Shown: positions 1 to 64,000 of the stretch, one piece after another | Layout of the letters: the number at the start of each line of letters is the position of its first letter | Numbering within the stretch: position 1 is the stretch's first letter | Assembly: GCA_963827655.1 (NCBI GenBank) | Contig: CAWHCF010000026.1 | Location: forward strand, 96,001 to 160,000 | DNA from: an uncultured Acidobacteriota bacterium | GTDB lineage: Bacteria > Acidobacteriota > UBA6911 | Direction: 5' to 3' | DNA: 64,000 bases | Notes under the pieces: model-generated | Seen by the model: only the letters and a program-made list of their open reading frames with translations | Told to the model about the DNA's origin: nothing | Databases searched by the model: none | Made by a program: the position numbers and the translations under genes

Positions 1-199
1 TCATCTGCGGGGCCGAGGTGGTTATCGGCTGGTGTGAACAGCGCATCGACTATGAGCAGATCGGGGTGTCGCTTGACAGTATGCGAAGGCGACATCCGAG
101 CCGTCAGCGGTACGAACGATCACGAGAGTAATATTCAGCACGAGAGAAATTACGGCACGACGGTGCGACCTGCGCGGCGCGGGTCTGTCAGGAAGATTC

Positions 200-289
<90 letters not shown>

Positions 290-359
290 GCAGTCTGTGG
301 TCTCAGTAGTTTAGCAGAATGAACGCGGGTGCCATGAGATCAATTGTGACGCCACTCGC

Positions 360-2289
360 CTATTTCCCTTGCTCGATCCTGGTGACTTTTGTCGGCGCGG
401 CCATTGCAGCAAGGCTCTCGAGGTCAAACTGCTGGTAGAGGTCGAGACAAAACAGGTCCGGTGCGGCCTGGTATTCGATCGGTTCGTCCAGCAGTTGTTT
501 CAAGGACTGCGCGCCGCTGCGAATCACAATCTCGAAAAAGATTCCCGGTTTCAGGGCCGCCGCCGCCAGTGCCACCGTCTGGCTGCGAAGGCCGGTGCTC
601 TCCAACCGTACCTTCCCGGCGCCTGAAGCTTTCCGCAGCCAGTCCACGATTGTGATCAGCTGCGCGGCCTCCATGCCCAGCGGACGGTCTCCTACGGTCG
701 CCAGCATCTGCGTGTAAGCCGATGCTCCCGGGTTCTGCGGTGACGACGAACCCGTAAAGAGCAAATCGACGGCAAGCACCTGCTCGCCGCGATTCACTCG
801 ATCGGCAACCTCCTCCGCCGCAGCCTTCTTGCCCTGATCGTGAAGAACGATCGTGGCCGCCCCGCCCTCCGAAGCTGTCATCGCTTTGAACCAGACGCCG
901 TCTGCGCTCAGCCCGTTATTGAAGTCGAAGCGATAGGACCGCGTTTCCAGCCCTCTATTCTTGCTGTTCCCCAAGGCCCACGAATGATGCAGACTCACAT
1001 CCTGGTATCGCAGGGTCTTTCTCAGAACAGCGCCGTCGGTGGATGCAGTCGGCGGCCGCTTGATCCCGCCCGCCAATTTCCTGGCCAGGCCCAGAATGGT
1101 GAGGTTGTCCGTCGGCAAGCCGACAACCAGTTCGTCGAAGCCTTTGATTTCGGATTCGACCGGGATCTCGGTATCGACAATGGGCAGGCCGAAATGTCTG
1201 GTGAAAAAACGATAGGACTGCAGCCGGTTATCGAGCTGATAGTTGTGGTCCGAAGGATCCAGGTTCTCATGCCAGGCAAACGAGCTTTCCTTTCCGAACA
1301 AACCGAAAGAATGCTTTGACTTCGTCGAAGATATCCTCCTTCACCAACGGAGCCCGAAAGCAACAGTCATCCTCGGCATTGTAGATGAGCAGCGTTGGAC
1401 GCGGGGCGCGCATGGCCGTCAGGTGGGGATAGTCTTGACCCGCGAGCAGGTCGGTCGCATTCTGCTCGATGTCGCCGACGTCGCCCGCTCGCTCCAGCCT
1501 CGACACCAGCGAAGAATAGCCCGCGACGGGAATCGAAACCGACACTCTTTCATCCAGCGCGCTCAGGACGATGGTCTGCCAGCCACCGCCCGACAGTCCG
1601 GTGACCCCAATCCGGCTCCGGTCAGCGTTGGGATGATCGTAGAGATAGTCGAGGCCTTTCCGCATCGCGAGGTAAAACAGTCCCGCCGCATTTGCGCCCA
1701 CCAGGTCCAGATGCGCTCCGAACCAGTGCCGGTTTTCGGGATGAGAGAGTTCACCAAAGGAAAGCCATTCCAGGTTCAGGGATAGAATTCCCTGCCGCGC
1801 CTGGTTGATGCACCGCTTTTGCTTGTATTCGACAGCCTTCCCGGGCGCGCCCACGTGACCGTTCACGTTCAAGATGGCCGGCATTTTGCCCTGGAGGTTC
1901 TCCGGTTCGTAGAGGATGGCCGTGGATTGAAACCCGGGCACGATCTCGTAGCGCAGCTTTCGCATGCGGTAGCCCTTGCCTGACGGTATCACTCCGAGAT
2001 CTTCTACCCGGAGGGGTCCATTGACCCATTCCTGAGGCCATCCATGAAAGATTACGTTGTTGAGAAGATCCTGCCGCAATCTTTTGGACTCGGCGGTCCA
2101 CTGCTCCGCGCTGGACGCCTTGGGGAGCTGAGGGACCTTTTTCAGAAGATACTGACGCAGCTGAAAAGCGACGACGTCCGGTGTCTGAAGCGGCGACTCC
2201 AAAAACTTGCGGACCTGCGCCGTCTGTGTCTGCGCGCCGGCAAGGCCGGCAAAAAGAATCAGGGCGATCGTGCGCTGCAGGGCTTTCAT
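360..2289 (-). CDS. Secreted alpha/beta hydrolase, acetyl xylan esterase-like (split by a frameshift near 1270-1320)
   Basis: ORF 1267..2289 has a signal peptide and GVTGLSGGG nucleophile elbow; ORF 360..1301 continues the C-terminal half. Confidence 0.75.
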
Positions 2290-2302
2290 TCAAGCACGAC
2301 GC

Positions 2303-5300
2303 TCAGAAGAAATATCGCAGCCCGAACTGCAGGATCCGAGGGTCTCCAGCGGTGGTAATTCGACCGAAGAGAGTCGAACTCCTCGAAGTGTTGGGGTTTC
2401 CCAGGTTCACGCGATTGAAGAGGTTGAAGAACTCGGCGCGAAACTCCAGCTTGTGACTCTCGTTAAATGGCATGGCGAAATTCTTGAAGGTCGAGAAATC
2501 CACGGTCGCCAGACCAGGTCCACGTTCGGTGTTTCGCCCGAGCGTGCCGAACGTCCCGAGGGCGTTCTCTCGAAACGCGTCGGTGTTGAACCAGCGGGCG
2601 ATCTGCTCGCCTCTCGACCGGTCGTCGGGAAGGTTCGGATCGCCTACGATGTCGACCCGGTCCTGTCCGATTCCACTCAAGGAGTTGTCTACCCCGGTGA
2701 AAATTGTCAGGGGTTCGCCGGTCTGGAGCGTAACGATCCCGTTGGTCTGCCAGCCATTCAAGAGATGCTGGAGCACGCCGGATTTGATGGGAGAGGGAAG
2801 AAGGTAGTTGAACGAACCCACAAACCGGCCGGTCCGACTGAAATTCGACACGCCATAATCCCGGTCGATGTTCTCGAAGGGGTGCGTGTTGCCGTTCCCT
2901 TCAAACGCGGTGTTGGAGAGCATGTCGAGACTCTTCTGCCAGCTGTAGCCGGCCAGGAAAGTCAGGCCGCTGGAGAAGCGCCGCTCCAGGCTGAGTACCA
3001 GAGCGTGATAATTCGAGCGCCCGTAGGTGCCGGCATAGGTGATCTGGGTGAATTCGGGTCTTGAACGCCGCTGATCTGTGTTGGTGCGGTCCGCGCCGGG
3101 GCCGAACAGGGCAGGATTCAATTCAGCCGCGTGGAATAACCGCCGTCCCGCCGAACCCTGATAGGTAATACGAGCGACCATCGAGGCTGCGATGCTTTGC
3201 TCGATGGTGAAATTCCACTGGTGGATGTTGGGATACCTGAAGTTCGGATCGAAGCCCACTAACAGAAAGGGCGTGGGAAAGAACTGGGTAGAAGAAATCG
3301 GCCGGGTAACCGGGAAGGGATTCACACGCCCGAAGTATGGGTCTCCCAGGCTCTCAGGCGCTGTGAAATCGACTCGAACGGAATTCGGCGGAGACGTAGT
3401 TTGCCGGTTATAGGTCAAGGCCGAAGTCTGATCATGGAACAGGCCATAGCCTGCTCGCAGGCTGGTTTTACCGTTGCCGAACAGATCATAGGCAAAGCCC
3501 AGGCGGGGATCGAACAATGTGTAGACGGCCTCCACGCCTGATTCCGGCACTCCGGCATCACCCCCGATCAACTGGCCCGGAGGAAGGGTCGGGAAGCGAG
3601 TAGAACGAACTCCGGCCCGGTAGGCGGCGTCGTTGAACTGAGAGATCTGATTGAGAGGGACATCCGTGAAGGGAATGAATGGGTTCCAGCGCAACCCCAG
3701 GTTCAGCGTCAAACGCCGGGTTACTTTCCAGTTGTCCTGGATGTAAAGGCCATAGAGGTTACGGACCAGGTTATCGTAGAGAGTGGAAATCTGCGTGAAG
3801 GCCGATGGCTTGCCGTATAGAAAATCGACGAGATTGTCGCCCGAGTAGCGCGCGCCGAAAGTGAACTGCCCGTCCGAGAGAAAATCCTGATCGAGGATGC
3901 TCTGCTCGCGCAGGAAGTCAACGCCAAAATCAAGTTCGTGCCGCCCGCGAAGCGAGGTCCAGGAATGCTGGAGATTGTACTGGTTGCGCGGGACCCGATA
4001 GAGCGCATTGTATGATTGACTGAAGTAATTCGTTACGCCCACCCGGAAAGTCGTGCCGCTTGACAGGGTCGGGACTTTGATTCCAAGTTCGCGGTGGCCC
4101 GGAAAAGGAGGTCCGGTGGCGATATTCGAAGCGCGGTTGTAACTGAGAGTTGTGTTGGTGAGCAGAGTGGGACTGATCGTGCTGGTGAAGTTGGCGACTG
4201 CGCTCTGGCTCTGCCATCGGCGGCTTGCGATTCCGGTGAGGATGTTATTCGGGTCGATGATGGCCGGGATCTCCAATTCATCGAAAAAGTAACGACCGGA
4301 GATTTGGTGCTTGGCGCCTATGCGATGATCGACGCGTCCCAGGAACTGGTTATCGCTGGTCTTGTCCCGGCGAACGTACCGGATCAAGCCGTCATCGGCA
4401 GTCGCCACAGGAATCAGTTCAAGGATCCTCTGGGCGATTGGGTCCAGCTGGGAGGGAGGAATGATATTTCCCGGAATGGGCTGCCTCGTTCGCGGGTCGA
4501 GCAGCTGAGCAGCGGTTCTAGAGAAGTCTCCTCGCCGCTGGGCCGCCGTAGGAACCACGGCGGTAGCAGTGACGGGAGTAGCGCGAAGCTGGGTGCCCTG
4601 CCAGGAGCCGAAGAAAAAGGTTTGATTCTTTCGAATCGGGCCGCCCAGGGAAAACCCATATTGATTTCGTTTCAAGCCGTCGCCGGTCGGGGCGAAAAAG
4701 TTTCTCGCATTAAGGCTGGCGTTGCGAAGGTATTCAAACATGGAACCATGGAAGTCGTTGGTCCCGGACCGCGTGACTACGTTGACCACGCCGCCGCCTC
4801 TGCCTCCGAACTTGGCGCCGTAGTTATTGGTCTGATAGCTGAACTCCTGCACTGCATCCGGGTTAGGCAGCACATTGGCAACTTCCGTGTAGGGATCCTC
4901 GTGGATTCCACCGTCCAGGACGAACGTCGTCGAGTTCCCCCTCCCTCCGCTGGCCGAGATCAGCTCACCGCTTGCTTCAGGTCGCGTCGCGGCTTGTCCC
5001 CAGGTCCCGGGCGCAACCAGCGTCCCAGGGGTGACGCGCAGCAGCTGGAGAACGTTCCGTCCATTGAGAGGCAGATCGGTGATCATCTTTTGATGGATAA
5101 AAGTGTTGAGGGTAGCGCCACGATTCTCTACCGCGGCAACGGTTCCAACTACGCTGACCGTTTCGGTGACCTGGCCGATCTGCAGATCGACATTCAGGGT
5201 GGCTTGCTGGTCCACCTGCAGGACCAGCTCGGGAACACCATAGGTCGAAAAGCCTTCATGACTGACGGTGATCGAGTAGCGGCCGGCGGGCAGCGCGCTT

Positions 5301-5512
5301 ACGGCGTAGTAGCCGGCTTCATTGGAGACCGCGTTCCGCTCCACTCCTGTGGCCAGGTTTCGGACCACGACTCGAGCGCCTGGCACCGGCGCGCGGGATG
5401 GGTCCACTACGTCTCCAGCAACGGAAGCGGTTGCCCGTTGTGCCCGGGCCGGCGGTGGGTTAATCAGCAGAACGAAAACCAGCAGGGAGAAAGTGGCAGC
5501 CAACGTCTTCAT
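2303..5512 (-). CDS. TonB-dependent receptor (Acidobacteria type, N-terminal carboxypeptidase-regulatory-like domain)
   Basis: 1069 aa, signal peptide, LPLNGRN plug motif, C-terminal [12 protein letters not shown] beta-signal. Confidence 0.93.
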
Positions 5513-5622
5513 AGATTTCCCCTCTCTCGAAGATTGTTGTGCTGGCTACTATATCGACCTGAGCACTCTCTGTCCAAGATTGTTTGTGGCTTCGCGTCTT
5601 GGAGGTATTCCTTTGGTCTGCG

Positions 5623-5648
5623 CTTTACATTATATTTGAAACGTAAAG
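5623..5648. promoter_or_regulatory. Putative autorepression operator of the AbrB-PIN operon
   Basis: CTTTAC-N14-GTAAAG inverted repeat in an AT-rich stretch just upstream of the antitoxin start. Confidence 0.35.
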
Positions 5649-5662
5649 TGAGGAAATATCTC

Positions 5663-5884
5663 GTGAGTGAAGTAAAACTATCGAGCAAGAATCAGATTGT
5701 GGTTCCGCGCGAGGCGAGGAGCGCTCTTAAGCTGAAACCGGGAGATATCCTGCTGGCGGTCGTTCGCGGCGATACGTTGATTTTGATGTCAAAACCCAAA
5801 AAGCACTCCAAAGCAATCAGGGGGATGGGCAAGGGTCTGTACCCGGAGGATTATCTGAAGAAGGAGAGGGAAAGCTGGACATAG
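5663..5884 (+). CDS. AbrB/MazE-family antitoxin (VapB-like)
   Basis: VSEVKLSSKNQIVVPREARSALKLKPGD swapped-hairpin motif; GTG start after GAGG. Confidence 0.85.
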   Translation: MSEVKLSSKNQIVVPREARSALKLKPGDILLAVVRGDTLILMSKPKKHSKAIRGMGKGLYPEDYLKKERESWT

Positions 5885-6348
5885 GCAAAAAGAAACTTGA
5901 GCGATTCCTCAAACGCCATCGAACCGTCGCGATCGACACCAGCGTTTTCATATTCCATGTCGAGGAGAACCCAAGGTACGTAGAACTGGCAGATGTTGTC
6001 TTCGACTGGCTCGAAACGCCACGAGCGCACGCAGTGACTTCCACCATAACGATGCTGGAGTTGCTAGTGCAGCCATACCGCGCTTCGGATATCCAACGGG
6101 TCAACAGATTCTACGCGTTGCTCACCACGTACCAGAACCTGGACTGGATTCCACCGACACTGGAGCAAGCCGATCTGGGAGCCCGGTTGCGAGCGGATCA
6201 TGATTTGAAAACCCCCGACGCAATCCAGGCGGCAACGGCCCTGGCATGCCAGGCAACAGGGTTTGTGTCGAATGATAGCAAGTTGCGCAAGGTGGCTGGC
6301 CTGGAGGTGATTGTGTTGGACGACTTGCTTGCTCCAGGCCGGCCATGA
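5875..6348 (+). CDS. PIN-domain toxin (VapC-like)
   Basis: The open frame extends upstream of the called 6034 start to include VAIDTSVFIF; also ELL, PDAIQAATA and SND motifs; overlaps the antitoxin 3' end. Confidence 0.85.
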   Translation: MDIGKKKLERFLKRHRTVAIDTSVFIFHVEENPRYVELADVVFDWLETPRAHAVTSTITMLELLVQPYRASDIQRVNRFYALLTTYQNLDWIPPTLEQADLGARLRADHDLKTPDAIQAATALACQATGFVSNDSKLRKVAGLEVIVLDDLLAPGRP

Positions 6349-6613
6349 ACTACGGGTGATCTCAAGCGTCTTAAAATACACCCATGCAGACAGAACTACA
6401 CGTGCCGTGTCATCGATAGGCGCGCTATGCTGCATCGTTGATGCTCACCGGAGGCGCAAGCGGGAAAGCTCGGGACGCAGTGAACAAAGTCAGGTTCGCC
6501 AAACGACATATCTTCGAATTGCGGGCGATCATCGAGCCTTCGCGCTTGCGGTCAGCCCGAATGCCGGCGCCAGATGATCCGGGAGAGCGCGAACCTGCAA
6601 GCGGGGGGTCAGG

Positions 6614-7933
6614 ATGAGTGTCGGTTACGAGCTGCTGTTTATCGTCTTACTAATCTTGGCCAATGGTCTCTTCGCGATGTCAGAGATGGCGCTGATCTCT
6701 GCGCGCAAGGCGCGTCTCGAGCGGGAAGCCGCCTTTGGCATCAGAAGAGCGCGCATTGCACTGGAACTGGCTAGCGCCCCTGCCAGCTTTCTTTCAACGG
6801 TACAGGTCGGAATTACTCTGGTCGGGATTTTAGCAGGGGCCTTCGGCGGGGCAACCGTGGCCGAAAAGATCTCCGAAAAGTTAAAGGGCGTCCCCTGGAC
6901 CGCGCCATACAGCCAGGCCATTGCGATCGTTGTCGTAGTTGTGGGTATTACCTACCTCTCGCTTATTATCGGGGAACTCGTTCCCAAGCGGCTGGCTTTG
7001 AATCATGCCGAGCGGATTGCCATCTTTGTGGCCAAGCCGATGCAATTTCTGTCGAAGGTTGCCTCGCCCGTCGTTCGCCTGCTCAACGTCTCGACCGAGC
7101 TAGTGCTGCGGCTCCTCGGCGTGCGACCTTCGGCTGAGCCGGCGGTTACCGAGGAAGAGGTCAAGATTCTCATCGATCAAGGGACGCGGGCCGGAGTTTT
7201 CGAGCAGGCAGAAAAAGAGATCGTAGATCGCGTATTTCGCTTAAGCGATCAGCGAGTCGGCGCGCTCATGACGCCACGGACCGATATCGTTTGGCTCGAC
7301 GTGAATGACACCTCCGAGAACATCATACGCGAAGTGACTACCAGCGGTTATTCCCGGTTCCCGGTCGGTCAGGATAGTCTGGACAACGTTCTTGGGACCG
7401 TCCGTACCAAGGATCTACTTGCCCAGTACGTTGCAGGCCAGCAACTGGACTTGAAAGGCGCTTTGCGCCCGCCGCTTTTCGCTCCTGAGACCATGCGCGC
7501 GATGAAGATGCTCGAATCTTTCAAGGTATCGGCTCGACACATCGCTCTGGTGATCGATGAATATGGTGGCGTCCAGGGATTGGTGACCCATCATAATGTG
7601 CTCGAGGCGATTGTGGGCGATATTGCCTTGATTGCAAACCCGGCCGAACGGCAGGCAATTCAGCGGGAAGATGGTTCGTGGCTGATCGACGGAATGTTGA
7701 CCCTCGATGAGTTCAAGCCGATTTTTGAGCTGACACAACTGCCCGGCGAGGATCAGGGCGATTATCACACGATGGGCGGCTTTGTTATGTCGCAGATAGG
7801 CCGTATTCCCGTCGAAGGCGATCATTTCGAAATCGGCGGTCTGCGGTTCGAGGTGGTTGATATGGACGAAAGGAGAGTCGACAAGTTGCTGGTTGCGCGC
7901 GTGCGGCCCGCGACGCCTGACACGGCAGAGTAG
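6614..7933 (+). CDS. Hemolysin-family/CNNM membrane protein with CBS pair and CorC domain
   Basis: NGLFAMSEMA, QVGIT, GELVPK, MTPR, DEYGG motifs. Confidence 0.9.
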   Translation: MSVGYELLFIVLLILANGLFAMSEMALISARKARLEREAAFGIRRARIALELASAPASFLSTVQVGITLVGILAGAFGGATVAEKISEKLKGVPWTAPYSQAIAIVVVVVGITYLSLIIGELVPKRLALNHAERIAIFVAKPMQFLSKVASPVVRLLNVSTELVLRLLGVRPSAEPAVTEEEVKILIDQGTRAGVFEQAEKEIVDRVFRLSDQRVGALMTPRTDIVWLDVNDTSENIIREVTTSGYSRFPVGQDSLDNVLGTVRTKDLLAQYVAGQQLDLKGALRPPLFAPETMRAMKMLESFKVSARHIALVIDEYGGVQGLVTHHNVLEAIVGDIALIANPAERQAIQREDGSWLIDGMLTLDEFKPIFELTQLPGEDQGDYHTMGGFVMSQIGRIPVEGDHFEIGGLRFEVVDMDERRVDKLLVARVRPATPDTAE

Positions 7934-7979
7934 ATCGGCTCGGCGTCTTCAGACCGTGCGCAAGCTCGGCGCTCCTTTG

Positions 7980-8192
7980 TAGACTCGTGCGCAGAAATGT
8001 CGCTCCGAGCTCACCTGTGGCGACGGGCCATCAAGCCCGTCCAACCAACGCGATCGGAAGATTTGCCCTTAACGAGCTCGTTGGTGCGATCGCCCCGGAA
8101 GGGCTCGATAGCCCGCACGCACAGTGTACTCGGGTCGTTTGGCGACAGCTCTGATGACCGGCGCCACTGAGCCAAGTTTTTCACAGCTTCTC
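7980..8192. mobile_element. Short non-coding MITE-like element related to 55336..55847
   Basis: Ends in TTTTTCACAGCTTCTC, whose reverse complement matches 55336; shares GATGACC(G/C)GCGCC and GATAGCCCG..CGCACA motifs. Confidence 0.4.
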
Positions 8193-8283
8193 AAAGGCGC
8201 GGCTATCCACTGCCGGGCCTCTCTGGCTCTGTTACCCGACGCAGCGCTCTGCCGCACTCCAAGGCGGATCCTTCGCAAGCTAA

Positions 8284-9054
8284 TCAGCTGCGAGCGTGCC
8301 GTCTTTGCGGAGAATAGCCATTGATCAGGTCGCCCACGTTTCGTTCGCGTTCCCTCAGGGAGGGATGGGTCGAGAAAAACGTGGCTACTCGATTGGGATT
8401 CGAACGCTCGATCTGTGCCATCCGCCTCAAGAACATCAGCATGCCACTTGGGTTCATCCCGGCGCGGCGCATCATGAATACGGCCTCCCGGTCGGCCTCG
8501 CGTTCTGCATCACGGCTGTGTTTCAGGAATACACCCTGACCGGCCATCTGAGCTCCGAGATTCGCAATGGCGGCCCCGGTTCCGCGCCCGCCGAGGACCA
8601 TGTCGAGTATTCCCAGACCGAGACCCCAGGTCCGGGCGCTTTGAATTTGCTCTACGCTATGCCGATTCGCGATGTGCGCGATCTCGTGCGCCAGCACCCC
8701 GGCTACTTCACTGTCGTTCTGAGCCAGCTCCAGCGTTCCGCGGTTGACGTAGATGTATCCGCCCGGGAGCGCGAAAGCGTTTACCTCCGGTAAATCTAAA
8801 ATCTTGAAATGGTAGCGGATGTTCCTGCGCGCATGCCGTGCCAGCCGCTGTCCGAGTCGATCGACTTCCTGTTGAGCCTGGCGGTCGCGCAGGACCGGGT
8901 ATTTGCGTTCAACCTGCCGCGCGGCCTCACGACCGATCTGGAGTTCGTCCTTCTGACTCAGTTGTCCCAGGGGCTGGCCGCATGCAGGATCATTCCAGGG
9001 AAGCAGAACCACAGATAAGAGGACTAAACGCGCCACCCTTTCCTGTACCCTCAT
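8284..9054 (-). CDS. M48-family Zn metallopeptidase (BepA/LoiP-like)
   Basis: NAFALPGG, HEIAH, EREAD, STHP motifs; signal peptide. Confidence 0.92.
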   Translation of the reverse strand: MRVQERVARLVLLSVVLLPWNDPACGQPLGQLSQKDELQIGREAARQVERKYPVLRDRQAQQEVDRLGQRLARHARRNIRYHFKILDLPEVNAFALPGGYIYVNRGTLELAQNDSEVAGVLAHEIAHIANRHSVEQIQSARTWGLGLGILDMVLGGRGTGAAIANLGAQMAGQGVFLKHSRDAEREADREAVFMMRRAGMNPSGMLMFLRRMAQIERSNPNRVATFFSTHPSLRERERNVGDLINGYSPQRRHARS

Positions 9055-9352
9055 GCGATACCCCTATCGGTTCAGGAAGCATGCCGGCAAGAACGTTCCA
9101 GTTGGATTGGATGCAGCTCGGAGGCGATTCTCTCAAGTCCCCGGCGTTTCGACCGGAGACTCGACCTCCAGGCCCGCCGGATAAACTCAATCAGCTTGAA
9201 AATCCGGTCTCAACGGCGTATGCAGAAGGAGAACTTGAAGAGACTCCTGAGCAGCAGGACAGCATTACCAGGTGGTAACTTCTCGCTTTTTTGGCAAGAT
9301 TCTTGGTGCTTCTTCGTGTCTTCGAGTCTTTGTGGTTAGAGCTGTCTGACAA

Positions 9353-9949
9353 ATGCAAGTCGAGCCTGTAACGCTGGAGGGTGACCATGTCCGGCTGGAG
9401 CCGCTGAGTCTGGCGCATCATGCGGCTCTATGCGCGATTGGTCTGGACGAGGACCTCTGGCGCTGGACCAACTCCCGGATCAGGACGTCCGAAGAAATGC
9501 GCGCCTACCTGGAGGCGGCGCTCCGCTATCAGGCCGAGGGAACCGCCCTGCCTTTTGTGACGATTGAGAAGAAATCCGGCACAATTGTGGGCAGCACCCG
9601 TTACGGCAATATTGACCGGGCCAATCACCGGGTTGAAATTGGATGGACCTGGATCGGACGGAACTGGCAGCGCTCGGCGGTCAACACGGAAGCCAAGTAC
9701 CTGATGTTGCGGCACGCGTTCGAAATGCTCGGGTGTATTCGGGTCGAGCTGAAAACCGATGCGCTGAACGAGCGGTCGCGTAAGGCTATCCTTCGCATCG
9801 GAGCCAAGGAAGAAGGAATCCTGCGCAATCATATGATCACGGACAGCGGGCGCATTCGCCACACGGTTTACTACAGCATCATCGATTCCGAGTGGCCGGT
9901 CGTCAGAGCCAGTCTGGAAAAGAAACTCGCAACAACGGCGGCGAAGTAA
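9353..9949 (+). CDS. GNAT N-acetyltransferase (RimJ/RimL-like)
   Basis: VEIGWTW, RVELKTDALNERSRKAI, GAKEEG motifs. Confidence 0.9.
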   Translation: MQVEPVTLEGDHVRLEPLSLAHHAALCAIGLDEDLWRWTNSRIRTSEEMRAYLEAALRYQAEGTALPFVTIEKKSGTIVGSTRYGNIDRANHRVEIGWTWIGRNWQRSAVNTEAKYLMLRHAFEMLGCIRVELKTDALNERSRKAILRIGAKEEGILRNHMITDSGRIRHTVYYSIIDSEWPVVRASLEKKLATTAAK

Positions 9950-10077
9950 TCGGCGGCAGGGTTCGCGAGCTTGGCGTGGATCGGGTGTCAGGCATTCACC
10001 ACGAAGACGCGAAGAGCAGCCCGCGCCACGGTTTCCGCTCGAGACTGTACAAGAGCAGGCTATTTCTGCGTTTTGCC

Positions 10078-11568
10078 ATGGGCGAGATTGTGTTCCACAC
10101 CATTTCAAAGTCTTTTGGCGCCGTGCGGGCGCTGCGTTCCGTAACCGTTTCGGTCCAGGAGGGAGAGGCCCACGCGCTCGTGGGCGAGAACGGAGCGGGG
10201 AAATCGACATTGATGAAAATTCTGGCTGGGATTGAGCGCGCCGACCACGGGAGCTTGATCTGGAACGGCCGTACCCTCGATCTCAAGTCGCCTCGCGATG
10301 CGCTCGACGAGGGGATCGGCATGGTCTACCAGGAGATGCTGTTATTCCCGAACCTGACGGTGAGCGAGAATATCTTCACCGGACGCGAGTTGACCGGGGC
10401 CGCAGGCCGGCTGCGCCAGAAAGAGATGCGCGAACGAACCCGAAGGCTGCTCGACCAGTTGCACCTTGCGGTTTCACCTGACGACGAGGTGGCCTCACTG
10501 AGCACCGCGCATCAACAGCTCCTTCAGATTGCGCGGGCGCTGGCGTTCGACTGCCGGATCCTGATCCTGGACGAACCGACCACCTGTTTAACCGGGGCGG
10601 AAACGGGCGACCTGTTCAAGGTCCTTGACCGGCTGCGAGAGAAGAAAGTCACCCTGATTTACGTATCGCACAAGCTGGACGAGGTATTCCGCCTTTGCGA
10701 CCGGATCACGGTGCTGCGCGATGGAGAGCACATCGGGACATTTTCCAGCAAAGAAACCAATCCCAACCAGGTGGTGCGCTCGATGGTGGGTCGCGACCTG
10801 GAGCCTCGAGCCGGGGGCGCTGGAGGCCTTGAGACCTATGGGCCGCCGTTGCTGAGGGTCGAGAGTCTGACGCGGCGTCCAGGGTTCGAAGACATTACCT
10901 TCGCGGTGCGCGAGGGGGAGATTGTCGGGTTGTTTGGTCTGGTGGGATCCGGACGCTCGGAGCTGGTGGAAACTCTCTTCGGCCTTCACCGAAGCGATCA
11001 AGGAAGGATTTTTTTTCGGGCACAGCCCTTGCGCCTGGCTTCATCCATGGACGCCGTTCGGGCCGGAATAGCGCTGGCGCCGGAAGAACGTCACCGCCAG
11101 GGTCTGTTCTTCAATTTATCATTGAAGGACAACCTGCTGCTGCCGGTCGAGAACGCGCGCGGCCCCTGGCGAATCAACCGGCGAGCGGAAAATGAACGCA
11201 GTCAGGCATTGCTCCAGAAGTGGCGCATCAAGGCTCCCGGCATCGATGCAGTTCCCGCCAGCCTGAGCGGAGGAAACCAGCAGAAGGTAGTTCTGGCCAA
11301 ATGGCTCAGCACTGAGCCGCGCCTGCTCATGCTCGATGAGCCGACCAAAGGAGTCGACGTGGGAGCCAAGTACGAGATTCACGAGTTCATTCGCAATGAG
11401 GTCGGCCGCGGCATGGGGTGCCTGCTGGTTTCCAGCGAGCTGCCGGAAATTCTGGCGCTGGCGCACCGCATCGTGGTGCTGCGCGAAGGACGCATCCAGG
11501 GTCAGGTCGATGCGTCATCCGCAAGCGAAGAGACGATCATGAGACTCGCGACAGCCGTCCAGCACTGA
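10078..11568 (+). CDS. Sugar ABC transporter ATP-binding protein (RbsA-like)
   Basis: GENGAGKS Walker A, LSGGNQQK, DEPT in both domains. Confidence 0.93.
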   Translation: MGEIVFHTISKSFGAVRALRSVTVSVQEGEAHALVGENGAGKSTLMKILAGIERADHGSLIWNGRTLDLKSPRDALDEGIGMVYQEMLLFPNLTVSENIFTGRELTGAAGRLRQKEMRERTRRLLDQLHLAVSPDDEVASLSTAHQQLLQIARALAFDCRILILDEPTTCLTGAETGDLFKVLDRLREKKVTLIYVSHKLDEVFRLCDRITVLRDGEHIGTFSSKETNPNQVVRSMVGRDLEPRAGGAGGLETYGPPLLRVESLTRRPGFEDITFAVREGEIVGLFGLVGSGRSELVETLFGLHRSDQGRIFFRAQPLRLASSMDAVRAGIALAPEERHRQGLFFNLSLKDNLLLPVENARGPWRINRRAENERSQALLQKWRIKAPGIDAVPASLSGGNQQKVVLAKWLSTEPRLLMLDEPTKGVDVGAKYEIHEFIRNEVGRGMGCLLVSSELPEILALAHRIVVLREGRIQGQVDASSASEETIMRLATAVQH

Positions 11569-11632
11569 GGCTGGATCCGATCAGTACGAGAACGAAGAGG
11601 TGAAAGACACCCAGGGATTGACCGACCACGTC

Positions 11633-11686
11633 CACGAGCACGTGCACGTCAACGTGGACGTTGACGTGGTCGTGCACGTGCTCGTG
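11633..11686. repeat. Intergenic palindrome built from 6-bp periodic units
   Basis: CACGAGCACGTGCACG...CGTGCACGTGCTCGTG outer arms, TCAACGT/ACGTTGA inner stem. Confidence 0.8.
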
Positions 11687-11770
11687 TTCGGCTGCTGCCG
11701 TTGTTCGGGGATTTGAGTCTTCCAACTATTGGCACCGATACGAGTAACTTGGAATCACAGATATAGGAAA

Positions 11771-12739
11771 ATGAAAGAAATCTGGCGAGTCCGTGAATTC
11801 AGCACTCTGATAATCCTGATGCTCGAAGTCGCGTTTTTTACCTGGTATCTCTGGCCGGAGACGGACCGGAGCCATCCTTTCTTGAACTGGAGCAACGGGA
11901 TACTCATTTTGAAGTACTCCTCGATCTATGGCATCGCGGCAATCGGCGCCGCCATGGTGATCATTTCCGGCGGAGTGGATCTCGCGCCCGGCGCCGTTAT
12001 TGCCATGTCCGGCGTCGTCACCGGTCACATGCTCGTGATCTCGGGGTATGGGCTGCCGGTTTGCGTAATCGGAGGGCTCCTGGTCGGGTTAGTCTCGGGT
12101 CTGATCAGCTCGGCGCTGGTCGTTCTGGTTCGCCTTCCTCCTTTCATCGCCACCCTCGGTGTCATGGGAATCACCCGAGGGCTTGCCTTCATAGTCACTG
12201 AGGGCCGCTATTACGATCTTTCCAGCAAGCTGCCTCCTGGCTGGAGACCGATCGGAATCCCTGCGGATTGGCTTGCGCCCATAGCCATGGTGTTGCTCGC
12301 AGCCGTTTTTCAGATTCTGATGAAGAATTTCCAGTGGGGCCGGTCTGTCTTCGCGCTGGGAGGGAACGAGACAGCGGCATTGTTTTCCGGCATTCGAATT
12401 GGCCGCGTGAAGACGCTGGTGTACACATTGGCCGGCTTGCTGGCCGCGATTTCGGGCGTGATTCTCGTGTTGGTTCAAGGGCAGGCCAAGGCCGATCTTG
12501 CAACCGGTTACGAATTGGATATCATCGCTTCAGCCGTTGTGGGCGGGGCCAGCCTGTCAGGCGGACGCGGCTCGGTAGCGGGAGCGGTCTTGGGAACTCT
12601 CATCTTCGGGGTCTTGCGTAATGCGCTGCCCCAGATTCCGGGCGCAACTTTTTATGACCGGTTGATCGTCGGGCTGGTTGTGGTCGTCATCGTGGTGATG
12701 GATCAATTGATTGCCAAGAAAGGCAAGGAGGGTCGATGA
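11771..12739 (+). CDS. Sugar ABC transporter permease (RbsC-like)
   Basis: GGVDL, PPFIATLG, GGNETAA, YELDIIA, GGASLSGG motifs. Confidence 0.92.
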   Translation: MKEIWRVREFSTLIILMLEVAFFTWYLWPETDRSHPFLNWSNGILILKYSSIYGIAAIGAAMVIISGGVDLAPGAVIAMSGVVTGHMLVISGYGLPVCVIGGLLVGLVSGLISSALVVLVRLPPFIATLGVMGITRGLAFIVTEGRYYDLSSKLPPGWRPIGIPADWLAPIAMVLLAAVFQILMKNFQWGRSVFALGGNETAALFSGIRIGRVKTLVYTLAGLLAAISGVILVLVQGQAKADLATGYELDIIASAVVGGASLSGGRGSVAGAVLGTLIFGVLRNALPQIPGATFYDRLIVGLVVVVIVVMDQLIAKKGKEGR

Positions 12740-13687
12740 GGAGATGTTGGATTCTGTCCATACTCCTGGGTTTTCTCGCCGTAGCGCTGTGGCTCGGGCG
12801 GGAAAGAGGTGAAGGGAGTCAAGTATCGGTTTGCAGTCATTCCAAAAGCCCTGGATCTGCCTGTCTTCAACTACGCCCGTACCGGCGCGGAACGGGCGGC
12901 AAAAGAAATCGGAAACGTCGAGGTCATCTGGCGCGCGCCTGAAACAGCCGATCAGCTCAAGCAAAAGGAAATTCTCGAATCCTTCATAACCCAGCGCGTC
13001 GACGGCATCGCAATTTCCTGCACCAACGGCGATTTTCTCACCGAGACGATCAACAAGGCCATGGACACTGGTATTCCGGTCATCACCTGGGATGCGGACG
13101 CGCCCAAGTCCAAACGCATCGCTTACTACGGCGTCGACGATTTTGCTTCCGGGAAAATACTGGGAGAAGAAGCCGCGAAATTGATCGGAGGCAAGGGAAA
13201 GGTCGCCCTGATAACCAGCATAGGCGCTTACAATCTCCAGAGGCGCCTGGATGGGGTTCAGGAGAGTATAGGAAAGTATCCCGGCATTCAGGCGGTGGAG
13301 ATCTTCGATATCAAGGAGGACACGGTGCGCTGCGCCGAGATCATTGCCTCGGCAACCAACAAGTACGGGGATCTCGATGCCTGGATCTCGGTCGGGGGAT
13401 GGCCGATTTTCAGCCGCAATGCGCTTGATCCCATCGATCCGAAGCGAACCAAGGTCGCCTGCTTCGATACCATTCCGCCCGGTCCTGACATTCTGAAGGC
13501 GGGGAAAGTACAGGTACTCATAGGACAGAAGTACTTCGGCTGGGGAGAGGAATCAGTTCGTCTGCTTTCCGGGATCAAGGCAGGGAAGTACCCGGCCAAG
13601 ACAATCATCGACTCCGGGGTCGACGTTGTGACTCAGTCGAATGTGGACGAGTACGTCGCTCAGTGGAAAAAGCTGGAAAACCCGTAG
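12736..13687 (+). CDS. Sugar ABC periplasmic binding protein (signal peptide frameshifted from the body)
   Basis: Signal-like ORF from 12736 (ATGA overlap with permease) joins 12809..13687 with VDGIAIS and PVITWDAD. Confidence 0.85.
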
Positions 13688-13790
13688 TGTTTTGGCTTCT
13701 TCGCGTGGATTTCGTTTTCCCATTCACCGCCAAGACCCGAGAGAGCATGCCGGCAATCGAAATGATTGATTCTGGGCATCACTTGGTTCT

Positions 13791-16139
13791 CTAAAAGCCA
13801 ACACGGCGTAGCAAGTCCTTGAACTGCGGGTCGGAACGGAGGCCTTCCAGCCGTGGCTCGCCCTTGAGGTGACAAAGCCACTGCGAGCGTTCCTCATATG
13901 CCTTTTCCAGCCAGTGTAGCGCCTGATTCTTCTCGCGGAGTCCCGCGTAGATGAAGGCGACGTGGTGCGAGGAGACGTATCGTCGCATGGCAAGTTCACG
14001 TATGCTGATCGATAGCTTTCTGGGCCTCCTTTCGGTTGCCCGCCGCCGCGTGTGCGTAGCCCAGGGTCGCAATGGCGTCGGTGTCCCCTGGAGAGAGGTC
14101 GAGGGCTTTCTTCGTTTCCGCTATAGATTCCGCATGCAGTCCCTTTTTTGCATAAACGAGGCCGAGGCCGGAATGCGCAGTAACGGAGTTCGGATCCAGG
14201 TCGAGCATTTTCCGGTACTGTTCGATAGCCTCATCCAAGCGCCCCGCCCAATAGAATTCCGAGCCCAGAGCGGCATTGATCCTGGGAGAGAGTGGATCCA
14301 GGTCCAAAGCACGCTTGATCTCTGGCATGGCTTCGTCCAGGCGGCCTAGACGCGTCAACAAGACCGAATACCACAGGTGCGCTTCCGCATTGTTAGGGTC
14401 GCTCGCTATGGCCTTCCTAGCTTCCACCTCCGCATTCAGCCAATCGCGTTCGTGAACAAATCTGACCAGGGAGAGCGATATGTGCGCTTCCGGGAGCGTT
14501 TCATCAAGCTCTACCGCCCTGATGGCGGCTGCCCTCGCTCGCCCGGCGGTCTCCATCGGCGGGTCGGGAATATCACCCAGCACCCAGCAGTCGGCCACTC
14601 CTGCATACGCCAGAGCGTATCCAGGGTCCTTGGCGATTGCCTGCTGAAAGTACTGGATTCCTTTTTTGACACCCTCTTCGGTCCGTTTGTACCAGTAATG
14701 GCGGCCCTGCAAATAAAGGCGATACGCTTCGGCGTTTTCCGTGTAGCGTCGCGTGAGTCGCTTTTGTTGCTCCTGCGTCAACTTCGATCGCAGTTGGCGC
14801 GAGATGTCTTTCGCGATTTCCTCCTGCAGCCAAAGGACGTCTGCCATCTTCCGGTTGTAGCGCTCTCCCCAAAGACTTCTGTTGCTTTGCGTGTCTACGA
14901 GCTCGGCACTGATAGACAGATTCTCTCCGCGCTGCACAACCCGACCGGTAACAACAGCCTGTACGTTCAGGTCACGCCCCACTGCCTGCGGGCCGGTGTC
15001 TCGCCCCTTGTAACGGAAGACAGCGCTGCGCGACATGACGGCAAGCTGCGGCAATTGTGAGAGGTTGTAAATAAGGCTCTCGGTGATCCCGTCGCCGAGA
15101 TAGTCTGCGTCGGGATCGCCGCTCGCAGTGACTGAAGGGCAGGACAGCAAGTGATTCGATCGCTCCAGCGGGATGTCCCCTGGCCATAAACCAGTAGAGA
15201 GAAAGACCAACCAGCAGGACCGCCACCATGGCTGCGATCCAAATGGGTCGTCGAAGGAGAAGCCCGAAGGCTGACTCAGAAGACTGGGACGCTTCGGAAG
15301 GGCTCACAATTGCCTTCAATGCGAAAGCGAGATCGTGCGCAGAATGGAATCGCTCTCCCGGATTCTTTTCCAGACAGTGGACCGTCACACGTTCCAGTTC
15401 GGCAGGAATCTCCTTTGCTAAGGACCCTAGTGGCAGCGGGTCATCCTTCAAGGTCGCCGCCAGCGCTTCGCCGGCTGACGGGCTGGCGAAAGCTCGCCGC
15501 CCGGATAACATTTCATAAAGGACGCACCCGAACGAGAAGATGTCGCTTGCAGCGTCGACACGAACGCCGCGTATCTGCTCCGGCGACATATAACCCAACG
15601 TCCCCATCACCGTTCCTGGCTCAGTCTCGGTCGGCGGAGAGGCCTCGATCTCTGGTGCGGGCGTCCATCGCGCCAGACCGAAGTCCAGAATCTTTACGCG
15701 CCCTTCGGAGGTCAGGAAGATGTTCTCGGGTTTCAGATCTCGGTGGATGATTCCTTTGGAATGGGCAGCCGAAAGACCCTCTGCAATAGCGACGCCAGCG
15801 TCAACCGCTTTGCGCCAGGAAAGAGTCCCGCGGGCGAGACGGCTGCGAAGCGTCTCACCCTCCAGTAACTCCATCACCGCATAGGTAATGCCCCGATCGG
15901 TTCCGAAATCGTGAATGGCCAGGATATTGGGATGTGACAACGCTGCTACCGCCCTGGCCTCGCGCTCAAACCGCGCCAGGGCTTGCGGGTTGTTGGCCAA
16001 ATGCTCGGGCAAGACTTTGATGGCTACGTCGCGCCCGAGACGGGAGTCCCTGGCGCGATACACTTCTCCCATGCCGCCGGCTGCCGACGGGCGCGAGAAT
16101 TTCGTAAGGGCCCAGACACGTCCCGATGGAGACCGACAT
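13791..16139 (-). CDS. Ser/Thr protein kinase with TolB-like and TPR C-terminal domains (several frameshifts)
   Basis: LGPYEILA..GGMGEVY, VAIK, HRDLKPEN, DFG in 14972..16144; TPRs in 13996..15210; LRSDPQF tail. Confidence 0.88.
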
Positions 16140-16242
16140 AACAAGCCTGATTCTAGCGGATAGAGCGCCTATAAGTCGCGTCTTTGTGGTCAGTGCGGAG
16201 GAACAAGAAACTACCACCAAGACGCAAAGACACGAAGAAACG

Positions 16243-17100
16243 CTAGCCCAGCTCGGGTCCTGCGACGCCGCATACCCAGCTCGGATTTCCGGGATAATTG
16301 TTTGGACCCCGGTACATGCGGGTCAGGGGACGTTGGAACTGAAATCCCATCATTCTGACCAGTGTTCCCGCTTCCGGATGCATCTGAGAGATGTCTACAA
16401 AAACCGGTTCATTCTCTACGCGACGTAAGAATTCACGCGCCAATTCCTCCGCGACTCCGGTATCCGGCTTCGCGACCCAGGGGCCGAGATAGTGAGCGCG
16501 CGTGCCGGCTCGGCCGAGAACATAGCCGGCAACTTCGCCCTCCTGGTATACGACCGCTGAATACCGGGAGTTTTCCTGCCAGAGCGATTCGAGAAGCCGC
16601 GATCGGTCTGCGCCAAAGACCGAGCGGTCCAATTCGCAAACTCGCGCCAGATCCGCGCGCTTCATAATCTGCAGGCCGGCGCCTTTCACGGCGCGAGATA
16701 CCCCTTCCCAGCGCTCGATGCCATATTCGTCGACAAATCCGCGCTGCACGTAGACGGTGCGTCCCATCGGCGTGGCGTCGAGTTTGACTGTTTCTACTCC
16801 TGCCGTCTCCAGTGCCGAGATGCCCGCTTCCAGCAAACGCGTGCCTATCCCTTGCCGCCGATATTCCGGATCCACGAGCACCATGCTGACCCACCCGAAG
16901 CGCTTTTCGAAGTCGAGGGTTGTAACGGTGCCGCGGATGCGGTCCTCGACGCAGGCTACGAAGCAGCCCGAGGGCTCCATCTTCAAGAAGCGTTGCCAAT
17001 CCTGTTCGGTCTGGTTCCAGCCGGCGAGCTCACGGAGCCGCATCCCGTCAGGAATGTCGGCCGCAGTCATGGGCCGGATGGTCGTTATGGAGCTTTTCAT
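16243..17100 (-). CDS. Tandem GNAT acetyltransferase
   Basis: VDPEYRRQGIG, LDATPMG, FGADR motifs. Confidence 0.85.
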   Translation of the reverse strand: MKSSITTIRPMTAADIPDGMRLRELAGWNQTEQDWQRFLKMEPSGCFVACVEDRIRGTVTTLDFEKRFGWVSMVLVDPEYRRQGIGTRLLEAGISALETAGVETVKLDATPMGRTVYVQRGFVDEYGIERWEGVSRAVKGAGLQIMKRADLARVCELDRSVFGADRSRLLESLWQENSRYSAVVYQEGEVAGYVLGRAGTRAHYLGPWVAKPDTGVAEELAREFLRRVENEPVFVDISQMHPEAGTLVRMMGFQFQRPLTRMYRGPNNYPGNPSWVCGVAGPELG

Positions 17101-17146
17101 AGGAAGCGTTACTCATTCTGAATTGAAGCCCCGAAAGATACAATGA

Positions 17147-17230
17147 GATTGACGATTTACGATTTACGATTGACGATTGATCCTCAATGGGTGATTTCAA
17201 TCGTCAATCGTCAATCGTAAATCGTCAATC
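17147..17230. repeat. Inverted array of heptamer repeats (GATT[G/T]AC)n...(GT[C/A]AATC)n
   Basis: Two 34-bp arms with one mismatch, in a divergent intergenic region. Confidence 0.9.
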
Positions 17231-17244
17231 GTAGGGGGGTTCCA

Positions 17245-18135
17245 ATGTCGTACTACCATCGCAGGCAGGTTTTGCGGGCTGGCATCGTCGCGCTGGGCAA
17301 CTTTGTGATCGGGGGACCGCTGCCGCGAGATGCGGAAGCGCAGGGACGCCGCGGCATCTTTGATGCCCATCTGCACATACCGAGCGACAACGGCGAGAAC
17401 TTCCAGTGGTACCTGGTCACCAGGAACATGAGCGAGTTCGTAGCCTACCTTGACAAGTGCGGGGTCCGGCGCGGAGTCATTTCATCTTCGTGGAGCAATA
17501 AAGCCCAGACGCCCGAGGACTACCGCCAGGGGAACCGCGAGGTGGCAAAATATGTGGACCGTTACAAGGGGCGCTTCCGGGGAAGCTGCGTCATCACTCC
17601 GTTTCGAATTGACGAAGCTTTGCGTGAAATCGAGGAATGTCACAAACAGTATGGTTTTGTCTGGCTCGGGGAGTTTTGCAACTACATGACCGGGTACAAG
17701 TACGATACGCCGGAGTGGGCCGAAGTGATGAAACTGGCCACGAAGCTGAACCTGGTGGTGCAGATCCACACCAACGCGCGAGAGATGCAATACCTGGCAG
17801 AGAACTTCCCCGAGACCACCATCGTGTTTCCGCACCTTGGGGGTAATCGCGATGACATTTCCGCCCGGATTGCGACGGTCGCCAGCCACAAGAACACGCA
17901 CATCGAACTCTCGGGATCGGGAATCGAGCGCGTGGGGATTCTGGAACGCGCGGTCAAGGAGATCGGCGCCGACCGGGTACTCTACGGGTCCGACTTCACC
18001 ATCAATGAGCCTTCGGCCGTCATCGCGCGCGTGCAAAACGCCTTCCTGACGGCAGAAGAGCGCGAGAAGATCCTGTACCGGAACGTCGAGCGGCTTCTGG
18101 CGCGCGCTGGTTCCGGCAATGCCAAGACGGCTTAG
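17245..18135 (+). CDS. Amidohydrolase-family protein, probable Tat substrate
   Basis: HRRQVL twin-Arg signal, DAHLH, PHLG, YGSDF. Confidence 0.85.
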   Translation: MSYYHRRQVLRAGIVALGNFVIGGPLPRDAEAQGRRGIFDAHLHIPSDNGENFQWYLVTRNMSEFVAYLDKCGVRRGVISSSWSNKAQTPEDYRQGNREVAKYVDRYKGRFRGSCVITPFRIDEALREIEECHKQYGFVWLGEFCNYMTGYKYDTPEWAEVMKLATKLNLVVQIHTNAREMQYLAENFPETTIVFPHLGGNRDDISARIATVASHKNTHIELSGSGIERVGILERAVKEIGADRVLYGSDFTINEPSAVIARVQNAFLTAEEREKILYRNVERLLARAGSGNAKTA

Positions 18136-18174
18136 CGTAGCGTCTTGGCGTCTTCGCGGTAACAAAAATTCTGC

Positions 18175-20885
18175 TCACTGAAAATTCTCGACCAGCGTGA
18201 GGTCGCTTTCGATCGAATCCACCTGGACATAGAGAATCCAGCGGCCGTCTGGAGACACTGCGAAGTGAGTGGTGGTTGGGTAAATCTTGGTTTCCTTAGG
18301 TAGCGTGACGACTTCGGTTAACTGGCGTGTGGATGGTCGGAAAAATTGGATGACAGGGCCAGATGTCTCCCGCGTGGTGAGCAGAAAGAGGCCTTGCTCG
18401 ATCACGGCCCATCCCCCTGGTTGCCGGCGTCCAGCACCTGGGCTTCCTCGCCACCCTCCACCGGAACCCGCCAGATGCCGGGGACGTCGCGCTTGTGATA
18501 GTAGACGGACTTGCCATCCGGCGATTCGAAGGCTTCGCGCCCGCCCTTCCTGGTCACCTGCACGGCCGGCCCGCCTTCGGAGGGGAGCTTCCACACTTGC
18601 CAGGTCCCGGTACGGTCGGAGCCGAAGTAGATCCATCGGCCGTTGCCCGACCAGCTCGGCCGCACCTCGTCCGAGGGCTCCGTCGGTGAGACGCCGGGGC
18701 GCCCCTCCGTCGGCGCGGACCACGTAAATGTCTCTGCGCCCCTCATGCACTGAGTCGAATGCAATGCGCTGGCCGTCGGGAGACCAGCGCGGGGTCCCCA
18801 CGGGAGGACCGCCGAAGGATGTTACCTGCACCGAGTTCAGACCCCCGCTGTCGCAAACCCAGATCTCTTCATTTCCCGAGCGCGATGAATTGAACGCGAT
18901 TCGTTTGCCATCAGGAGAGAACTGAGGACTTATGTCCCTGCGCGTCGATGCGATCAGCTTGACAGGTGAGCCTGCTTTGCCGGTTGCGGGGCCCCGGGAC
19001 CGGAGATAAAGGTCCCTCCACGCGCCAGATATTCGTGTCCTGAATTTGCTGAGCGTAGACCAGGCGGGTAGCAACCCGGGAGCCTCCCTGCAATCGATGG
19101 GGAGTAGGCATTCTCTGTGCCTACAACCAGCCGCTGGGGTGCGTTCGGTCCGGGAGAATCGACAGAGACTCTCCACAAGCTGCGGCCGCCCTCGCGATTC
19201 GAGGAGAAGACGATGCCAAGGCTGTCAGGAGTCCAATCCAGACCTAAGAATGTTGCGTTCGTCGAAAGTCAGGCGTCTGGGTTCGCCCGCTGGCATGCCG
19301 TTGTCGGTTACGGGTAGAACAAAGATCTCCTTAGACGCCAGGCGTGAAAGCTCTAACAAAGGCCAGCATCCTGCCATCAGGGGAGAAGGTGGGAGACCGA
19401 TCCCCATACTGCGCAGGCGGATGACGTCAGTTTCTTTTTCTCGCCCGTCTCGACAGAAAGCAAGAAGATGCCGAGAGACTCCTGCGGCGAGGTTCTCTCC
19501 ACGATCGCGACGGATTTCCCGTCGGGCGACCAGGCCGGTCGAGAACGGCTTGCCTCGAGAAAGCCTTCGAGCGATCCAGAGAGTTCCGGTCCCGCCGACT
19601 CCCCCAGTTTTCGTTCAGACCCGCCCAGGGCGGGAACCATCATGATCTCGGTGCCGCCTTGAGACTGGCGATAAAAAGCGACGTAGCGGCCGTCCGGTGA
19701 CCAGGCCGGACCGAAATCATCGGCGGGGTTCGTTGTGAGCCTCAGCGGCGCTCCGGCATCGATTTGTTTGATATAGATCTCAAAGTTGTTGGCTCCTTCA
19801 CCGTCCCACGCGAATGCAACGAACCTTCCATCGGGCGACAAGGCGGGGTCAATCTCCCGGCCGGGAAAACTTGTGAGGGGTGCGGTTTTCGGAAGGGGCT
19901 TCGCTGGCTCACTGCTGGGACGGGCGAGTCGAAACCAGAGCGCAGCACCGATGAGCAAAACCAAAGCCAAAGCGCCCGCCGCCATCCACCCGATTGCCTT
20001 CCGAGACGGTCCTGTCGTTGCCATGGGGCCGGATTCCGACTCTTCCTTCAGTTCTTCCAGCCTCAGCTTGACCTCGTCCATTTGCTTGAAACGTCGCTCC
20101 GGATCCTTACGCAGGCACCGCAGTATGATCCTTTCCAGTTCGGGCGGGACGCCGGGGCTGATCTGGCTTGGAGCCGGTGGTTCCTGAGTGAGTACGGCGG
20201 CCATCGTGGCCGCTTTCGACTCACCCGCAAACGCCCGGCGCCCCGTCACCATCTCGTAAAGCACGGCGCCGAACGAGAAAATGTCCGAGCGGGCATCAAC
20301 TTCCTTGCCGTTGGCTTGCTCCGGCGACATGTAGGCAACGGTTCCAACGATCGCGCCCTCTTCCGTTCTTGGGCGCGTCGTTTGAGTGGTGCTCGAGTGG
20401 TTGCCATCTTCAGGCTCACTGAGTTTCGCCAGCCCGAAGTCAAGGATCTTTACCTGAAGCTTGTCGCTCACCATGATGTTGCCGGGCTTGATGTCGCGGT
20501 GGATGATGCCCACAGCATGTGCCGCCGCCAGGGCATCCGCGATCTGCACGCCGCATTTAACCACGTCAGGGATTGCGAGTCCCTTCCGGCCTATCAACTC
20601 CTCGAGGGTCGTCCCTTCCACGTACTCCATAGCGATGAAGTCCACGCCCCCGGTCGTGTCAATATCGTAGGTGTGAAGGATGTTGGGATGATTGAGCGCC
20701 GACGCCGCCTTGGCTTCTTGCACGAAACGCTTCTTGCGGTCCGAGTTGGCCACCGCCTCAGCAGGCAGCACTTTGACCGCTACCGCGCGGTCGAGGTGCA
20801 TGTCATGGGCCTTGTAGACCACACCCATGCCCCCCTGGCCGAGCTTCAATTCAATCCGGTAGTGGCCAAGCGTCTGGCCGATCAT
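18175..20885 (-). CDS. Ser/Thr protein kinase with PD40/TolB-like beta-propeller (several frameshifts)
   Basis: MIGQTLGHYRI, HRDIKPGN, DFGLAK; repeated WSPDG/FSPDG motifs across frames; SDLTLVENFQ end. Confidence 0.88.
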
Positions 20886-20968
20886 AGTCAGGCTCTCTGA
20901 TGGAAGGAGTCATAGTACTCCAAAAACTCCTTCGCGTCTTTGCGTTCTTCGCGGGAAACGAATTGCGG

Positions 20969-21196
20969 TCAGCGTGGCCGGCGGAAAGCGTCCAGAGACC
21001 AGGTGTCGCCGGTCTCATCGTGTCTCAGGACGTAAATATTACCGTCGCTCGCGCGCACACGAAAATATATCGCCGATGGGGAATACCACTGGTCCTCGAC
21101 TTCTTCGACCTCCAGGGTTTGCTCACCCAGAGTGAAGCGGAGCGGGCGTTGGTCGCCGCGGTGACCGGCATAACACTGCACACGAAGTTCACCCAC
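20969..21196 (-). CDS. Small conserved hypothetical protein
   Basis: LRVQCYAGHRGDQRPLRF...DQWYSP...YFRVRASDGNIYVLR, a protein-like 76-codon ORF. Confidence 0.65.
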   Translation of the reverse strand: MGELRVQCYAGHRGDQRPLRFTLGEQTLEVEEVEDQWYSPSAIYFRVRASDGNIYVLRHDETGDTWSLDAFRRPR

Positions 21197-22476
21197 GGAA
21201 ATCGCCAAAACAAATACCACCAAGACTCAAAGGCACGAAGAAACACCTCAGAATCGCTTTTCACTTCTTTATCCGACGGCTTGTAGTCGCGCCACAACCA
21301 GCGCAGAGAATCAGGAAGGATGGCGCGGCCGTGGCGGTTACTGTGGAATCCGCGGCCGTATACGAACTTGTAGTCATAGCCGGCAAATTCCAACGCTTTC
21401 GACATCTGCAGGTTCGCCAGGGGCCAGCTGCCGTGAATGTTATCGAGATCGTTCTCGCCGTCCTGCAGGAAGACTCGAATGGGCTTTTTGGGCGTCTTGC
21501 GAATGAGCGCCGGGTAGTTGTGGCCGCCCTCGCGCAGCGTCTTGCCGCTTGCAATATTGGTAAAGCTGCCCACCCAGGAGAGGACCTTGCCGAACTCGGT
21601 CGGACGCTCCCAGGCCACGGTGAAAGCGCAGATGCCGCCGCTGCTGATTCCTGCGATGGCGCGGCTTGCCGGGTCGCGCCGCAGCGTCACGAGCTTTTCG
21701 GTTTCCGGCAGGATCTCTTCGAGCAGGAAACGCGCGTACTGATCGGAGAGGGTATCGTATTCGAAACTTCGATTCCTTTTGCCGTCTGCGAACACGCCTG
21801 GATCGATAAAGATCCCGGCCGTCACGGGCATGTCACCCGAGGCAATCAGGTTGTCGAAGACCGTCGGGACAAACTCCGCGTAGCCTCTGCCGTCCTGGAA
21901 AACCATGACGCAGGCAGGCTTCCCGGCCTGGTATTGCGCGGGCACATAGATCCACCAGTCGCGCGAGGTTCCCGAGAACACCTGGCTCCGCCACGTTGGC
22001 ATTTGTTTGACGGTCCCTTTGGGAACACCCGTTTTCTCCAGGCTGTCGGGGTGAGGAGCATAGGCTTCGACATTGCCGGAGCCGAGCCGCTTCCCGTCAA
22101 CCTGGTAGACCGTTTTCATCACCGTTCCATCCGCCAGCGGCGCGACGGCAGCATAGAGATCGGTCGTTCCGACGCGCGCGAGCTTCAGGCTGAACTTGCC
22201 ATCCTCTGAAACGACCTGCGGGATGCCCGATGCGCCGGGAATCTCGATGGCCCAGGCCGCCAGCAGGCCATCGATCCTCGGCGTTCCCCCTTTGAGCACG
22301 TTTTCTTTGCCAAAGTACTCGCGTATACGCTCGGCCAGCCGTTCGGCCTCGCTCCCCTGCGGGGACGACGCCAGCGCCGCCTGAAGCTCTTTCGGTGTCA
22401 GAGGGACTTGCTGGACGGCAAATGCCAGCGCGGCGATGGTGACGAACAAAAGTACGGACCAATGATCTATTTTCAT
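21025..22476 (-). CDS. Enterochelin-esterase-like alpha/beta hydrolase (true stop probably near 21270)
   Basis: RSFEYD, GISSGG, QDGEND, WLWRDY; the tail runs through a dispersed repeat into the next gene. Confidence 0.8.
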   Translation of the reverse strand: MKIDHWSVLLFVTIAALAFAVQQVPLTPKELQAALASSPQGSEAERLAERIREYFGKENVLKGGTPRIDGLLAAWAIEIPGASGIPQVVSEDGKFSLKLARVGTTDLYAAVAPLADGTVMKTVYQVDGKRLGSGNVEAYAPHPDSLEKTGVPKGTVKQMPTWRSQVFSGTSRDWWIYVPAQYQAGKPACVMVFQDGRGYAEFVPTVFDNLIASGDMPVTAGIFIDPGVFADGKRNRSFEYDTLSDQYARFLLEEILPETEKLVTLRRDPASRAIAGISSGGICAFTVAWERPTEFGKVLSWVGSFTNIASGKTLREGGHNYPALIRKTPKKPIRVFLQDGENDLDNIHGSWPLANLQMSKALEFAGYDYKFVYGRGFHSNRHGRAILPDSLRWLWRDYKPSDKEVKSDSEVFLRAFESWWYLFWRFPWVNFVCSVMPVTAATNARSASLWVSKPWRSKKSRTSGIPHRRYIFVCARATVIFTS

Positions 22477-22540
22477 ACGTTCGCCTCTCTATCTGTGGTA
22501 TTTGTGGGCGGGCTTTTCCGAACATACTAGGTCAGCTACG

Positions 22541-23815
22541 ATGAATTCAACGACTTTTATGCAAGCTACTGATTCGACGGTGGAGCTCAAAACCTCTCCC
22601 CAGCGCTGGTGGCTGATGGCTTTGCTGGTTACCGGCATGATTTTCTGCTACGCGCAGCGTGGCGCCCTCTCCGTGGCCGCGCCTTCGATGATGCAGGAGC
22701 TCAACCTGTCGCGCGGCGTGATGGGAATACTCCTGTCCGCGTTTTTTTGGACTTACTCTTTCATGCAAATGCCTGCCGGCTGGCTGGTCGACCGATTCGG
22801 CGTTAAGAAAGGATATGCGGTCGGGTACCTCGTGTGGTCGGCCGGCTCCGCGTTGACCGGCTTTGCCCGAGGCCTGCCGGCTCTGATTGGAGCCCGGATG
22901 CTTCTGGGCATTGGCCAGGCAGCCGCGTTTCCGGCAAGCGCCCGAGCGGTTGCAAACTGGTTCCAGGATCGTGAGCGCGGGACTGTCGCCGCCGGCTACT
23001 TGACTGGTGTCCGACTCGGCCAGGCATTGATCAATGCCGTTGGCTTCCTGCTCCTGGGGGCTCTCGGATTCAAGTTTTTCTTCCTCGCGATTGGCGTCGT
23101 GCCGCTGATCTGGCTTTTTCCCTGGTTTGCTTTTCTTGGGAGATGGGAGAAGAAGGAGAGCGCTCCGCGGGCGAGTGAGACGCAAAAAGCGGCCGCGCCC
23201 GGGCTCTCATTCGTCGAAGGTCTGGCGCTGTTCCGGCAGCGCAGCGTAATAGGGATCTTTCTCGGTTTCTTCGCCTTTGACTATGCCTGGTTTGTGTTTG
23301 TCAACTGGCTGCCAACCTACCTGCTGCAGGAGCGGAAATTCAGCAAGGAGGAAGCGGGAATCTATGGTTCGGTTCCCTTCGTGGTGATGTCCGTGGTTAT
23401 TGTGTTGTCGGGGATCACCAGCGATTGGTTGGTCCGGCGCGGCTATTCCGAAATCGCCGTGCGCAAATGGCTCATCAACATCGGTCTACTGGCAGCATGC
23501 CTGATCGTGCCGGCCGGCCTGGTGGAAGACAGGATGGCTTCGGTCGGGTTGCTGACGCTCTCGCTCTGTGGCCTCGGCATCTCGAGCCCGAATACCTGGA
23601 CATTGACCCAGGCCGTGTGTTCGAAAAATATCGTGGGAACAGTTTCAGGGATTCAAAACTTCGGCGGCAATGTCGGCGGGATTCTCGCGCCGGCAGTCAC
23701 AGGCTACATCGCGCACGTGACCGGATCCTATGCGCTGGCCTTCGCTCTTACGGGAGGGATTCTGATCTTCGGAATTTTCTCTTACTTCTTCCTCATCTCG
23801 CGCAGGGTCGAATGA
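22541..23815 (+). CDS. MFS transporter (ACS/DgoT sugar-acid-like)
   Basis: SAFFWTY, GWLVDRFG, WFQDRERG, GIQNFGGN. Confidence 0.92.
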   Translation: MNSTTFMQATDSTVELKTSPQRWWLMALLVTGMIFCYAQRGALSVAAPSMMQELNLSRGVMGILLSAFFWTYSFMQMPAGWLVDRFGVKKGYAVGYLVWSAGSALTGFARGLPALIGARMLLGIGQAAAFPASARAVANWFQDRERGTVAAGYLTGVRLGQALINAVGFLLLGALGFKFFFLAIGVVPLIWLFPWFAFLGRWEKKESAPRASETQKAAAPGLSFVEGLALFRQRSVIGIFLGFFAFDYAWFVFVNWLPTYLLQERKFSKEEAGIYGSVPFVVMSVVIVLSGITSDWLVRRGYSEIAVRKWLINIGLLAACLIVPAGLVEDRMASVGLLTLSLCGLGISSPNTWTLTQAVCSKNIVGTVSGIQNFGGNVGGILAPAVTGYIAHVTGSYALAFALTGGILIFGIFSYFFLISRRVE

Positions 23816-23830
23816 ATGGAGGGCCGACTC

Positions 23831-24036
23831 TTAGCGTTTCTTCGAGTCTTCGCTTTTTGGGGCTGGCCCTTTCTGTCGCTCGAGATCTACCTGTTCGACG
23901 AGAAAGATCCTTCGTGAAGGACCGCGCGCGCTCGAACCATACGACTTCCCCGCTACTGCCGTAATTCGGGAGTATCTCCCCGGCTTTTCCATCTCCGTTG
24001 GTGTCGACGAGAAGGATCAGTTCATTAATTAAAACC
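23831..24036 (-). pseudogene. Decayed, internally deleted copy of the 3' part of the FG-GAP/VCBS gene at 49425..50606
   Basis: 23831-23908 aligns to 49425-49501 and 23909-24036 aligns to 50081-50207. Confidence 0.9.
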
Positions 24037-24091
24037 TCGCGTTACGATAGCGGAAGCGGGAGCGACCATCGTCCTGTCCAGGTCCGTGGAA

Positions 24092-24125
24092 GTGTGGATG
24101 GCTTCGTCAGCGAAGCCATCCACAC
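24092..24125. repeat. REP-like perfect hairpin GTGTGGATGGCTTCG-TCAG-CGAAGCCATCCACAC
   Basis: 15-bp stem; 23 nt of its reverse complement recur near 46578 and 48423. Confidence 0.8.
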
Positions 24126-24176
24126 ACCGGGCCCGAAAGGCTTCGGCAGACGAATTCGGCCGGGGGTGCACGAACG

Positions 24177-25145
24177 GTGGTTGCCATCGGGGACCACAAC
24201 GGCAACCACCACGATTCTGAGCGAGCGAACCGCGGGACCGCAACCGAAAGAGAAGCGGTGCGGAAAGTTCTGATACGTTACTCCTGTATTACATGCATCC
24301 GCGTGCCCCGAATAGGAGGACTGCATCCGGGCTTTTCCGTCTTCGCCGGCGATATCATTCCCACCGAAGACCGACAACGCCTCGAGCGCGTCGCGCGTTA
24401 CATCGCTCGCCCGGTGCTTGCGATCGACAGTATCCGCCAGCGCGAGGACGGCCGTCTCGAGATCCAAACGCCCCCGGATCCCCGCACCGGCGCCACGGTC
24501 CGCATCTTCGACCCGCTCGAATGGATCCATGCCGTCACGGCCTACATCCCCGATCGCGGCCAACATCAGGTGCGGTACTATGGGGCCCTGTCAAACCGGG
24601 CGCGCGTCACGATAGCGGGGCTCAACGACCCGAGCTGCCGCCCGTCCGGGGTGCAGCAGCAGGGAGATGAGGGGGAAATCGACTCCAACCGCGCGCGGAG
24701 GGCTTCCTGGGCGCGCTTGCTCCGTAAGATCTTCGAGGTGGACCCTCTTCTGTGTACCTGCGGAGCGCAGATGAAAATCGTCTCCTTCATCACCGAACCC
24801 CGTGTCGTCGACCGGATTCTGAGGCACCTAGCGAGCGAAGCCTGCAAGGCGCGCGATCCGTTCGAGCCCCGGGCTCCGCCCGCGGCGGCAAGCCCTTCGC
24901 CCACCTAACCGGACCACGCCACACCTCGTCCTTCAGCCATAGCCACCGCACACCTTGTGGATACCCGTCTGCCCTGAATCCGGTCACCACCAGACGACCG
25001 TAGCCTTCCCAATGTCCGTGAATGACCTACCAACCCCCTTCCCCTTGACCTGGAGCCGTCAACTTCCGAACAGACCTGCCAACCACTCGCTCGCGCCGGA
25101 ATTGGGCTTGCCTCTCCAACCCTCTCGAGATAGAAATCCTTATAC
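24177..25145 (+). mobile_element. IS91/ISCR-family (Y2 HUH) transposase 3' remnant with oriIS-like end
   Basis: GFSV, LERVARYIARP, PLEWI, QVRYYG, WARLLRKIFEVDPL-C; downstream TAGAAATCCTTATAC (25131-25145) resembles ISCR oriIS ends. Confidence 0.85.
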
Positions 25146-25312
25146 ATTTCAGGGGCTTAAGACAGAAAGAACTGCCGCCGGTAAACAGCCGGTGAAGCCA
25201 CCGCGTGGTGAGGAACTCGCAGGGACGCCGGCAGTTGACATAACACCCATCAACTCGGAAATTGGGAGCGCCCTCATAGCCGGGCTGCAAACCAAAAACG
25301 CGGCTAGTTAAG

Positions 25313-25548
25313 TTAGCGCTCCCACAGTGGTAGCTGCGACGAGTGGGAAAACCTCGATAACCTCGACTGATTCCCCGTGCACTCGATACACGATTCGGCA
25401 AGGCGCCTCCACTACTTCACGAACACCGGTCCGTCCGCGTTTAAGGATCCGATCGATCATACGGGTACCAGGCTTCTGAGTTGATCGAAATGTGTCTGTG
25501 GATATCGGCGAGGGATCTCAGTGCCCGGTTTGACCAGACAACCCTCAT
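25313..25548 (-). pseudogene. ParE/RelE-family toxin, frameshifted and internally deleted
   Basis: MRVVWSNRALRSLADIHRHI then, in another frame, MIDRILKR..REVVEAPCRIVYRV..VEVIEVF; ATGA overlap with the upstream antitoxin. Confidence 0.75.
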
Positions 25549-25736
25549 TTCGGGATTCGGAGCGTGTCTCGGATCTCGTCACTAGTCCATGTGATACCGG
25601 CGTCCAGATCGGCGATTCCTTCCTCGACGCGCTGCCGCTCAATTACCAGTCGCGCGAAGTCGGCCCAAGTCGCATCTTCTGGCAGCTCATCGACAAGCCG
25701 CATGACCTCTTCCTTAATCTGCTTGATCCCAGCCAT
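25545..25736 (-). CDS. Addiction-module antitoxin
   Basis: IKEEVMRLVDELPEDATW..VEEGIADLDAG, acidic 63 aa directly upstream of the parE remnant. Confidence 0.75.
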   Translation of the reverse strand: MAGIKQIKEEVMRLVDELPEDATWADFARLVIERQRVEEGIADLDAGITWTSDEIRDTLRIPK

Positions 25737-26260
25737 TCGTCCTTACCCCGGGGCATTCGATCGCAATCCCAATCCGATTCTTCGAAGGGCGGCCCAATGC
25801 CAAGGATCGACACCTTGAAAGTCCTTCCGGAGCCTCGTTTCGCGCCACAGTTCCAACTGATAGACGTCTTTAGCGTTCCGGGCCAGTCGATCCCGACCGT
25901 TTGCTTGTTTACTGCCATCATGGCCTGATTCTGCCAACTTCGTCGGGAATTTAAGTAGCAGTATTTAACCAATAAAATGGTCATAAACTCAGTTGCTGGC
26001 CGTATGGCTAATGGGATAGCCTCAGCCCAATCCCCCTGTAACGCCATCGCTCGCCATCACTCGCCTACGGACAAGAAGATTTCGTCGTCTCGCGCAGGTA
26101 GCGAAGATTACAAGGATTGGGTCTTAATTCAGAGGGGCTGAATATGAAAAGCTGGACGTCAGTCTGCCCCGATACCAACGGAGCAACGCATTCGCTGCAA
26201 GCGATGTAGCTTCCCAAGCCATCGCAGGACCAGCTTTTTGTTTTGAATGTTTCAGCGATT

Positions 26261-26274
26261 GGTGAAATTTCACC
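26261..26274. promoter_or_regulatory. Perfect palindrome GGTGAAATTTCACC upstream of the peroxidase gene
   Basis: 14-bp palindrome ending ~40 bp before the ATG at 26313 (RBS GGAGAGG). Confidence 0.4.
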
Positions 26275-26312
26275 CGGCGTTGACACGCGCTGGGATTAAT
26301 CCGGAGAGGATC

Positions 26313-29300
26313 ATGAAAGAAGATCAACCGAGATTGAGATGGTCGGACAAAAGCTTGGTCGCACTGGCCGTGTTGGTGATGTTCATAGTTCAGCTAACCG
26401 TGATGGCGCAGGTTCCGGGACCGGTTATTATACCACCCAACATCGTTAACAACTCCGGGTTGATCCCCTTCGACCAGGGTTTTTTTGCCTTCGAAGTGGA
26501 GAGTCCACTGGATTCGTTGAAAGGCGTTCCCATCTGGGACGAGCTCGAGCAGATGCTGGACGACCCGTACGCCTTCGTGCTCGATCCGACCGTGAGGGGG
26601 AACGCGCAGGGCTGGCCGTCCTACCGCTTGACCCAGCCGCGCCGCCGGTCCTTCATCTACCGGGACGGGGCGGGCCAACCGTGCGCGCCCGGCAGTTCGG
26701 GCTGCGGCGAGGTGCTGCTGCCCGGCCACTTGATCCATCCGCTGAACTACAACCATTCCACCGGTGAAGAGCTGCGCCTGCTGAGCATCGAGTTCGAGGG
26801 AGCGTCCGTGGCGAGGTTCGCGGATCAACTCCTCCCAAACCCCGTGCCGGGGCAGGGTATGCATTCACCTATCGCAACATCGTCGTCTCTCCGGGCGAGG
26901 ACGACTTGAGGAGGACGAGGCGGCGGTCAACTTCAACAGCCCAATTGCAGCCGGATACCCCGACTCTGTATCAGCTCAGCGTGGACCAGTTCTTTTCCCC
27001 TGGCCCTTTTCCATTCTCCCCGGGCACGGTCGCCCTTCCAGAGGGCACGTGGTCTGCGGAGGCGATCCGGGCGAACCGGGCTATCCTGGATTCGGAGTCG
27101 TGGCACAACACGCCGGCCAGGAGAAGACAGTATTCGACTGCCCGCCGTCCCTGCGATACCGGCGTCTCCCGGAAACCCGCCATTCCCACGAGCGCCCGAC
27201 TCTACGATCAGGCGAGGTCTTCGATCCGGCGCGCGCCGGATTCGATCCAGCCGCGCAACGCTGACGGCGCCGACGGGGCTACGAAAGCCTTCGCTGAGGG
27301 TGCCGACCGCATGGAACTCCGGCTAACCCGGGTTACGACGTCAACTCGGCGGCCAACCTCGCTGCCGATCCCGCTGCCTTGGAGCCTTCGAATGAGAACG
27401 ATTACTACCGCGGGGCTACGCGTGCGGAGAAGGTGGCCGCAAGGGCGGCGGCGGCGGCGTTGGGCAAGGCCTTGTTCTGGGATATGCAGGTGGGCAGCGA
27501 CACGGTCCAGGCCTGCGGCTCGTGCCACTTCCACGCCGGCGCCGACAACCGGACCAAGAACCAGACCAACCCCAACCACGTCGGAGCGGGACCTCACCTT
27601 GCAGCTCCACGGAGGTGTTCAGAACACGAACCTGGTGGCGACCGACTTTCCCTTCCAGAAGGTACAGGACACTTCGAATGGTCCCGGAAACGGCTTCGGC
27701 AACGTCAACGACGTAGCGTCCTCGATGGGCGTGCGATTCCGCCGGTTCGTCGACATTCCAACACCCGAGCGGTGGCGTTCGGTCCGCCCGACGCGTTTGG
27801 TGTAAGGACACTGCTGCCGGACATCGGCGAGCGACCCGCCTGGCGGGCAGGAAGCCGACCCGATTCCGCTCTTCCAGGGACTGCGCCGGGTCGAGCCGCG
27901 CAACACCCCCACGCTGTTCAACGCGGCAATGAACTTCGACAACTTCTGGGATGGCCGTGCGCGTCACGACTTCAACGGCGGCAGCGTGTTTGGCCCCTCC
28001 GACCCGCAGCGCCACGTCATGGTCGCCGGAGCGTCAGCCGGGAAACATCGTGGCCACCCGGCAAATCATCCGGTTCGTCAGCCTGGCTTCGCTGTCGACA
28101 GGGCCGGCGCTGAGCGACTTCGAGATGTCCTTCGAAGGACGCAACTGGGCCAAGCTCGGCAAGAAGCTCCTCCAGGGCATCCGGGGTCCCGGCAGCGTGA
28201 CGCCCCTGGCCAACCAATTGGTGTCTCCGACCGACAGCGTGATGGGTCATCTACTCCAACCAGGGTGGTTCGGCTTGTGCAGGTCTGCCGGCCGCGGATC
28301 GTTCTCCCGGGCACGACGGCAGCCGGGCAAGCCCGGGCTTGTGCATCAACTACGCCGGCCTGATCCGCAGGGCCTTTTACCCGCACACTCTGGCAGAACA
28401 CGGACAGGCATCTCAACGGGTGCTACACCGACGGCCTCGTCGCAATCCATCCCAATCAGTGTGCCGCGGGCAGCGTTGATATCCCGGTCCTCAACCCGGC
28501 TGGCACGGCGGTCATCGAGAGCCCTGCTGACCCGTTCGACAACTACGTTCTCACCATTGCCTCAGGCCCCGCTAGTCCGACCAACACCAACCAGTTCACC
28601 CAGATGGAAGCCAACATGTCCCTCTTCTTCGGGCTGTCGATACACGCCTGGGGCACGATCCTGATCCCGGATGACAGTCCCTTTGACCGGTTCATGGACG
28701 CGAATCCCGATTCGTTCTTGACGTTCGGAGAGTCCGGCGAACCGGGGATCGCTACCGATCTGCGCAATTGCTCACGAACACAGGCGGGGTGCAACCCTGC
28801 TTCACCGAGGTCGGGAACTTCAAGCGCGATCCGGGCGTGATCGCCAGGATCAACTGCCCGATCGAGGGAGGCTGGAGGTTGCACGTCGGTGCCCGCCGGC
28901 GGCACCCGCGGTTCGCGGCGCGGCAGCTCGGCGGATCCCTTGATGGGTCTAGACTTCTTCCTGGGATCCAACCTGTCGCTCAAGAATCCCAATTTCCGGT
29001 CTCTCCGCTGCGGTGAGTGCCATGCCGGCGGGACCTTGACCGACTATACCTTTGAGATCAGTCACCAGGTGAGCTTTGGCGACAGGATCCAGGAGTTCCG
29101 CACGGGTCAACCGGGGATGGAGTTCTTTCCGGAGGCCTTGGGTCGAGGCCGGGTCATTTCCGGCTTCCTGCTCGAGGGCGAGCTTCAGGAGAACGCCCAG
29201 GACGGGATAGAGCGCAACGTCGCAGACTTCTGCGCCGTAGCACCATGTACGTCGACACCCTGCACACACACCAGCGAACGGGTTTCCCCAGGGCCAGGCC

Positions 29301-30431
29301 CTGTTCGACAACGGGATGTACAACATCGGTGTGACACCCATTGCGAACGACGTCATGCGCGGAGGCAAAGACCCGTTCGGCTGGCCGCTCTCGCTGTCTT
29401 ACCTCGCCCTGAAAAACCTCTGTGGCGTGGGCTACAGCCCAGGTGGGGATGATCCGATGAACGGCTTCGCCCAGCCTCCCTTTCCTGGGATTCCCTGTGC
29501 TCTCTTCGAGCCCGACCCGAAGAAGATCAATCCCCTTACGGGAGAGGAAGGTGACCCGACTGGTGGCGGATTGTTCGAGCACACTGCCCAGGACCAGCAG
29601 ATCAACCCGGGCTTTGGGGAAGAGCCGGCAGCGTCCGCAGCTGCCTCCGTACCTGGCGAAGTGGGCGAGCAACATCCCTGTCGGCGACGAGTCGAACATC
29701 GACGAAGTGTTCTTCGGCCTCAACACGGTCATGAGGGAGCCGATGCTGGAAGGATTCGTCGATATGTTGGGGCCTTTCAATCCCGCGGCCATCATCGGCG
29801 AGGCCTTCAACAATGCTAGACAACCGGAGATGGCCACTTGGCCCAACGTCAACCGCGTGAACACGCAGGGCGGTGTCAAGGCGCCCCCGCTGCGCCACGT
29901 AGCAGAAACCGGTCCCTTACTTCCACAACGGCGGCAAGTTGACCCTGCGCCAGGTGCTGGACTTCTACACGCAGGGGCGGCGACTTCCCCGAAGACCAAC
30001 TCCGCGCACCGGGACTTCCTCATCATGAACCTGCTGGATGGAGGACGAGGCCCTGGGAGGCGTGGATCCGGTCACCGGTCTAACCGGAATTCACCGCCGC
30101 CCAGAAAGAGGAGATCATCGTCTCCGTGATCGACTTCCTCCTCGAACTCACCGACGAGCGGGTGGACTTCCAGCGCGCGCCCTTCGACCAGCCCGAGATC
30201 TTCGTGCCTGAGGATGGTCGGGCTCCGGACAATGGCTCTCTCGGTATGGTCAGCGCCGGTCGGGGGGGCTTCCTGGCCAATCTGGCCAACGGCATGTTCC
30301 GCCAAGTTCCAGCGACGGGCGCGGGGGGCGCCGCAACTGGGACCCCGAACTTTCTGGGGATCTCGAATGGCCCCCGCCTGCTCGGAGGCGCCGCGACTTG
30401 TGCCACCGTGAACAATCACTACTGTCGCTAG
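26313..30431 (+). CDS. Very large secreted di-haem cytochrome c peroxidase/MauG-superfamily protein (many frameshifts)
   Basis: Pieces across frames: LGKALFWDMQVGSD..QACGSCHFHAGAD, RRVEPRNTPT, NFWDGRA, LRCGECHAG, YNIGVTP, KAPPLRHVAETGP, LTDERV..RAPFDQPE. Confidence 0.8.
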
Positions 30432-30504
30432 GGACGCTCTTTCCTGCTCATCCCTCCCGAAGATCCCCAAGAGGGGATGAGCAGGAGTTCTTTCGGAGAA
30501 AAAC

Positions 30505-31635
30505 ATGATAAACAGAAACGGCAGTTTTGTTGTATTCGCCGGCATTTTTTCGATCCTGACGGTTGGCTTTGTCATCAAAGGACAACAACGGACTGCCGAC
30601 GCGCAGGACGAACTGATCCTCCAGGATCCGAAAGCGAAATACAGCTACGCGGTGGGCCTGCAATGGGGCAACAATCTGAAGGGACAGTCGCTGCTTCTGG
30701 ATGCCGAGCTCGTCTCTCGGGGGCTGAAGGACGCCCTGACGGGAGCCAAGAGCCTCCTGACGGAAGCCGAGATGAAAGCCGCCCTGGACGTGCTCCGGGC
30801 CGACTTCCAGATGAAACAGGTGGAGGCGCTCAAGCAGGTGGGGGAGAAGAACAAGAAGGAGGGCGAGGCCTTCCTGGCCGACAACAAGACGAAGGAGGGT
30901 GTCATCACCCTGAAAAGCGGTCTCCAGTACAAGATCCTGAAGGCTGGTGACGGAAAAAAGCCCAAGGCGGACGACACGATTGTTAGCCACTACCGTGGCA
31001 CCGTGCTCGACGGCACGGAGTTCAGCAGCTCCTCCGCCAACCAGCCGCTCACGTTTTCCCTCAAGCACCTCATCGCAGGCTGGCGCGAGGCCCTTCAGCT
31101 CATGCCCGTTGGATCCAAGTGGCAGCTCTTCATTCCCCCAAGCCTCGCCTACGGTGAGAGCGGCCTGCGCGGGGCGGGGGCCAGTAGAATCGGGCCGAAC
31201 GCCACGCTCATCTATGAGGTGGAGCTGCTGGCCATTCGAGACACCGCACCTGATGGCGCTCCGGCCACAGCCGACCAAGGCGTTTCGGCGTTAGCGGTTT
31301 CCTTCAAACTGGATCCGCGGCTCACGAAGGGCCTCTATATGGGAGAGCGCTGGGTTTCGCCACCCACCTATACAACCACTCTGGACACCGTGGAAGCCAA
31401 AGTCGCACGTGTTGGTTCGAATGGAAGGGTAGAGAACATCAGTGCCAAATGGATCCCATCCGATACCGAGATGGTGACGGTATCGCCCAGCGAAGGCAAT
31501 GAAGTCAAAATCACGGTAAAGCGCCCTGGCGAGACCACCCTGCATGTGACGTCCGATGGTGTTACAAAGGAGCTATCTCTCAAGGCGGCACTCCAGAACG
31601 ACGTCATGCAGGTGGAGATCACCCCGCGCCCATGA
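30505..31635 (+). CDS. FKBP-type peptidyl-prolyl isomerase (FkpA/Mip-like) with an extra C-terminal domain
   Basis: SYAVG, SGLQY, HYRGT, IAGWREAL, FIPPSLAYG, then a SFKLDPRLTKGLYMGERWVSPP beta-rich tail. Confidence 0.9.
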   Translation: MINRNGSFVVFAGIFSILTVGFVIKGQQRTADAQDELILQDPKAKYSYAVGLQWGNNLKGQSLLLDAELVSRGLKDALTGAKSLLTEAEMKAALDVLRADFQMKQVEALKQVGEKNKKEGEAFLADNKTKEGVITLKSGLQYKILKAGDGKKPKADDTIVSHYRGTVLDGTEFSSSSANQPLTFSLKHLIAGWREALQLMPVGSKWQLFIPPSLAYGESGLRGAGASRIGPNATLIYEVELLAIRDTAPDGAPATADQGVSALAVSFKLDPRLTKGLYMGERWVSPPTYTTTLDTVEAKVARVGSNGRVENISAKWIPSDTEMVTVSPSEGNEVKITVKRPGETTLHVTSDGVTKELSLKAALQNDVMQVEITPRP

Positions 31636-31734
31636 AGGCAGCCTCGGCTCCACGTGCCAGCCTTCACTTGATCTCCCTTCACTTGATCTCCCTCCGCTGC
31701 TGCTCGTCCGCTTTCGGCCAGTACGTGTCCAGAT

Positions 31735-31994
31735 GGATCACCATCTCCATTCGCGGAACGGCTCGTTGGAAGTATTCGCCGAGAATGCCTCAATCGCGTG
31801 ATCGTGCTGAGAGAGCGGCATCTGAAATGGATTTTGCAAAGATACTTCTGCTATTACCTCAACTCGAGAACGCATTTGTCCTTGGAAAAGGACGCACCGA
31901 ATCCTCGGGCCATTCAATCACCGGAACGCGAAATATCGTTGAGATCCCTGAAGTCGGTGGCCTGCACCATCGCTACGAACGGCGCGCAGCCTGA
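31735..31994 (+). pseudogene. IS integrase-core (rve) 3' remnant
   Basis: SIRRECLNRVIVLRERHLKWIL..YY..RTHLSLEKD and VGGLHHRYERRAA. Confidence 0.8.
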
Positions 31995-32136
31995 TCGGAA
32001 TTGCGACCATGAGGTGAGACGCTCCGCGGGAACCTACAGTAGAAGCCTTTGCATGTTCCAGATCACTTGAGAAACATTACGCCAAAGTCCGATCTCAAAA
32101 TCACGACAGGTTTGGGGAACGCCTAGTCAAAAAAAC

Positions 32137-32574
32137 TTACGCTACCGCCCTCGCTGAACTCTTCGACGCACCCAGTTCGGCGGCAATCTCGCGAATCGTC
32201 TTCCCCTCGCCCTGAAGCTGACGTGCCTTCTCGCGATCGAAAATCGCCTTCGGCCGGCCGAGTTGCTTTTTCTGTCTGCGCGCCCGGTACAACCCCATGT
32301 TGATGCGCTCGACAATCAGCCTGCGTTCCAACTCCGCCACGGCGCCTAAGACCGTTAAGACGAGCTTCCCCATTGGCGTGCTGGTATCGATGGACTCATT
32401 TAGCGAGATGAAGTGAATCCCAAGGCTGTTGAATTCCTCCAACGCCAGCACCAGGTGCTTCACGCTACGGGCAAACCTATCAAAACGCGCCACAACCACC
32501 CCGTCAAACTTCCTAGCCCGGGCGTCCTTCATTAGGGCGTCCAGTCGCGGGCGGCTGTCCTTCGTCGCTGTCAT
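32137..32574 (-). pseudogene. Small serine resolvase, 5'-truncated
   Basis: RPRL, FDRFARS, DTSTPMG, AELER, GRP, C-terminal HTH; the catalytic N-terminus is missing. Confidence 0.85.
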
Positions 32575-32659
32575 CCCGTTCTGTTCAAAAATACGATTCG
32601 GCTAGACAAGGTCGCCAGCGGTGCAGTGCAACCGCGCTTCCTCACGCTACAAGCGATCT

Positions 32660-33421
32660 AAAATCTGTCGCGACGATGCGTGGAGCGCTGTCTTCCGGGA
32701 AGGCTTCAATGATTTGCTGTGCGGCCCAAGATGCCGTCGGGTGTTCCGTGACATTGAAATGAACGACGCGGCGACGGTCGTGTGCCAGAATGACAAGAAC
32801 ATACAGCACGCGCAATCGAATCGTCGCCACCGTAAAGAAATCAATGGAGACCATTTGAGCCACGTGATTGCTCAGAAATGTCATCCAATTCTGCATGGGC
32901 TGCTTCTCTCTTCTGGGCAACCATCGTGAAACCGTTCGCTCCGAAATATTGAAGCCGAGCTTCAGTAGTTCTCCATGCACCCTCGGCGCGCCCCACAATG
33001 GATTCTCCGACGCCATGGTTCGGACCAGCCGGCGAATCTTCGAAGCTACCGGTGGTCGCCCTGGCGTTTCGGCTGCGACAATTTCCACCAATAACGTTTG
33101 AACCGGTTGCGGTGTCATGCAATCACGGTTTCCGGCCGCACGATGACCAAAGCGGACTTCCAATCCTTCCAGATCGTCCTTAGAACGCCCCAAACAGTCG
33201 ATCATTGCGGCGCAGTTTCGGTCGTTTCAGCTCCCGCTTGAAGACGGCCAACCGCTGGCGGAGTGCGGCATTTTCCAGGGCGACCTGTTGATGCCCACCG
33301 AACACCAGAAAGAGGAACCGAACGGCGGCGAAAACCGCATTCAACATGAGTTCAGGAATCTGCCGCCATATCGCGCAAAATGCAACTACTTAACCGGCGC
33401 ATGAAGTTTTGGCGAAGGACA
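32660..33421 (-). mobile_element. IS integrase-core (rve) element, 5' remnant
   Basis: GRPP..ENPLWGAPRVHGELLKLG, WMTFL, DFFTV, HFNVTEHPT; putative terminus TGTCCTTCGCCAAAAC. Confidence 0.8.
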
Positions 33422-33545
33422 ACGGCATTTCGCGTTGAGACTTCCGCGCAAGCCGAACGCGATGCGAATCAATCTTAGAATGGCTTCTCGCCGGAGGGAC
33501 GGGACGGGCCGGCATTGATTGGTTTCTTCGAACTTAAAGAATAAA

Positions 33546-34167
33546 GAATAGGAAATCGCTTTTCGGTGCCGGTGGGAGAATAGCTTAGGTTGGGCCCGTA
33601 GGATCTGGTGAAATGTCTCGGCGGGCTGGGTGAGAGGCCTGTTTGGGAGGGCGATAGGAGTGGGACGAGGGTGGAAGAGCGAGCTTGGGGCTTGAGGGTA
33701 ACTCCTCCGTCCCCATTCGAGTGCTCGACAGGGCACACCTTCCCTCGGTGGCGCTGGCCACGCCACGTGGTTGCTCGGAACAGGAGGCACCGGGAGCTTC
33801 ATCCGATCCGGTGGAACGGCGGGAGGGGATCGTCCCAGGCGGGGAAATCGACGTCATAGTGTAGAATTCTCGGAGGCGGAGTGGGGGGTGGGCGCTCGGG
33901 TTGATCCCAGAGCTTGAGGTGGCGCAGAATTCTTTCGATCACGGCAGGGTTTTCGATCAGGCTGATGATCTTCATGGGGCGCCCGCAGCGCGTGCAGGTC
34001 AACGGGTCGGCCTCATATACCTTCTTAATCAAGCGCGCCCAGGAACTCCTCATCCCGTGTGCAGCATCATCGTCCGCATCGCCCGAGGTCATCGGTCGCG
34101 GAGGGGCTGTTGTTTGTCAGGCGCGGCGGACGTTGGAAAACGCGCCGTAGTACCTGATGAGCTGTTC
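33546..34167 (-). mobile_element. IS91/ISCR-family transposase 3' remnant with oriIS-like end, cut by serine recombinase element 1
   Basis: FEQLIRYYGAFSNVRR, SWARLIKKVYEADPLTCTRCG..MKIISLI; AAAAGCGATTTCCTATTC end. Confidence 0.85.
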
Positions 34168-34597
34168 AAATACCCATCATAATGCCCATGTTCATGGGAT
34201 AGAGATCACCTATCCATATCATCCGCAGTGTGGCACCGAAGTGGTTGTGCTTCAGCGGCGCAAGCGCTTTGGTGAGGAAGTGTATGAGGTCATCGATGTA
34301 CATGGGGGCCACGGCGGAATTCCTGCATGGATGACAGAGCCCCGCTGGCGAGAACTCCAGGTTGCATCTCGGCCGAGAGTTTCCAGGGCTGTTCTTAATT
34401 TACTTCGTGGATTGCTTAATGCGCTGAACTCCGGTTCGAATGGGAGCGAACAACTTTCATTCGAAGGAGGGGGCGATGAAGGGAGCGAAGCAACGCGCGC
34501 TGCCACCGCACCAGACGGATTACAGGAAGAGAATCAGAGAAGAGAGACGGCCGGAACTGGTGCGCTTGCTGGCGGAACTTCTGATACAGGCATTTAA
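34157..34597 (+). CDS. Element 1 ORF1 (DUF5372/Y4bD-like), start uncertain
   Basis: ITYPYHP..G..V and IPAWMT motifs; the called ATG lies inside the flanking IS91 remnant. Confidence 0.6.
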   Translation: MSCSNTHHNAHVHGIEITYPYHPQCGTEVVVLQRRKRFGEEVYEVIDVHGGHGGIPAWMTEPRWRELQVASRPRVSRAVLNLLRGLLNALNSGSNGSEQLSFEGGGDEGSEATRAATAPDGLQEENQRRETAGTGALAGGTSDTGI

Positions 34598-34640
34598 GAG
34601 TGAAGCCGCCAGGCAAGGAGGTGCACTATGGAAAAGATAA
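34476..34640 (+). CDS. Element 1 ORF2, small helical protein
   Basis: Strong RBS AAGGAGG, RPELVRLLAELL, overlaps the LSR start. Confidence 0.55.
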   Translation: MKGAKQRALPPHQTDYRKRIREERRPELVRLLAELLIQAFKSEAARQGGALWKR

Positions 34641-36567
34641 CGACGAATCATTTAAACCGTATCGCGTATGTGTATATCCGGCAGTCGACCCTGGCGCAGC
34701 TGCAGCGCAATGTGGAGAGCCGGCGGTGCAAGAACGGCTGGTGGAGCGGGCGTAGGCGTTCGGCTGGTCCAAGCCGCGGATTATTGATGATGATCTTGGA
34801 TGCACTGCCAGTGGCGTCGTGGAGCGCTCTGGTTTTGAGCGGCTTCTTGCCGCGGTATGCGCGGGGGAAGTGGGAGCGATTTTTGCCTTTGAAGCGTCAC
34901 GCCTGGCACGCAATGGCCGAGAATGGCATACGCTGCTGGAACTGTGCGCAGTGGTTGACACCGTGCTCATTGATACCGAGGCGGTGTATGACCCGAAGTT
35001 CACCAATGATCGGCTGCTCTTGGGGCTGAAAGGCACGTTAAGCGAACTTGAGCTCGGGTTGTTTCGCGCGCGTTCGCATGCGGCGATCCGAGAGAAGGCC
35101 AAGCGCGGGGAATTCTATGGCCTGGTAGCTGCGGGATACCGCAAGACCAGAGATGGGCGACTTGAAAAAGAACCCGACCTGCGGGTGCAGCGGGCGCTGG
35201 AGTTCTCTTTGATAAGTTCCCACAATTTGGCAGCGCACGGCAGCTCGTGCGCTGGCTCCGGGAGGAGCAGGTCAAGATCCCCCGAAAAGAACAGAGCACG
35301 GACGACAGCCCAATCTGTTGGCGCCTTCCCACCCAGGCAGCATTGACCTCGATGCGTCTTAGAGCACGGCCGTAAACGCGTCGTGGTCAGTGGTTGTTCC
35401 GACCCGGGCGAATGGGAGATAATCCTTCGGGACCATCACCCCGGCTACATCAGCTGGGAGCAATATGAGCGAAACGTGGAGATGCTCAGACAGAATGTCA
35501 ACATGAAGGGTTACATGAGGGCTGGCGGAATCCGGGGAGGAGCCTCGGTGTTTGCGGGGATACTGCGCTGTGAACAGTGTTGGCGTAAGGTGGTGCACTA
35601 TAGTGGCGTGCACTCGCGAAGTATCGCTATAGTTGCAGCACCAACTGTCGCAATGACGATGGCAAGCGCTGCCTGTCGTTTTCTGCCAATGCACTGGAGC
35701 GCACCCTGCTTGGGCAATTGCTGGAGACCGTGAGTCCTCTGGGGGTGGAAGCGGCGTTGAAGGCGGCGGAGATTTTGGCTGTCCAAGGTCATACCTTGAG
35801 AGAGCAGCGGGAACTTGAGCTTACACAAGCGCGCTACGAGAGTGAGCGGGCGCGGCAACAATATAACTCTGTAGATCCGGCGAACCGTCTTGTCGCAAGC
35901 GAACTGGAGCGGCGCTGGGATGAGGCGCTGCTGAGAGTTGCTTGTCTTGAAGAAGAATTACAAGCCGTTGTTGTTGAAGACGCCGTGTCCGCTGAGGAGC
36001 GTCAAGCGCTGCTGGCGCTCGGCCAAGATCTTGCCGGCGTATGGGACAACCCAGCCACCTCACCTGAAGTAAAGAAGAGAATTGCCAGGACACTGGTAAA
36101 AGAAATCGTGCTCTTCGACGAAGCACACAGCATTAAGGCCATCGTGCATTGGCAAGGCGGAGACCACACAAAAGTGCAGGTGCCGAGGCTCACCTATCGA
36201 GAGAGTGCCTCGCCTACCGACACCGATACAGTGGAGATCATTCGTGCGCTTGCCCGACAGATGGCGGATCGCTTCATCGCTCGGGTGCTTAATCGACTTA
36301 AGATACCTACGGCTAAAGGGTACACATGGAATGAACGAGTGTGTGCCATCCGGCACGGGTATCACATTGCTGTATACCAGGATGGGTGAACGGGAGGGCC
36401 GCGGTGACCTCAATATGCTTGAAGCAGCTAAGGAACTGGGAGTTGAGCGGCGCGTGATCAGCGAGCTGGTACGGTTTCGGCTGCCTGCTCACGGCGGTAA
36501 CATTTCGTCTCGCAAAAATGAAATTGATCGACCCGAAACTTTTTCGCGCAAGGGAAAGGTGTCTTAA
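34628..36567 (+). pseudogene. Large serine recombinase, frameshifted and partly deleted
   Basis: AYVYIRQST, EASRLARN, DRLLLGLKG, HHPGYISWE, C-x2-C, DPANRLVASELERRW, C-terminal HTH. Confidence 0.85.
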
Positions 36568-36712
36568 AAGAGACGCCTGTTATGATTGAAACAGAGTACG
36601 ATCCTTCAATCACGTTTAGACCAAGGCTCCGAAGATTTTTTTCTTGATGTCTCGGATCGTGGTGTTTGGTGATTGAGTCTCGACTTACCACCTGAGGGGG
36701 CTTCATCCGCTC

Positions 36713-37570
36713 TTAACTTTCTCTTGTATCGGAAGAGTGGGAGGAGTCCAGACGGGGCGGTGTGGCGAGGCCGTGGTTATAGGCGTAAAACACGAGTTCG
36801 AAGCAACTAGAGACACCGAGTTTGTCGAAGATCGAGGTGAGGTGATGCCGCACTGTGGTCTCCGAAATAAACAACCGTTTGGCAAGTCGTCTGGTATTCA
36901 GCCCCTCGCCGATCAGGGTCACGACCTCGCGCTCGCGCCTTGTGAGGGTGGCGATGCTGGCTGCGTCCCAGTTCCTGGTCTTGACTCGCTTCGCAGGTGA
37001 GATTTCGCGGAGCGCTCTTGACAATTTCAAACGGTCCAGCCAGATCTCACCCGCATATATCCTCTCCATTGCCTTGACGAGGACCTCTGCCGGTTTGTCT
37101 TTATGTACAATACCCATAGCGCCGTGGTGCAGGACGTACTGGTCGACGTTGGAGTCATCTGTGCTAGTCAGGATCAGCAGGCCAGCTCCGTTCACGGTCT
37201 CGAGCACCTTGGTTAGCAAGTCGCAGCCGTTGAAAGAGTCGAGGTCGAACAGAATGACGTCAGGTTGCTCGCCATTGGCGGCCAGACCGTCGGCGTAACC
37301 CTTATCGTCGCCCACTATCCTAATCCCCGGCTGTTTCTCCATAATCAGACGCAGTCCCATGCGTGTGATCGCGTGGTTGCTCATAATCAGTACTCGAATC
37401 ACCTTTGAGACGGGTTCGGGCACCATGCCCATAATTTGTGCTTCCCGGCCAGGGAAATTCGCTGTTTCTAACTGTGCCACTGCCTTTCCCCCATGCAATA
37501 CATGCCGGGGAGCCGAGCGCCGGGCTCGTTCTTCTTCCGACTCGTATTTCAGTCTCACCTGTGGTTCCAA
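36713..37570 (-). CDS. NarL/LuxR-family response regulator (start possibly near 37430)
   Basis: PDVILFDLD receiver domain; LTRREREV..G....LFISETTVRHH..IFDKL HTH. Confidence 0.88.
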   Translation of the reverse strand: MEPQVRLKYESEEERARRSAPRHVLHGGKAVAQLETANFPGREAQIMGMVPEPVSKVIRVLIMSNHAITRMGLRLIMEKQPGIRIVGDDKGYADGLAANGEQPDVILFDLDSFNGCDLLTKVLETVNGAGLLILTSTDDSNVDQYVLHHGAMGIVHKDKPAEVLVKAMERIYAGEIWLDRLKLSRALREISPAKRVKTRNWDAASIATLTRREREVVTLIGEGLNTRRLAKRLFISETTVRHHLTSIFDKLGVSSCFELVFYAYNHGLATPPRLDSSHSSDTRES

Positions 37571-37981
37571 TTCGCAGTGAAGTTTGATACCGGGGGCTTT
37601 CTGGCGAGGTGCGCGATCCCACTTGAAGCTGCAGAAATTCCACAGTTCCGAAGATTTTGGAGTTTTCGCCTGAGCTATGAATATAGCATCGAACGTGTCC
37701 GGTAGCCAGCTAAAAGAATTTTACTTTGCACGTAAGCCGGAGGATGCTGAGCAATGACGCCGTATCGAACCGAAATATACGTCACCGTATCCAGATGCCC
37801 TGCCGCCCAACGGTTTCAGCCATGCAAACGAGCATGCACACCAGTCCCTCGGGGCATGGAGGAGCTCCGCGTTGAACTGTGATCAATGTGACCGCACTTG
37901 AATGCCTTTCTACTTCCTTGTGACGACAACCGGTGGAGCGTTTCATGATTTTTTTACGGACTCCCTTTTGGCGGGTTCTTC

Positions 37982-38018
37982 ACGTCTTCGTGGTGGATTT
38001 TGATCACCACGAAGACGT
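37982..38018. repeat. Hairpin form of the dispersed CACCACGAAGAC repeat
   Basis: ACGTCTTCGTGGTG-N9-CACCACGAAGACGT, 14-bp stem. Confidence 0.7.
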
Positions 38019-38629
38019 CGAAATCCTTTCGAGCCAGAATCATCCTGTTTGCCGCCGAAGGACTCAACTCCATTCTCCTCGCCAGATTGTCCAGTCCCTC
38101 GCCAAAAACCGTTCCGGCTCCGCTAATGTCAAGTGCTGAAGTGTTTTCCCTCAAGAGGTCTAAGAACGGCAGGAGATTCTCGAGCGCCAGTTCCGATTGT
38201 TGCCAGACGGACGTAGGATCAGGCACATTAGCCCGAAGGAAACTTCATATAACTGGCGAACCATCCGCAGGGCTTTACGTCTGAAATGAACAGCACCCAG
38301 TGATACTGGATATCGGCTCAAGCATACCGGGATGAAAGTCCCAGGCATCACAGCCGATCTGGGATCGTTCTTCATCGCCCAAGTTTCAGAAATCTGTTCT
38401 CGTTTGCATCGGGCTATGCGACCTTGAGCTGCAATTGGCCTGTAACCGCAGTATTGGGCTATCTCCACGCGGCTGGTTCAGACCTGGTTCGCCGACGAAC
38501 TTCTCGCTCTGCCCACGGGATTTCTGGGAGCGGTAGAAGTGATATCTCCGGGCGGGGCGCCATTCAGCATCATCGGACTCAACTTCCTGGGCGCCATATT
38601 CATCACCCAAGCTGCAACCGCTCTCCCCT

Positions 38630-38720
38630 GAAATTCGGTGACAGGCACCAGATTGCGCGGCAAGACACCCAGTCGTTTGGCCGCTCTAACCGTGCACTCT
38701 GGTGCCTGTCACCGAATTTC
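38630..38720. repeat. REPIN-like 23-bp perfect inverted repeat
   Basis: GAAATTCGGTGACAGGCACCAGA-N45-TCTGGTGCCTGTCACCGAATTTC directly after the permease stop. Confidence 0.85.
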
Positions 38721-40600
38721 TCATTCCTGCCGCAGCGCGATCATAGGATCGACGCTGGTCGCGCGGCGAGCGGGCAAATAACTGGCGAACCCCGCGATGG
38801 CGATCAGCAGGACCGATACAAGAAGGAAGGTCAGCGCGTCAGTGGGCTCGATGCCGAACAGCAGCGTGGAAAGAAGACGGGTGAGCGCGAACGCCCCGGC
38901 CAGCCCCAGAAGCACGCCGGCGCAGGCAAGCTTGAATCCATGCCCCACGACCAGGCGCCCGATATCCGCGCCCCCGGCTCCGAGCGCGATGCGGATACCC
39001 ATCTCATGCGTGCGCTGAGTCACCGAGTACGACATAACGCCATAGACGCCGATGGCGGCGAGAACCAGCGCGACGGCGGCAAAGATCGCGAGGAGCAGCA
39101 TGGGGAAGCGGCGCGGAATCATGGCTCGCTCAGCGTAATGGTCCATCGTGCGGACGTTGAACACGGGCAGATCCGCGTCCATGCGCTGGATCTCGCGCCG
39201 AACCGCCTGAGCCAGCGTCTGGGGATCGGACACGGCGGTACGAATCACCAGGGGCGCAGAACCCGGAGCCACCTGCCTGCTTGCTTTATAGGCCTCGGGC
39301 CTGAATGGAACGTCAGGCCGCGGCGTTTGGCGTCGCCCACTACGCCGATCACACTCATCCAGGGACCTTTACCTTCGGGCCAATCCTGCTTGACCCGCTT
39401 GCCGAGCGGATCTTCGGCCGGCCAGTTCTGCCGGGCGAAGGTCTGGTTCACGATGACTACCGGATTGGCGCCCAGCGTATCGCGCTCATCGAAGTCCCGG
39501 CCTTTGAGGATCGGAATTCCCATGGCGCGGAAATAGGCCGGCTGGGCTGTGTTGAAATCGGCATTCGGTAAGTCCTCACGCCGCGGGCTAGGACGCCCAT
39601 CGATCAGGTAGATCGAGTCCCAGCAACCGCTGGTCAGCGGCAGACAGTTAACCGCGCTGGCGGTCTCGACACCGGGAAGAGCGCGGATTTGCTCGAGAAG
39701 GGTTTTGAAGAACAAGACTCGCTGGTCATCCTTCGGATAGCGTGTTCCAGGCAGATTCACCGGCATCGTGAGCACCCGCTCGGTGCGAAAACCCGGGTTG
39801 ACCTTTTGAAGTTCTATCAGACTGCGGATGGTGAGTCCCGCGCCAATCAGCAGCATGAGGGCAAGCGCAATCTCGACGGTAACCAGAACGTTTCGCAAAG
39901 AGCGGCGACGAAAGCCGGAGACCGAAGTCCTGCCGCCTTCTTTGAGGTCGTCCACCAGATCGCCGCGCGTGGTGTGAAACGCGGGCGCGAGGCCGAAAAT
40001 CACGGCGGTCACGAGGGAGATCCCGAGAGTGAAGCCGAGCACGCCCGCGTTGATTCGAATGTCGGCCACGCGGCGAATGTTTTCCGGAATGAGGGCCATC
40101 AGCGAACGCACGCCCCAATCCGCCAGCACCAGGCCCACAGATGCGCCGATCAGCGCGAGCAGCACGCTTTCGGTAAGAATCTGTCGAATGAAGCGCCTGC
40201 GGTCCGCGCCCAGGGCCATGCGAATTGCGACCTCCTTCCGGCGGCCCGCCGCATGCGCAAGCATGAGGTTCGCGACGTTGGCGCAGGCGATCAACAACAC
40301 GAAACCCACAGCTCCGAGCAACACCAGCAGCGGCGTGGACCCGGTCAATCGCTCGCTGAGCGTGACAATGCGGATTCCGTTGCCGCTATTGGATTCCGGA
40401 TATTCTTTTTCCAGGCGCGCGGCGATGGCCTCCATGTCGGCTCGGGCGCGGTCGATCGTGACGCCCGGCTTGATCCGCGCCACAACATTAATTCCGGGGT
40501 GGTTGCCCCGGGGACCCATGTCGTCGCCATTGAGGCCGATGGGAGCAAACATTTCGCTTTCGTAAAAAAATCGAAAGTTGGGCGGAAGCCCAATCCGATC
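38721..40600 (-). pseudogene. ADOP/MacB-like duplicated permease, 5'-truncated and frameshifted
   Basis: LLIACANVANL, EVAIRMALGA, THEMGIRIALGA, PARRATSVDPMIALR. Confidence 0.88.
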
Positions 40601-40981
40601 ACGCTGCGGACAAGACAGTGATGGGCGCGGCTGCGCAAGCTCCTATGAGGTCACGGAGCACGGTCGGATCGAACGCCGCACCATAGGACCGGCAGTCGAC
40701 GGATCAACGCAAAGACACTCGTGAGAGGTCAATCCCAAACAGGAGTCAAACTGCCGGTCGCATGGCACAGCGATACGATCTTATTATCACTGTCCCATCA
40801 AGTGCCGTTGCGGCTGATGCTGCAGACGATCCCGAGCTCTGCCAGGGCAGTCCGGCACTGCGCGCTCGCGCACTAGGTCCCTCGGCCCGAATGATAGACG
40901 AGGCGGGCGTTTGGGTGGGATCCCAGAAGACTTTGTGGTAGGCTTTGCGGGTCCTCGGCCGCAGGAGGTGAACTGCGGCCC

Positions 40982-41263
40982 ATGGCTCACCACTCTCTGC
41001 TGCTTGCTCGCGCTCAGAACGTTCCAGCGCAGTACGGGCATTGCTGCAGGCCGGATGCGGGCGCTTGGGTTTGCGAGCTCCCCGGTGTTTATCGTGCCCG
41101 CCACCCTGAAGCCTCCATTTTCTACCAGACATTCGAGCAGCACTTCGACAGTTACGTCCGCGCCTATGAGGAGCGCTTCGAGCCCCGCTCAGGACCACTG
41201 CGCCGCGTTGTGCCTGAGAGTGTCGAGCAGTTTCTTGCCTGCGGTCGTCTCCAGGGAGGGTAA
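40982..41263 (+). pseudogene. IS91-family transposase N-terminal remnant, cut by LSR element 2
   Basis: VYRARHPEASIFYQ..HF..YEERFE..G....FLACGRLQGG, ending exactly at the element junction. Confidence 0.85.
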
Positions 41264-41306
41264 GCTGTCACGCACTAAGTATATCCTTCAGAATTCATCG
41301 CCGTAT

Positions 41307-41543
41307 GTGAAGGTAACCCGGCGGCATCATCCCCTATACAACCAGGAACTCGAAGTTCTCAATGCCGACAAGCAAACACTGGTCCTGCGTCTTGCTGACG
41401 GTTCTCCAATGAAAATGCCCCGGGCATGGACCAACGCCGACGGCGGGGCACGGGTCGAGGAGCCTTCAATCTCCTCGGTATTCACCATCGAGGCGCTTCG
41501 CGAACTGATCGCTCTGGTGGGCGCTTTTCAGAATCGCGATTGA
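41307..41543 (+). CDS. Element 2 ORF1 (DUF5372/Y4bD-like)
   Basis: VTRRHHPLYNQELEV, MPRAWTNA, IEALRELIALV; frame open back to the left junction. Confidence 0.7.
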   Translation: MKVTRRHHPLYNQELEVLNADKQTLVLRLADGSPMKMPRAWTNADGGARVEEPSISSVFTIEALRELIALVGAFQNRD

Positions 41544-41599
41544 ACTCCTGACAGCGGCTATGTACGCATGGCTCCAGAAGCCCATACGTGGAGGAGCCC

Positions 41600-41773
41600 A
41601 TGCACCGACAAAGAACATTGCCGCTGGATGGTCAGGAATCTCTGGAGGCGCTTTGGCGGCGATTTCCCGAAGAAGGCCGCCGCAAGGTCATCGCAATCTA
41701 TGCGCGTCTGCTGGCCCTGGCCGTCCACGGCGAGAGGAAAAAGGAGAAGAGCAGTGACAAACTCAAAGATTGA
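41600..41773 (+). CDS. Element 2 ORF2, small protein
   Basis: RBS GGAGGA; QRTLPL..LWRRFPEEGRRKVIAIYARL; overlaps the LSR start. Confidence 0.65.
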   Translation: MHRQRTLPLDGQESLEALWRRFPEEGRRKVIAIYARLLALAVHGERKKEKSSDKLKD

Positions 41774-44036
41774 TACCGGTACCAAGATCCGTTCCGAGCA
41801 TCTCCAACGGAAAGCTTTTGTATACATACGACAGTCTTCACTCAGGCAAGTTCGAGACCATGTCGAGGGCAGAGTGAGGCAATATCAAATGGTGGACTGG
41901 GCCGAGCGAACAGGTTGGCCCAAAGAGCGTATCGTCGTGATTGACGAAGACCAGGGCAAAAGCGCAGCCGTGGCCGAGGCCCGCATTGGATTCGGACAGT
42001 TGATCACCGCGGTGGGCCGAGGCGAGGGGGGAATCGTAATCAGCCTGGAAGTTTCCCGCCTGGCGCGCAACAGCCCGGATTGGCACCACCTGATCTACCT
42101 CAGTCGCTGGACCGATACGCTCATCACGGATGGGGAAACGATCTACGATCCCAAGTTGAGCGCCGACCGCATGGTCTTAGGGATTCGCGGGCAGGTGAGC
42201 GAGCTCGAGCTTGACCATTCGATCCAGCGCATGATCGACGCTCGCTGGAACAAAGCTCGCCGTGGTGAACTGATGACGATCCCACCCGCGGGGTACGATC
42301 TGGATGAGCTGAATGAGCTGGTTCTCACGGTCGATGAATCTGTCTCTCACGCCATCAAGACGGTGTTCGCAAAACTGGATGAGCTGGGGAGCGGGAGGCA
42401 GGTGTTTTTGTGGTGGAAGCAACAGGGGCTGAAGTATCCTGTGCGCCGGGTGGAGTTGCGCACGCATCCCGTCGTGTGGCTGGAGCCGAACTACGGCATG
42501 ATCCTGAGGACCCTGCACAATCCTATATATGCCGGAGTCTACGTCTTTGGCCGCATCGAGACCGTGCGCGAGCTCGACCAGGACAATCCCAACCGGCTTC
42601 GAGTGCGCAGGGTTCAACGGCGGAATCCATGGCCGGTGTTGATCGAAGATCATCACGCGGCTTACGTTTCCTTCAAGAAGTATTTGAAGAATCAAGAGCT
42701 GCTTGGGAACAACGCGATGATGAAGGCACGTGCTACCAACAATGCCGGTGCGGCGCGCGAGGGCGAAGCCTTGCTGCAGGGCCTGGTTCGATGCGGCCGT
42801 TGTGGGCGGCCGATGACGGTCGGTTACGGCGGCAATCGTGCGGGCAAGTCCAGCCGAACGATGCAATATCGCTGTCAGGAATCCCGCAGCCGTGTGGGAG
42901 AGAGGGGTTGCCAAACGATTGGAGGGAAGCGCATCGATGCGGCGGTGGTGCAGGCGTTTTTGGAGGCAACGGCTTCGGCAGGGATCGCAGCCGTGGGCCA
43001 GATGCAAGAGCAGTTGCGGGCTGAGAACGAAGCCAGCGAGCGTGCTTGGGCGCTGCAAGTAGAAAAGGCCGAATACGAGGCGAAGCGAGCCGAGAGGCAA
43101 TTCCACGCCGCTGAGCCCGAGAATCGGCTTGTGGCTAGAGAGCTGGAGAGGAGATGGAACGAACGGCTGACGGAACTGGAAGTCGTACGACAAAAGGCGC
43201 AGGCGGCGCACCGGAAAATTCTCTGGCTCAACGAGGAGGAAATGGCGCGAGCCAAACAGTTGGCGGAGAACCTCCAAGAGGTCTGGCGCAGTGAGACGAC
43301 GGCCAATCGGGACCGCAAACGTCTGCTCCGCTGCCTCATCGAAGAGGTCCAGCTCACTACGGAAGAGACACGTTATCTGGTGCGCATTATCTGGAAGGGT
43401 GGAGCGGTCACCGAGCGAGAGGTGGTTCGACACCCGGCGGGCAGCGCTTTTACCAAGACATCAGAGGATGACATCGAGCTGGTACGGCAACTGGCTCGAG
43501 AGTTTGAAGACGCTCAGATTGCCCGAATTTTGAATAAGCAAGGGCGGCGCACCGGATTCGGTAATCCTTTCACGCAGGCGAATGTGCTGTCGCTGCGCGG
43601 CCGCCACCAGATCCCAAAGTGTCGAGCTTATCGAGCCAAAGATCCGAAAGAGGGCCCGTTCACCGCCGACGAAGCTGCGGCGGAACTCGGCGTAGCCATG
43701 AGCACGATTCACCGCTGGCTGCGCGAAGGGGTTTTAGCCGGAGAGCAAATGACGCCCGGAGCGCCATGGAGAATCGTGCTCAGTGATGACGTGCGCCGTA
43801 AGCTTTCCGGTGGCAATGCTCCGGAAGGTTGGGCAGGTCTGACCGAAGCCGCCAGAAGACTGGGCTTGTCCAAATCCCACGTTGTCTATCTAATCAAGAC
43901 CGGCCGGCTTGAAGCGATGCAGGTTGCTTTCCGCACTCGGCGAAGTTGGAGGATCAACCTGGACTCAGCCACGTGTGGCCGGCAAGCGGGGATGTTTGAC
44001 GAGAAGGGAAATGATGATTCCAAGGACGCGCAGTAG
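41754..44036 (+). CDS. Large serine recombinase with recombinase, Zn-ribbon and coiled-coil domains plus two C-terminal HTH modules
   Basis: AFVYIRQSS, EVSRLARN, NPIYAG, CGRCG..YRC, ENRLVARELERRW, EAAAELGV and EAARRLGL HTHs. Confidence 0.93.
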   Translation: MTNSKIDTGTKIRSEHLQRKAFVYIRQSSLRQVRDHVEGRVRQYQMVDWAERTGWPKERIVVIDEDQGKSAAVAEARIGFGQLITAVGRGEGGIVISLEVSRLARNSPDWHHLIYLSRWTDTLITDGETIYDPKLSADRMVLGIRGQVSELELDHSIQRMIDARWNKARRGELMTIPPAGYDLDELNELVLTVDESVSHAIKTVFAKLDELGSGRQVFLWWKQQGLKYPVRRVELRTHPVVWLEPNYGMILRTLHNPIYAGVYVFGRIETVRELDQDNPNRLRVRRVQRRNPWPVLIEDHHAAYVSFKKYLKNQELLGNNAMMKARATNNAGAAREGEALLQGLVRCGRCGRPMTVGYGGNRAGKSSRTMQYRCQESRSRVGERGCQTIGGKRIDAAVVQAFLEATASAGIAAVGQMQEQLRAENEASERAWALQVEKAEYEAKRAERQFHAAEPENRLVARELERRWNERLTELEVVRQKAQAAHRKILWLNEEEMARAKQLAENLQEVWRSETTANRDRKRLLRCLIEEVQLTTEETRYLVRIIWKGGAVTEREVVRHPAGSAFTKTSEDDIELVRQLAREFEDAQIARILNKQGRRTGFGNPFTQANVLSLRGRHQIPKCRAYRAKDPKEGPFTADEAAAELGVAMSTIHRWLREGVLAGEQMTPGAPWRIVLSDDVRRKLSGGNAPEGWAGLTEAARRLGLSKSHVVYLIKTGRLEAMQVAFRTRRSWRINLDSATCGRQAGMFDEKGNDDSKDAQ

Positions 44037-44499
44037 GGTTGCCGCCGAAGGTCAAAGCAGGGCGGTGATCGGAGAAACACCTGTGGGCATGGCGCAGGAT
44101 ATTGTGAGCAGTTACGAGCGTCGGCTGGAAAAAACCACTCGATAAGGCTCTGAAAGTAGACAGGCGATTAGAGGCGATGCAGCCGAAGCCAGCCTTGGGA
44201 AACAGAGCGAAGCAACATTGGAAGACACCTTGTTGTCCGGCAGTTTGCGCCAGCCGATTTATCTGGGCATCGAGATTGCGATCCTAAAAGGGTATGCTCA
44301 ATTCCAGCGAGGTCACCGTGAGCAGGCAAACTCGACGTTACCTATTTGGTCAAAACTTTGTGGTGCGAATGAACTCGGAAACCAAACCACCTTGCAAAAC
44401 AGAAGAATCAATGTGAATGCAGGCGCTTGCAGCCGGCAAGTGGAGAGATTTTACCAAATGACAAACACCAATATCAGGGAGGCGTAGTATGCACGGGAC

Positions 44500-44650
44500 A
44501 ACGGCTTCGCCCGCGAACGTTGCCCTCCGTCAGCCAGTAGGTGCCCACGGTCAACGCCGGGAACGAGAACGCTCCGTCCCGGGTGTTCATATCGGTTCGG
44601 GTGAAGCCGGCGTCCTGGTTCAGCACGGTAACCTTAGCCGGCGGGCATCG
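44500..44650 (-). pseudogene. Fragment of a TonB-receptor N-terminal domain
   Basis: AKVTVLNQDAGFTR....DGAFSFPALTVGTY. Confidence 0.6.
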
Positions 44651-44765
44651 AGGGCGCCAGTCGCATCCACCACGATGCCTCCCCGGCCAAATCAAGGGTG
44701 AACTGTCCGAGACAAGAAGAAGCTTGGTCGTCTTCCTTTCAGGAGGCTCCCTAATACCCTAGGTT

Positions 44766-44812
44766 TTCGGGGTCCTTCAGGTTTTTTCAGCATTCTTCAG
44801 CCGGACTTTCAG
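44766..44812 (+). promoter_or_regulatory. Helically phased TTCAG direct repeats
   Basis: TTCGG or TTCAG at 44766, 44776, 44786, 44796 and 44808. Confidence 0.5.
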
Positions 44813-45169
44813 GACTTTGGGATCAGGCCATTATATACGTGACAATGCTCCCCACATAACAATAAGCCGGTATCCGATGGTGCTGTTGGCAAAGGCTGGC
44901 CATGCGATCGACGCAAACCGCGCGGATATTCAAGTTCCCGACAGAAACCAATTAGGCTATTAGAGCTCGGGTCTCTTCGTCCCGACATTCGTCAAGCAAT
45001 TGGGTTTTGCGAAAGGCGTATCTCGCTTGCATGGCAAGCTCCTTCTGTGACGCCTACGTTTTGGTCAATCACAGAAGTGACTCCTATACAACGGCTTAGG
45101 CCATATCAACCCGTAAAGACAGTCGAACTACGCGATCAGCGTGTAGTCTCGACAGCAGAAAGGTGTTTT

Positions 45170-46546
45170 ATGCGCTCACGTAAACGGTTAGTACCCGTTA
45201 TGGCCCTTGTGGCCGCCGTATTCACCCAACTACCCAGTTCGCTGGATCCTAAGACTCAAGCCGCATTCGCGGCTCCGGCCGACGGCGACGCAGTCACCGT
45301 CTGGAACGCAAACGCCGGCGCGGCCGCCACTGCGGCATGCATAGCTCCTCTCGACAACCCACTCCACGAATCGCGTATGTACGCAATGATGCACGTAGCC
45401 ATCCACGATGCACTGAATGCTATCGATCGCCGGTCTCGTCCTTACACTTTCGACATGCAGGCGAGACCAGGCGCTTCTCCGGATGCCGCAGTTGCTGCGG
45501 CGGCACGAGATGTCCTGGTTCCGCTCATCGGTCAACTCCCTCTTGAGCTCGTCTCCCAGTCTTGCATCGATGCAGGCATTGCACGCGTCGAAGCCGACTA
45601 TACCGCGGCGCTTGCCGCCATCCGCGACAGTCCGGCCAAGGCGCAGGGTATCGCGGTGGGACAGGCCGCGGCGGCGGTGATCCTCGCTCTGAGAGCCGAG
45701 GACGGGGCGCAGTTGGACCAGTTTCTTAATCCCAGCTGCCCGCAGGATACTAATCCCGGCGAGTACCAGTGCACACCAGGTACCCCGTTCATCGCCTTTG
45801 AGGGATGGGAAAATGTTGACCCCTTCGTTCTGAATCACAGCTCACAGTTCCGTCCGGGGCCGCCCTACGCAGTGGACAAGAAGAAGTACACGGCTGACTT
45901 CAACGAAGTGAAATCTCTCGGCGGTGATGGCATGACCACTCCCAGCGCACGCACTGCCGACCAGACCGAAATCGCCCTCTACTGGTGGGAAAGCTCCCCG
46001 CTGAAGTGGAACCGAATTGCAAGAATCGTCTCCGGCCAGACCCGGCTCGACCTGTGGGAGAACGCGCGGCTATTCGGCCTGCTCAATTTGGCGCTTGCGG
46101 ATGGCTACATCGCCATGGTCTCTACCAAGAACCATTACAACTACTGGCGACCGGTCACCGCTATTCAGACCGGGGACACGGACGGCAATCCAGACACGAC
46201 CGGTGACCCGCGCTGGACACCGTTGCGCGGGACTCCTCCGAACCAGGACTACGCCTCGGGTCACTCAATCGAAGGGGGTGCGGGTGCTGAAGTGCTGAAG
46301 CAGTTCTTCGGCACCGACCGGATCAGCTTCCAGGACTGTAGCGTGACGCTACCTGCCGGTAGCACCTGCAGCGATAGGTCACCAAAGCTCCGCTCGTATA
46401 CCAGCTTCTCCCAGGCGGCAGTCGAGAATGCGTACTCGCGCATCCTCATTGGGTTCCACTTCCGCAAATCGATCGAAGAAGGGACCGATTACGGTCGAAA
46501 AATTGGCAAGCGTGCCGCCAATCTCTACCTCCGGCCTGTGCACTGA
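45170..46546 (+). CDS. Secreted vanadium-dependent haloperoxidase-like (PAP2 superfamily) protein
   Basis: KNHYNYWRP, PPNQDYASGH, SRILIGFHF active-site motifs; signal peptide. Confidence 0.85.
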   Translation: MRSRKRLVPVMALVAAVFTQLPSSLDPKTQAAFAAPADGDAVTVWNANAGAAATAACIAPLDNPLHESRMYAMMHVAIHDALNAIDRRSRPYTFDMQARPGASPDAAVAAAARDVLVPLIGQLPLELVSQSCIDAGIARVEADYTAALAAIRDSPAKAQGIAVGQAAAAVILALRAEDGAQLDQFLNPSCPQDTNPGEYQCTPGTPFIAFEGWENVDPFVLNHSSQFRPGPPYAVDKKKYTADFNEVKSLGGDGMTTPSARTADQTEIALYWWESSPLKWNRIARIVSGQTRLDLWENARLFGLLNLALADGYIAMVSTKNHYNYWRPVTAIQTGDTDGNPDTTGDPRWTPLRGTPPNQDYASGHSIEGGAGAEVLKQFFGTDRISFQDCSVTLPAGSTCSDRSPKLRSYTSFSQAAVENAYSRILIGFHFRKSIEEGTDYGRKIGKRAANLYLRPVH

Positions 46547-46689
46547 GTTGTGCGCGAGGTCTCACCATTCGGGGTGGGGTGTGGATGGCTTCGCTGACGA
46601 ACTGAATGGCAGCTTCTACTCACAACTCACCCAAACAAACTTTAGGCCCTCGCCTGAGAAATGAAAGGAGCACCACAATGAAACGGACT
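46448..46689 (+). repeat. 242-bp direct repeat, copy A
   Basis: Near-identical to 48292..48533; contains the haloperoxidase 3' end, the intergenic region, RBS and ATG AAA CGG ACT. Confidence 0.95.
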
Positions 46690-48034
46690 CAAAATCGCCA
46701 TCCCCTGAACGATCAGGACCTGTCCCGCCGTGCCTTGTTGAAGGGAGGGGGTGCCGCCCTGGCCGGCCTGTCGGTGCTGCAGCTGGCAGGTCCGGCGGAC
46801 GCTTTCCCTGGGCAAGCCGATAAGGGGGACGACGCCCCCTGGGACGACGAACGGCCCACAACGAGGGACGACTACCCGGGCCAACCTGGCGACGAGGTCA
46901 TCAGGTGGACGGATCAGCCTCCCCCGCTCCCGTTCCCGCCCCCCCACCCCCCCCAGTTGGTGTGGGAAGAGCTCGACACACGGTGGATTCCCAACGACGA
47001 GTTCCATGTCGTCAGCCACTATGACCAACCTGTGCTTAGCGCGCAGGACTGGCGTCTCGCCATCGATGGTCTGGTTCGTCATCCCCGAAGGCTGTCTCTG
47101 GCCGACCTCAAGGTCCGACCGCGCCGCGACGTCGAGTTCACCCTCGAGTGCTCGGGCAACACCGGCTTTCCCTTCGTAAGCGGCTTCGTCGGCAACGCCA
47201 TATGGGCTGGCGCAGAGCTCGCCTCGCTGTTGAAGGAGGCTGACGTTCTCGACGAGGCCACCGAGGTAGTGTTCTGGGGCGCCGACCGCGGGAGGGTGAC
47301 GATCCGCGACAACGTCGGAGTGCTCGGGGGCGGCAACACCGGGGTCGTCGTCGACGATGGTGAAGGCGGTCTCGATCTAACGATCACGGAACAGTTCGCC
47401 CGCAGCATGTCGCTCAAAGACGCGCTGGGCCGCGCCAACCTGCTGTGTTACGAGATGAACGGCGAACCCCTCCCCGCCGCGCACGGTTTCCCCGTCCGCC
47501 TGATCGCCCCGGGCTGGTACGGGGTTGCCAACGTCAAGTGGCTAACCCGCATCCAGGTGGTCGACCGGCGCTACCAGGGTCGTTTCATGGCCCGTGACTA
47601 TGTCACGATCCGTGAGCTCAAAGACCCCAACGGTCAGGTAGTCTGGACGATCACGAGCGTCGGGCTCGGCCGGCTCAAGTCGGCACCGGCGAAGGTCGTT
47701 CGTCGTGACGGCCGGTACACGATCATCGGCGTAGCCTGGGGCGCTCCCATCAGCCGCGTCGAGGTCAAGATCGACGATCGGGACTGGACCGCTGCGACGC
47801 TGTACGGCCGCCAGCCACGTAATCGTGGCTCACGGGGCTACGCCTGGAGATTCTGGACGTTCGACTGGGGGACGCCCACACCGGGACCACACTCGGTTGC
47901 GTCCCGCGCGATTCGACGTCGACGGGAACGTCCAGCCGACGCCTGATGACCCCGTCATTGCCGCGAGGAGGACGTTCTGGGAGAACAACGGGCAGATCAC
48001 CCGGCGGATCGCCATCCCCGCGGGGGCGCGGTGA
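46678..48034 (+). CDS. Tat-exported sulfite oxidase-family molybdoenzyme (frameshift near 47915)
   Basis: SRRALLK Tat motif, LECSGN, HGFPVRLIAPGWYG..NVKWL, C-terminal dimerisation domain. Confidence 0.88.
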
Positions 48035-48104
48035 ACGACCGGGACACGATCATGATCGTTGGGCCGAGCCCGGCGACCGCGTCAGAAGTCGAAGCCGCCG
48101 TGTC

Positions 48105-48285
48105 CTCCCGTGCGATCGGCCAGTAGGCCGGCCAGCGTAGCGATGGCGATCTCGGCCGGCGTGCGCGACCCGATTTTCAGCCCGATGGGTTAGTGGACGC
48201 GGGCGATCTGCTCGGCCGGCACGCCCAGCGACTCCCGCGCGGCGATGTGAGGCACGGTGTGGCGGGGCTGCCCATGATCCCGACC
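48105..48285 (-). pseudogene. XdhC-family Moco chaperone C-terminal remnant
   Basis: GIMGS..ESLGVPAEQIARVH*PIGLKIGSRTPAEIAIATLAGL with an in-frame stop. Confidence 0.75.
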
Positions 48286-48291
48286 CACCGG

Positions 48292-48533
48292 ATTGGGTTC
48301 CACTTCCGCAAATCGATTGAAGAAGGAACCGACTACGGTCGAAAAATTGGCAAGCGTGCCGCCAATCGCTACCTCAGGCCTGTGCACTGAGTTGTGCGCG
48401 CGCTCTCACCATTCGGGGCGGGGTGTGGATGGCTTCGCTGACGAACTGAATGGCAGCTTCTACTCACAACTCACCAAAACAAACCTTAGGCCCTCGCCTG
48501 AGAAACGAAAGGAGCACCACAATGAAACGGACT
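48292..48533 (+). repeat. 242-bp direct repeat, copy B
   Basis: Offset 1844 bp from copy A. Confidence 0.95.
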
Positions 48534-49133
48534 ATCAAAATTGCCCTGTTTACTGTAGCCCTGGCTATTCTCGCCGGCCTGCCCGGTTTCTTGCCCGGCT
48601 TCAGACCTCTGGTTGAACTGCAAGGTATTGTGAAGGCCGCCAATAAACATACCCTCACCTTCGATGTAGCGTGCGACTGCCGCATGGCCTCACCGGCATT
48701 CTTCGGTGGGAACCGAGGCGACGCGTGGATTGTTAGCGGCAAGATCTTTCCTGCCGGGACGCTTCCATCCGGAACCGCCACCAACGATCCGACCCTACCC
48801 GTCCGCGGAGTCGCCCCGATCGGCGAGTGGACCTGTCGCGGCCAAAGCGCTCTCCCATTTCCGCCCGCCGTCGCCGCGGCTTACAGCGCTACACCCTTCG
48901 CCTTCAACACCCAGTACTTCATCCTGAACGACGGCCGGGCGTTGACCGTAGAAGGATATGCACTTTCCGATCTAACCGGAGAGCGACTGTCGCTGACAGG
49001 TGGCATCGGCGGCTTCAGTGGCGCCGCCGGTGACGTCGAAGAAGGGCCAATCGGCACCAATGCCAGCACCAATGCCACCGGATGTCCGAACTTCCGCGCC
49101 ACGTTCACTATCCGGCCCGGCTCTGTGCATTAG
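48522..49133 (+). CDS. Secreted hypothetical protein, possibly an allene-oxide-cyclase/dirigent-like beta-barrel
   Basis: Signal peptide, RGDAWIVSGKIFP, IGEWTCRG, LTGGIGGFSGAAG; the fold is inference. Confidence 0.7.
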   Translation: MKRTIKIALFTVALAILAGLPGFLPGFRPLVELQGIVKAANKHTLTFDVACDCRMASPAFFGGNRGDAWIVSGKIFPAGTLPSGTATNDPTLPVRGVAPIGEWTCRGQSALPFPPAVAAAYSATPFAFNTQYFILNDGRALTVEGYALSDLTGERLSLTGGIGGFSGAAGDVEEGPIGTNASTNATGCPNFRATFTIRPGSVH

Positions 49134-49139
49134 AGGGGC

Positions 49140-49330
49140 CGCGAGTATGCTCGCTCGACGACATCCTCGGTTCAGTGGGCCAGGCCGCCGCTGCGCTGGC
49201 CGAGGCACACGCCCGCGGCGTTGCACCGCGACATCAGGCCCTCGAACCTGGTGGTGTCGCAGGGGCGTTTGAAGATTCTCGATTTTCGGGCTGGCGCAGA
49301 TGCAACCGCGCCAGCCCGATGACTCGTTGA
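49140..49330 (+). pseudogene. Ser/Thr kinase fragment
   Basis: AAAALAEAHARGV..RDIRPSNL....LKILDF-GLA across frames. Confidence 0.7.
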
Positions 49331-49424
49331 CTTGGATTCGAGATGCAAAACGAACCCCTCGATGGGGGTCTCGGCGGCACGCCAAGCAGAGTGCGGCCGG
49401 CGTGCAGCTATTTCCGCGCGAGCC

Positions 49425-50606
49425 TTAGCGTTTCTTCGAGTCTTCGCTTTTTTGCGGTTGAGCCTTTTGCCGCTCGAAGTCTATCTGTTCGAAAAGAAAA
49501 AGTCCCGATTTCCCCGGGGCAACAATGTCCAGGTCGCCGTCACCGTCCAGGTCCAGAACCGGGATCTGCATGCCTCCTCCAGCTTTGCTTCCGAAGTCGA
49601 TGACGTGTTTCACGTAGGTTGAACCTGGAGTCGACCGATACCAGTACAGCCCGAGCGGTTCGTAGGCTCCGGGATCCGTATCGTGGGCCAGATAACGCTT
49701 GCCGGTTACGATATCAAGCTTCCCGTCTCCATCCATGTCGGCCAGAGTCAGGGCATGAGCTTGCGACCAGCTGTCGTCAATCAGGTGTTCCTGCCAGGAA
49801 CCGTTCCGGCTCTCCAGCCAGAATAGTCCGTAGTGATGACCGGCGCCGTAGATCAGGTCATTCTTGCCATCGCGGTTGACATCGTCGACGTAAAGCGGAC
49901 TGCATTGACCGCGAGGCGGCAACAAGCGAAAAGCCGGGTGATACTTCCAGGCGGGAGCTTCGAACCATCCATACGACGTCAGGATGTCCGGACGCCGGTC
50001 GCCGTTGAGATCCCCTGCCCCGATTCCGTGCAAACCCTTGACGTCCGGAACCGTTCCGACGACGTGCCGCACCCAATCACCCTTCGTGAAGGGCCGCGCG
50101 CGCTCGAACCAGACGACTTCCCCGCTGCTGCCGTAATTCGGGAGTATCTCCTCGGCTTTTCCGTCTCCGTTGATGTCGACTAGAAGGATCAGTTCATAAT
50201 TGAAACCGCTCTCGATGGGATGTTCTTTCCACAAAGAATCGCTGCTGCTCTTGCCCGGGTTCTGATACCAGGACATCTTTTTGCTGAACCAGGAGCTCGC
50301 GATCACATCGGGATAACCATCGTCATTAACATCCAAGGCGAAATTGCTGAGATCGTCGATGTAACCTGAAATGAATGGTATTTCTCGAATGCGGTGCTTC
50401 GTCCATTGAGGAGCTTCATACCAGTTTTCACCGGCAAAGATGTCCAGCCGGCCATCCTTGTTGATGTCGGCCACGGCCGCCGATTCGTTGGCCCCGCTGT
50501 CCAGCACGTGTTTGCGGAACATCGGCCAGCGTGGTTGCGCGTCATTCCTCTGCGGATAAAAGGAAAGAGCGCAGTAAAGCAGAAACAGCGTGATAATTTT
50601 CCTCAT
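49425..50606 (-). CDS. Secreted FG-GAP/VCBS-repeat beta-propeller protein
   Basis: Repeated D-x-N/D-x-D-G-x-x-D motifs; signal peptide. Confidence 0.9.
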   Translation of the reverse strand: MRKIITLFLLYCALSFYPQRNDAQPRWPMFRKHVLDSGANESAAVADINKDGRLDIFAGENWYEAPQWTKHRIREIPFISGYIDDLSNFALDVNDDGYPDVIASSWFSKKMSWYQNPGKSSSDSLWKEHPIESGFNYELILLVDINGDGKAEEILPNYGSSGEVVWFERARPFTKGDWVRHVVGTVPDVKGLHGIGAGDLNGDRRPDILTSYGWFEAPAWKYHPAFRLLPPRGQCSPLYVDDVNRDGKNDLIYGAGHHYGLFWLESRNGSWQEHLIDDSWSQAHALTLADMDGDGKLDIVTGKRYLAHDTDPGAYEPLGLYWYRSTPGSTYVKHVIDFGSKAGGGMQIPVLDLDGDGDLDIVAPGKSGLFLFEQIDFERQKAQPQKSEDSKKR

Positions 50607-50723
50607 AAATCGTTCCGCACCAGTTGCGGTATACAATATCCTAATTGAATTGTGTTGTCCGTAGTGGTTTTTGCGAGACGGGCGTCCGCCGCGTCTTCGC
50701 GTCTCAGTGGTGGAGGAGTTGCG

Positions 50724-51893
50724 ATGCAGTCTATTACTCGATTAACCCTGATGCTCGCCGCCGCGCTGTTCGCAGGTATTTTCGAAGGGTCTTCGGCACA
50801 ATCCGGCCCTCGAGTGACCGTCATTCGAACACCCGAACAGGGCGTTCAGCCCCAGACCGCGGTCGATTCAAAGGGGAGGCTTCATCTGATTTACCTCAGC
50901 GGGGATCCTGCGGCTGCGGATATCTTCTACGTGCGCCGCGATCATGGCGGGGATGATTTTACCCCGCCGCTGCGCGTTAATAGCAAGTCCGGGAGCGCGA
51001 TCGCGATCGGCACCGTTCGCGGCGCTCACATTGCGCTGGGAAAGGGGGATCGGGTCCACGTGTCGTGGATGGGTTCCAAAACGGCAGAACCGAGGGGCCC
51101 GCTTGATTCAACGCCCATGCTGTATGCGCGTCTGAACGACGAGGGTAAGGCCTTCGAACCGCAGCGCAACTTGCTCCAGTTCGCGGCCGGGCTCGATGGA
51201 GGCGGCTCAGTCGCTGCGGACGGTCTGGGCAATGTCTATGTAGCGTGGCACGCTGGGGCGGGGATGCAGGGAGAAGCGAATCGCCGCGTCTGGATAACTC
51301 GATCAAATGATGACGGCAGGACATTCACCCGCGAGGTCGCCGTTAGTGATCAACGGACGGGAGCTTGCGGGTGCTGCGGGATGCGAGCTGCCGCAGACGA
51401 CATGAATCGCGTTTATATGCTCTACCGGGGCGCTGCAGCAGAAATCAACCGAGACATATTCCTCCTGAAGTCAGAAGCGGGCGGGGAGAGCTTTGGTGGA
51501 ACCCGGCTTCACGATTGGAAGATCAATGCCTGCCCTATGAGCACGGCCTCGATAAGCCCCGGCGGCCGGGGCGTGATGCTTGGCTGGGAAACAGAGGGGC
51601 AGGTCTACTATGCGACGTTTGACACGGCCACCGGAAAGGTCGGGCCTGCAGTGTCGCCCCCGGGAGGCACCGGCCGGCGAAAACATCCGGCGGTGGCCGC
51701 CAATGCGCGAGGCGAGACGATTCTGGTTTGGACCGAGGGGACTGGCTGGCAGCGGGGAGGATCGGTGGCATGGCAGCTGTTTGATGGCGCTGGCCGGCCT
51801 GTTGCGGAAAGGGGAGAACTGCCGGGCGTTCCGGTTTGGAGCCTGGCCACTGTCGCGCCTCGCCCCGACGATGGGTTCGTTATCGTGTATTAG
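50724..51893 (+). CDS. Secreted BNR/sialidase-like beta-propeller protein with CGCC and CPM motifs
   Basis: SNDDGRTF Asp-box, GACGCCG, WKINACPMS. Confidence 0.7.
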   Translation: MQSITRLTLMLAAALFAGIFEGSSAQSGPRVTVIRTPEQGVQPQTAVDSKGRLHLIYLSGDPAAADIFYVRRDHGGDDFTPPLRVNSKSGSAIAIGTVRGAHIALGKGDRVHVSWMGSKTAEPRGPLDSTPMLYARLNDEGKAFEPQRNLLQFAAGLDGGGSVAADGLGNVYVAWHAGAGMQGEANRRVWITRSNDDGRTFTREVAVSDQRTGACGCCGMRAAADDMNRVYMLYRGAAAEINRDIFLLKSEAGGESFGGTRLHDWKINACPMSTASISPGGRGVMLGWETEGQVYYATFDTATGKVGPAVSPPGGTGRRKHPAVAANARGETILVWTEGTGWQRGGSVAWQLFDGAGRPVAERGELPGVPVWSLATVAPRPDDGFVIVY

Positions 51894-52079
51894 GATCGGA
51901 GCAAGTACGCGTAATCATTCAGATGAATCCTGGTTACCGTTTGCGACCGGCGAACAGCGTGTCTTAGTGTTTCTTCGTGTCTTCGTGTCCTAGTGGTATT
52001 TGTTTCGTACTTGGGGAGTGCGACAGCCTGCTGCCGCCCGGGATAGACAAAACCGCCAAGCTTTGCTAGATTCCAGGTC

Positions 52080-52754
52080 ATGCGGCTGCCGATCTTGATT
52101 CTCTTGGCCGGCGCGGCGCTATCCCTCGCGCAGACCCAGACAAAAACCTTTCCTCTCGACTCGCTGGACAATCTCAAAGCGCACAAAGTGAAAGCTGAGC
52201 CCACGACCTTCAAGGGTCGCAAGGCTCTTCGCGTTACGGACGCCGTACAGCAAGGTGGCGAAGGAAGTGAAGACAGACTGGTAATTCTCACGGGCGCCGA
52301 GTTCCAGAACGGCGTTATCCAGGTCGACCTCGCCGGTGAGCCTGGCCCCGGCGCCGCCGAGCAGGCGCGGGGATTTGTCGGCGTCGCCTTCCGTCTGATG
52401 CCGGATGCCTCGAAGTTCGAGTGCATCTACCTGCGGCCCACCAATGGCCGTGCCGAGGACCAGGTGCGGCGTAATCATTCCGTGCAGTACTTCTCATTCC
52501 CCGAGTTTCCATGGTTCCGCCTCCGCAAGGAAAACCCCGAGAAGTACGAGACCTATGTCGATCTGGTGCCGGGTGAGTGGACCAGGATGAAAATCGAGGT
52601 CCAGGGCGCCAAGGCGCGCCTCTTCGTCCACGATAATGGACAACCGACCCTGCTGGTCAACGATCTCAAGCACGGCGATGCTAAAGGATCAATCGCTCTC
52701 TGGATTGGCCCCGGGACCGTCGCCCACTTTTCGAACCTGCGGCTCACGCCGTAA
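52080..52754 (+). CDS. Secreted beta-jelly-roll protein (DUF1080-like)
   Basis: Signal peptide, FVGVAFR, YLRPTNGR, WTRMKIEV, HFSNL. Confidence 0.65.
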   Translation: MRLPILILLAGAALSLAQTQTKTFPLDSLDNLKAHKVKAEPTTFKGRKALRVTDAVQQGGEGSEDRLVILTGAEFQNGVIQVDLAGEPGPGAAEQARGFVGVAFRLMPDASKFECIYLRPTNGRAEDQVRRNHSVQYFSFPEFPWFRLRKENPEKYETYVDLVPGEWTRMKIEVQGAKARLFVHDNGQPTLLVNDLKHGDAKGSIALWIGPGTVAHFSNLRLTP

Positions 52755-52886
52755 GCCTTCGCCAATACGCCCCACCCATCGACAGCTCTAACCACAAAGA
52801 CGCGAAGACACGAAGGAACACCTCCGGATGTCAACGCCGACGATGTGTTAACATGCTGTCTTTGCTCGACACTTTCACGACCGAAG

Positions 52887-54437
52887 ATGCCAGAGAAAAA
52901 ACTAAGACTGACACGGAAAGAATTTCGGGAGGGCCTGCCCGGCACCGACCAGGTGTTTTTCGTGCACGGCGATGAAAAGGTGCCGGCGGGGCGGTCAGGG
53001 GTAAACTTGGGGGTCGCCAAAGCCTGTTACCTTGCCTTGCTCGATCCGGGCCTTTTGCAAGAGCTATGCCGTTCGGTTGAGTTTCAGCCCCCTGGATTTC
53101 GCCTCAACAAAATGGATCCAGCGGAATTGTTCAGCCAGTTCGTGCGGCATGTGCAGAGAAGGGGTTACGGAACAGACGTGCTCGTGAGGCTCATCGATGA
53201 CGCGGCTCTCGATATGGCACAGATTGATCCAATGGTGTTCAAGGTAGACATCCTATCACCCCCTCAAGGCGCCTGGGTCACCGAGTCTGACGCAGAATGC
53301 TGGGCCGCCGCGGCATGGTTAAAAGCCCGCCTCGGAAGACTTGACGAAAATACGGGCTCGAGAGTAGCCGAGATCGGCAGCCAGTGGCGCTTCGAAATAC
53401 CTGCATCAACCAGGCCTCCCGACATCGATTCCCGGCCGCCTCAGAACGGCGCGGCCCAGAAGGCCAAGGAGAAGGCGACAGCGTGGAGGGACCGAGCGCT
53501 CAAGGCGGAGAAAGCCCTGGCAAGCCTGCGCAGTTCCCGAGACAGTTTTGAGAGAGAGCTGCGAGACGCGAAAGGGGAGAGCCGCTCGCTTCAGATAGAA
53601 GTTTCGCGGCTTCGAGAGGAATTGGGGCAGCGAGTCTCCTCGCAAAAAAGCGCGGAAGAAAAGCATGCTACGATGGCCGCACAGTTGAAGGAGGGGCGCG
53701 CTACCATCGTTCGCCTCGAAGCGGAACTTCAAGAATTGAGAGCCCGGCGGCAAGCGGACTCTTTCCCTCAATCAAGTCGGCCGCCGGAGTCGCATGATAA
53801 CGAGCTTTTGCAGAAGCTGGAACGGTTGCAGAAATCCCTGGACGGTGTAGCCGCGCGGCTCAATGAGTTCTTGACAGCGCCCACGCAGGGGCCGGTGGCG
53901 GCCAGGCATTCAGAGCGCGTGATGGCATTCATCGATGTGGCTAATCTCGACTGGGGAGCCAGCACCTATTTCCACGGCAGGGTGGATTACGAACTGCTGG
54001 CTCGTTTTCTCACCTCCCGCACTCCGACGGGACGGGCCCGAACCTGTGAGAATGTCGCGTTTATTTGCCTGGACGGACGCTCCAGCACGAGCGCGTTCGC
54101 GCAGACTCTCAAATCGCTGGGGTACCGCGTCGTCTCCCGCATTATGAAAGTCTTCGCCGACGGGAATACCAAGCGCAATGTCGACGTCCAGCTTGCCGTC
54201 TATGCCATGCGGCAGACCGAAAGGCTGGACACCGCAGTTATCGTTTCCGGGGATAGTGATTTTGGCTGTCTGGCCGAATCCTTCGCTTCCTGTGGAAAGC
54301 GGGTGGAGGTTCTATCATTTCCTAATCTGGGAGCGGAGCTGCGGCGCTTCGCCGACGAAGTCGTCATTCTGGACCAGCGGATTCTTCTTCCGGGAGCCCA
54401 GAGAGAGATTCCCTGGGAGAGGCAGGCGCCATCTTAG
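52887..54437 (+). CDS. NYN (LabA/DUF88) RNase-domain protein with N-terminal domain and long coiled coil
   Basis: AFIDVANL, KRNVDVQLA, VSGDSDF, GKRVEV, LRRFAD in the C-terminus; heptad-rich centre. Confidence 0.85.
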   Translation: MPEKKLRLTRKEFREGLPGTDQVFFVHGDEKVPAGRSGVNLGVAKACYLALLDPGLLQELCRSVEFQPPGFRLNKMDPAELFSQFVRHVQRRGYGTDVLVRLIDDAALDMAQIDPMVFKVDILSPPQGAWVTESDAECWAAAAWLKARLGRLDENTGSRVAEIGSQWRFEIPASTRPPDIDSRPPQNGAAQKAKEKATAWRDRALKAEKALASLRSSRDSFERELRDAKGESRSLQIEVSRLREELGQRVSSQKSAEEKHATMAAQLKEGRATIVRLEAELQELRARRQADSFPQSSRPPESHDNELLQKLERLQKSLDGVAARLNEFLTAPTQGPVAARHSERVMAFIDVANLDWGASTYFHGRVDYELLARFLTSRTPTGRARTCENVAFICLDGRSSTSAFAQTLKSLGYRVVSRIMKVFADGNTKRNVDVQLAVYAMRQTERLDTAVIVSGDSDFGCLAESFASCGKRVEVLSFPNLGAELRRFADEVVILDQRILLPGAQREIPWERQAPS

Positions 54438-54479
54438 AGGCTTGGCCTGGGCGACATTCTCCGAGAGCGACCTGGGTTA

Positions 54480-54884
54480 TCACAACCATAGAATTCTTAT
54501 CTCTTTTTCCACTTGCTTGAACTCCTTATCCCCGGTTACCAACTCAACGCGGCGTTGTTTTGCCAAGGCAGCAGCGAAGCAATCGGCATAGGACATTTTT
54601 TTACTGGACTTGAAGATGGCGGCCTGTTTGGCCGCCTCCAGATCCGCCGGAACGATATGAACAGGCAGCGTAGAAATCAGATGGGCAACTTCGTCTGCAC
54701 GCTGCTGACTCGTCTCGCGGAGGGTGATGTAGTAGACCTCACCCCAATTCACCACCGAAAGGAGACAAGCTTTCCGGGAGTCTCTCGCCGAGCGGAAGAT
54801 CTCGATCATCGTATCCTTGCCGTCTTCAGCTTCGATATAGGCGATGAGGCTGTAGCTGTCCAAAACCCTGACGGCGGCTCTCAA
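54480..54884 (-). CDS. PIN-domain toxin (VapC-like)
   Basis: VLDSYSL, NWGEVYY, SYADCF, TGDKEF. Confidence 0.9.
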   Translation of the reverse strand: MRAAVRVLDSYSLIAYIEAEDGKDTMIEIFRSARDSRKACLLSVVNWGEVYYITLRETSQQRADEVAHLISTLPVHIVPADLEAAKQAAIFKSSKKMSYADCFAAALAKQRRVELVTGDKEFKQVEKEIRILWL

Positions 54885-55111
54885 AGTTCGCGCTCCCTCG
54901 CCTTTTCCTCCATCAAAGCCTTCAGAAGCTTGCCCTTAGTGCCCGCCATGCCGGCCATATTTCGAATATAGTCGTCGGTGATGGGCCTTATCGCGATTTC
55001 ACCGTCACGCTCATACACATAAACCTGCGTCCCTTTTTTGATGCCGAACTTGCGGCGCAGCCTGGAAGGAATCACGATCTGACCCTTAACCGTTACAACT
55101 GCCCTATCCAT
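54881..55111 (-). CDS. AbrB/MazE-family antitoxin
   Basis: VTVKGQIVIPSRLRRKFGIKKG; 4-bp overlap with the toxin. Confidence 0.9.
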   Translation of the reverse strand: MDRAVVTVKGQIVIPSRLRRKFGIKKGTQVYVYERDGEIAIRPITDDYIRNMAGMAGTKGKLLKALMEEKAREREL

Positions 55112-55335
55112 AAAAAACCCCTTGGGTATCATTTTGGCTTAGGTGTATCAACCTGAATAAAGTAAGTCAATTGATATTTTGTTATACCAGAGGCTCCTTA
55201 GTATCCAGTGGGATCCGGTTGTTACTCCCTGCTTCTTTCCAGACGTTTTTGTGTCACTGGAGTTGGACATTTTCGTGGGGCCACAGCAACTCGAGACGCA
55301 GCAGGCCCGAAGGCCCGGCAGTGAATTTGCCCCCC

Positions 55336-55847
55336 GAGAAGCTGTGAAGAAATTCGGCGAACGGCTCTCGATTGACCGTCAGTCCCAGCCTTAGGGCGCG
55401 GGTCATCTTCAGCCCGGGCCACGTGAAAAGCTGTGAAAAAATTCAGCGAACGGCTCTCGATTGACCGGCAGCCCTTTTGTTTGTGGCGCGGGTCATCATG
55501 AGACCGGGCAAAACTCAGCTCTACCCTGGAATGCGGCTCAGCATGCTCGGAATCAACCGCCGCCACTGCAGGTCATCGCCAATCGTCAATCGTCAATCGT
55601 TAATCGGCTTAACCGTCAATAGTTCAATCGTGCCCATCGGGTCATCGCATCGCAATCGAGGCGAGTCTTCCTTGTGTCGCTCAGGACACTTTCCGAAGCG
55701 ACTCATGTGTGCGACGGTGTCAATCAGACCTGTCGCAAGTAACTGTGATCGGGAGGATTTAGCCTTAAAAAGTTCATTTGTGCCACCAGGGGGCCGGACG
55801 GGTGATAGCCCGTTCGCACATAAACCCGGCGACTTTTGCAACTCTTC
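55336..55847. mobile_element. Non-coding MITE-like element with a tandemly duplicated left end (89-bp period)
   Basis: Copies at 55339 and 55428; the right end GACTTTTGCAACTCTTC is an imperfect inverted match to the left end. Confidence 0.5.
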
Positions 55848-55891
55848 CAAAAAAATTCCTGGCGTTTTCTTCGCGCAACCCAGCCTGACGT

Positions 55892-56836
55892 CTACCCGGG
55901 TTTGCGGGCGATCGTGGTTGCCATTCCATATTTTCCAGAGAGCTGCTCGACAAGTGGAAAGCCAAAGAGCAGCGGCTTCAACAGGTAATATGGAATCCGG
56001 CTGTTGAACCGTTCCTGCGACCAGTTCAGCAAGCTGTGCTTCAGGCAGTGGAAGTTTACCAGCCGGGAAAAGAACAGATGGCTTTCCACTCTCACGCCTG
56101 AATTCGCCAGGAGCAGGTCCAAGGCTGCGCGTGAGAAATGATGAAGGTGCCGGGGCACATCATCGAAGGCGTACCAGTAGCGGCGGAACATCCGGGCCTG
56201 GAGACTGTCGAACGCCGGCAGCGAAATCAGAACACGGCCGCCGGGGCGCAAGAGATCGTGGGCCCTGGCCAGGACGCGTTCCGGATGGGATACATGTTCC
56301 AGCGCATGCCAGAACGTGACGGCATCGAAAGAACCGGCTTCGAGCTCGGCGCAGAAAATGTCGCCGCTGATCAGAGAAAGACCTGTTATTTTGGAGCGCA
56401 CCAGTTCGACAGCCGCTCGAGCGAGATCGACCCCGGTGCGTTCCCATCGTTCACCGTCCAAAGCCCAGAGAAACCGACCGTCGCCGCAGCCGACGTCCAG
56501 AATCTTTCCACGTGGCAGGTAGCGCTCGAGCAGCCGGACCTTCTCCGTCTCCTTGCGCCAGGAGCGGGTTCGAACCAGTCTCCCGGAACGGAATTCTTCG
56601 ATGGCGCGCGCCGTTTCACCAAGATAATCGGGCGCGTAATACGCCTCGACCTCCCGCTCCGCCAGCTGGGGAGAGGTCCAGCCGAAACCGCAATGCAGAC
56701 AACGCAGAATGTCCCAAAGCCTCTCCTTGCGTCTTTGCACGCGATCGAACACTCTGCAGAAGAGCTCGACTCTCGTACGGTTGCAGATTGGACAGGCATA
56801 CAGCGATGCCTCACACGTACGCGTCAAGGGAATCAC
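55892..56836 (-). CDS. Class I SAM-dependent methyltransferase with N-terminal Cys4 zinc ribbon
   Basis: CPIC..CLHC, ILDVGCGDG, HALEH, DVPRHL. Confidence 0.88.
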   Translation of the reverse strand: MIPLTRTCEASLYACPICNRTRVELFCRVFDRVQRRKERLWDILRCLHCGFGWTSPQLAEREVEAYYAPDYLGETARAIEEFRSGRLVRTRSWRKETEKVRLLERYLPRGKILDVGCGDGRFLWALDGERWERTGVDLARAAVELVRSKITGLSLISGDIFCAELEAGSFDAVTFWHALEHVSHPERVLARAHDLLRPGGRVLISLPAFDSLQARMFRRYWYAFDDVPRHLHHFSRAALDLLLANSGVRVESHLFFSRLVNFHCLKHSLLNWSQERFNSRIPYYLLKPLLFGFPLVEQLSGKYGMATTIARKPG

Positions 56837-56883
56837 GTTAGCTCAGACCGTTATATCGATCGTCACATGAATTCGGTTGGCGT

Positions 56884-57012
56884 TAGAAGCAAGAAGCCAG
56901 AATATTCGGGTCTCACTCAGCCTTGGGCGAGCCGCGATTTGGAGCAAGACAGGCGTTACTGGATGCTTATGCCCGAGCCATTCCTGCTTCTGACTTCTGA
57001 CTCCTGACTTCC
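56884..57012. repeat. Heptamer-repeat inverted pair
   Basis: AGAAGCA AGAAGCC AGAAT ... TGCTTC TGACTTC TGACTCC TGACTTC. Confidence 0.55.
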
Positions 57013-57137
57013 AACCACCGAGGCGCGCGAAGCACTCCGGCCGGATTTTGGGTTTTCATTGAAGAGAGCGGCGGATATAATCGCATGCTGGCAAGGTAAA
57101 GTACGCCGCGCACGGCGTTTCGCGATCTACACGGCTG

Positions 57138-59431
57138 TTGCGGCCTGAAAGGATACCTTTGGGTTCCGGCACGCTTCCTGAGAAGAGCGGATCACGCACT
57201 CGTCGATTCGTCCTGGCCACTATCGCCATCCTGTCACTCGCCCTGATTGCTACCCAGATCTTTCTGCATCAGACCTCCGTGGGGAGTCGGAAGTTCGTTG
57301 GAAACACGTTTCTGCTCTGGACCGCCACAGTCCTGGTAATCCTCGCGCTCTTGATCCTCGCTACCGTATTGGTGCGCAATCTGGTGCGGCTCTATTTTGA
57401 CCGCAAAAGCGGGCAGGTCGGCAGCCGCTTCAGAGTCACGATGGTCACGACCTTTGTCGTGCTGTCGCTCTTGCCGGCGGTGCTGCTCTTTTTTCTCGCT
57501 TACGGACTGATCAATTTTTCAATCGATCGCTGGTTCGGCGCGCCGGCAGCCCAGATGGTGGAGAACAGCCGGGATATAGCCGCTCAATACTACGGTGAAT
57601 TACAGCGCGATGCCAGCCACTTTGCCGAAAGGATCGCCGCCTCGGTTTCGATCGAGGATTCGCTGAATCCCGAGTCGCGAACGTTCGCTGAACGAAAAGC
57701 TGGAGAGACTGCGCCAGGAGTACCGGCTCGAGGGCGCGCGGGTCTTTGACAGCGAGGGCGCCGAGGCTGCGCAGGCCGGTGAAAGAGTCTCGACCAAGAG
57801 TCATCAGGCGCAGATAGCCACGCTGATATCCGCTACTCTGCGAGGCAAGCCGGATTTCCAGGTCAAGCGGATCACGCCCCAGGATGCGCTCAGGGAAGTC
57901 GTCTGGGCCACGGCGCCGATTCGGAATGCGCAAGGGAAAATCGTGGGCGCGGTTTTGACCGAATCGCTGATTCCCAGCAGCGTGAATTTCAAAGCCTATT
58001 CGGTGATGGAGGCTTACGGCAAGTACGTTGAGCTTCAGAGAGAAAAGACGGCGCTTCAGTTTCAGTTCATCCTTATGCTGGCTCTCTCGACCTTGCTCAT
58101 CGTCTTTGCGTTTTCGTGGTTCGGCATGTACCTGGCGAAACGGATAACCGGCCCGATCAAGGCGCTGGCCGAAGGGTCTGCGGCCGTGGCGTCCGGCAAC
58201 CTGAACCATCGGGTCGAGTGTGAGGCTTTCGATGAGCTGGGCGACCTGGTCGCCTCCTTCAATCGCATGACGGGCGAGCTTCAGGAGCACAAGGCTCATA
58301 TCGAGATCGCTCAGAACACCCTGCAGGCAGGCCAACGTAGAGCTTGACGATCGCAGACGCTACATCGAAACCATCTTGCAGACCATCTCCACGGGCGTGA
58401 TATCGCTCGACGGCAACTATCGAATTCACACCATGAACAGGGCGGCCGCGCAGATGTTGGAGGTTCAGGGTCCGGTAGCGGACGTGAAGCTCGAACAGGT
58501 AGTGAAGGAACCGGCCGCCGGTACTTTATTCATGCTGCTGCACAAGTCTGCCGTACTTGGAGTGGTCGTCCGCACGATCGAGATCGAGCTTCCCGGGAGA
58601 ACGCTTCATGTCGCGACCACCGTGACCCCTTTGCTTGACAGTTCGGGACAGCGGACGGGTTGGGTCCTGGTGCTGGACGACGTGACGGAGCTTTTGAGAG
58701 TGGAGAAGATGGCTGCCTGGCAGGAGGTTGCGCGGCGCCTGGCTCATGAGATCAAGAACCCCTTGACCCCGATTCAGCTCTCGGCCAGCCGGGTCTTGAG
58801 GCGTTACCGACAGATCATGAGCACGTCCGCGGGCGACAACGGCTCATGGCACAACGAATTTGTCTCGTTCGAAAACCTGCTCGAGGAATGTGTGCAGGTG
58901 ATCAGGCAGGAGGCGAATTCCCTCAAAGACCTCGTGGATGAATTCTCGCGGTTCGCCCGTCTTCCCCAGGTAAAGTTGGAAGAGGCGGATGTGCACCGGA
59001 TACTGGAATCGACTCTGAGTCTTTATAACGGGCGTTTTCACGACGTCCGGCTCACGAAAGAGTTCGGGCCGGATGTGCCTTCGCTGAAGCTTGATCCAGA
59101 ACAGATGAAGCGCGTCTTCATTAATCTCTTTGATAATGCTCTGGAGGCAATGGCGGATAATTCCCATGCCAAGCTCTTGCGGATACGGACGTATCGCAGT
59201 GTCCTGAAGGCCTCGATTCGTATCGAAGTCAGCGACACGGGTCGTGGTTTCCCTCCCGAGTACCGCGACAGTCTTTTTCTCCCTTATTTCTCAACCCGCA
59301 AGGATGGGACCGGCCTGGGGCTGGCCATCGTCCGGCAGATAATTTCCGATCACCACGGCCAGGTCAGCGCCGAAGTCAACACCCCCCTGGGCACGAAGAT
59401 CGTCATCGATTTACCCTTGGCGCCTTCCTAG
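57138..59431 (+). CDS. ntrY: NtrY-like HAMP-PAS sensor histidine kinase (frameshifted)
   Basis: GSRFR..SIDRWF, HAMP, AWQEVARRLAHEIKNPLTPIQLSA, FSRFARLP, GTGLGL. Confidence 0.8.
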
Positions 59432-59528
59432 AGAAAGATCAAAATAACGAGACGTTGCGTCTTGCTGTCTTCGTGAAAGAGGCGTGAAACAAATTCACTG
59501 CCGGCACGCGAAGACATCGGGGAATTGT

Positions 59529-60911
59529 ATGACTCGAGCGATGATCCTCGTAGTGGATGATGAGAAGGGCGTGCAAGCTTCGCTCGTGGGAATTCTCGAA
59601 GACGAGGGATTTGACGCGCGCGCAGTTTCTTCGGGCGAAGAGTGTCTGTCCGCGCTCGCCGAAAGATATTTCCCCGTGATCCTTCTCGACGTCTGGCTGC
59701 CCGGAATGGACGGGCTGCAAGTATTGGAACAGATCCGGAGACTTTCTCCCTTGACGAGCGTCATAATGATCTCCGGACATGCATCCATTGAGTCTGCCGT
59801 GCGAGCGACCAAGCTGGGCGCCTTCGATTTCGTCGAAAAACCCTTGTCCCTGGAAAAGACACTCCTGGTGGTGAAGAACGCGCTGCACCAGCGCCACCTG
59901 GAGGAGGAGAACCGCCTCTTACGGGAACAGATCTACGAGCGGTATGTGATGATCGGCGACTCTGTCCCGATGCAGGCTTTGCGCCAGCAGATAGAGTTTG
60001 CCGCCCCGACGAACGGGAGAGTGCTTATTTGCGGCGAAAACGGCACGGGAAAGGAGCTGGTGGCAAATTTGCTGCACATCCGGAGCCAGCGTCGCCAGCG
60101 GCCGTTCATCGCGATGAACTGCGCAGCCATACCGGAGGAGCTGATCGAGAGCGAGCTGTTTGGCCACGTGAAGGGGTCGTTTACGGGCGCATCTGAGGAT
60201 AAGGAGGGGAAGTTCGCCCAGGCTGATTCCGGCACTCTTTTCCTGGATGAAGTGGGCGACATGAGCTCGAGAACCCAATCCAAGGTTCTTCGTGTGCTCG
60301 AGGATCAGTGTTTCACGCCTGTCGGAGGAAACACTCCCCTCAGAGTGGACGTGCGCGTGATCGCCTCGACCAACAAGAATCTCGAGAAGGAAATCGAACT
60401 GGGCAGTTTCCGCGAGGACCTTTACTACCGATTGAATGTCATTCCTTTTCAGCTTCCGTCCTTGAGGGAACGCAAGGAAGATGTCGCGGTACTGACTCAT
60501 TATTTTCTCGGGGACTTCGCCCGGCGATACGGCAGAAAACCACCGGTATTGACGCGTCATGCTCTGGAGGTGCTGGAAGGCTATGCCTGGCCCGGAAATG
60601 TGCGCGAGCTCCGGAATACCATGGAACGATTCATCATCATGTCGCCCAACAACCGGATCGATGCGTTCGACTTGCCGGAACAGATCCTCCGGCGAACGAT
60701 GCTGGCATCGCCCGGACCTGATGACGCCGCTTCTCTTCAGGATGCGCGCGACAGGTTCGAAAGAGAGTTCATTCTCCAGAAGCTGGCCGAATACAAGGGG
60801 AATGTGAGCCGCACGGCTCAGGCTCTCAAGATCGAGCGCAGCAATCTCTATCGCAAAATGAGGCAATTAGGAATCCCGTATTCCGCGACGATTGAACGAG
60901 AGGAAGTATGA
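59529..60911 (+). CDS. ntrX: NtrX-like sigma54-dependent response regulator
   Basis: LLDVWLP, GENGTGKE, ESELFGH, GSFTGA, WPGNVREL, Fis HTH. Confidence 0.85.
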   Translation: MTRAMILVVDDEKGVQASLVGILEDEGFDARAVSSGEECLSALAERYFPVILLDVWLPGMDGLQVLEQIRRLSPLTSVIMISGHASIESAVRATKLGAFDFVEKPLSLEKTLLVVKNALHQRHLEEENRLLREQIYERYVMIGDSVPMQALRQQIEFAAPTNGRVLICGENGTGKELVANLLHIRSQRRQRPFIAMNCAAIPEELIESELFGHVKGSFTGASEDKEGKFAQADSGTLFLDEVGDMSSRTQSKVLRVLEDQCFTPVGGNTPLRVDVRVIASTNKNLEKEIELGSFREDLYYRLNVIPFQLPSLRERKEDVAVLTHYFLGDFARRYGRKPPVLTRHALEVLEGYAWPGNVRELRNTMERFIIMSPNNRIDAFDLPEQILRRTMLASPGPDDAASLQDARDRFEREFILQKLAEYKGNVSRTAQALKIERSNLYRKMRQLGIPYSATIEREEV

Positions 60912-62605
60912 GTCATTTCATCCGGACACTGTTATTCATCATCCTGTTATCAATTCCTTTTTCCATCAGCCTTCCGGCGCAAGAGAGCCGGCCGGCGCAA
61001 CCTGGCGAGCTGCCTCGCCCGCAATTTCTGGGCGCTTACAAACAGCCTGCGATCCACGCGCTTGAACCTCGGGGGGACCGATTTCTGGAATCGATGATCC
61101 AGGAAGGAAAGCTGCGCCTCACCGAGTCGGATGCGGTGCGTTTGGCGCTGGAAAGCAACGTCGACATAAACGTGGAGCGCTATGGCCCTTATTTCAGCCT
61201 TTGGGATGTTGAGAAAGGGCGCGGCGTGTTGAATCCTTCGATTCTCTTTAACACCAACGTGAATCGTCTCGTGACGCCCTCTACCAGCGTGCTGCAGGGC
61301 GGAGATACCGTGCTGGATCTGAACTCGCTTTATGAACTTGCCATCCGTAAGCCCTTCGAGAAGGGCCTGGACCTCGATTTCAACTTCAGCACCCGCCGCG
61401 CCCGGAGTTCCAGCTTTTTCTTGAGCCTGAACCCGTCCTTTGGTACGGGCTTCGGCCTGACCCTCACTCAGCACCTGCTGAAGGATTTCGGCAGTATCAG
61501 CCGAGGGCGCTTCGTGCGCATTGCACGAAACAACTATGGCATGTCCGAGGAAGAGTTCGTGGTGCAGACCACCGAGATAGTCAACAACGTTCTCAATGCC
61601 TATTGGAATCTGGTTTTTAACGATGAGGACATCAAGACCAGGGAAGCCTCCAAAAAGCTGGCGGAAGTCATTCTCGAGCATAACAAAATTCAGCTGGAAG
61701 TTGGAACCATGTCGTCACTGGACGTAGTTCAGGCTGAGGCTGAAGTCGCGGCACGCGAGGAGGAACTTGTAGTCTCCCGCCACACTCGGCGGCTCACAGA
61801 GGACCAGCTTAAAAAGCTGATCTCCTCGAACCCGGATCCGGGCCTGATCACTGCGACCATTGAACCACTGAGCAAGCCGGATACCCCTCGAGCGCCGGCT
61901 GACGACATCAACCAGGCAATCCGGCGCGCATTGGAGATTCGTCCTGAAGTAAAGCAACTGCTTCTGGATCAGGAGAACCGGAAAATCAACGTGGACTACA
62001 CCCGCAATCAATTACGCCCCACGCTGGACCTGGTCGCTTCCTATTCTCAAAACGGACTGGGGGGTCTGGGCATTGTCCGAGATTATTCCCAGGGATTTTT
62101 TGGCGCTCCGGTGATTGGCACGGTACCGGGCGGGTTCGGTGATTCGCTCGATTCTCTCTTCAGCCAGAGATTCGTCGGGTATACCGTTGGGTTCAACTTC
62201 AGATTGCCTATTGGAAACGATGAAGCTCGATCCAACAATGCTCAAGCGCAGATCTCACTGAAGCAAGGGGAGGAACGGCTCCGGTCATTGCGGCAGAGGA
62301 TTGCCCTCGAGGTTCGTGACGCTTACGGACGCTTTGAAATGAACCGGGCTCGGGTGGATGCCGCTCAAATCACGGTCCGCTTCGCCGACAGGAAGCTGCA
62401 GGGAGAACAGGAGAAGTACAACATGGGAGCTTCCCCCACGCGATCTGTCATTGAAGGGCAGAGGGACCTGCTGGTGGCGCAGAACCGGCTGCTGCAAGCG
62501 AAACTGGACATGATCAAGAGCCGGATTGCGATGGATAAAGCAGTCGGGGATATCTTCGCGGCCTACAATATTGAATTGACGAAGACGCTGGGCCTGTTCA
62601 AGTAG
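60908..62605 (+). CDS. TolC-family outer membrane efflux protein
   Basis: Signal peptide, two OEP repeats (AYWNL, RPEVKQ, LRPTLDL). Confidence 0.88.
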   Translation: MSHFIRTLLFIILLSIPFSISLPAQESRPAQPGELPRPQFLGAYKQPAIHALEPRGDRFLESMIQEGKLRLTESDAVRLALESNVDINVERYGPYFSLWDVEKGRGVLNPSILFNTNVNRLVTPSTSVLQGGDTVLDLNSLYELAIRKPFEKGLDLDFNFSTRRARSSSFFLSLNPSFGTGFGLTLTQHLLKDFGSISRGRFVRIARNNYGMSEEEFVVQTTEIVNNVLNAYWNLVFNDEDIKTREASKKLAEVILEHNKIQLEVGTMSSLDVVQAEAEVAAREEELVVSRHTRRLTEDQLKKLISSNPDPGLITATIEPLSKPDTPRAPADDINQAIRRALEIRPEVKQLLLDQENRKINVDYTRNQLRPTLDLVASYSQNGLGGLGIVRDYSQGFFGAPVIGTVPGGFGDSLDSLFSQRFVGYTVGFNFRLPIGNDEARSNNAQAQISLKQGEERLRSLRQRIALEVRDAYGRFEMNRARVDAAQITVRFADRKLQGEQEKYNMGASPTRSVIEGQRDLLVAQNRLLQAKLDMIKSRIAMDKAVGDIFAAYNIELTKTLGLFK

Positions 62606-62654
62606 CTGTAGTGCTTCAGTGTTGCGTGACCAGGTCGGCAAGTCTTGGCGGTCT

Positions 62655-62872
62655 TGGGGGTGTGGCATTACACAACGTTCGATTCCAAGACATGATCAGC
62701 CTACTGAGGGTTTCGGATTTCAACTCGTTCGAATCGAAGGAGCCATCATGTGTTTACACATCCGACTATCCAAGAACTGGTCAACCTCCAAGACGTCCGA
62801 GGAGAGGCTAAGCCATATCAGATTCGCCAGTTCCTGCGAATAATTGAGCGCGATGATCGAATGGAGGATTAG
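62655..62872 (+). pseudogene. HicA-family toxin, frameshifted and lacking a start
   Basis: NVRFQDMI / EGFGFQLVRIEG / HHVFTHP..LVNLQ..GEAKPYQIRQFL in three frames. Confidence 0.75.
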
Positions 62873-62875
62873 CAA

Positions 62876-63094
62876 ATGCGCGACTATCACATCAACATAT
62901 TCTTCAGCGAAGAAGACGGAGCTTATATCGCTGATATCCCGGACTTGGTATCTTGTTCAGCTTTCGGGGAAACTCCTGAAGAAGCTCTGGCTGAGTTGGA
63001 GCGTGCTAAGACAGCTTGGCTCGAAGCTGCTCGTAAGAACGGTAAGCCAATTCCTGCTCCTAGATACCGTCCTCTGATTTATCAGGCTAGATAA
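62876..63094 (+). CDS. HicB-family antitoxin
   Basis: YIADIPDL..CSAFGETPEEAL..W....GKPIP. Confidence 0.92.
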   Translation: MRDYHINIFFSEEDGAYIADIPDLVSCSAFGETPEEALAELERAKTAWLEAARKNGKPIPAPRYRPLIYQAR

Positions 63095-63117
63095 TCAACC
63101 GGGTGACAAGAGCTAAA

Positions 63118-64000
63118 ATGAAGCCGGATGTGACTGTAATCGGCGGAGGGCTGGCAGGCACCGAAGCGGCCTGGCAAATTGCCCGCGCCGGGGGGCGAGT
63201 CCGCCTGTGTGAAATGCGCCCCAAGGTTGCGACCGCGGCCCACAAGACGGATCGCCTGGGCGAACTGGTCTGCAGCAACTCGCTGAAGTCGGATCTTGCC
63301 GGGAGCGCTCCCTACCTGCTCAAAGAAGAGCTGCGCCGTCTCGACAGCCTGCTGATACGAGTCGCCGATGAAGTAAAGGTGCCTGCGGGCCACGCGCTGG
63401 CAGTCGATCGGGATCGCTTCGCGCAGCGCCTGACGGACGAGATCGCTCGCGAGCCGCGCATCGAACTGGTGCGAGAGGAAGTGAGAGCGCTTCCCGAGGA
63501 TGGGGTCACGATTGTGGCCACGGGTCCTCTGACTTCGGGGTCTCTCTCGGCATCCGTGGCGAAGTTTACCGGCGCGGAGAACCTGTATTTCTATGACGCC
63601 ATTTCACCGATCGTCGATGCGACCACACTCGATGAATCCAGGCTTTTCCGGGCTTCGCGCTATGGAAAAGGGGGCGAGGACTATCTCAACGCTCCACTGA
63701 ATGAGGAGGAGTATCTGCGCTTCTACCAGGCCTTGATCGGCGCAGAATCCGTCCCGCTGCACGAATGCGAGAAGGCGATGTATTTCGAGGGCTGTCTCCC
63801 GCTGGAGGAACTGGCCCGGCGAGGCGTCGACACGCTGCGCTTCGGTCCGATGAAGCCTGTCGGGCTGATGGATCCTCAAACTGGCCGCAGGGCCTACGCA
63901 ATCGTGCAGTTGCGCCTCGAGAATCTCATGGCCGACAGTTACAACCTGGTGGGTTTTCAGAATCATCTCAAGTTTCCCGAGCAGAAACGGGTCTTCCGGC
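63118..64000 (+). CDS. trmFO: Folate/FAD-dependent tRNA (uracil-5)-methyltransferase, running off the window edge
   Basis: VIGGGLAGTEAA, ELVCSNSL, ALAVDR, FYDAISP, YFEGCLP, FGPMKPVGL, YNLVGFQ. Confidence 0.95.
   Translation, partial: MKPDVTVIGGGLAGTEAAWQIARAGGRVRLCEMRPKVATAAHKTDRLGELVCSNSLKSDLAGSAPYLLKEELRRLDSLLIRVADEVKVPAGHALAVDRDRFAQRLTDEIAREPRIELVREEVRALPEDGVTIVATGPLTSGSLSASVAKFTGAENLYFYDAISPIVDATTLDESRLFRASRYGKGGEDYLNAPLNEEEYLRFYQALIGAESVPLHECEKAMYFEGCLPLEELARRGVDTLRFGPMKPVGLMDPQTGRRAYAIVQLRLENLMADSYNLVGFQNHLKFPEQKRVFR

What the first reader, a model, noticed from the sequence alone, without database searches (positions are those of the whole stretch)
41257..44039. Minimal three-gene serine-recombinase element whose excised circle would join the recombinase stop in frame to ORF1
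Seen: AGGGT occurs at both ends (41257-41261 and 44035-44039), and the right copy overlaps the recombinase stop (CAG TAG GGT). At the left end the ORF1 frame is open to the junction (GAG GGT AAG CTG TCA...), with only an RBS-less internal GTG. Both cores lie in the same codon phase, so a circle would read ...GCG CAG TAG GGT AAG CTG...VKVTRRHHPL. That gives a closed ring LSR-ORF1-ORF2-LSR in which one amber codon separates the recombinase from ORF1. Established: large serine recombinases excise circles through a short core and usually need a directionality factor. I recall a similar gene set in the y4bA-D/y4pH-K repeat of Rhizobium NGR234, with uncharacterised small genes. Inference: ORF1 and ORF2 are directionality or targeting factors switched on only after circularisation, by read-through or coupling. 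The phase match has a 1-in-3 chance of arising at random.
Basis: partly seen in the sequence, partly recalled or inferred. Interest (0 to 1): 0.85.

Follow-up and report, generated by a model that had tools for sequence, protein, structure and literature searches.

The report
Recombinase element with circle-completed gene
A small mobile element driven by a serine recombinase sits inside another transposon's gene, and its first gene gets a ribosome site and start codon only when the element's two ends join into a circle, so the element could sense whether it is integrated or free.

Summary
The element runs from 41260 to 44502, flanked by a GG core on each side (41258-59 and 44503-04). It sits in an IS91-type transposase gene at the codons for CGRLQG|GF. 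Empty-site contigs from soil metagenomes break exactly at 41259. The right AGGGT at the recombinase stop is internal, and the 5-mer is no more frequent than chance.

ORF1 (DUF5372) has no conserved start in the integrated state. A GGGAGG ribosome site and an ATG (44489-91) lie 14 nt inside the right end. In the joined circle this ATG is in frame with ORF1. The same holds in 17 of 17 relatives with defined ends, across three deep lineages with different cores (GG, AA, probably TT). In short-form relatives the recombinase stop abuts or overlaps this ATG. There is coupling, not amber read-through.

A controlled co-fold places ORF1 on the zinc ribbon and coiled-coil base of the recombinase, where directionality factors act. 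ORF1 is probably a circle-specific directionality switch. Which direction it favours is unknown.

The parts
40911..41257 (+). Left flank: N-terminal fragment of an IS91-type transposase gene (ORF 40982-41263, ..FLACGRLQGG, stopped by TAA 41261-63 just inside the element)
   Evidence: tblastn to full-length own-genome paralogues that carry Zn_Tnp_IS91 + Y2_Tnp. A paralogous copy on C38 is 97% identical over 158 nt.
41258..41259 (+). GG crossover core, left copy (attL)
   Evidence: Flank homology and empty-site contigs end at 41259. The same 2-bp duplication is seen in relatives.
41260..41306 (+). Left arm of the attachment site. It also encodes the ORF1 leader (G-K-L-S-R-T-K-Y-I-L-Q-N...).
   Evidence: Imperfect inverted repeat with the right arm over about 21 bp. 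Third-codon-position bias in the ORF1 frame: 101 against 47 and 47.
41259..41543 (+). ORF1 body (DUF5372-type, 94 codons plus stop). No conserved start in the integrated state.
   Evidence: Pfam DUF5372 at 23.9 bits, just under the cut-off of 25. 9 of 30 close homologues carry PF17342. 143 cluster representatives found. AF2 model pLDDT 82.
41307..41309 (+).
   Evidence: The homologous codon is GTG in 5 of 13 loci, GTA in 3 and GTC in 5.
41600..41773 (+). ORF2, 57 aa, with GGAGGAG 4 nt upstream. Its end overlaps the recombinase start.
   Evidence: 12 close homologues, 11 of them exactly 57 aa. DUF5771 reaches only 14.4 bits.
41754..44036 (+). Large serine recombinase, 760 aa, with two C-terminal excisionase-type HTH domains
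   Evidence: Pfam Resolvase, Recombinase, Zn_ribbon_recom and HTH_17 x2. NCBIfam 'excise' domain x2.
44030..44053 (+). Degenerate internal copy of the right end, without an ATG.
   Evidence: Resembles the true end and the ends of short-form relatives.
44054..44476 (+). 3' non-coding module of the long form. Conserved inverted boxes at 44345-44350 (TTTGGT) and 44453-44458 (ACCAAA).
   Evidence: Alignment with L046-L052. Frame-breaking indels in near-identical metagenome contigs (table 4). Box positions.
44477..44482 (+). GGGAGG ribosome-binding site, 6 nt before the ATG
   Evidence: A purine box at the same distance is present in all 11 right ends found.
44489..44502 (+). ATG plus 11 nt: the first four codons and two bases of the fifth codon of ORF1 (M-H-G-T-T). 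This lies within the right arm of the attachment site.
44503..44504 (+). GG crossover core, right copy (attR)
44505..44700 (+). Right flank: decayed continuation of the IS91-type gene (with the core GG it reads GFARERC, then loses frame)
   Evidence: In run X2 the same right end is followed, after 44514, by an intact continuation.

Best explanation
Window 41258-44504 is one copy of a site-specific mobile element. Its gene order is ORF1 body, ORF2, then a large serine recombinase, followed here by a non-coding 3' module.

The element is integrated through a 2-bp GG core into the codons for the conserved C-G-x-L-x-x-G|F motif of an IS91-type transposase gene, in the same orientation as that gene.

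ORF1 is a split gene. Its ribosome site, ATG and first 4 2/3 codons lie at the extreme right end of the element. The rest lies at the extreme left end. Excision (attL x attR) joins the two parts across the attachment site, so full-length ORF1 of about 99 aa can be made only from the circle, or from a head-to-tail tandem.

ORF1 has a disordered leader encoded by the left arm, an SH3/KOW-like barrel and a C-terminal helix. It is predicted to bind the recombinase at the zinc ribbon and the base of the coiled coil, the region through which directionality factors act. It therefore most likely changes which site pairs the recombinase will join.

My inference is that ORF2, which is translationally coupled to the recombinase, allows excision. 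ORF1, made only once the circle exists, then biases the enzyme towards integration. The sign of this effect is the least secure step.

Shown: the ends, the target, the split reading frame and its conservation. Predicted: ORF1 binds the recombinase. Inferred: its role in directionality.
For: Ends:
- Contigs from three runs (X1, X3, X6) match the left flank up to 41259 and then continue as an intact IS91-type gene. This is an empty site. Its depth is 38-54, against about 5 for the element.
- In X2 the right end is followed, after 44514, by an intact continuation of the same gene.
- The window's own right flank resumes with GFARERC at 44503.
- In relatives the left flank ends at about residue 94 of the transposase and the right flank resumes at about residue 92. 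Pfam finds Zn_Tnp_IS91 + Y2_Tnp.

Split gene:
- 11 of the 12 loci that hold the recombinase 3' end have a purine box, 5-7 nt, ATG, 11 nt, then the core (L045 is the miss).
- The distance from the core to the conserved V codon is 49 nt, or 64 nt in L051. It equals 1 mod 3 in all 11 left ends anchored.
- The joined frame is open and runs into ORF1 in 8 of 8 GG-core loci that have both ends.
- It also does so in 8 of 8 AA-core elements: Mesorhizobium x5 and R. jaguaris, Bradyrhizobium and Pseudomonas.
- It does so in the NGR234 repeat as well.
- The V codon is not a start in 8 of 13 loci. L042, L036, L037 and the NGR234 copy show no ATG between the left end and the conserved core of the domain.
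- Single-difference codon pairs in the leader fall on codon positions 1, 2 and 3 at 47, 47 and 101, with 96 of 195 synonymous. The other two frames give 60 of 175 and 34 of 169.
- The ATG is specific to the right arm, and the ribosome site lies outside the roughly 21-bp arm symmetry.

Binding:
- The co-fold scores 0.66 against a best control of 0.00. That mark was reached by 58 of 80 solved complexes and 2 of 110 mismatched pairs. The three runs share at least 77% of contacts and the partner's pLDDT is at least 66.
- The interface uses recombinase residues 346-352, 405-418 and 489-553. On ORF1 it uses residues 22-26, 45-51 and 69-93.
- An RDF repositions an integrase subdomain (PMC11722253, abstract). 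gp3 binds phiC31 integrase via the zinc domain (PMC5814800, title in the listing).
Against: - No circle or tandem junction was seen. The only runs laid were assembled contigs, which cannot show rare forms.
- No promoter was identified.
- Some lineages have a possible internal start. The window subgroup has GTG 41307, the 75% group has TTG and GTG codons, and Mesorhizobium has an internal ATG. Some database homologues begin at the V position with M.
- In 4 loci the flank happens to supply an in-frame ATG right at the junction. ORF1 may therefore not be fully silent when integrated.
- The ATG lies inside the recombinase-binding arm, so part of its conservation could be a DNA-level constraint. 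The leader's amino-acid conservation is confounded in the same way.
- A classical directionality factor made only after excision would block re-integration. The proposed sign rests on logic, not on data.
- The co-fold used my own alignments, so its calibration holds only roughly.
- The codon-pair counts use related sequences and are not independent.
Confidence: 0.72

Rival explanations
1. ORF1 is an ordinary gene, translated in the integrated state from an internal or flank-supplied start (GTG 41307 here). Under this view the right-end ATG and purine box are conserved only because they belong to the recombinase-binding arm, and the frame continuity has no function.
For: GTG at 41307 in the window subgroup. 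The Pfam DUF5372 profile is covered from that codon on (positions 2-75 of 78). The modelled leader is disordered and lies outside the predicted interface. Some homologues are called from the V position, and some flanks supply an ATG. The ATG lies in the arm.
Against: The homologous codon is GTA or GTC in 8 of 13 loci. There is no ATG before the domain core in L042, L036, L037 or NGR234. The frame is kept in 17 of 17 elements despite a 15-nt indel and unrelated arm sequences with three different cores. The leader has a third-position bias. The ribosome site lies beyond the arm symmetry.
Confidence: 0.15
2. The crossover is at AGGGT (41257-61 and 44035-39), the circle joins the recombinase stop in frame to ORF1, and ORF1 is made by amber read-through.
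For: The two AGGGT copies and the open ORF1 frame exist.
Against: The 5-mer occurs at chance frequency. Homology with relatives continues for 465 bp past 44039, up to a conserved end at 44502. The target gene resumes at 44503, not at 44040. The empty-site contigs fit a GG core at 41258-59.
Confidence: 0.02
3. ORF1 is a classical recombination directionality factor that promotes attL x attR and blocks integration. Making it from the circle gives positive feedback on other integrated copies, or delays re-integration.
For: The predicted binding site is the one used by known factors. The protein is small, as several known factors are (recalled).
Against: The first excision would have no factor available. 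A non-replicating circle that blocks its own integration would be lost. ORF2 is the protein always coupled to the recombinase.
Confidence: 0.25
4. The window copy is an inert relic in a decayed mobile-element graveyard, so the split-gene layout has no current role here.
For: The right flank of the target gene has lost its frame. A degraded recombinase paralogue lies 5 kb upstream. Only one copy exists in this 90%-complete genome.
Against: All three ORFs, both arms, the ribosome site and the ATG are intact. Near-identical sequence is held by 20 soil or sediment runs from 18 studies. In one of them it lies next to an intact target gene.
Confidence: 0.2

Closest known systems
Tn4451/Tn4453 with TnpX (Clostridium). 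Lyras & Rood 2000: seen only as a reference-list title in PMC13023037; the content is recalled.
   Same: A large serine recombinase excises a non-replicating circle. Joining the ends creates an expression signal that exists only in the circle.
   Different: There the joint forms a promoter for the recombinase itself. Here the joint completes the coding sequence of an accessory protein (ribosome site, ATG and about 5 codons). This element carries no cargo. Its targets are conserved codons of other mobile elements. Two small accessory genes are present.
y4bA-D / y4pH-K repeat of Sinorhizobium fredii NGR234 plasmid pNGR234a
   Same: Two 100% identical 3325-bp copies. The recombinase is 37% identical to the window's. 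The left-end ORF is a clear DUF5372 (89.8 bits), open to the end and without a start. The ATG at the right end overlaps the recombinase stop and is in frame across the joint.
   Different: It has an extra HTH_28 gene between ORF1 and the recombinase. Its ends and core differ (probably TT, inferred from two copies only). Its targets are not IS91. No function is described in the library searched.
Recombination directionality factors of serine integrases: phiC31 gp3 and the SPbeta RDF (PMC5814800, title in the listing; PMC11722253, abstract)
   Same: A small protein predicted to bind the zinc ribbon and coiled-coil base of the recombinase.
   Different: No sequence or specific fold relation was found; the only fold matches were generic SH3/KOW barrels at Z about 6. 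Its synthesis depends on the state of the attachment site. The sign of its effect is unknown.
Integrase genes split by their own attachment site: SSV1-type fusellovirus integrases and Myxococcus phage Mx8 intP (recalled; no call)
   Same: The attachment site lies inside a coding sequence, so integration and excision change which protein can be made.
   Different: Those are tyrosine recombinases, and the split gene is the integrase itself. Here the accessory gene is split, and only its translation start is separated from the body.
State-dependent promoter switching of int in ICEKp1 (PMC13023037, start of the abstract in the listing and passages)
   Same: Expression of a recombination gene differs between the integrated and excised states, using the flanking gene's transcription when integrated.
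   Different: A tyrosine-integrase conjugative element with control at the promoter level. No coding sequence is split.

Membership tests
Large serine recombinases | N-terminal resolvase catalytic domain with the active-site serine | tested here: met
   Pfam Resolvase at residues 21-172, E 5e-14. R26, Q27 and S28 are invariant in the 16-row alignment.
Large serine recombinases | Recombinase domain plus a zinc ribbon domain carrying an inserted coiled coil | tested here: met
   Pfam Recombinase at 197-318 and Zn_ribbon_recom at 340-401. Invariant cysteines C347, C350, C374 and C386. The coiled coil was inferred from the sequence at about 405-540 and was not modelled on its own.
Large serine recombinases | Recombination at a 2-bp core, leaving that dinucleotide on both sides of the insert | tested here: met
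   GG on both sides in the window and in 6 relatives; TG on both sides at one other insertion site (L047 and L054, which share flanks). AA in the rhizobial family. Cleavage chemistry was not tested.
Pfam DUF5372 (PF17342) | Score at or above the curated cut-off of 25 bits | tested here: inconclusive
   The window ORF1 scores 23.9 bits, E 4.5e-5, covering profile positions 2-75 of 78. 9 of 30 close homologues carry PF17342. The NGR234 counterpart scores 89.8 bits and the Pseudomonas one 25.7 bits.
Pfam DUF5771 (PF19075), for ORF2 | Score at or above the curated cut-off of 26.2 bits | tested here: not met
   14.4 bits, E 0.045. ORF2 is therefore not filed under this family.
Recombination directionality factor | Binds the cognate integrase | tested here: inconclusive
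   Prediction only. Co-fold score 0.66 against a best control of 0.00. The mark was reached by 58 of 80 solved complexes and 2 of 110 mismatched pairs. At least 77% of contacts are shared between runs, and the partner's pLDDT is at least 66.
Recombination directionality factor | Switches the allowed site pairs (enables attL x attR and inhibits attP x attB) | not testable with these tools
   Needs recombination assays.
Tn4451-type serine-recombinase transposons | Circular intermediate whose joint creates an expression signal | tested here: inconclusive
   The sequence predicts a joint-dependent translation start. No circle was observed and no joint promoter was found.

The most novel reading that the evidence does not exclude
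DUF5372 proteins are a new class of state-sensing directionality switch. The attachment site splits the gene, so the protein exists only while the element is a circle. It then docks on the coiled-coil base of the recombinase and flips the ORF2-recombinase complex from excision to integration. Integration destroys the gene again. The whole clade is hyperparasitic: each lineage homes to DNA encoding a conserved motif of another mobile element's enzyme. The motifs seen are IS91 transposase CG.L..GF, group II intron reverse transcriptase DIKGFFDNI, and an LDIDDTFD motif in DDE_Tnp_1_4 transposase genes. The element uses these genes as multi-copy, horizontally travelling landing pads and borrows their transcription.
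Probability: 0.35. Interest if true: 0.88.

Novelty: new variant of a known kind. Interest (0 to 1): 0.78.

Why it matters
Large serine recombinases are leading tools for inserting large DNA, and control of their direction is the main practical limit. This clade appears to hard-wire direction control into the topology of the element. An accessory protein that docks on the known control region of the enzyme is encoded across the attachment site, so recombination itself switches the gene on and off. That gives a directly testable, compact natural circuit of three small parts. It also gives a function-level lead for an uncharacterised Pfam family (DUF5372) and for ORF2.

The clade also shows a tidy case of mobile elements that specialise in invading the catalytic-motif codons of other mobile elements: IS91, group II introns and DDE_Tnp_1_4 transposases. 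This bears on how elements find safe, widespread targets.

I found nothing on the family in the searched library. That library lacks most subscription journals, and supplements were closed.

Tried and rejected
1. Rfam on 41100-44700 at E <= 1 gave 0 matches.

2. Consensus folding of the last 200 nt or so of the 3' module gave a covariation term of only -0.3 kcal/mol. I do not claim an RNA. The two inverted boxes remain unexplained.

3. The sigma-70 and terminator scan of 41150-44650 found 1 promoter-like site, on the minus strand, against 1.1 expected, and 2 terminator-like sites against 3.5 expected. It gives no promoter for ORF1 or ORF2.

4. Fold searches with the ORF1 model gave only generic SH3/KOW barrels. 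Foldseek had no match at E <= 0.001. The wide VIA-align search gave a best Z of 6.1, within the range typical of unrelated matches. No function follows from them.

5. The C38 paralogue of the left flank first looked like an empty site. It diverges about 6 nt to the right of the core, and its downstream DNA is not homologous to the window's right flank (no blastn hit better than E 2.6). It is neither an empty site nor a second copy.

6. Laying contigs of X1, X2, X3 and X6 showed no go-back joint (circle) and no skip joint across the element. Contigs cannot show rare forms, so this is no evidence against excision.

7. L045's right end was not found; its 3' side runs into IS3-like sequence (my reading). 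L044's right junction is irregular, with GC where the core is expected. It was still counted among the 8 of 8 because its joined frame is open. L053 and L056 could not be anchored by the Cys-Gly codon motif and were dropped from the left-end count. L057 was mis-anchored by 15 nt and corrected by hand.

8. Literature. 'DUF5372' found 0 papers. 'y4bA' had 0 occurrences (that search was otherwise wasted on the word 'recombinase'). DUF5771, PF17342, PF19075, y4bD, y4pK and y4bB gave 2 unrelated papers. Two concept searches found nothing on this family. PMC4181065 was checked for recombinase insertions in intron remnants and had none.

9. The first 22 kb of pNGR234a showed no y4 gene names. The repeat was then found by protein search.

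No supplement was requested. Supplements of the recombinase-survey papers (for example PMC10083194, seen only in a listing) might list members of this clade.

Full report
WHAT IS IN THE WINDOW

The region holds three co-oriented ORFs:
- ORF1. Its frame is open from the flank to the stop at 41541-43. The only internal start-type codon is GTG 41307. Pfam DUF5372 scores 23.9 bits, just under the cut-off of 25, and covers profile positions 2-75 of 78.
- ORF2 (41600-41773, 57 aa). GGAGGAG lies 4 nt upstream. DUF5771 reaches only 14.4 bits.
- A 760-aa large serine recombinase (GTG 41754 to stop 44034-36). It has Resolvase, Recombinase and Zn_ribbon_recom domains and two C-terminal excisionase-type HTH domains. 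Its start overlaps the end of ORF2.

The 5-mer occurs 98 times in the window against 92 +/- 9 in shuffles, and three more + strand copies lie inside the element. The repeat carries no information.

TRUE ENDS AND TARGET

The 350 bp to the left (40911-41257) encode the N-terminus of an IS91-type transposase, ending ..FLACGRLQGG. Full-length own-genome paralogues continue with GF(A/L)R..C and carry Zn_Tnp_IS91 + Y2_Tnp.

A protein scan of public contigs found one genome relative (L044, 60% identical) and 16 metagenome relatives (59-92% identical). In these the element sits inside an IS91-type gene in the same orientation. The left flank ends at about residue 94 of the transposase and the right flank resumes at about residue 92.

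Aligning the window's 3' side with L046-L052 shows that homology continues for 465 bp beyond the recombinase stop. It ends at a conserved sequence finishing at 44502. After that the window reads GG CTT CGC CCG C.. = GFARERC. The insert is therefore 41260-44502, with GG on each side (41258-59 and 44503-04).

Independent support comes from public soil metagenomes. Twenty runs from 18 studies hold near-identical parts of the element. Contigs of four runs were laid on the window:
- In X1, X3 and X6 a contig matches the left flank up to 41259 and then continues as an uninterrupted IS91-type gene. This is the empty site. Its depth is 38-54, against about 5 for the element.
- In X2 the right end is followed, after 44514, by an intact continuation of that gene.

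It lies in a degenerate copy of the right end that has lost its ATG (44030-44053).

Relatives come in two forms:
- A short form (L051, L057, L044), in which the recombinase stop lies 4-7 nt before the right-end ATG.
- A long form (the window, L046 and the 75% group), with a 220-455-bp non-coding module inserted between the stop and the ATG.

THE SPLIT GENE

Eleven of the 12 loci that hold the recombinase 3' end share one right-end layout. It is a purine box (GGAGG, GGGAGG or AAGGAG), 5-7 nt, ATG, 11 nt, then the core. L045, whose 3' side is rearranged, is the miss. In the window these features are GGGAGG at 44477-82 and ATG at 44489-91.

At the left end, the distance from the core to the conserved V codon of ORF1 is 49 nt, or 64 nt in L051. 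It equals 1 mod 3 in all 11 left ends that could be anchored. The ATG is therefore in frame with ORF1 across the joined ends.

Translating the join in silico gives an uninterrupted ORF1 of 86-135 aa in 8 of 8 loci that have both ends. In the window it is 99 aa. M-H-G-T-T comes from the right end, and G-K-L-S-R-T-K-Y.. comes from the left.

The V codon that looked like a start is GTG in only 5 of 13 loci; it is GTA in 3 and GTC in 5.

The 16-codon leader shows a coding signature in the ORF1 frame. Single-difference codon pairs fall on positions 1, 2 and 3 at 47, 47 and 101, and 96 of 195 are synonymous. The other two frames give 60 of 175 and 34 of 169. These pairs are not independent.

The two arms are imperfect inverted repeats over about 21 bp. 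In 6 of the 7 loci compared, the base that makes the ATG differs from its mirror position in the left arm. The purine box lies outside the symmetric part.

THE SAME DESIGN IN DISTANT LINEAGES

The recombinase is about 40% identical to a clade abundant on rhizobial plasmids (534 plasmid records).

A 2741-bp Mesorhizobium element with the same three genes has ends defined by many empty-site group II introns and by several different insertion sites. Its core is AA. ATG plus 11 nt precede the core, and the join is in frame in 6 of 6 copies. One of these is the R. jaguaris copy, which lacks the internal ATG.

Bradyrhizobium and Pseudomonas members behave the same way (2 of 2). They have no start codon between the left end and the domain core. 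In Bradyrhizobium the recombinase stop overlaps the ATG.

Its left-end ORF is a clear DUF5372 (89.8 bits), open to the very end and without a start. An ATG overlapping the recombinase stop is in frame across the joint. Its core, TT, is my inference from two copies only.

Across the three families the joined frame holds in 17 of 17 elements examined.

TARGETS

The GG family uses the sense strand of IS91-type genes (Zn_Tnp_IS91 + Y2_Tnp). One other insertion site (the same flanks in L047, L049, L053 and L054) is a look-alike non-IS91 site with a TG core.

The AA family inserts antisense into two kinds of gene:
- Group II intron reverse transcriptase genes, between ..DIKGL and DNISH (RVT_1 and GIIM).
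- DDE_Tnp_1_4 transposase genes, between ..LDIDDT and DAVHGG.

These elements specialise in the conserved-motif codons of other mobile elements.

WHAT ORF1 DOES

ORF1 has 30 close homologues and 143 cluster representatives at 50% identity. The leader motif is widely conserved. Gene callers start these proteins at arbitrary flank codons or at the V position.

The AF2 model (pLDDT 82) shows a disordered leader (residues 1-15), a five-strand SH3/KOW-like barrel and a C-terminal helix. Fold searches give only generic barrels.

A controlled co-fold of the whole recombinase with ORF1 scored 0.66 against a best control of 0.00. That mark was reached by 58 of 80 solved complexes and 2 of 110 mismatched pairs. 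The runs share at least 77% of contacts and the partner's pLDDT is at least 66. My own alignments were used, so the calibration holds only roughly.

The interface joins two surfaces. On ORF1 they are the HHPL motif (residues 22-26) and the C-terminal helix (69-93). On the recombinase they are the zinc ribbon (346-352) and the two helices at the base of the coiled coil (405-418 and 489-553). This is the region through which known directionality factors work (PMC5814800, title in the listing; PMC11722253, abstract).

The prediction supports binding. It does not show it.

MECHANISM PROPOSED

In the integrated state, transcription entering from the IS91 gene or from an unmapped internal promoter can express ORF2 and the recombinase, which have their own ribosome sites. 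ORF1 has no start. The incoming transposase frame is stopped by TAA at 41261-63.

After excision the joint supplies the ribosome site and the ATG. In short forms the ATG abuts or overlaps the recombinase stop, so ORF1 becomes the last, coupled gene of a permuted ORF2-recombinase-ORF1 operon. In the window's long form the 3' module separates them and may carry its own control elements (the conserved inverted boxes at 44345 and 44453).

ORF1 then binds the recombinase and changes its site-pair preference. Re-integration splits the gene again.

I favour ORF1 as an integration-phase factor, with ORF2 as the excision factor. A classical factor made only after excision would strand a non-replicating circle. 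That assignment is inference.

WHAT WEAKENS THE CASE

- No circle was seen; only assembled contigs could be laid.
- No promoter was found.
- Some lineages have plausible internal or flank-supplied starts.
- The ATG and the leader overlap a protein-binding arm, so sequence conservation alone is ambiguous.

COMPARISON WITH KNOWN SYSTEMS, AND NOVELTY

The nearest characterised logic is Tn4451/Tn4453, where the circle joint forms a promoter for TnpX. I saw that reference only as a title; the content is recalled. Other state-dependent cases are ICEKp1 int and the SSV1 and Mx8 integrase genes split by their own attachment sites (recalled).

New here are three things: a translation start separated from an accessory gene by the attachment site, its conservation across a large uncharacterised clade, and the targeting of other elements' catalytic-motif codons.

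Searches of the held library found nothing on DUF5372, DUF5771, the y4b/y4p genes or this design. Subscription journals and supplements were not covered.

VERDICT

This is a new variant of a known kind, of high interest.

Noticed in passing
window 34729-36356 (G000:C26:130729-132356): A second, degraded serine-recombinase gene, 27-42% identical to the element's in three pieces, with TGA, TAG and TAA stops inside. It lies about 5 kb upstream, which suggests a mobile-element graveyard.
   Followed up: no
L002/L004 (G000:C38:185170-185445, minus strand): A paralogous copy of the IS91-type N-terminal fragment, 97% DNA identity over the last 158 nt. It diverges about 6 nt to the right of the GG core. 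An AAA-ATPase-like ORF and a second ATPase-like ORF follow. It is not an empty site and not this element. What cut it at almost the same place is unknown.
   Followed up: partly
window 41265 (contigs of runs X3 and X6): Contigs match the flank, core and first 6 nt of the element, then continue with a different left-end sequence. A distinct related element seems to occupy the same IS91 site in other soil genomes.
   Followed up: no
L047, L049, L053, L054: The 75%-identity element sits in a non-IS91 site that resembles the IS91 target. It has TG rather than GG on both sides, which raises the question of how a mismatched core was resolved.
   Followed up: partly
window 44054-44476; boxes at 44345-44350 and 44453-44458: The long-form 3' module is non-coding; near-identical contigs carry frame-breaking indels. 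It keeps two inverted boxes (TTTGGTCAA.. and ..ACCAAAT) about 105 bp apart in all six aligned members. There is no Rfam match and no covariation support. They may be protein-binding or promoter elements.
   Followed up: partly
L035-L043 (rhizobial plasmids): The AA-core family inserts antisense into group II intron reverse transcriptase genes (between DIKGL and DNISH) and into DDE_Tnp_1_4 transposase genes (between LDIDDT and DAVHGG). Up to 23 matching places are found on a single Mesorhizobium plasmid.
   Followed up: partly
L050:4977-5324: A second recombinase N-terminus (52% identical) begins about 1.2 kb after the IS91-type gene that holds the first element. Two different elements of the clade lie on one 6-kb contig.
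   Followed up: no
L011-L014 (own genome: C49 twice, C19, C45): Four intact paralogous recombinases, 37-39% identical. In the two loci whose ORFs I listed (L012, L013) each has a small ORF2-like gene overlapping its start. L012 also has an HTH gene like that of the NGR234 repeat. tblastn with the two ORF1 queries found no DUF5372 there. Their ends were not examined.
   Followed up: partly
window 39245-40552 (minus strand): A 435-aa permease-like ORF that looks like only the C-terminal half of a longer transporter abuts the IS91 fragment. The N-terminal half was not seen within 5 kb. This may be a deletion or rearrangement linked to the mobile elements. The family was not checked with a tool.
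   Followed up: no
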